From an uncultured virus (IMG/VR IMGVR_UViG_3300042294_004663) (taxonomy: Duplodnaviria; Heunggongvirae; Uroviricota; Caudoviricetes), in IMG/VR virus record IMGVR_UViG_3300042294_004663: a stretch of 20,000 bases of DNA, one strand, 5' to 3'. Below, piece after piece: positions 1 to 20,000 of the stretch. A model generated the notes under the pieces. That model had not been told where the DNA came from, ran no database searches, and saw only the letters and a program-made list of their open reading frames with translations. Made by a program: the position numbers and the translations under genes. Each line of letters begins with the position of its first letter. The first letter of the stretch is position 1.

Positions 1-531
1 TAAACGAACACCTTTATCAGCTTGTTCAAATTCAACCATAGAATCAGTAATAACTCTATCTTCAGTAATTTTAGCAGCTGCTAAATGTTCTAAAATAGTA
101 ACTTTATTATTAATAGTTTGTTCAATATTAATATCTTCTTGAGAATTTGTAATTTCTAATAATGTATAGAAAGCAGCAAACACCTTATAATTTGGTAACT
201 TATGATTAAAAAATTCATTTAAATCATAATGTTTTTGAATTTCACTAATCAAATTATACTTTTGGCGTTTAATCGCTCCTCTATTTAATGTTTTAGAAGA
301 TTCAATTAATGTATTAACTACTACAGTTGCTTTTCCTTCAGTTAATGAAGTTCTTTTCAACAAAGTTTCGTATAACTTATACTCGCGACCCAATTCCGAT
401 TTAACGAAATATTTTTTCAGTATATCTTTTGCAGGGGAATCTTTACCATCTAGCGTGTCTGCCGTGATCTGTCGAACTAAAAGTTCAAAGAGGATACCCG
501 TGTTCTTATACTTTGAATGTTTGACTTGCAT
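1..531 (-). CDS. Hypothetical phage protein downstream of portal (3' end runs off the window)
   Basis: Not in the ORF track. ATG at 531 reads MQVKHSKYKNTGILFELLVRQITADTLDGKDSPAKDILKKYFVKSELGREYKLYE... and stays open to base 1. An ATATTTATA motif lies upstream at 551-559. Confidence 0.8.
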   Translation of the reverse strand, partial: MQVKHSKYKNTGILFELLVRQITADTLDGKDSPAKDILKKYFVKSELGREYKLYETLLKRTSLTEGKATVVVNTLIESSKTLNRGAIKRQKYNLISEIQKHYDLNEFFNHKLPNYKVFAAFYTLLEITNSQEDINIEQTINNKVTILEHLAAAKITEDRVITDSMVEFEQADKGVRL

Positions 532-546
532 TCTATAATATTTGTT

Positions 547-559
547 TATTTATAAATAT
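547..559 (-). promoter_or_regulatory. Putative late promoter motif (palindrome TATTTATAAATA; ATATTTATA on coding strand)
   Basis: Intergenic. The identical 12-bp palindrome recurs at 5852-5863 and contains the T4 late-promoter octamer TATAAATA on both strands. Confidence 0.5.
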
Positions 560-570
560 ATAAGATTTTT

Positions 571-2469
571 TTACTCTCGTATTTGAGATTCATCTAGCAA
601 TGAATTTCCCCTAATGTCTGATTCAAAAATCATTTGTTTGTGTTGATTTTTAATATCATTAAACATTTTTTTATTTGGATTTGGTCTTTTTTTAGTTTCA
701 AGAGCTAATGGACTGCCGCCTTTATATTGGGTTTTAATAGAATCTGATTCATCTCCATCTTTTTTAATACCATCTGTTCCAATTCTATCTTTTCCAAATG
801 CATTATCTTGGGTGTTTTTATCAGTTACTTTTTCTTCAGGACGACCTAAATCGGCATCTTCATCATAACCCACAGGTACATTAGTTGCTTCGTATCTTCC
901 ACGACCATATAAAGCTGCTAAATCATGAGGTGTACCATATGATGTTCCAGTTTCAAGTGGATCATTTCCTTCATTTTCAATTTGAGCAATGCGGAATTTA
1001 CGTTTAGCATCTTGGATAATTAAATCTCTATATTCATCATATTGATCCTCACTTAAATGGAATAGATTTTCATAAATCCAATCAGTAGGTAATATCTGAT
1101 TTTCCATCATTTGGGCAGCTAAGTCAACTTTTTCTTTTAGTAAAGCTATACGTTCTTGGTCATAAATGATAGATGGTGTGGTTAATGATAATTCAAAGTT
1201 TGTCATACTTTCGTCACGATAACCTTGAGAGTATAAGTGAACTAAAGCAATTTTAGTTAATTCAGATATTACAATACGTTGAATACGTTCAATTGTACGC
1301 GCAAAACGAATATCTTCAGCGGCTAACGTAGCTTTACCTGTTAAATCTTTTTCATAGCCCATAAACGCTTTAGGTACCTTAAGGGCCGCAAATAATTTAT
1401 CACGTAAGTAAGTAACGTCTTCAATACCTTGCCATTGTAAGCCTGCTAAATTATCAATTTTAGTTGCTTGATCATTTCCACGTACTGGGATGTAGAAGTC
1501 TTCAAGTAGATTTTGCATGTTGTACTTCAAGTTATAATCACCAGTTTGTTGATCAATGTATGGAGTACGTTTCATTTTAGAAATTGTCTTCTGCATAAAG
1601 TTTTCTACTTCAGCAGGTGCAATGTTTCCAACGTTAACATAAAAAATGCGTTTTTCAGGTGCGCGAACGATACGGTGAATTAACATCGCATCTTCCATCA
1701 TAATATATTGTTTAAACAATTTACGAGCAGGCTCTAAATATGATCTACCATAAGGTAAAAAGTTAGTATCCGTTAATAAACGGAAATGAGCCATTTCATA
1801 ATTGTCAAAATAAATTGAATTAGCTTGTCCACCAGCATTTGGTACATTATAATAACCATAATCTGAAGGGGAGGAAATTCCATCAGGGTCAAAACGGAAA
1901 CGTACTGAATTTGGGTGGTCTTTATCATAGCCATCTTGTCTTTCAATATGGAATGCGTTGTAAGGGATTACATTATATACACCGAATTTTTCAGCAATTT
2001 CTAACTTTAAAAAGAAATCACCATATTTCAACATATTACGAATCCAAGGCCATAAGTTAAATTCTACATTTAATACATCATAAAATAAATTATATAGAAT
2101 TTTTTGTACATCCTCATCCGAACTACGAATTTGTAATACTTCACCCATGTCATTACGTAAAGTACTCTCATCAGATAAGATATCTAAGGCAGAAGCAATA
2201 ATAGCATCTGTATCCATTGAATCATATTCGGAATAAAGTGTAGGGCGTAAAGTTTGATAATTAAAACTACTTTGATATCCGTAAATTGAAGTATGTGAAT
2301 TAGTGTAGATACGATTAAATCTATCTACTAATGCATTTGTTTCATATTCACCAGAAATTTGAATTTTATTAATATCAAATACCTTCAATTGGTTATCTCC
2401 TTCATTACGGATAATAACATCAGTTGAAAATAATCGTCTTAATCTACTAAATAATCCTGTATCTGCCAT
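571..2469 (-). CDS. Portal protein, T4 gp20-like
   Basis: 632 aa with gp20-family motifs YGRSYLEPARK, MEDAMLIHRIVRAPEKRIFYVNVGN, EDFYIPVRG, YLRDKLFAALKVP; adjacent to the terminase. Confidence 0.95.
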   Translation of the reverse strand: MADTGLFSRLRRLFSTDVIIRNEGDNQLKVFDINKIQISGEYETNALVDRFNRIYTNSHTSIYGYQSSFNYQTLRPTLYSEYDSMDTDAIIASALDILSDESTLRNDMGEVLQIRSSDEDVQKILYNLFYDVLNVEFNLWPWIRNMLKYGDFFLKLEIAEKFGVYNVIPYNAFHIERQDGYDKDHPNSVRFRFDPDGISSPSDYGYYNVPNAGGQANSIYFDNYEMAHFRLLTDTNFLPYGRSYLEPARKLFKQYIMMEDAMLIHRIVRAPEKRIFYVNVGNIAPAEVENFMQKTISKMKRTPYIDQQTGDYNLKYNMQNLLEDFYIPVRGNDQATKIDNLAGLQWQGIEDVTYLRDKLFAALKVPKAFMGYEKDLTGKATLAAEDIRFARTIERIQRIVISELTKIALVHLYSQGYRDESMTNFELSLTTPSIIYDQERIALLKEKVDLAAQMMENQILPTDWIYENLFHLSEDQYDEYRDLIIQDAKRKFRIAQIENEGNDPLETGTSYGTPHDLAALYGRGRYEATNVPVGYDEDADLGRPEEKVTDKNTQDNAFGKDRIGTDGIKKDGDESDSIKTQYKGGSPLALETKKRPNPNKKMFNDIKNQHKQMIFESDIRGNSLLDESQIRE

Positions 2470-2477
2470 AATTTATT

Positions 2478-4079
2478 TTATAAAAGCCAAGAAATATCTT
2501 CTTTGCCATTTGAGTAAGGGTTGTCAATTTGGTATGGGTTATTGTTATACTTATCAGCATAACTTGGACCATTGGAATAACCTCCAGCATATGTTGTACG
2601 AGAATTTCCTATCCCATTTAACATACTTTTAGTCATTTCCATATTACTTGTTCTTAATTTAAATGCGGTTTCACGTAAATAACACCCAATACAAAACGCC
2701 ATAATTAAATCATCATTGTATCCTGATTGGGCTTCTGCTCTTCCGTTTCTCCATATAAATACTTTCATTTCTTCTAATAAGCGAGCAGAATAAAAAACAA
2801 CTCCTTTATCCATAACAGCTTCTTGAAATTTACCAATTGATATTGGACGAGTTGTATTTGACATTGTAAAGCCCGGAGTCATTTTACTATGATCCATATA
2901 AGGATCAAAGAAAGAATCTACATTATTTGATCCACCTTTTGGTGAGTAATAGAAATTTTGATAACCTCTATCTAAAATGGTCTGTACAGTTGACCAGCCT
3001 ACACTTTGATTTTCGACAGCTAATAGTGCATTATTATATTCCGTTGCAATGCTAACTAATAGATGACCATAATCCTTAGTATTGATTTGTCCCTTATATT
3101 CACCTACCTGAGTGAATGATTCAACATCAAAGATGTGGAATCCCGAATAATCCTTGCCATCGCCACGTGCTACATCAGCTACGATCAGATAACTCCTTGA
3201 ATAATCCGCTGGTTCCCAAATCCATAGGTTTTGATCTACACCACGTTTTTCTAGAGGTTCTTTTACGTGAAATTGTTCGTAAAAGGTAATATCTTCTGGT
3301 AAAAATACTGTATCACCAGATGTTGTAAAGTCACAGTCACATTCTTGGGCTGCCATTCGAACACCCAAATCTTTATCTTGTTGATCTCTCCAAGATTGAT
3401 CTCGTTCAGGGTGTACTTCCCAAGGTAATCTAATAGGTAAGAAACTATTATCACCCATTTCAGCGGAAACCCATGTTTGATGAAACCAATTACCGGTACC
3501 ATAAGGTGTAGATAATGCAATACATCCACCACCAGTAGCTAAGGTTTGTTGAGCTGATGCCCATATCTCACCAATGTTATGAATGAATGCTGCCTCATCT
3601 ATAATTAACAATGAAACGGCTTCTGATCGACCTGCATCACTTGAAGCGCCTACTGCTTTAATTTGAGATCCATTTGGTAATCGGAGAGTTAATTTATTCG
3701 CCTCATCAGGTTTATTTGCAAATTTAAGCCAAGATGGTAAATTTTCATACATGAACTTTACCTTAGTAACCATGTTTTTAGCTGTTTCTTGCTTAGTTGC
3801 AATACAAAGAATGTTTTTGTCCTCATGAAATATCATCATCCATAATGAATAACCTGCGGCTAATGTTGATATACCTAACTGGCGAGATTTAAGTACTATT
3901 GAATATGGGTTCTCTTGGAATAGAGTAAGTACTTTTTCTTGGAATGGGTAAAGATTAAAAGGCATTCGTCCACGCTTTGGATGCTGGATCTGGCAGTATT
4001 TTTTCATAAAATATGCCGGTGATTGGGCACACTTTATATACTCCTCGCGGACAACTTGTTTTAAACTTTTTTCTTCCAT
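2478..4079 (-). CDS. terL: Terminase large subunit, T4 gp17-like
   Basis: LYPFQ adenine-binding motif, KSRQLGIST Walker A variant, LLIIDEAAF Walker B, STPYG coupling motif, RNase H-like nuclease motifs ADVARGDGKDYS and DDLIMA. Confidence 0.95.
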   Translation of the reverse strand: MEEKSLKQVVREEYIKCAQSPAYFMKKYCQIQHPKRGRMPFNLYPFQEKVLTLFQENPYSIVLKSRQLGISTLAAGYSLWMMIFHEDKNILCIATKQETAKNMVTKVKFMYENLPSWLKFANKPDEANKLTLRLPNGSQIKAVGASSDAGRSEAVSLLIIDEAAFIHNIGEIWASAQQTLATGGGCIALSTPYGTGNWFHQTWVSAEMGDNSFLPIRLPWEVHPERDQSWRDQQDKDLGVRMAAQECDCDFTTSGDTVFLPEDITFYEQFHVKEPLEKRGVDQNLWIWEPADYSRSYLIVADVARGDGKDYSGFHIFDVESFTQVGEYKGQINTKDYGHLLVSIATEYNNALLAVENQSVGWSTVQTILDRGYQNFYYSPKGGSNNVDSFFDPYMDHSKMTPGFTMSNTTRPISIGKFQEAVMDKGVVFYSARLLEEMKVFIWRNGRAEAQSGYNDDLIMAFCIGCYLRETAFKLRTSNMEMTKSMLNGIGNSRTTYAGGYSNGPSYADKYNNNPYQIDNPYSNGKEDISWLL

Positions 4080-4507
4080 TACTTAATTACCGTCAATGTA
4101 AGAATAACAAGTACGGAAGCCACGAACCCTCCACCTAACCATTTAATTCCTCGTTTTAAATTATTATTTTTACGAGTAAGGTCAGTTACGTCTTTTTCAA
4201 GTCCTTTAATTACTTCATCTTGTACAGCCATAACTTTTTCATATGTGGCTGTTTGTTCAATGTAATTTTTTTCTTTGGAAATATAAATATTGATTATGCT
4301 ATCTTTGACGTCAATTTTTTCATTTAATTGCCATACCATTTTATTAATCACTTTTAACTCAGCAATAGCAGAATCACCTCGAGTAAGGTCGATTGCAATT
4401 GAGCGTGCTTTATCGTGTGAAAAACAAATTTTATCGGTAACGGTCTGAGAAAAACTGCTCGAGCTCAGTATTAGAAGCACTAGTAAGATCTTTAATTTTG
4501 TTGCCAT
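4079..4507 (-). CDS. Secreted coiled-coil protein with C-terminal membrane anchor; putative spanin component
   Basis: Signal peptide MATKLKILLVLLILSSSSFS/Q, heptad-like central region, hydrophobic C-terminus WLGGGFVASVLVILTLTVIK; overlaps the upstream gene by 77 bp. Confidence 0.5.
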   Translation of the reverse strand: MATKLKILLVLLILSSSSFSQTVTDKICFSHDKARSIAIDLTRGDSAIAELKVINKMVWQLNEKIDVKDSIINIYISKEKNYIEQTATYEKVMAVQDEVIKGLEKDVTDLTRKNNNLKRGIKWLGGGFVASVLVILTLTVIK

Positions 4508-4790
4508 AATAGGTGCGTGTTGTTTGTAGCTCTTTTTCTGTATGTTTAATTTCTATATTTAACGAATCAACAATATGTTCTTGTTGGTGGAGATTATTAG
4601 TTAAAATTTTTTGACCTTCTTTTAATAAAAATATATTGTTTTTTAATCGTTCAATTTCTTGTTTTTGTTTATCATATTTATTTGTTTGTGTAGGTGTTGG
4701 TTTACACTTAACTAAAAATATAAGTAACAACAAAATTATCCCACCTACAATAAGATGGGATAATTTCAATTTAAATGTTCTATTTTTCAT
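4431..4790 (-). CDS. N-terminally anchored coiled-coil protein; putative spanin component (Rz-like or lipoprotein)
   Basis: Basic N-terminus, hydrophobic LIVGGIILLLLIFLV, Cys29, then coiled-coil-like QKQEIERLKNNI...VDSLNIEIK. Confidence 0.5.
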   Translation of the reverse strand: MKNRTFKLKLSHLIVGGIILLLLIFLVKCKPTPTQTNKYDKQKQEIERLKNNIFLLKEGQKILTNNLHQQEHIVDSLNIEIKHTEKELQTTRTYYGNKIKDLTSASNTELEQFFSDRYR

Positions 4791-4791
4791 A

Positions 4792-5841
4792 TTAGAACAA
4801 TTTATCTATTTCTTTTTCAATGTTTAATTTATCAACATTAACTTGTTTAAGATCTTTCATTAAAGATGCTCGTTTATCTCCTTCAGCAGTTCTAATAAGT
4901 TGTGCTAATTCTCTCATTCTATCTTCAGCTGTTTTTTTATCTTTAAGAAGTTGATCTTTTTTATCAGCTTTTTTATCTAAACCTTTATTAGCTTGTGCTG
5001 ATCTAGCTGCTTTTTCTTCTGGTTTTTCTTTTTCAGGTTTAGCAGGGGCTGTTTTAGGTTCAGCTTTAGGAGCTTCAGGGGCTTTTTCTGCAGCTTTAGG
5101 TTCAGCTTTAGGAGCTTCAGGGGCTTTTTCTGCAGCTTTAGGTTCAGCTTTAGGTTTTTCTACAGTTGCAGGTTCTACATCTGTTGATCCTTCACCTGAA
5201 AGTAATTTTTCAACTGCGTTGAGGGTTTGAGGGCCTCCTAATTTTTCAACATATCGTTTTACATTACCTTTATCATCAGGTTCAATGTATGAATTAATAC
5301 GCTTAATTTCTTCAGCAGAATTTCCAATTTCTTTTTTATTAAGGAGATCTTTAAGTAATTTTTCATCTTCAAAAGTATCTAATTGTGCTTGAATAGCATC
5401 GTCTACTTTTAATAAAGCTGTTTTAACAGCATCTGGAGTTTTTTCAGATGTTCTAGCTTTTTTACCCGTAATGATTTGGGTAGCTGATTCTGGGTTGATG
5501 TTAGGGAATGATTTTTCAATAGCTTTGGTAGCATCAGCAACTGCTTTTCCTAGAATTCCTTTTTCTACTTTACCATCAATATAAGCAAAATCTAATGGAC
5601 CCTCAATAAATGGACCTTCCATAAGAAGATCTTCATTTAATTGATCTTCAGCAACATTTACTGGTTTTCCAGATTTTTTAGCTTGAGCTATAGCATCTTT
5701 TACAGTGTTTATGTCTGTATTTTCTGATTTAGCAATTTCTGGGGCTTCAGTTGGGAGGGTTTTTTTATCAACTACTGTTAGTTCTTTTAAAATTGCTGCG
5801 ATTTCTTCACGTATAATTTCGAGTAAATAGGATTTTTTCAT
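4792..5841 (-). CDS. Hypothetical protein with (I/L)xE leader and PKAE-rich repeat linker; candidate internal head protein
   Basis: 349 aa ORF; leader MKKSYLLEIIREE; tandem PKAEPKAAEKAPEA repeats; C-terminal coiled coil. Confidence 0.75.
   Translation of the reverse strand: MKKSYLLEIIREEIAAILKELTVVDKKTLPTEAPEIAKSENTDINTVKDAIAQAKKSGKPVNVAEDQLNEDLLMEGPFIEGPLDFAYIDGKVEKGILGKAVADATKAIEKSFPNINPESATQIITGKKARTSEKTPDAVKTALLKVDDAIQAQLDTFEDEKLLKDLLNKKEIGNSAEEIKRINSYIEPDDKGNVKRYVEKLGGPQTLNAVEKLLSGEGSTDVEPATVEKPKAEPKAAEKAPEAPKAEPKAAEKAPEAPKAEPKTAPAKPEKEKPEEKAARSAQANKGLDKKADKKDQLLKDKKTAEDRMRELAQLIRTAEGDKRASLMKDLKQVNVDKLNIEKEIDKLF
5053..5154. repeat. Perfect 42-bp coding tandem repeat, about 2.4 copies
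   Basis: Unit tttaggttcagctttaggagcttcaggggctttttctgcagc at 5053-5094 and 5095-5136, plus an 18-bp partial copy at 5137-5154. Confidence 0.95.
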
Positions 5842-5851
5842 TATTTGATTT

Positions 5852-5864
5852 TATTTATAAATAT
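5852..5864 (-). promoter_or_regulatory. Putative late promoter motif (TATTTATAAATA palindrome / ATATTTATA)
   Basis: Intergenic, upstream of the ATG at 5841; identical to 547-558. Confidence 0.5.
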
Positions 5865-6394
5865 TAGAATCCTATTACTTGTTTAATTTTTTCAATTCTT
5901 TCCTCGGTAGTACCCGATAATATTGTATAGTTACGAAATTTAGGTTTATGTCTTAAAATTAAACTTTGAATCTCTTTATCAATTTCATTTCTATATTTTA
6001 TATCAATAGTGCGAACACCATTGTCTTCTAATTCTACACCCTTAGGTGAAACATAGAAAATATAATCGTATTCACGTATTAAATGCGATACCGCATCATT
6101 TAGTGCATCGGCCATGAAGTATGGAATTGATTTAGCTAAGCGCGTAAATGCCATTACATCAATTATAGTACGATCTGTGATTATATCATCAATAAATAAT
6201 TCACTTGAACGCTCAGCAAAGAAAATAATTTGACCTTTCAATGTTGAATCGGTATTCAATGGAATACCCATGTCTCGTAAATATTTTGAACGCTCAGTTC
6301 TGAATTCATATCCTGCAAATTCAGGTAATTCTTTTAAAGCATTAACTAATGTTGTTTTACCAACTGACATTGTTCCACAAAACCCTATTTTCAT
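5864..6394 (-). CDS. P-loop nucleotide kinase, NadR/AAA_28-like
   Basis: N-terminal Walker A GTMSVGKTT, DRTIID motif, YDYIFY strand, EDNGVR lid and a C-terminal GTTEER motif typical of NadR-type kinases. Confidence 0.8.
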   Translation of the reverse strand: MKIGFCGTMSVGKTTLVNALKELPEFAGYEFRTERSKYLRDMGIPLNTDSTLKGQIIFFAERSSELFIDDIITDRTIIDVMAFTRLAKSIPYFMADALNDAVSHLIREYDYIFYVSPKGVELEDNGVRTIDIKYRNEIDKEIQSLILRHKPKFRNYTILSGTTEERIEKIKQVIGF

Positions 6395-6399
6395 AAATA

Positions 6400-6624
6400 T
6401 TATTTTTTACCCCAGTTAAAATCTCCAGTCTTAATACGCTGTAATATATCAAGTTGCTTTTCAGTAGCCAAATTATTTTGTCTTTTAACAGAATCTATTA
6501 CTCCTTGAAGAAATTTTCTTTGAGAAGGAGAATAACGATTCATATCTAATAATTGTTGAAAATAATTAGGATTTTTTACTTCGTAAGAAGGTGTTTCTTT
6601 TAATAGATCTACTAATTTAATCAT
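6400..6624 (-). CDS. Small hypothetical protein with MIKLVDLLKE leader
   Basis: 74 aa, tightly packed between its neighbours; ATATTTATT motif upstream at 6631-6639. Confidence 0.7.
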   Translation of the reverse strand: MIKLVDLLKETPSYEVKNPNYFQQLLDMNRYSPSQRKFLQGVIDSVKRQNNLATEKQLDILQRIKTGDFNWGKK

Positions 6625-6626
6625 TT

Positions 6627-7925
6627 TTATAATAAATATTCAGCAACATAAATTGCTTGTGCTCCTGATACTGTAATACCACGTGCTGATAAAGCATCAC
6701 CTACAAAGTGTACATTTGGATAATCTACTAATGCTAAATTTTTATAGTCTACTTTTACCTCAGGTGACAAATATTTTACTTCAGGAATGTACATTCCCCA
6801 ATCGTCTCCAAGTGTAGGGAATACTTTTTTCATATCCATAATAAAATCCATAACATATTTGAAATAACCACCCATTGCAGGTTCTACAACATGAGTAAGT
6901 GTATCTAAACTAATTTGAGTTGAGGTTACATTATTACCTTCAGATGTAGTTGATGGAGTACGAGATGGGCTATAATATAAACCAGTTTCGTTTGATTGTA
7001 ATTTATTTACTACTTCACGTGACCAAGTAAATGGATCTTCAATACCATTGATTTCCATCAAGATACCAAAGTTAGTCATATTGTTTCTATACGCTTCATC
7101 TTTCTTAGCGTGACCATTGTAACTATGGTCGCCATATGTTTCTTCCACAGCAACATAAGCAGCGTTATTATTTGTACAGAATGAACGTAATGAAACTCCT
7201 TCATCATCAAATTTTCTATATAATTTAAAGTCATATGAAATATCGATTAGTTTTTGGAAGTGTTCTTGTGGTGCTTCAAATCGAACACCAATTTGTACTG
7301 ATTTAGGTTCGTCTGGGAGTTTATATTCGTTTGCTAATTTTTGTGCAAAGTCAATACCTGATTTACCTACAGCAAAAATAAGTTCATCATAATCAAATGT
7401 TGGAATTGTTTGATGAGTAAAAATACATTGAAATTCAAAATCAATACTTGTAACTTTAGTTTCCCATTCAAAATTTACACCCTTCTCTACTAAATAATCG
7501 TACCAATTTTTAGCAATTTCAGATAAATAATCTGTTCCAACGTGCCATACTGGGAATAATCGTAAGCCGAAATATGGTTTAATAAATTCAGGTTCTTCAA
7601 CAGGATTTGAACATTGCACTTCTTCAGGTTTAGGGTGAAAACGTTTGAAATTGGTAATCACTTGATCCATCAATTCCATTGCTTTATCCTCACCTGTATA
7701 TTTTGATAATTGACCCCCAATTGCTGTATGATAAGTTAATTTACCATCAGACCAACCTCCAGCACCAAGAAAACCTGTCATTACTTCCTCAGGTAAACGT
7801 TTGTATGGATCTTTACCCATATCAATAATTGTGATTAATTCTCCAGGATATCCATTATCAACAAGCTTTGTTGCTGCGTTTACACCTGCTACTCCTGCTC
7901 CTACTATTACAATTCTTTTATCCAT
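6627..7925 (-). CDS. FAD-dependent oxidoreductase (COG2509-like uncharacterised dehydrogenase)
   Basis: Rossmann IVIVGAGVAG, GFLGAGGWSDGKL, GVRFE, RSFCTN and C-terminal HFVGD...RGI FAD-binding motifs. Confidence 0.85.
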   Translation of the reverse strand: MDKRIVIVGAGVAGVNAATKLVDNGYPGELITIIDMGKDPYKRLPEEVMTGFLGAGGWSDGKLTYHTAIGGQLSKYTGEDKAMELMDQVITNFKRFHPKPEEVQCSNPVEEPEFIKPYFGLRLFPVWHVGTDYLSEIAKNWYDYLVEKGVNFEWETKVTSIDFEFQCIFTHQTIPTFDYDELIFAVGKSGIDFAQKLANEYKLPDEPKSVQIGVRFEAPQEHFQKLIDISYDFKLYRKFDDEGVSLRSFCTNNNAAYVAVEETYGDHSYNGHAKKDEAYRNNMTNFGILMEINGIEDPFTWSREVVNKLQSNETGLYYSPSRTPSTTSEGNNVTSTQISLDTLTHVVEPAMGGYFKYVMDFIMDMKKVFPTLGDDWGMYIPEVKYLSPEVKVDYKNLALVDYPNVHFVGDALSARGITVSGAQAIYVAEYLL

Positions 7926-8383
7926 TCTGGTTTATTATTTAATTTTTTCCAATCTAATTTTTTTATTTTAACTTTATCATTAATATAAAAATTCTTATAA
8001 GCATCTATAGTATCTTCTAATTTGAATTCGTCTGGCATACACTGAGGAGGGTTAACAAATCCGGTATCAGGGATATTAGGCTCGTTATATTGTAACCATT
8101 CAAGTACATCTTTTGTTTTATGTTTTTTACCATATCGTTTTTCAAATTCATCACATATCTCTAAACCATGTTGAATTAACCATCTATAATGTTGTATAGA
8201 TTCTCTTACCCATTTAGATGAAGGATGGTTAGTATGAGATTGTTTGTACGGTGCCGTTGAACCATTCACCCAATGAGCCGTACTACACATTTGTGCACTT
8301 TCGATTTGCATTTTTCTAATATGATCATCTGCTAATTCACGTGCAGCAATGATCGGATTTTCATTAATGTAAAATATATTCAT
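7907..8383 (-). CDS. Pyrimidine dimer DNA glycosylase / endonuclease V-like protein
   Basis: MNIFY...DDHIRKMQIESAQM, HTNHPSSKWVRES..HYRWL, PPQCMPD, AYKNFY match the phage/bacterial DenV-like family. Confidence 0.8.
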   Translation of the reverse strand: MNIFYINENPIIAARELADDHIRKMQIESAQMCSTAHWVNGSTAPYKQSHTNHPSSKWVRESIQHYRWLIQHGLEICDEFEKRYGKKHKTKDVLEWLQYNEPNIPDTGFVNPPQCMPDEFKLEDTIDAYKNFYINDKVKIKKLDWKKLNNKPEWIKEL

Positions 8384-8398
8384 AACTCTTATTTTACT

Positions 8399-8430
8399 TA
8401 AATATACAAAAAAAGGTGACCCAATCCAAA
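8399..8430 (-). promoter_or_regulatory. Bacteroidota-type sigmaA-like promoter (TTTG-N20-TATATTTA)
   Basis: TTTG at 8430-8427 and TATATTTA at 8406-8399 with a 20-nt spacer; matches the TTTG-N19-21-TAnnTTTG consensus except the last base. Confidence 0.6.
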
Positions 8431-8441
8431 GATTGGGCCAC
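8408..8441 (-). terminator. Intrinsic (Rho-independent) terminator
   Basis: Minus strand GTGGCCCAATC-TTTG-GATTGGGTCAC (11-bp stem, one G-U pair) followed by C and T7. Confidence 0.8.
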
Positions 8442-8482
8442 AGCTCCTAAATTTTTTTAAATCGACAGGCTATGAATCTGTC
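8439..8482 (-). ncRNA. Candidate structured cis-regulatory RNA (H-type pseudoknot)
   Basis: P1 GACAG/CTGTC, loop ATTCATAGC, 19-nt A-rich linker, P2 CATAGC/GCTGTG overlapping the terminator 5' arm. No Rfam family recognised. Confidence 0.35.
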
Positions 8483-8488
8483 TATATA

Positions 8489-8845
8489 TTATAGTTTTTT
8501 AACTGATTTAACTCCTGTTACTGTGTATCCAAGATCAAGGAATTCTCCAGTTTCTGGATGGGTGTTAAATATGTCAGTTAAATAGTTTTGGATGGATTTA
8601 TTTCCCTCATATTTGTCAAGATCATCTTGGGTAATAGAGATGGTTGTTTCATCTATTTCTTTTTCCCCATACATATTTCGAGCACGATATTCAACTTCAT
8701 ATGCTGCCCCCAATTCAAGGTCTTCTAAATATGAAGGTTGATTTTGTCTATCTTGAATAGCCTTTTCATAACTCCATGATGATTCTTCACTTAAAGCATG
8801 TTTAAGTTCCTCTTTTACTAATTCTTTTAAGCCTTCTAGCTTCAT
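8489..8845 (-). CDS. Hypothetical protein with LKELVKEE leader
   Basis: 118 aa; ATGA overlap with the upstream gene. Confidence 0.7.
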   Translation of the reverse strand: MKLEGLKELVKEELKHALSEESSWSYEKAIQDRQNQPSYLEDLELGAAYEVEYRARNMYGEKEIDETTISITQDDLDKYEGNKSIQNYLTDIFNTHPETGEFLDLGYTVTGVKSVKKL

Positions 8846-9102
8846 GATTTATATATTTTTAATTTTAAAGTACCAGTTCCTTTAATAACTCTATGCCATT
8901 CGTGTCTTGGTATAAATATACGTTCTTTTAGGGAGGTAGGCAAGTTATTGTCTAATTGCAGTTGCCAATCTGTATCTTCTAAAATTTCAACTGTTCTATC
9001 TTCATCATCACGGTGCCATAGTAGTTCAATTGGGTCTATATTTTCGTTGAATTCACGAATAATATATTTATCAGTAACTTCTATATCAGTGTATGGGGTC
9101 AT
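8842..9102 (-). CDS. Small cupin-fold protein
   Basis: WHRDDEDR...WQLQ...IFIPRHEWHRVIKG cupin-like His motifs. Start reassigned to ATG 9102 (MTPYTD), which forms an ATGA overlap with the upstream stop. Confidence 0.65.
   Translation of the reverse strand: MTPYTDIEVTDKYIIREFNENIDPIELLWHRDDEDRTVEILEDTDWQLQLDNNLPTSLKERIFIPRHEWHRVIKGTGTLKLKIYKS
8913..8944 (-). promoter_or_regulatory. Gene-internal Bacteroidota-type promoter (CTTG-N20-TATATTTA)
   Basis: CTTG at 8944-8941, TATATTTA at 8920-8913; same geometry as 8399-8430 and 13055-13086; 67 nt upstream of ATG 8845. Confidence 0.45.
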
Positions 9103-9536
9103 TCTCCTTTGCGTTCTTGCCACTCGTAAGATATACTATCTTTTTCAATAGGACCACCTTTAGCCCAAGTTCTACAAGTACGTGCTGAGTGGCATTTGAA
9201 ACTATGCATCCAACAATATCCTAATCTGCCATCATCATCTGATAATGGGCCAGGCATACAATCTTCCATTCTTGGAGAAATATCAAATGCGGCACAATTA
9301 CCACATAAAGATTGTTGAGCAGCTTCAACTGTTGTGTCCCAATGTTCTGCTAATTCATCCCAATAATCTCCAGGTTCATCAACATTTAAAGGGCCATATT
9401 TAATATAATCAGCTTTAATAGACGAATCTCTATTCTGAGTGTTAAGTTCTAAATCTTGAGTAGGTAAAGGGCAAGCTATTGCTGCTTCATATAATTTACC
9501 TTCAGCTAAATATTTTTTTAGATCAAATATATCCAT
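9099..9536 (-). CDS. Cys-rich hypothetical protein, putative metal/Fe-S binding, with MDIFDLKKYLAE leader
   Basis: 145 aa with 7 Cys, including CGNC, GYC, FKC and RTC. Confidence 0.7.
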   Translation of the reverse strand: MDIFDLKKYLAEGKLYEAAIACPLPTQDLELNTQNRDSSIKADYIKYGPLNVDEPGDYWDELAEHWDTTVEAAQQSLCGNCAAFDISPRMEDCMPGPLSDDDGRLGYCWMHSFKCHSARTCRTWAKGGPIEKDSISYEWQERKGE

Positions 9537-9549
9537 AATTTATTTATAA

Positions 9550-9900
9550 TTATATAGCACAATTAATAGCAGAAGTCAATATTTTCATTTGAGCTTCTTC
9601 TAATTCAACATTTTTTGGAGATTGTGTTCTAAAAAAACGTAATAACTCATCATAATTTTTACAAAGGTCCTTTGTTAATTCTTCTTCAGTTTTATGTTCT
9701 TTAAAACCACCTTGAGGATATCCTGATCCAGGAAGAATAAGTTTACCTGATTTATCAAAGGCTATATTATCTCCTAATGAACGGGGGATTTTATTTTTAA
9801 AATAAGCAGGAAAAAATTTATTATTAGAAGTAATTATTCCAATGGTTTCTATTTCCTTGTCTAAATCTATTTCTTTTAATATGTCTATTAATTTAATCAT
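9550..9900 (-). CDS. Hypothetical protein with MIKLIDILKE leader
   Basis: Start reassigned from 9915 to ATG 9900, which gives an ATGA overlap with the upstream stop and exposes the shared leader. Confidence 0.7.
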   Translation of the reverse strand: MIKLIDILKEIDLDKEIETIGIITSNNKFFPAYFKNKIPRSLGDNIAFDKSGKLILPGSGYPQGGFKEHKTEEELTKDLCKNYDELLRFFRTQSPKNVELEEAQMKILTSAINCAI

Positions 9901-10475
9901 TTTGTTTTTCCCCATTTTTTACCTTTACCAGGTGTTTTACATTGTGCTGCTGTAGGGCGACATGAAGGGTATTTTGAGCGGATTTCTCCTTTTTCTCTAC
10001 CACATGCTTTACATTTTGTTTTACCGTCTACTTCGCGGCAAGTATTGCAATCAACCCATCCACCTTTTTTACCAGGTTCACCTTTACGTTTAAACCAATT
10101 GCGAAGAGTTTCTTTAACTTTTTCTTGAATTAATTCTTCTGTAACTTTAGAAAATCCAGATCCATAAGGAGCGGCTTTACCTGCTTGAGGGTCCTCTGCT
10201 TCTTTAACACCTTTCCAAATATTACCTTTACGACATCTAACTACAGCACCAGATTTGTAAGCCGATGGTTTATCAAATTTACGGTCAGCAATACGTAAAC
10301 ATCTATCGCGTTTTGATTTTTCCTCTTTTAATTCCTCTGGAGTATTATCATAACTGCATTTATGGCAAGTATATAAATCATCTCCGCCGTCTTTAATTTT
10401 CCATCTCCAACCGCAATTGTCACAAATAATTTCCACATTTGTTACTAATTCTTTAAGTATGTTAATTAGTTTCAT
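9897..10475 (-). CDS. Modular basic, Cys-rich hypothetical protein (Zn ribbon plus small basic modules)
   Basis: Leader MKLINILKE; CDNC...CHKC ribbon; PSAYKSGAVVRCRKG module; LRNWFK..GGWVDC..CGR..KYPSCRP module. Confidence 0.75.
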   Translation of the reverse strand: MKLINILKELVTNVEIICDNCGWRWKIKDGGDDLYTCHKCSYDNTPEELKEEKSKRDRCLRIADRKFDKPSAYKSGAVVRCRKGNIWKGVKEAEDPQAGKAAPYGSGFSKVTEELIQEKVKETLRNWFKRKGEPGKKGGWVDCNTCREVDGKTKCKACGREKGEIRSKYPSCRPTAAQCKTPGKGKKWGKTK

Positions 10476-10476
10476 A

Positions 10477-11415
10477 TCACCAGAATCCTGAAAATGAAGA
10501 TTTCAATCCAAGTAATTTAGCGTATCTTGGTAGGCGACAAGACCAATATGATGGTTTTGTTCTATCTTTTTTATTTTTACAATCGTGACGTGCAGCAAAT
10601 GCTCTACGTGCTTTTGGATCGTTTATTTTAGCAGACATACCCGCTTGACCAAATGATACTTTTTTAACTTTACCTTTATCTCTTACGTAAACGTAGAATT
10701 TTTTAGATCCACCACGTTTTGGTTTTCCAATTGGTGGAGTTTTTTTATCTGTTTCATTTATGTAACTATCAGAGCCATCATCATATCCTTCAGGTCCTTT
10801 ATATGCTGGGGAATTTTTAGATTCATTTATATTTAATAAATCATCATATTCAAAATACACACCATAGTCTTTAAGGATGTTTTTTATTTCATCCATGTCA
10901 ATTGAATCTTTTTTAAATTCAAGTTCTAAATCTTTATATAATGGAGAGTTCTTTTCACCTTTTTCTATTACTCGAGTCATAATATCCGTTAACGGGATTT
11001 CATTAGCTCTAATTTTTAATAAATTATTTATTTCATATTCAGCTAACATAGGTAAACCTAAAGGTACTCGAACACCTTCATACATTCCATAGTTACCTAA
11101 ATCAGTTTCCTCTAAAATTTCTTTATCATCATCACTTACATGAATAATTTCACGTAAATATAAAGCACGAGCTTCTGCCCATAAGTTAAGAAATGCTTCT
11201 GATCCGTATCGGAAAGTATTTTCAGTAAGTGGGATTTGATTTGTTACATGGTATTGTAAATTTTCAGATAGTATCTGTTTCGGAGCTATACTTTCATTTA
11301 GCATAACACCAGATTTACCAGTAGTTTTACACTTATTACACCCACAACTACACTTTTTTTTAGTTGTGTCTTGAAGAGTTTCTTTGATTAATTTTTTAAG
11401 ACGTGTTTTATCCAT
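10477..11415 (-). CDS. Modular hypothetical protein with basic C-terminal domain
   Basis: Leader MDKTRLKKLIKE, CSCGCNKC, and C-terminal KKFYVYV...KKVSFG...RRAFAARHDC...SYWSC domain of a type seen in T4-like phage hypothetical proteins. Confidence 0.75.
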   Translation of the reverse strand: MDKTRLKKLIKETLQDTTKKKCSCGCNKCKTTGKSGVMLNESIAPKQILSENLQYHVTNQIPLTENTFRYGSEAFLNLWAEARALYLREIIHVSDDDKEILEETDLGNYGMYEGVRVPLGLPMLAEYEINNLLKIRANEIPLTDIMTRVIEKGEKNSPLYKDLELEFKKDSIDMDEIKNILKDYGVYFEYDDLLNINESKNSPAYKGPEGYDDGSDSYINETDKKTPPIGKPKRGGSKKFYVYVRDKGKVKKVSFGQAGMSAKINDPKARRAFAARHDCKNKKDRTKPSYWSCRLPRYAKLLGLKSSFSGFW

Positions 11416-11418
11416 ATC

Positions 11419-11427
11419 TATAAATAT
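11419..11427 (-). promoter_or_regulatory. ATATTTATA motif
   Basis: Occupies most of the 11-bp intergenic gap, 3 nt upstream of ATG 11415. Confidence 0.45.
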
Positions 11428-11942
11428 TATGGAAAGTAACTGAATTCAGGGAGGGTTGTTTCTAATTCAAGAAATGTAGGGGTTTTAATGATACCTCTAT
11501 GAGATAAAAGGTTGGCTCTGTATTCATCCCAAATTTTATTTAGACCCTGATTAAATGAAAGTGCTCGTTTAATTTTATGAGATTCACCATCTTGGTTATA
11601 AAAATACTTTATAGTTTCATCATTACATTTTGTTTTAATAATTAGATCAGTATTAAAATTAGATAATTCTAAACCTTTTCTTAATAACCTAAAACATAAA
11701 GTACCTTCAATTATTATTTTATTTCCTCTTCTTTGATGCCAAGTAACATCACCCATAAAAGCTTCTAATGGATCTTTTAATTCTAAGTACTCATCAGAAA
11801 CAAATAAGGGACGATCTAGTTCTTGAGCTAATTTTTTAGCTATGGGGAGTTTACCTGTTTTAGTATAACCTAAAACTACTATAGTATTAAAATTTGAGCA
11901 ATGTTGAATTAGTTGAGGAGTAACTAAGTCTGCTGGTTTCAT
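11427..11942 (-). CDS. P-loop NTPase / nucleotide kinase-like protein
   Basis: IVVLGYTKTGK Walker A followed by AKKLAQEL helix, FVSD and IIIEG strands, as in the NMP/shikimate kinase fold. Confidence 0.65.
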   Translation of the reverse strand: MKPADLVTPQLIQHCSNFNTIVVLGYTKTGKLPIAKKLAQELDRPLFVSDEYLELKDPLEAFMGDVTWHQRRGNKIIIEGTLCFRLLRKGLELSNFNTDLIIKTKCNDETIKYFYNQDGESHKIKRALSFNQGLNKIWDEYRANLLSHRGIIKTPTFLELETTLPEFSYFP

Positions 11943-13036
11943 AAGGTAAAATAAATATTATTTTTTAAACCTTTTGTCATATCCCAAAGTAAAGCTTCAG
12001 CTGAACGTTTAGCTCCAATATATCCTCGTTTATGATGCCATGAATCTGTAGCTGATAAGGAGTTAAAGTATCGGATAATAACACCCTGGTATTCTTCAGT
12101 GGATTTAAATTTAATTTCTTTTTTACGGTGTTCATGTCCTAAATGGAATTCTCTAAATGTTGATAATGCCCATTCAGTTGGTTTTTCATTAGCCATAATT
12201 AAAGGTAAATCTGTTACTTTTTCTTCATTACCATGTGTGTAACCAATTAATACTTCGCCGTATTTGTAATATTTTCTAGGGTTCGCGGAATTATCTACAG
12301 TTACGTTTTCATTATTGTAAAACCAACTTTCTAATGAATCCCCCAAATAAAAGTTTCTTTCAAAATCATGGTTACCAGGAACCATAATGACATCTACAGG
12401 GGCAATTTGTTGAAGTTTATTTATTGCTTCTACTAATAATTGTCTACCTAATCTAAATGTTTTTTGCCATCTTGCATCTTCTTCTTGAGGAGTGCCTTTA
12501 GTTGTACTGTTATAAGGGAATGATCTGTCTGAATTAAAAAAATCGTTTCCTATAGGGAAAACGATTCGTCCTATATTTTTGTTAGATACTTCATCTAAAA
12601 ATTCTTCAATACAACTATTAAAAATATTACTTGCTATATCTAAGTTATAATCATGGTTAGTTTCTTCAGACCATGCTATTTTACCTAAGTGTAAGTCAAA
12701 TATATTAAGTTCTAACAGTAATGGGTATTTATCTACTTTTTGTTTGTAGTTTATTTTTTCAACTTTAGGAGATAATTTTTTAATATCTTCAATAAATTCT
12801 TCTCGAATATTGCTTAATACAGCTGATTGTTTGTTTTTTAACCAAACTTTAACTTGAAATAAAGGTGTAGTAACAATTTTATTGTCTGGTCCTTTAGCTC
12901 CTACTTCCCAAGTATTTATTACTTGTTTTTCAATTTCCCACTCATCTAACGATATTGAGTATATGTTAAGTAAATCATCTACAGTAACAATACGTTGAGT
13001 AACTTCTGATGATAGAATTTTGGTGCTATCTTCCAT
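11939..13036 (-). CDS. Calcineurin-like metallophosphoesterase
   Basis: All five motifs: DLHLG, GNDFF, GNHD, THG, GHEH. Confidence 0.9.
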   Translation of the reverse strand: MEDSTKILSSEVTQRIVTVDDLLNIYSISLDEWEIEKQVINTWEVGAKGPDNKIVTTPLFQVKVWLKNKQSAVLSNIREEFIEDIKKLSPKVEKINYKQKVDKYPLLLELNIFDLHLGKIAWSEETNHDYNLDIASNIFNSCIEEFLDEVSNKNIGRIVFPIGNDFFNSDRSFPYNSTTKGTPQEEDARWQKTFRLGRQLLVEAINKLQQIAPVDVIMVPGNHDFERNFYLGDSLESWFYNNENVTVDNSANPRKYYKYGEVLIGYTHGNEEKVTDLPLIMANEKPTEWALSTFREFHLGHEHRKKEIKFKSTEEYQGVIIRYFNSLSATDSWHHKRGYIGAKRSAEALLWDMTKGLKNNIYFTL

Positions 13037-13054
13037 AATAACTAATTTTAAGAA

Positions 13055-13086
13055 TAAATATACAGATTGGATTTAAGAAAACCAAG
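13055..13086 (-). promoter_or_regulatory. Bacteroidota-type promoter (CTTG-N20-TATATTTA)
   Basis: CTTG at 13086-13083 and TATATTTA at 13062-13055, inside the 54-bp intergenic gap before the phosphoesterase. Confidence 0.6.
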
Positions 13087-13090
13087 TATT

Positions 13091-13567
13091 TTAGGCTTCT
13101 GCTGGTGTTTCTTCAGGGGTTTCTTCTTTTGGGGGTTCAACTCCTGGTAATTCTGCTCCTATATCGGTTGTATCTCCACCTTCAGGTGCTGTTTCTTCTT
13201 CAGCTTTTACTCCGTAGCGTAAAATATTTGCAATAGCAAGTGCTGCTCTTTCTTCTTCAGGTAAATTTAGTAAGTAATATTTTTTGCCTTCTACCTGTGC
13301 AATCCAACTACGTTTACCATAAATCAAATAAAAACTTTGTCCATTTTCTAAATTAATACGAAACGTAGTAGGACGTGGAGCAACCCAATCAATTGATGAT
13401 AAAAAATTATCATACTCAAGAGTTAATAAATCAACAATAACTTTTTTAAGTTCAGGAAATTTAGTTAACTCATCATACTCAATAGCTTCTTCAGGTGTTA
13501 CTGTATTAGCTGAGTAGACTTGTTTAGTTAAGTTCTTGATTCGATCTATTAATTGGTCGCGAGTCAT
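13091..13567 (-). CDS. Hypothetical protein with acidic C-terminal tail
   Basis: 158 aa; globular core IDWVAPRPTTFRINL...VEGKKYYLLNL; TAATG overlap with the upstream stop. Confidence 0.75.
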   Translation of the reverse strand: MTRDQLIDRIKNLTKQVYSANTVTPEEAIEYDELTKFPELKKVIVDLLTLEYDNFLSSIDWVAPRPTTFRINLENGQSFYLIYGKRSWIAQVEGKKYYLLNLPEEERAALAIANILRYGVKAEEETAPEGGDTTDIGAELPGVEPPKEETPEETPAEA

Positions 13568-14502
13568 TATTTATTTTTAAGTTTAGCTAAAATAGCTTCT
13601 TTAATTTTTTTCTTAGTTTTATCTTTAGCAGATAAATAAGCAGCTACAGCCATTTCATCTTTTTTTCCCTTAGATTTATTTTGAAATTGTGGCGCATCAG
13701 ATTTTCTAAAATCATCAACATATGCACCTGCACCCATAGAAGGTTTTAATTTTTCGTCAATTGCTTCTTCTTCAGAAGCTACATCAACCATAGCATCAAT
13801 CTTTGGTTCTTCTAGTTCAAATTCAAGGTAATGTTTTGCAGAAGAAATCATATTTTTAGCTGATGTGATTTTAGATTGCCACCAAGCAGGAAAATCTACT
13901 TCTTGGGGACCTTCAAATTGGTCAACCATTTTATATAATTCCATAGCATATTTACCTATTCGGGCAAGTTCACCTTTAATCATATGTGGTTCATCATCTT
14001 CATGTCCTAAATCAAGATCTTCAGATAATGTGTTTTCGTTTAATTTCATATCTAAAGAAAGAGCCAGTTCTTGTTTGAATTCTTCTAATTCTTCATCTGT
14101 TAAATCCTTAAATATTTTTTCACGTAAAAGAGCAACAATTTTTTTAGCTCGATCTTGACCTTTTCCTTCAGTCATTTTTTTCTTATCTTGAGCTGCTTTT
14201 TTCATAGGTTCTTTACGATCATCATCATTATCAAGATCTAAATAGTCAGGTTTAAAGTTTGATTTAACTTTTTTCTTTTCAGTTAAAGCATCAATAACCA
14301 TTTCTTTTAATTTAGAATTTTCCATTGTTATATCAGGTGTTATTTCTTTAGCTTTTTTCTTTTTTTGGTTATTGACGGCGATACTATAAGCATATAATTC
14401 GCCGTCAGAACCTTTTTCATTGTTAAGTTTTTCTAAACGACTACTAATGATAGACTTAAATTTCTTCATTATTTCTTGAGAGTCTTGAGAATTGAAGTCC
14501 AT
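13567..14502 (-). CDS. Modular hypothetical protein; candidate prohead core/internal protein
   Basis: 311 aa; modules PDYLDLDNDDDRKEPMKKA, DLDLGHEDDEPHM...FPAWWQSKIT and DDFRKSDAPQF...MAVAAY separated by LTE/MTE/LNE/LSE/IDE sites. Confidence 0.75.
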   Translation of the reverse strand: MDFNSQDSQEIMKKFKSIISSRLEKLNNEKGSDGELYAYSIAVNNQKKKKAKEITPDITMENSKLKEMVIDALTEKKKVKSNFKPDYLDLDNDDDRKEPMKKAAQDKKKMTEGKGQDRAKKIVALLREKIFKDLTDEELEEFKQELALSLDMKLNENTLSEDLDLGHEDDEPHMIKGELARIGKYAMELYKMVDQFEGPQEVDFPAWWQSKITSAKNMISSAKHYLEFELEEPKIDAMVDVASEEEAIDEKLKPSMGAGAYVDDFRKSDAPQFQNKSKGKKDEMAVAAYLSAKDKTKKKIKEAILAKLKNK

Positions 14503-14516
14503 TATAGTAGGTTTAA

Positions 14517-14687
14517 TTAAGCTTTGTCTTCTGCAGTTGATGTCTTTTTGAAATCTGCTGCAAGTTTTTTAATGCTATTAGCTGCACTACGTGCACGTCC
14601 GCGAGCTGCTTTTGATGTTTTAGCATGCTCAGCTTCCATAATAGCAACTTGTTCTTTGATTGCGTCTAAAAGTTGTGTTGTGTTCAT
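14517..14687 (-). CDS. Histone H1-like (Hc1-family) small DNA-binding protein
   Basis: Below the ORF-track size cutoff. 56 aa MNTTQLLDAIKEQVAIMEAEHAKTSKAARGRARSAANSIKKLAADFKKTSTAEDKA; the KAAxxRAR...KL..xFxKxS pattern matches Bacteroidota Hc1-like proteins. It fills the gap on the coding strand. Confidence 0.8.
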   Translation of the reverse strand: MNTTQLLDAIKEQVAIMEAEHAKTSKAARGRARSAANSIKKLAADFKKTSTAEDKA

Positions 14688-14716
14688 AGATTTTATTGTT
14701 TATAGATTATTAAATA

Positions 14717-15421
14717 TTAGTTTTCATCACCCCCAATATATTCGCTAACGAAAAATTTAAGTGTGTTTCCAACTTGTGTTTCAAGTTTTTCATTGCCCAT
14801 TCCTTTAGCAATTTTAAAGGCTTTCATTAATGAATCCATTAATTCACCTTCAGTACCTTCCATATCAGCAGCGATATCTTCTAAACCACCATCAGCAGCA
14901 GGTACATCTTCAGCACCCGTTCCTTCATCATCAGTAGCAAGTACATCTTCAGTATCAGTTACTTCAACGTCTTCAACGTCTTCAACTTCTTCATCTTTTT
15001 TCTTTTTAGCTTCTTCTAATTCATCCTCTGGGGTATCAATGTCAAAAAAATAATTAGAGTAGTCATCATCTAATTCAGGGTTAATTCCATATTTAGTTTT
15101 TCTATCTTCTAATTCATAGTCTTCATCATTATCTTCTTCAAGAGTAGGATCCATCATATCTGTAGCTGTTTCTTCTTTTACTCCAGCCATGTGAAGAGCT
15201 AAATCAGTTGAGTCTCCTTTTTCAGCACGTACAGTAGCATCTTCAAGATCTTCTCCTTCTAACTCAGCAATAATCATTTCTTTGATTTTTGCTTTTATTT
15301 TATTTTTGGTCATTTTTTTATCCATTGGCATCTCATTTTCATTAAGTGCCTTAATTGAAGGATTTAAATTCTCAATAGCTTTGCTTTCCTTTAAGAATTT
15401 TTTTAAATCAAAATTATCCAT
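14717..15421 (-). CDS. Highly acidic hypothetical protein with MDNFDLKKFLKE leader; candidate scaffold/internal protein
   Basis: 234 aa, very D/E rich; ATATTTATA upstream at 15445-15453. Confidence 0.75.
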   Translation of the reverse strand: MDNFDLKKFLKESKAIENLNPSIKALNENEMPMDKKMTKNKIKAKIKEMIIAELEGEDLEDATVRAEKGDSTDLALHMAGVKEETATDMMDPTLEEDNDEDYELEDRKTKYGINPELDDDYSNYFFDIDTPEDELEEAKKKKDEEVEDVEDVEVTDTEDVLATDDEGTGAEDVPAADGGLEDIAADMEGTEGELMDSLMKAFKIAKGMGNEKLETQVGNTLKFFVSEYIGGDEN

Positions 15422-15422
15422 A

Positions 15423-16049
15423 TTATTTTTTCTTGTTATTTGTGTATAAATATTCAGAGAGAAGTGTTCCTATAACTCCTACTTTTTGTCTAATAAAAGA
15501 CCATTCGTCTCTTATTAGGTGATGTGATTCTTTAAACGATATACCTAATATACCAATTAAATGATCATCCAAACTATATAAACCAAGTATACAAATAGAC
15601 TTAGTACCAAATTGAAGTGTTAAATGTTCTAAACCGTATGTATCTTCTGATATGGAAACATCATCAATAGCTAATTCTGTATCTTTGTATATTTTAGCTA
15701 GCACTCTAGGAAATAAAGATACGGGGATATTTTGAAATGTGTGTTGAATATTTGGAATATTTGGAGCTGTTTTTTCATGAAAAAATGAAAATTTTTGAAT
15801 TGATTTTCCAGTAGGATAAAAATGCCCACCGTTATGAAATTGAGCTAACCAAATACGATCACAATTAAGTTCATCCATAATTGCATCTAATTGATCTTCT
15901 ATTAAATTAGAAGCTTCAAGGGCTTCACGTACAGGAGTTTTAGTATCTTTTTTCTCCATTTTAAGTTTTACCCAGTTTACTATAATAGGCCCAATTACAG
16001 CAGTAATTAAGGCTACAATTATAGTAGTAAACATTGCAAAAGTATCCAT
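15423..16049 (-). CDS. Single-TM plus GAF-like domain protein; putative holin (T4 gpT-like architecture)
   Basis: N-terminal TM (IIVALITAVIGPIIV), then CDRIWLAQFHNG...GTKSICILGLYSLDDHLIGILGISF, a GAF-type strand pattern. Confidence 0.5.
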   Translation of the reverse strand: MDTFAMFTTIIVALITAVIGPIIVNWVKLKMEKKDTKTPVREALEASNLIEDQLDAIMDELNCDRIWLAQFHNGGHFYPTGKSIQKFSFFHEKTAPNIPNIQHTFQNIPVSLFPRVLAKIYKDTELAIDDVSISEDTYGLEHLTLQFGTKSICILGLYSLDDHLIGILGISFKESHHLIRDEWSFIRQKVGVIGTLLSEYLYTNNKKK

Positions 16050-16621
16050 TATTTTTTAAGTGAATTTAGGTATTTAATTACTTCATCTAAAGATTGTTGA
16101 GCACGGTCTTTATCTATCCCACCAACCCATTTTTGTACTTCACCATTTTCAGAAACAAATCCATCCGCTGTATCTATAAGGATATTTTCAAACCAATTTT
16201 TATATTCTTGTATTTGCTGGTCAATTTCAGCATTATATGTTTGTTTAGTATAGTTTTCCCAAGTGCCTGTAATTTTCATTTGGGTTTCTGTTTTAGCTCG
16301 ACAATCTAAACACTCACCATATGCTTTAAAATAAAATGGATCTAATTGTTTATCCATTACTTGTTTACATTTTGGGCAAAATAATGGAACAGCTGCTTTT
16401 TTAATTTTATCTAATTTAGTAACATTTTCTCTAATACCATTTCGAATAGTCCAAGTTTTACCTTTTTCTTCCCAAATGTCACCTTCTTTATGATCTTCTT
16501 GAGTTTCACCATTGTAACCAACCCCCATTGTGGTACGATTACCATGTTTACCTTTTATAAGGTTACGTAAACGTTCTACATCACGTTTTTGGAATTCTTT
16601 TTTTAAAACCGAATCTTTCAT
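16049..16621 (-). CDS. Hypothetical protein with CxxC...CxxC zinc finger
   Basis: CPKC and CLDC; EGDIWEEKGKTWTI motif; TAATG overlaps at both ends. Confidence 0.75.
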   Translation of the reverse strand: MKDSVLKKEFQKRDVERLRNLIKGKHGNRTTMGVGYNGETQEDHKEGDIWEEKGKTWTIRNGIRENVTKLDKIKKAAVPLFCPKCKQVMDKQLDPFYFKAYGECLDCRAKTETQMKITGTWENYTKQTYNAEIDQQIQEYKNWFENILIDTADGFVSENGEVQKWVGGIDKDRAQQSLDEVIKYLNSLKK

Positions 16622-17049
16622 TATTTTTTTAAATTAATACTATCTGTCCATTCTCTGAAGGTCATGGTTCCTAGTTTATTAGCTTCTTCTTCTAATTCAT
16701 ATAGGTAATCATCTTCAGTAATATTGGTGGTAGATATGTCTTTTAAACGGTCATCACAATTTTGCATATGGTGAACCATTTCATGAGAAAATGAACGCAT
16801 TACATCTTTTGGATGACGTCCCATTGTATAAAGTACAATTGTTTTTTCTGTTGGGTTATAATAAGCTGTTTTACCAAAGAAATCTTTAGCGTTTTCAGCA
16901 TCATCTTCTATAAATTTTACTTTAGGTAAAGGACGAATATTCATACCTTTATTTAGCATAAATTTAGTAAGTGATTTAATCATTGGGGGGTAGCTGAATT
17001 TGTTAGGTTCAGCATACATTTCATTTAGTAGAGAGGTTAATTTCGCCAT
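16621..17049 (-). CDS. Zincin-like metallopeptidase (HExxH) with MAKLTSLLNE leader
   Basis: TAYY strand, IVLY strand, SHEMVHHMQ helix and downstream ELEEEAN third-ligand helix. Confidence 0.7.
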   Translation of the reverse strand: MAKLTSLLNEMYAEPNKFSYPPMIKSLTKFMLNKGMNIRPLPKVKFIEDDAENAKDFFGKTAYYNPTEKTIVLYTMGRHPKDVMRSFSHEMVHHMQNCDDRLKDISTTNITEDDYLYELEEEANKLGTMTFREWTDSINLKK

Positions 17050-17060
17050 GATTATACATA

Positions 17061-17825
17061 TCAGACTTCTCTCTTAACGCTCGTTCTAAATTCAGTAAAT
17101 GATGGAGAATGATTAGGATTTTCTAAATCAAATATGGTTTTTACCGTTTTAAATAAATTTAAATCTTCTTCATGAGTGCGAGTAGATTCAACTACTTCCC
17201 AACCTTTACCTTGCATTTTATCCTTTTTAGGTCCTCGTTTAGCTGATTTAAGCCATAGGATACCACGATGATCTATTTTTTTACCAAAACATTCTTCATA
17301 ACACTTTCCATAAACTGCTGTTTGAAAATCATATGTAGTATGTAAATGATTAGATGTTTTAATATCTAATACCCATCTTTTACCTTCAATTTCAACTACT
17401 AAATCACAGGTACCTGCTACTTTCCATTCATCTGAAAATAGATGTACTTCTGTTTCTATAAGTACTGGATTAAATGTTTCCCAAAATTCAACAAAACGTA
17501 AAAACATTTGCCAAATATTAATATCATATTTTGGGTCACCTGAAGTAGATAAAAAGTTTAATTCTTCTCCGTTCAAGTAAGATTCACATAGTCCATGGGT
17601 TTGAGTACCATCTTCAGCAGCTTTTCTAACAATGTAGTCAGCATTATTACCTACTTGTTTTAACCAATCTTCAAAATATTTTCCTTTAGGATAGTATTGT
17701 AAAATATAAGTTATGGATGGGTAATATTCTCCATTACGGCGATAATACCTTGAATCAGGTAAAGTAATTTGTTTAGCGTCTTCTGAGATTTGAAGGATAC
17801 GTTGGTATTGTTTTTTAATAATCAT
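17061..17825 (-). CDS. PD-(D/E)XK exonuclease
   Basis: YPSITYIL, GTQTH, AGTCDLV, LDIKTS and QTAVY motifs. Confidence 0.85.
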   Translation of the reverse strand: MIIKKQYQRILQISEDAKQITLPDSRYYRRNGEYYPSITYILQYYPKGKYFEDWLKQVGNNADYIVRKAAEDGTQTHGLCESYLNGEELNFLSTSGDPKYDINIWQMFLRFVEFWETFNPVLIETEVHLFSDEWKVAGTCDLVVEIEGKRWVLDIKTSNHLHTTYDFQTAVYGKCYEECFGKKIDHRGILWLKSAKRGPKKDKMQGKGWEVVESTRTHEEDLNLFKTVKTIFDLENPNHSPSFTEFRTSVKREV

Positions 17826-18751
17826 ATAATTGATAGTTTTTTCTCCATAAGTTTATACTGTGTTAATGGTTGGGTTGTTTGTATTAATTTAGTAAAATTT
17901 TCAAATCCCATTTCACTAGGATCTTTTCCTTTAAGTTCTACTAAATAAACTTCTTTTCCAATATCTAAAAGTTGCTCACAAAAACCAAGGGCTTTTGAAA
18001 TAGCATCGTTATCTAATGCAATGTATATTTTTTGCACTTTAGATTCTACTAACTTTTTCATTAAAGAAGGTTGAATGTTTTTACCTAAAAGAGGAATTAC
18101 ATTACGTTTAATTGCCATAGCATCAAATGGTCCCTCACATATTATAATAGGTAATTCCCAATTAATAAACAATTCAAACGGTATAATATCGCGAGATGTT
18201 TCAGGATTGCGGTATTTGGTGTAAGGATCTTTCTCAAATGATCTCGCGGTAAAATAATTTAATTTACCGGTATTATCATACGAGGGTATAATAATCATAT
18301 TAGCAAATTGTCCTGAATCACAGTAGCCTATATTGTATTTAAGAATGTCTTGTTTAGTGGTGTTTCTTTTCTTAAGGTAAGAAAAAGCATGTCTTGCTAC
18401 AATATCTTTATTATTGGTAAAAGTTTTAAATTCCTTTGGTAATTCAAGTAAAGTATGTTTTATTTCTCCTATATCTTCAGTAGAAACATTTTTTACAAGT
18501 TTAGAAAGTTCTTGAAAGTAAGAAGCATCAACTTGAATTTGTTTGAATAAACTTTTAATAGTTTTACCTTTTTTACCACAAGCCCAACAAGCCCACTTAT
18601 TAATACCATCTTTATTTTCGGTAAAATTAACTTCAAGTTTTGGTTTATGATGATGGCAAAATGGACATGTGTATGCTTGATTTCCTCGTGCTGTACGTTT
18701 TCCAGTACCTAAAGCACCGTTAACTAAATTAACTAATAACTCATTTACCAT
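17822..18751 (-). CDS. DNA primase (zinc-binding domain + TOPRIM)
   Basis: CPFC..H...CWAC zinc domain, KYRNP, CEGPFDAM, LLGK, ALDNDA and KDPSE motifs. Confidence 0.92.
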   Translation of the reverse strand: MVNELLVNLVNGALGTGKRTARGNQAYTCPFCHHHKPKLEVNFTENKDGINKWACWACGKKGKTIKSLFKQIQVDASYFQELSKLVKNVSTEDIGEIKHTLLELPKEFKTFTNNKDIVARHAFSYLKKRNTTKQDILKYNIGYCDSGQFANMIIIPSYDNTGKLNYFTARSFEKDPYTKYRNPETSRDIIPFELFINWELPIIICEGPFDAMAIKRNVIPLLGKNIQPSLMKKLVESKVQKIYIALDNDAISKALGFCEQLLDIGKEVYLVELKGKDPSEMGFENFTKLIQTTQPLTQYKLMEKKLSII

Positions 18752-18763
18752 AAATTTAAGATA

Positions 18764-18784
18764 TGATATCTTTTTTAGATATCA
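18764..18784. promoter_or_regulatory. Inverted repeat TGATATCT-N5-AGATATCA within a probable primase promoter
   Basis: Perfect 8-bp arms at 18764-18771 and 18777-18784. The minus strand reads TTTG-N19-TATCTTAA just upstream of ATG 18751. Confidence 0.4.
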
Positions 18785-19224
18785 AAATCTTTTCTAAAAA
18801 ACTTACCTAAAATATTATCGTTAAAATATAAATTAGGTTCTTCTAAAACCCTATAAACAAATAAAACTTGCGTTTCATAATATGTTAAAAGTTTTTTAGT
18901 TGGAGCTAATATAAGGATTTCACGTTTAAAATTTTCTATTGGTTCAGTTTTTTTAAGCTCAAGTAATGTTTTATTTGAACCCCAATATTTTTTCCAGTCT
19001 GATTCAGTAATTACCATTTTATAGGAGGCTCTACGGCCAGCTACACCTTCATACATTTCAAGTTCCTTTTTAGTTAACTTTACTTTTTTATTATGATAAA
19101 GTACTTTTTTACCAATATAAGATTTACCTGAAGGTGTATGGGTTATTTTATAAATAAAACCAAAAGTGTTATTTGGGAATTGAGAAAATTCCTTAATTTC
19201 CTCTTTTTTATATATCCAATTCAT
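18775..19224 (-). CDS. GIY-YIG-like endonuclease
   Basis: GFIYKIT...SYIGKK, YWGS, FKREIL, YYE and FNDNI motifs; stand-alone catalytic-type domain. Confidence 0.7.
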   Translation of the reverse strand: MNWIYKKEEIKEFSQFPNNTFGFIYKITHTPSGKSYIGKKVLYHNKKVKLTKKELEMYEGVAGRRASYKMVITESDWKKYWGSNKTLLELKKTEPIENFKREILILAPTKKLLTYYETQVLFVYRVLEEPNLYFNDNILGKFFRKDFDI

Positions 19225-19227
19225 GAT

Positions 19228-20000
19228 TTAAAAATCTAGATTTACTAATATAGAAGTATCAGTAACAGCAGATGTAGGGAGTGGTTGGGCAAGTTTAGCT
19301 ACAGCTAATAAATTATAAGCATTATCATATAAACCTACGGTAGTAACGTAAGGTGAAAAATAAGAACCTGTTGCAAAGTCATATAAAACTCCACTGTTTG
19401 AACTTCCTGAGACTATTGTTGGGTTTTGGGAGAGGTTAAATTCATTCTCTCTTAATGTACATTTATATTGTGTTTCATATATGTTAAGTGAGGAGGAAAA
19501 TGAGCAAGTTATATTTGATCCAGTAGCAAAACTATAAATAAGATTAACAGTGTTTGCTCCATATACTGCATTACCATAAGAACCAGATCCATAAGGGCCA
19601 GTATATGATGTTCCATCACTTGTTACAATTATAATTCCATGTTCGTAAATTACATCACCATATTTTAGTGAATTAAATACCATATTACCTTCACCATCAT
19701 CTTGAAGAGTAATATTTCCATTTGAAATTTTTACAGATCCTGGTTGTAAATATTCACCCCATAAATTAGATGGGATGGAAATTACTCCTATAAGTTCATT
19801 TGATCCTGTTGGGAAATATCTGTTTGGGGGTAAAGTATTAGATAAGTAATTATAGTAACTTGGAGTATATGGGCCTCCAGTTATAGTTCCATCTACGTTA
19901 AAAGAGGCAGTTGTTGTAGGAGAACCATTAGGATTTAAAAGATAATTAGAATAATATAATTCTTTAATAGAACGATATACTAAAATTTGATCTTGAATAT
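19228..20000 (-). CDS. Virion structural protein (tail/baseplate-associated), 5' end outside the window
   Basis: The frame stays open from 19683 to the window edge (...LVYRSIKELYYSNY...GVISIPSNLWGEYLQPGS...QDDGEGN), so the track's start at 19683 is internal. G/S/T/N-rich, ending PYVTTVGLYDNAYNLLAVAKLAQP. Confidence 0.65.
   Translation of the reverse strand, partial: IQDQILVYRSIKELYYSNYLLNPNGSPTTTASFNVDGTITGGPYTPSYYNYLSNTLPPNRYFPTGSNELIGVISIPSNLWGEYLQPGSVKISNGNITLQDDGEGNMVFNSLKYGDVIYEHGIIIVTSDGTSYTGPYGSGSYGNAVYGANTVNLIYSFATGSNITCSFSSSLNIYETQYKCTLRENEFNLSQNPTIVSGSSNSGVLYDFATGSYFSPYVTTVGLYDNAYNLLAVAKLAQPLPTSAVTDTSILVNLDF

Follow-up and report, generated by a model that had tools for sequence, protein, structure and literature searches.

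A conserved pseudoknot that shares bases with a predicted terminator precedes a glycosylase-like and a flavoenzyme gene in aquatic T4-like phages

What occupies the largest intergenic gap in a 20,000-nucleotide stretch of DNA from an uncultured virus (IMG/VR record IMGVR_UViG_3300042294_004663), and could it regulate the genes that follow it? This whole stretch, hereafter the window, is on sequence grounds part of a T4-like phage, and its ORFs include a gp20-type portal, a large terminase, a DnaG-type primase, a segE-like GIY-YIG endonuclease and an SbcD-like exonuclease. All sizeable ORFs run along the minus strand, which is also the strand on which the features below are read. The gap (8384..8488, 105 nt) is the largest between consecutive minus-strand ORFs, the runner-up measuring 54 nt, as had been pointed out in a first-pass annotation made from the letters alone. 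Its folding energy of -27 kcal/mol (z = -3.59) was equalled by none of 200 shuffles. DNA near-identical to the window is present in lake and freshwater metagenome runs, and a blastn search of deposited phages with positions 7800-9200 gave no match. Elsewhere in the window, the segE-like endonuclease gene (18775-19224; PF19835, E 2.2e-27) is located directly 3' of the primase gene, the ORFs 4431-4790 and 4079-4507 overlap by 77 nt, and the terminator scan returned a 16-bp hairpin (4731-4768) inside the 5' end of ORF 4431-4790.

On its 5' side the gap is bordered by an ORF of 118 aa without a family (8489..8845), whose position is not conserved among relatives. The next ORF upstream, of 93 aa and also without a family (8842-9123), has a C-terminus (..HRVIKGTGTLKLKI..) that is strongly conserved in DNA, especially over 8848-8900, and the HRVIKGTGTLKLKI motif also forms the end of the ORF just 5' of the element in several relatives (e.g., L010, L033, and L068). 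Contigs from four RNA-library runs pile up on 8410-8490, with a summed depth of ~1000 in one run and ~300 in another, and the coverage is just as high on the conserved coding stretch 8850-8900. The pile-up is cross-mapping of conserved sequence, and no measure of transcription, transcript ends or read-through.

Two genes follow the gap. The first (7907..8383; ATG at 8383-8381, AAGAG at 8390-8386) encodes a 158-aa protein, referred to here as the glycosylase, that matches Pfam PF03013 (Pyr_excise) over residues 1-90 (E 9.8e-07) and phrog_624 with an E-value of 9.1e-52. The second (6627..7925), which overlaps the first by 19 nt, encodes a 432-aa FAD-dependent dehydrogenase, a flavoprotein with two dinucleotide-binding domains (Pyr_redox_2) that presumably belongs to COG2509, as named in the first-pass annotation. 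PDB sequence searches with the 158-aa and 432-aa proteins gave no match. The predicted model of the 432-aa protein (pLDDT 86) has as its nearest solved fold 3nlc, the uncharacterised protein VP0956 (E 2.9e-18, TMq 0.66), which was also the first match of a profile built from 41 relatives. The JGI name for these relatives, of which there are at least 8000 in metagenomes, is 'uncharacterized FAD-dependent dehydrogenase'. Among deposited phages the relatives of this protein are only ~25% identical, and are found in Campylobacter T4-like phages, where they are annotated as 'putative NAD(FAD)-utilizing dehydrogenase', and in unannotated gut phage contigs (H7-H30).

The element within the gap extends over 8482..8408 and consists of two helices, P1 and P2, an A-rich linker, a hairpin and a run of seven T residues, exactly as the first-pass annotation had described. 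Read on the minus strand, GACAG (8482-8478), ATT (8477-8475), CATAGC (8474-8469) and CTGTC follow each other, so that the two outer segments form a P1 hairpin (8464..8482; 3' strand 8468-8464) with the 9-nt loop AUUCAUAGC (8477-8469). After the 19-nt linker GATTTAAAAAAATTTAGGA (8445..8463) come GCTGTG (8444-8439), then GCCCAATC-TTTG-GATTGGGTCAC up to 8416, a C (8415) and the T7 run (8408..8414), which would supply the U-tract of a terminator. The hairpin GTGGCCCAATC-TTTG-GATTGGGTCAC (8416..8441), with 11 pairs, of which 6 are G-C, and a loop of 4 nt, was the top match of a consensus terminator scan of the window. With its G+C-rich stem and a U-tract directly after it, it is predicted to be an intrinsic terminator.

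The proposal of the first-pass annotation was that the P1 loop pairs with the sequence in front of the terminator to form an H-type pseudoknot, with a P2 of 6 bp, an L1 of 3 nt, and three nucleotides shared with the terminator stem. The pseudoknot proved to be conserved and both its helices covary, but the details had to be adjusted: judged from the relatives, P2 comprises 7 bp (U8475-C8469 with G8444-G8438), L1 is only 2 nt long, and there is no L2. Thus, the 5' strand of P2 is UCAUAGC (8469..8475), inside the P1 loop and preceded by L1, the dinucleotide AU (8477-8476; A and U each in 59/59). The 3' strand is GCUGUGG (8438..8444), and its last four nucleotides, G8441-G8438 rather than the three first noted, at the same time form the base of the terminator stem. 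That this pseudoknot goes beyond a chance pairing follows from covariation and not from the single sequence.

A number of unpaired bases around the junction hardly vary. The 5' flank UAUAUA (8483..8488) is conserved at its columns 3 (U, 57/59), 4 (A, 50/59), and 6, the A directly before P1 (59/59); the L3 linker starts with a G after P1 (G8463, 58/59) and ends in GGA, whose A before the 3' strand of P2 (A8445) is again invariant (59/59). The basal two P1 pairs are conserved as well. Such invariant unpaired bases would fit a binding pocket or a tertiary core. The middle of L3 is A/U-rich and variable, and its length varies by ~15-30 nt across relatives. Part of the family, e.g., L047, L054, L010, and L025, carries an optional 3-bp hairpin in the linker directly after the conserved CG, with compensating changes (CUC-GAAA-GAG, CCC-UUUU-GGG, CCU-AAUU-AGG).

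Relatives were collected with the 158-aa downstream protein as query, which gave 277 IMG/VR relatives, and the best 80 loci of these 277 were used. In most of them the 160 nt upstream contained the same element, with compensating changes visible. A covariance model was built from 23 examples with a 6-bp P1, using P1 and the hairpin as structure and leaving the pseudoknot out. This model matches the window once (8404..8488, 76.4 bits), followed by the palindromic terminator on the opposite strand at 28.4 bits. Across the window and the best 80 loci there were 76 model matches, comprising the copy in the window, 66 loci with a real element, seven of which carry two copies, and 2 weak matches to a terminator only (L011 and L013). 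Altogether, contigs of uncultured T4-like phages contain the element in 135 or more distinct forms.

In the 62 distinct aligned rows, 95.7% of the cells in P1, P2 and the inner hairpin taken together are paired, compared to 80.7% after shuffling, a value reached in 0 of 500 shuffles, and controls with slid partners gave 28-39%. P1 is paired in 99.4% of cells, with 4 of its 6 pairs changed on both sides, and P2 in 97.9%, with 3 of 7 pairs changed on both sides. The changing P2 pairs are CG in 53 and UA in 7 rows, AU in 47 and UA in 14, and GC in 37, GU in 13, AU in 8 and UA in 1. The inner terminator hairpin shows covariation at all 7 inner pairs. In four rows the first or the second pair of P2 is mismatched (C.U or A.C), which counts against a switch. 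Because P2 contains conserved G.U pairs, the structure is that of the sense-strand RNA. The covariation in homologous upstream regions that the first-pass annotation had asked for is therefore found in P1 as well as in P2, and the element has the covariation-supported structured domain that riboswitch aptamers generally have.

The seed examples had been chosen by a filter that requires pairing, and therefore a selection-free test was run. Viral contigs were scanned with the invariant letters fixed and with two loop positions and their two partners set to N, which returned at least 120 matches. Among the matches listed, 115 were distinct and 84 of these had a P1 measuring 5 bp or more. Both free P2 pairs were complementary in all 84 P1-bearing matches listed, in six combinations (AG/CT 70, TG/TA 4, AA/TT 3, AT/AT 3, AG/TT 2, and TA/TA 2), compared to 1 of the 31 listed chance matches that lack P1. 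A second alignment, made from the first 100 selection-free loci, had P1 paired in 100% of cells with 4 of 6 pairs changed, and P2 in 97.2%, the unpaired P2 cells coming from four rows that were mis-aligned by the model.

The first-pass annotation had further suggested that the pseudoknot and the terminator partly compete, and the competing pairing is conserved as well. In the alignment, the alternative pairs formed by the shared bases are kept at 73-110 (GC 46, GU 10), 72-111 (GC 39, GU 11, AU 5), and 70-113 (GC 41, GU 16), while the alternative pair 71-112 is formed in 27 of 61 rows. Where a G-to-A change covaries with the P1 loop, a U is found opposite on the terminator side, and the three CAUAUC/GAUGUG variants have CAUC or CGUC in the terminator arm versus CAGC in the common form. 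When the terminator was folded for the 135 distinct elements, it took up 1 of the seven P2 bases in 16 elements, 2 in 20, 3 in 9, 4 in 53, 5 in 10, 6 in 5, and 7 in 22; hence 4-7 P2 bases are common to both folds in 90/135. The fold gives only 1-2 shared bases in 36/135, some of these low values being undercounts that arise from the cut-off at the T-run, and in these 36 elements the competition between P2 and the terminator may be weak. The T-rich run begins 0-1 nt 3' of the hairpin in 111 of the 135. A few loci (L094, L115, L140, and L142) have both P1 and P2 strands without a clear hairpin plus T-run (GGGAGCUGUGGCCCCACAAC..UUCCC..), and this sub-group may use another kind of expression platform. 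In the window, the calculated energy of P2 is -7.4 kcal/mol, and that of the terminator is -17.7, or -9.4 without the 4 shared pairs. Two mutually exclusive helices, both under selection, with one strand of the aptamer common to the terminator, is the anatomy of a riboswitch expression platform.

Which genes follow the element depends little on what lies before it. In the glycosylase-anchored set of 74 elements, the next ORF is glycosylase-like in 52, the FAD dehydrogenase in 16, another gene in 4, and out of reach in 2, which links 68/74 to a target gene. In a gene-agnostic scan, 79 of the 80 loci listed had a downstream ORF, which was the FAD dehydrogenase in 64, glycosylase-like in 7, and another gene in 8, the latter including one true Pyr_excise gene and one GIY-YIG endonuclease. 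The upstream ORFs among the loci are unrelated, so the association with the glycosylase and FAD-oxidoreductase genes that had been surmised from the window holds whatever lies upstream, and such a consistent association with downstream genes is found in riboswitches in general. If the two genes lie next to each other, which is the case in the window, a single element precedes the pair, and when they are parted by an ORF each has its own copy. Some FAD-dehydrogenase genes have no element within 170 nt, e.g., in L456-L458, where another gene is interposed, which speaks against a switch. The genes upstream of the FAD gene in L456-L458 are homing-endonuclease-like, judged by eye only, and in L139 a GIY-YIG gene (1589-2113, Pfam) lies between the element and the FAD dehydrogenase.

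T4-like phage contigs from lakes and the sea carry the element widely, each of two scans returning at least 120 matches. Cellular genome contigs searched with a loose pattern yielded, for 80 loci among the matches listed, 2 with four P1-like pairs, neither of which had a terminator. The window contains one copy, and four phage records of 131-183 kb contain 1-2 copies, all at this locus; the model found no copy in a 4.3-kb phage fragment.

Besides the RNA fold, the gap contains a promoter-like signal that was absent from the first-pass annotation and that complicates a simple picture in which the leader controls the gene. In the window, TTTG in the hairpin loop (8430-8427) is followed after 20 nt by TATATTTA (8406-8399), a bipartite signal spanning 8399..8430. 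A TTTG-N19-20-TAnnTT signal is present 3' of the P2 strand in 103/129 distinct elements versus 192/5000 background windows, and its spacing is 20 in 86. In 53 elements the TTTG is part of the hairpin loop, and in 50 it follows the hairpin. The signal thus keeps its own spacing while shifting relative to the RNA fold, which favours a promoter that acts at the level of DNA, and argues for such a role of TTTG-N20-TAnnTT as a putative promoter. A sigma70-style reading would be TTGnnn-17-TATATT, with TTGGAT at 8429-8424 in the window, and another possible reading is a resemblance to the Bacteroidota -33/-7 type. The two downstream genes may therefore also be transcribed from their own promoter, independently of a switch, and a switch would then set only the transcription that is added from upstream, for instance after shut-off of an early promoter. 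The A/U-rich L3 could likewise be a DNA-level UP element instead of an RNA feature.

A terminator with a promoter-like signal at fixed spacing brings to mind the promoter-early stem-loop (PeSL) cassettes of T4-type phages, which are described in the available text of Arbiol et al. 2010 (PMC2839356) as a terminator with an overlapping or following sigma70-like promoter and the start of the next gene. The element shares with them, at the level of sequence, the intergenic stem-loop terminator, the sigma70-like promoter signal and the setting in a T4-type phage, and the duplication of the leader when the two genes are separated is also cassette-like behaviour. The element might accordingly be a PeSL-type cassette only, in which a terminator and an early promoter insulate and drive the gene, and in which the upstream hairpin is an accessory without switching, for example for 3'-end stability. 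However, in the same text PeSLs are many per genome, flank variable ORFans in hyperplastic regions, and have no pseudoknot described (PMC2839356), whereas the element occurs in 1-2 copies per genome before the same two specific genes and has a covarying pseudoknot. Moreover, P2 covaries with both the loop and the terminator arm, which a passive stability hairpin does not need, and the link is with the downstream gene and not with the upstream one. We therefore consider this explanation very unlikely. A generic multi-copy terminator, or a PeSL, as the whole explanation was rejected because of the presence of only 1-2 copies per genome.

The position of the element relative to the upstream gene deserves attention, since the stop codon of the upstream ORF in the window (TAA, 8491-8489) is located only 6 nt 5' of P1. 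In the distinct elements the distance between stop codon and P1 is most often 6 nt (45/114) and is 5-10 nt in 70/114, with a range of 1-45 nt, and 16/130 elements have no upstream ORF within reach. A ribosome at this stop codon would cover the 5' half of P1, so that the same switch could be set by the ribosome that terminates on the upstream ORF, or else by a phage or host protein, making it a translation-coupled attenuator or a protein-dependent antiterminator. For a protein, the conserved single-stranded bases suit a binding site as well as they suit a ligand pocket. T4-type phages use RNA-binding regulators, and the leader of T4 gene 32 contains an H-type pseudoknot followed by an A/U-rich stretch to which gp32 binds, which controls translation, and has no terminator. 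This leader pseudoknot is mentioned in the main text of Fremin et al. 2023 (PMC10690425), and gp32 binding to it offers a precedent for a protein effector. The element resembles this leader in its H-type pseudoknot with an A/U-rich stretch behind it and in belonging to a T4-type phage; it differs in preceding other genes and in having bases in common with a terminator. What makes a ribosome or a protein an unlikely effector is the wide range of stop-to-P1 distances and the 16 elements that lack an upstream ORF within reach, the small and compact conserved core, like that of small-molecule pseudoknot aptamers, and the difference in upstream genes, with no candidate RNA-binding gene accompanying the element.

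The same 6-nt mode in the distance between stop codon and pseudoknot would suit a recoding signal that stimulates read-through or frameshifting of the upstream ORF. This option was set aside because the upstream ORFs are unrelated, which leaves no conserved extension, and because the spacing is not tight. A self-cleaving RNA was considered as well. In pistol ribozymes P1, a pseudoknot strand and a hairpin follow in this order, the linker that leaves P1 pairs as helix P2 with the tail that leaves the P3 hairpin, and the cleavage site is opposite the pseudoknot strand. The order of P1, pseudoknot strand and hairpin in the element resembles this layout, but a helix between linker and tail of the pistol type is unsupported (duplex energy -3.25 for native versus -3.14 ± 0.12 for swapped tails), there is no conserved unpaired junction 3' of the hairpin, and no Rfam ribozyme model matched. 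A recoding signal or a pistol-like ribozyme is, in our judgement, hardly credible as an explanation.

The element is absent from Rfam. A search of the 20-kb window with Rfam 15 gave no matches at the gathering score, and at E≤10 the region 8300-8600 gave five matches of 16-19 bits compared to cut-offs of 41-94. Among 20 relatives there were three matches with E-values of 0.44-0.54, far below the cut-offs. No covariance-model match was found to any family, including preQ1-I/II/III, SAM-II, SAM-V, SAM/SAH, fluoride, ZTP, guanidine-III, NAD+-II, and pistol, which bears out the first-pass remark that the element does not belong to the preQ1, SAM-II or SAM/SAH classes. Full-text searches of the literature found no paper describing the element. 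In PMC10690425 (Fremin et al. 2023) the words 'oxidoreductase', 'glycosylase' and 'riboswitch' are absent from the main text, and six of the supplement files contain no Pyr_redox, Pyr_excise or oxidoreductase; the element could be listed in three further files, which lay outside the search. Taken together, the data support an undescribed cis-regulatory RNA composed of a pseudoknot and a terminator.

With regard to known riboswitches, two comparisons are informative. The preQ1-I and SAM-II riboswitches are H-type pseudoknots of ~45-60 nt with a short L1, an A-rich L3 and a P1 of 5-6 bp, and preQ1-I is defined by a P2 of 3-4 bp, an L2 with the C that reads the ligand, and queuosine/preQ1 genes downstream. 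The element shares this classical H-type architecture, including the short L1 and the A-rich L3. However, its P2 of 7 bp abuts P1 and there is no L2, so that the preQ1-reading loop base has no counterpart, and in contrast to both classes its L3 is long, variable and sometimes provided with a hairpin, there is no model match, and no queuosine or methionine genes are found near it. As to the arrangement with the terminator, the ZTP (pfl) riboswitch is an ON switch in which the 3' strand of the pseudoknot overlaps the terminator. In the fluoride riboswitch too, the 3' strand of the pseudoknot overlaps the 5' arm of the terminator, and a stabilised pseudoknot leads to read-through, according to PMC11077080. 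The element resembles the fluoride (crcB) and ZTP (pfl) riboswitches in that its pseudoknot 3' strand overlaps the 5' arm of a predicted intrinsic terminator. It differs from them in having no sequence or model match and other gene sets, in being restricted to phages so far, and in the promoter-like signal inside or after the terminator.

We propose that the element is a new riboswitch-like, cis-acting antiterminator switch on the sense (minus) strand, with a small molecule as the most likely effector, and we would give this reading a probability of roughly 0.7. In this model, P1 (5-6 bp) would present a 9-nt loop, seven bases of which would pair with the sequence that precedes, and in part forms, the terminator, resulting in a compact H-type pseudoknot with AU as L1, no L2 and a long A/U-rich L3. 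Since the 3' strand of P2 is the bottom of the terminator stem, the two folds would exclude each other. When the pseudoknot is formed, the terminator would lack the pairs next to its U-tract and RNA polymerase would read into both genes, and when the pseudoknot is lost the full hairpin would form and transcription coming from upstream would stop. Termination would thus be the regulated step, and read-through the state favoured by the effector. The invariant unpaired bases at the P1/P2 junction suggest that an effector stabilises the pseudoknot, and a small molecule in this role would make the element an ON riboswitch comparable to the fluoride and ZTP riboswitches.

A more specific version, which we put forward tentatively and at somewhat less than even odds, is that the element represents a new phage-specific riboswitch class, in which an H-type aptamer of ~45 nt senses a small metabolite and turns on read-through into the genes for the VP0956-like flavoenzyme and the Pyr_excise-like glycosylase of aquatic T4-like phages. 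The metabolite would perhaps be a nucleobase that carries damage or a modification, or else a compound related to flavins. Testing these ideas would cost little, given the small aptamer and a pair of folds that compensatory mutations separate cleanly.

Only a few of the riboswitch-like RNAs known so far are those of phages and not of their hosts. The element described here guards a family of uncharacterised flavoenzymes with at least 8000 relatives in metagenomes, and its embedded promoter-like signal would make it a compact case in which ~100 nt combine a terminator with a promoter and a conditional antiterminator. If a ligand were found, it would provide a first handle on the biology of both regulated genes, and on what their enzymes do.
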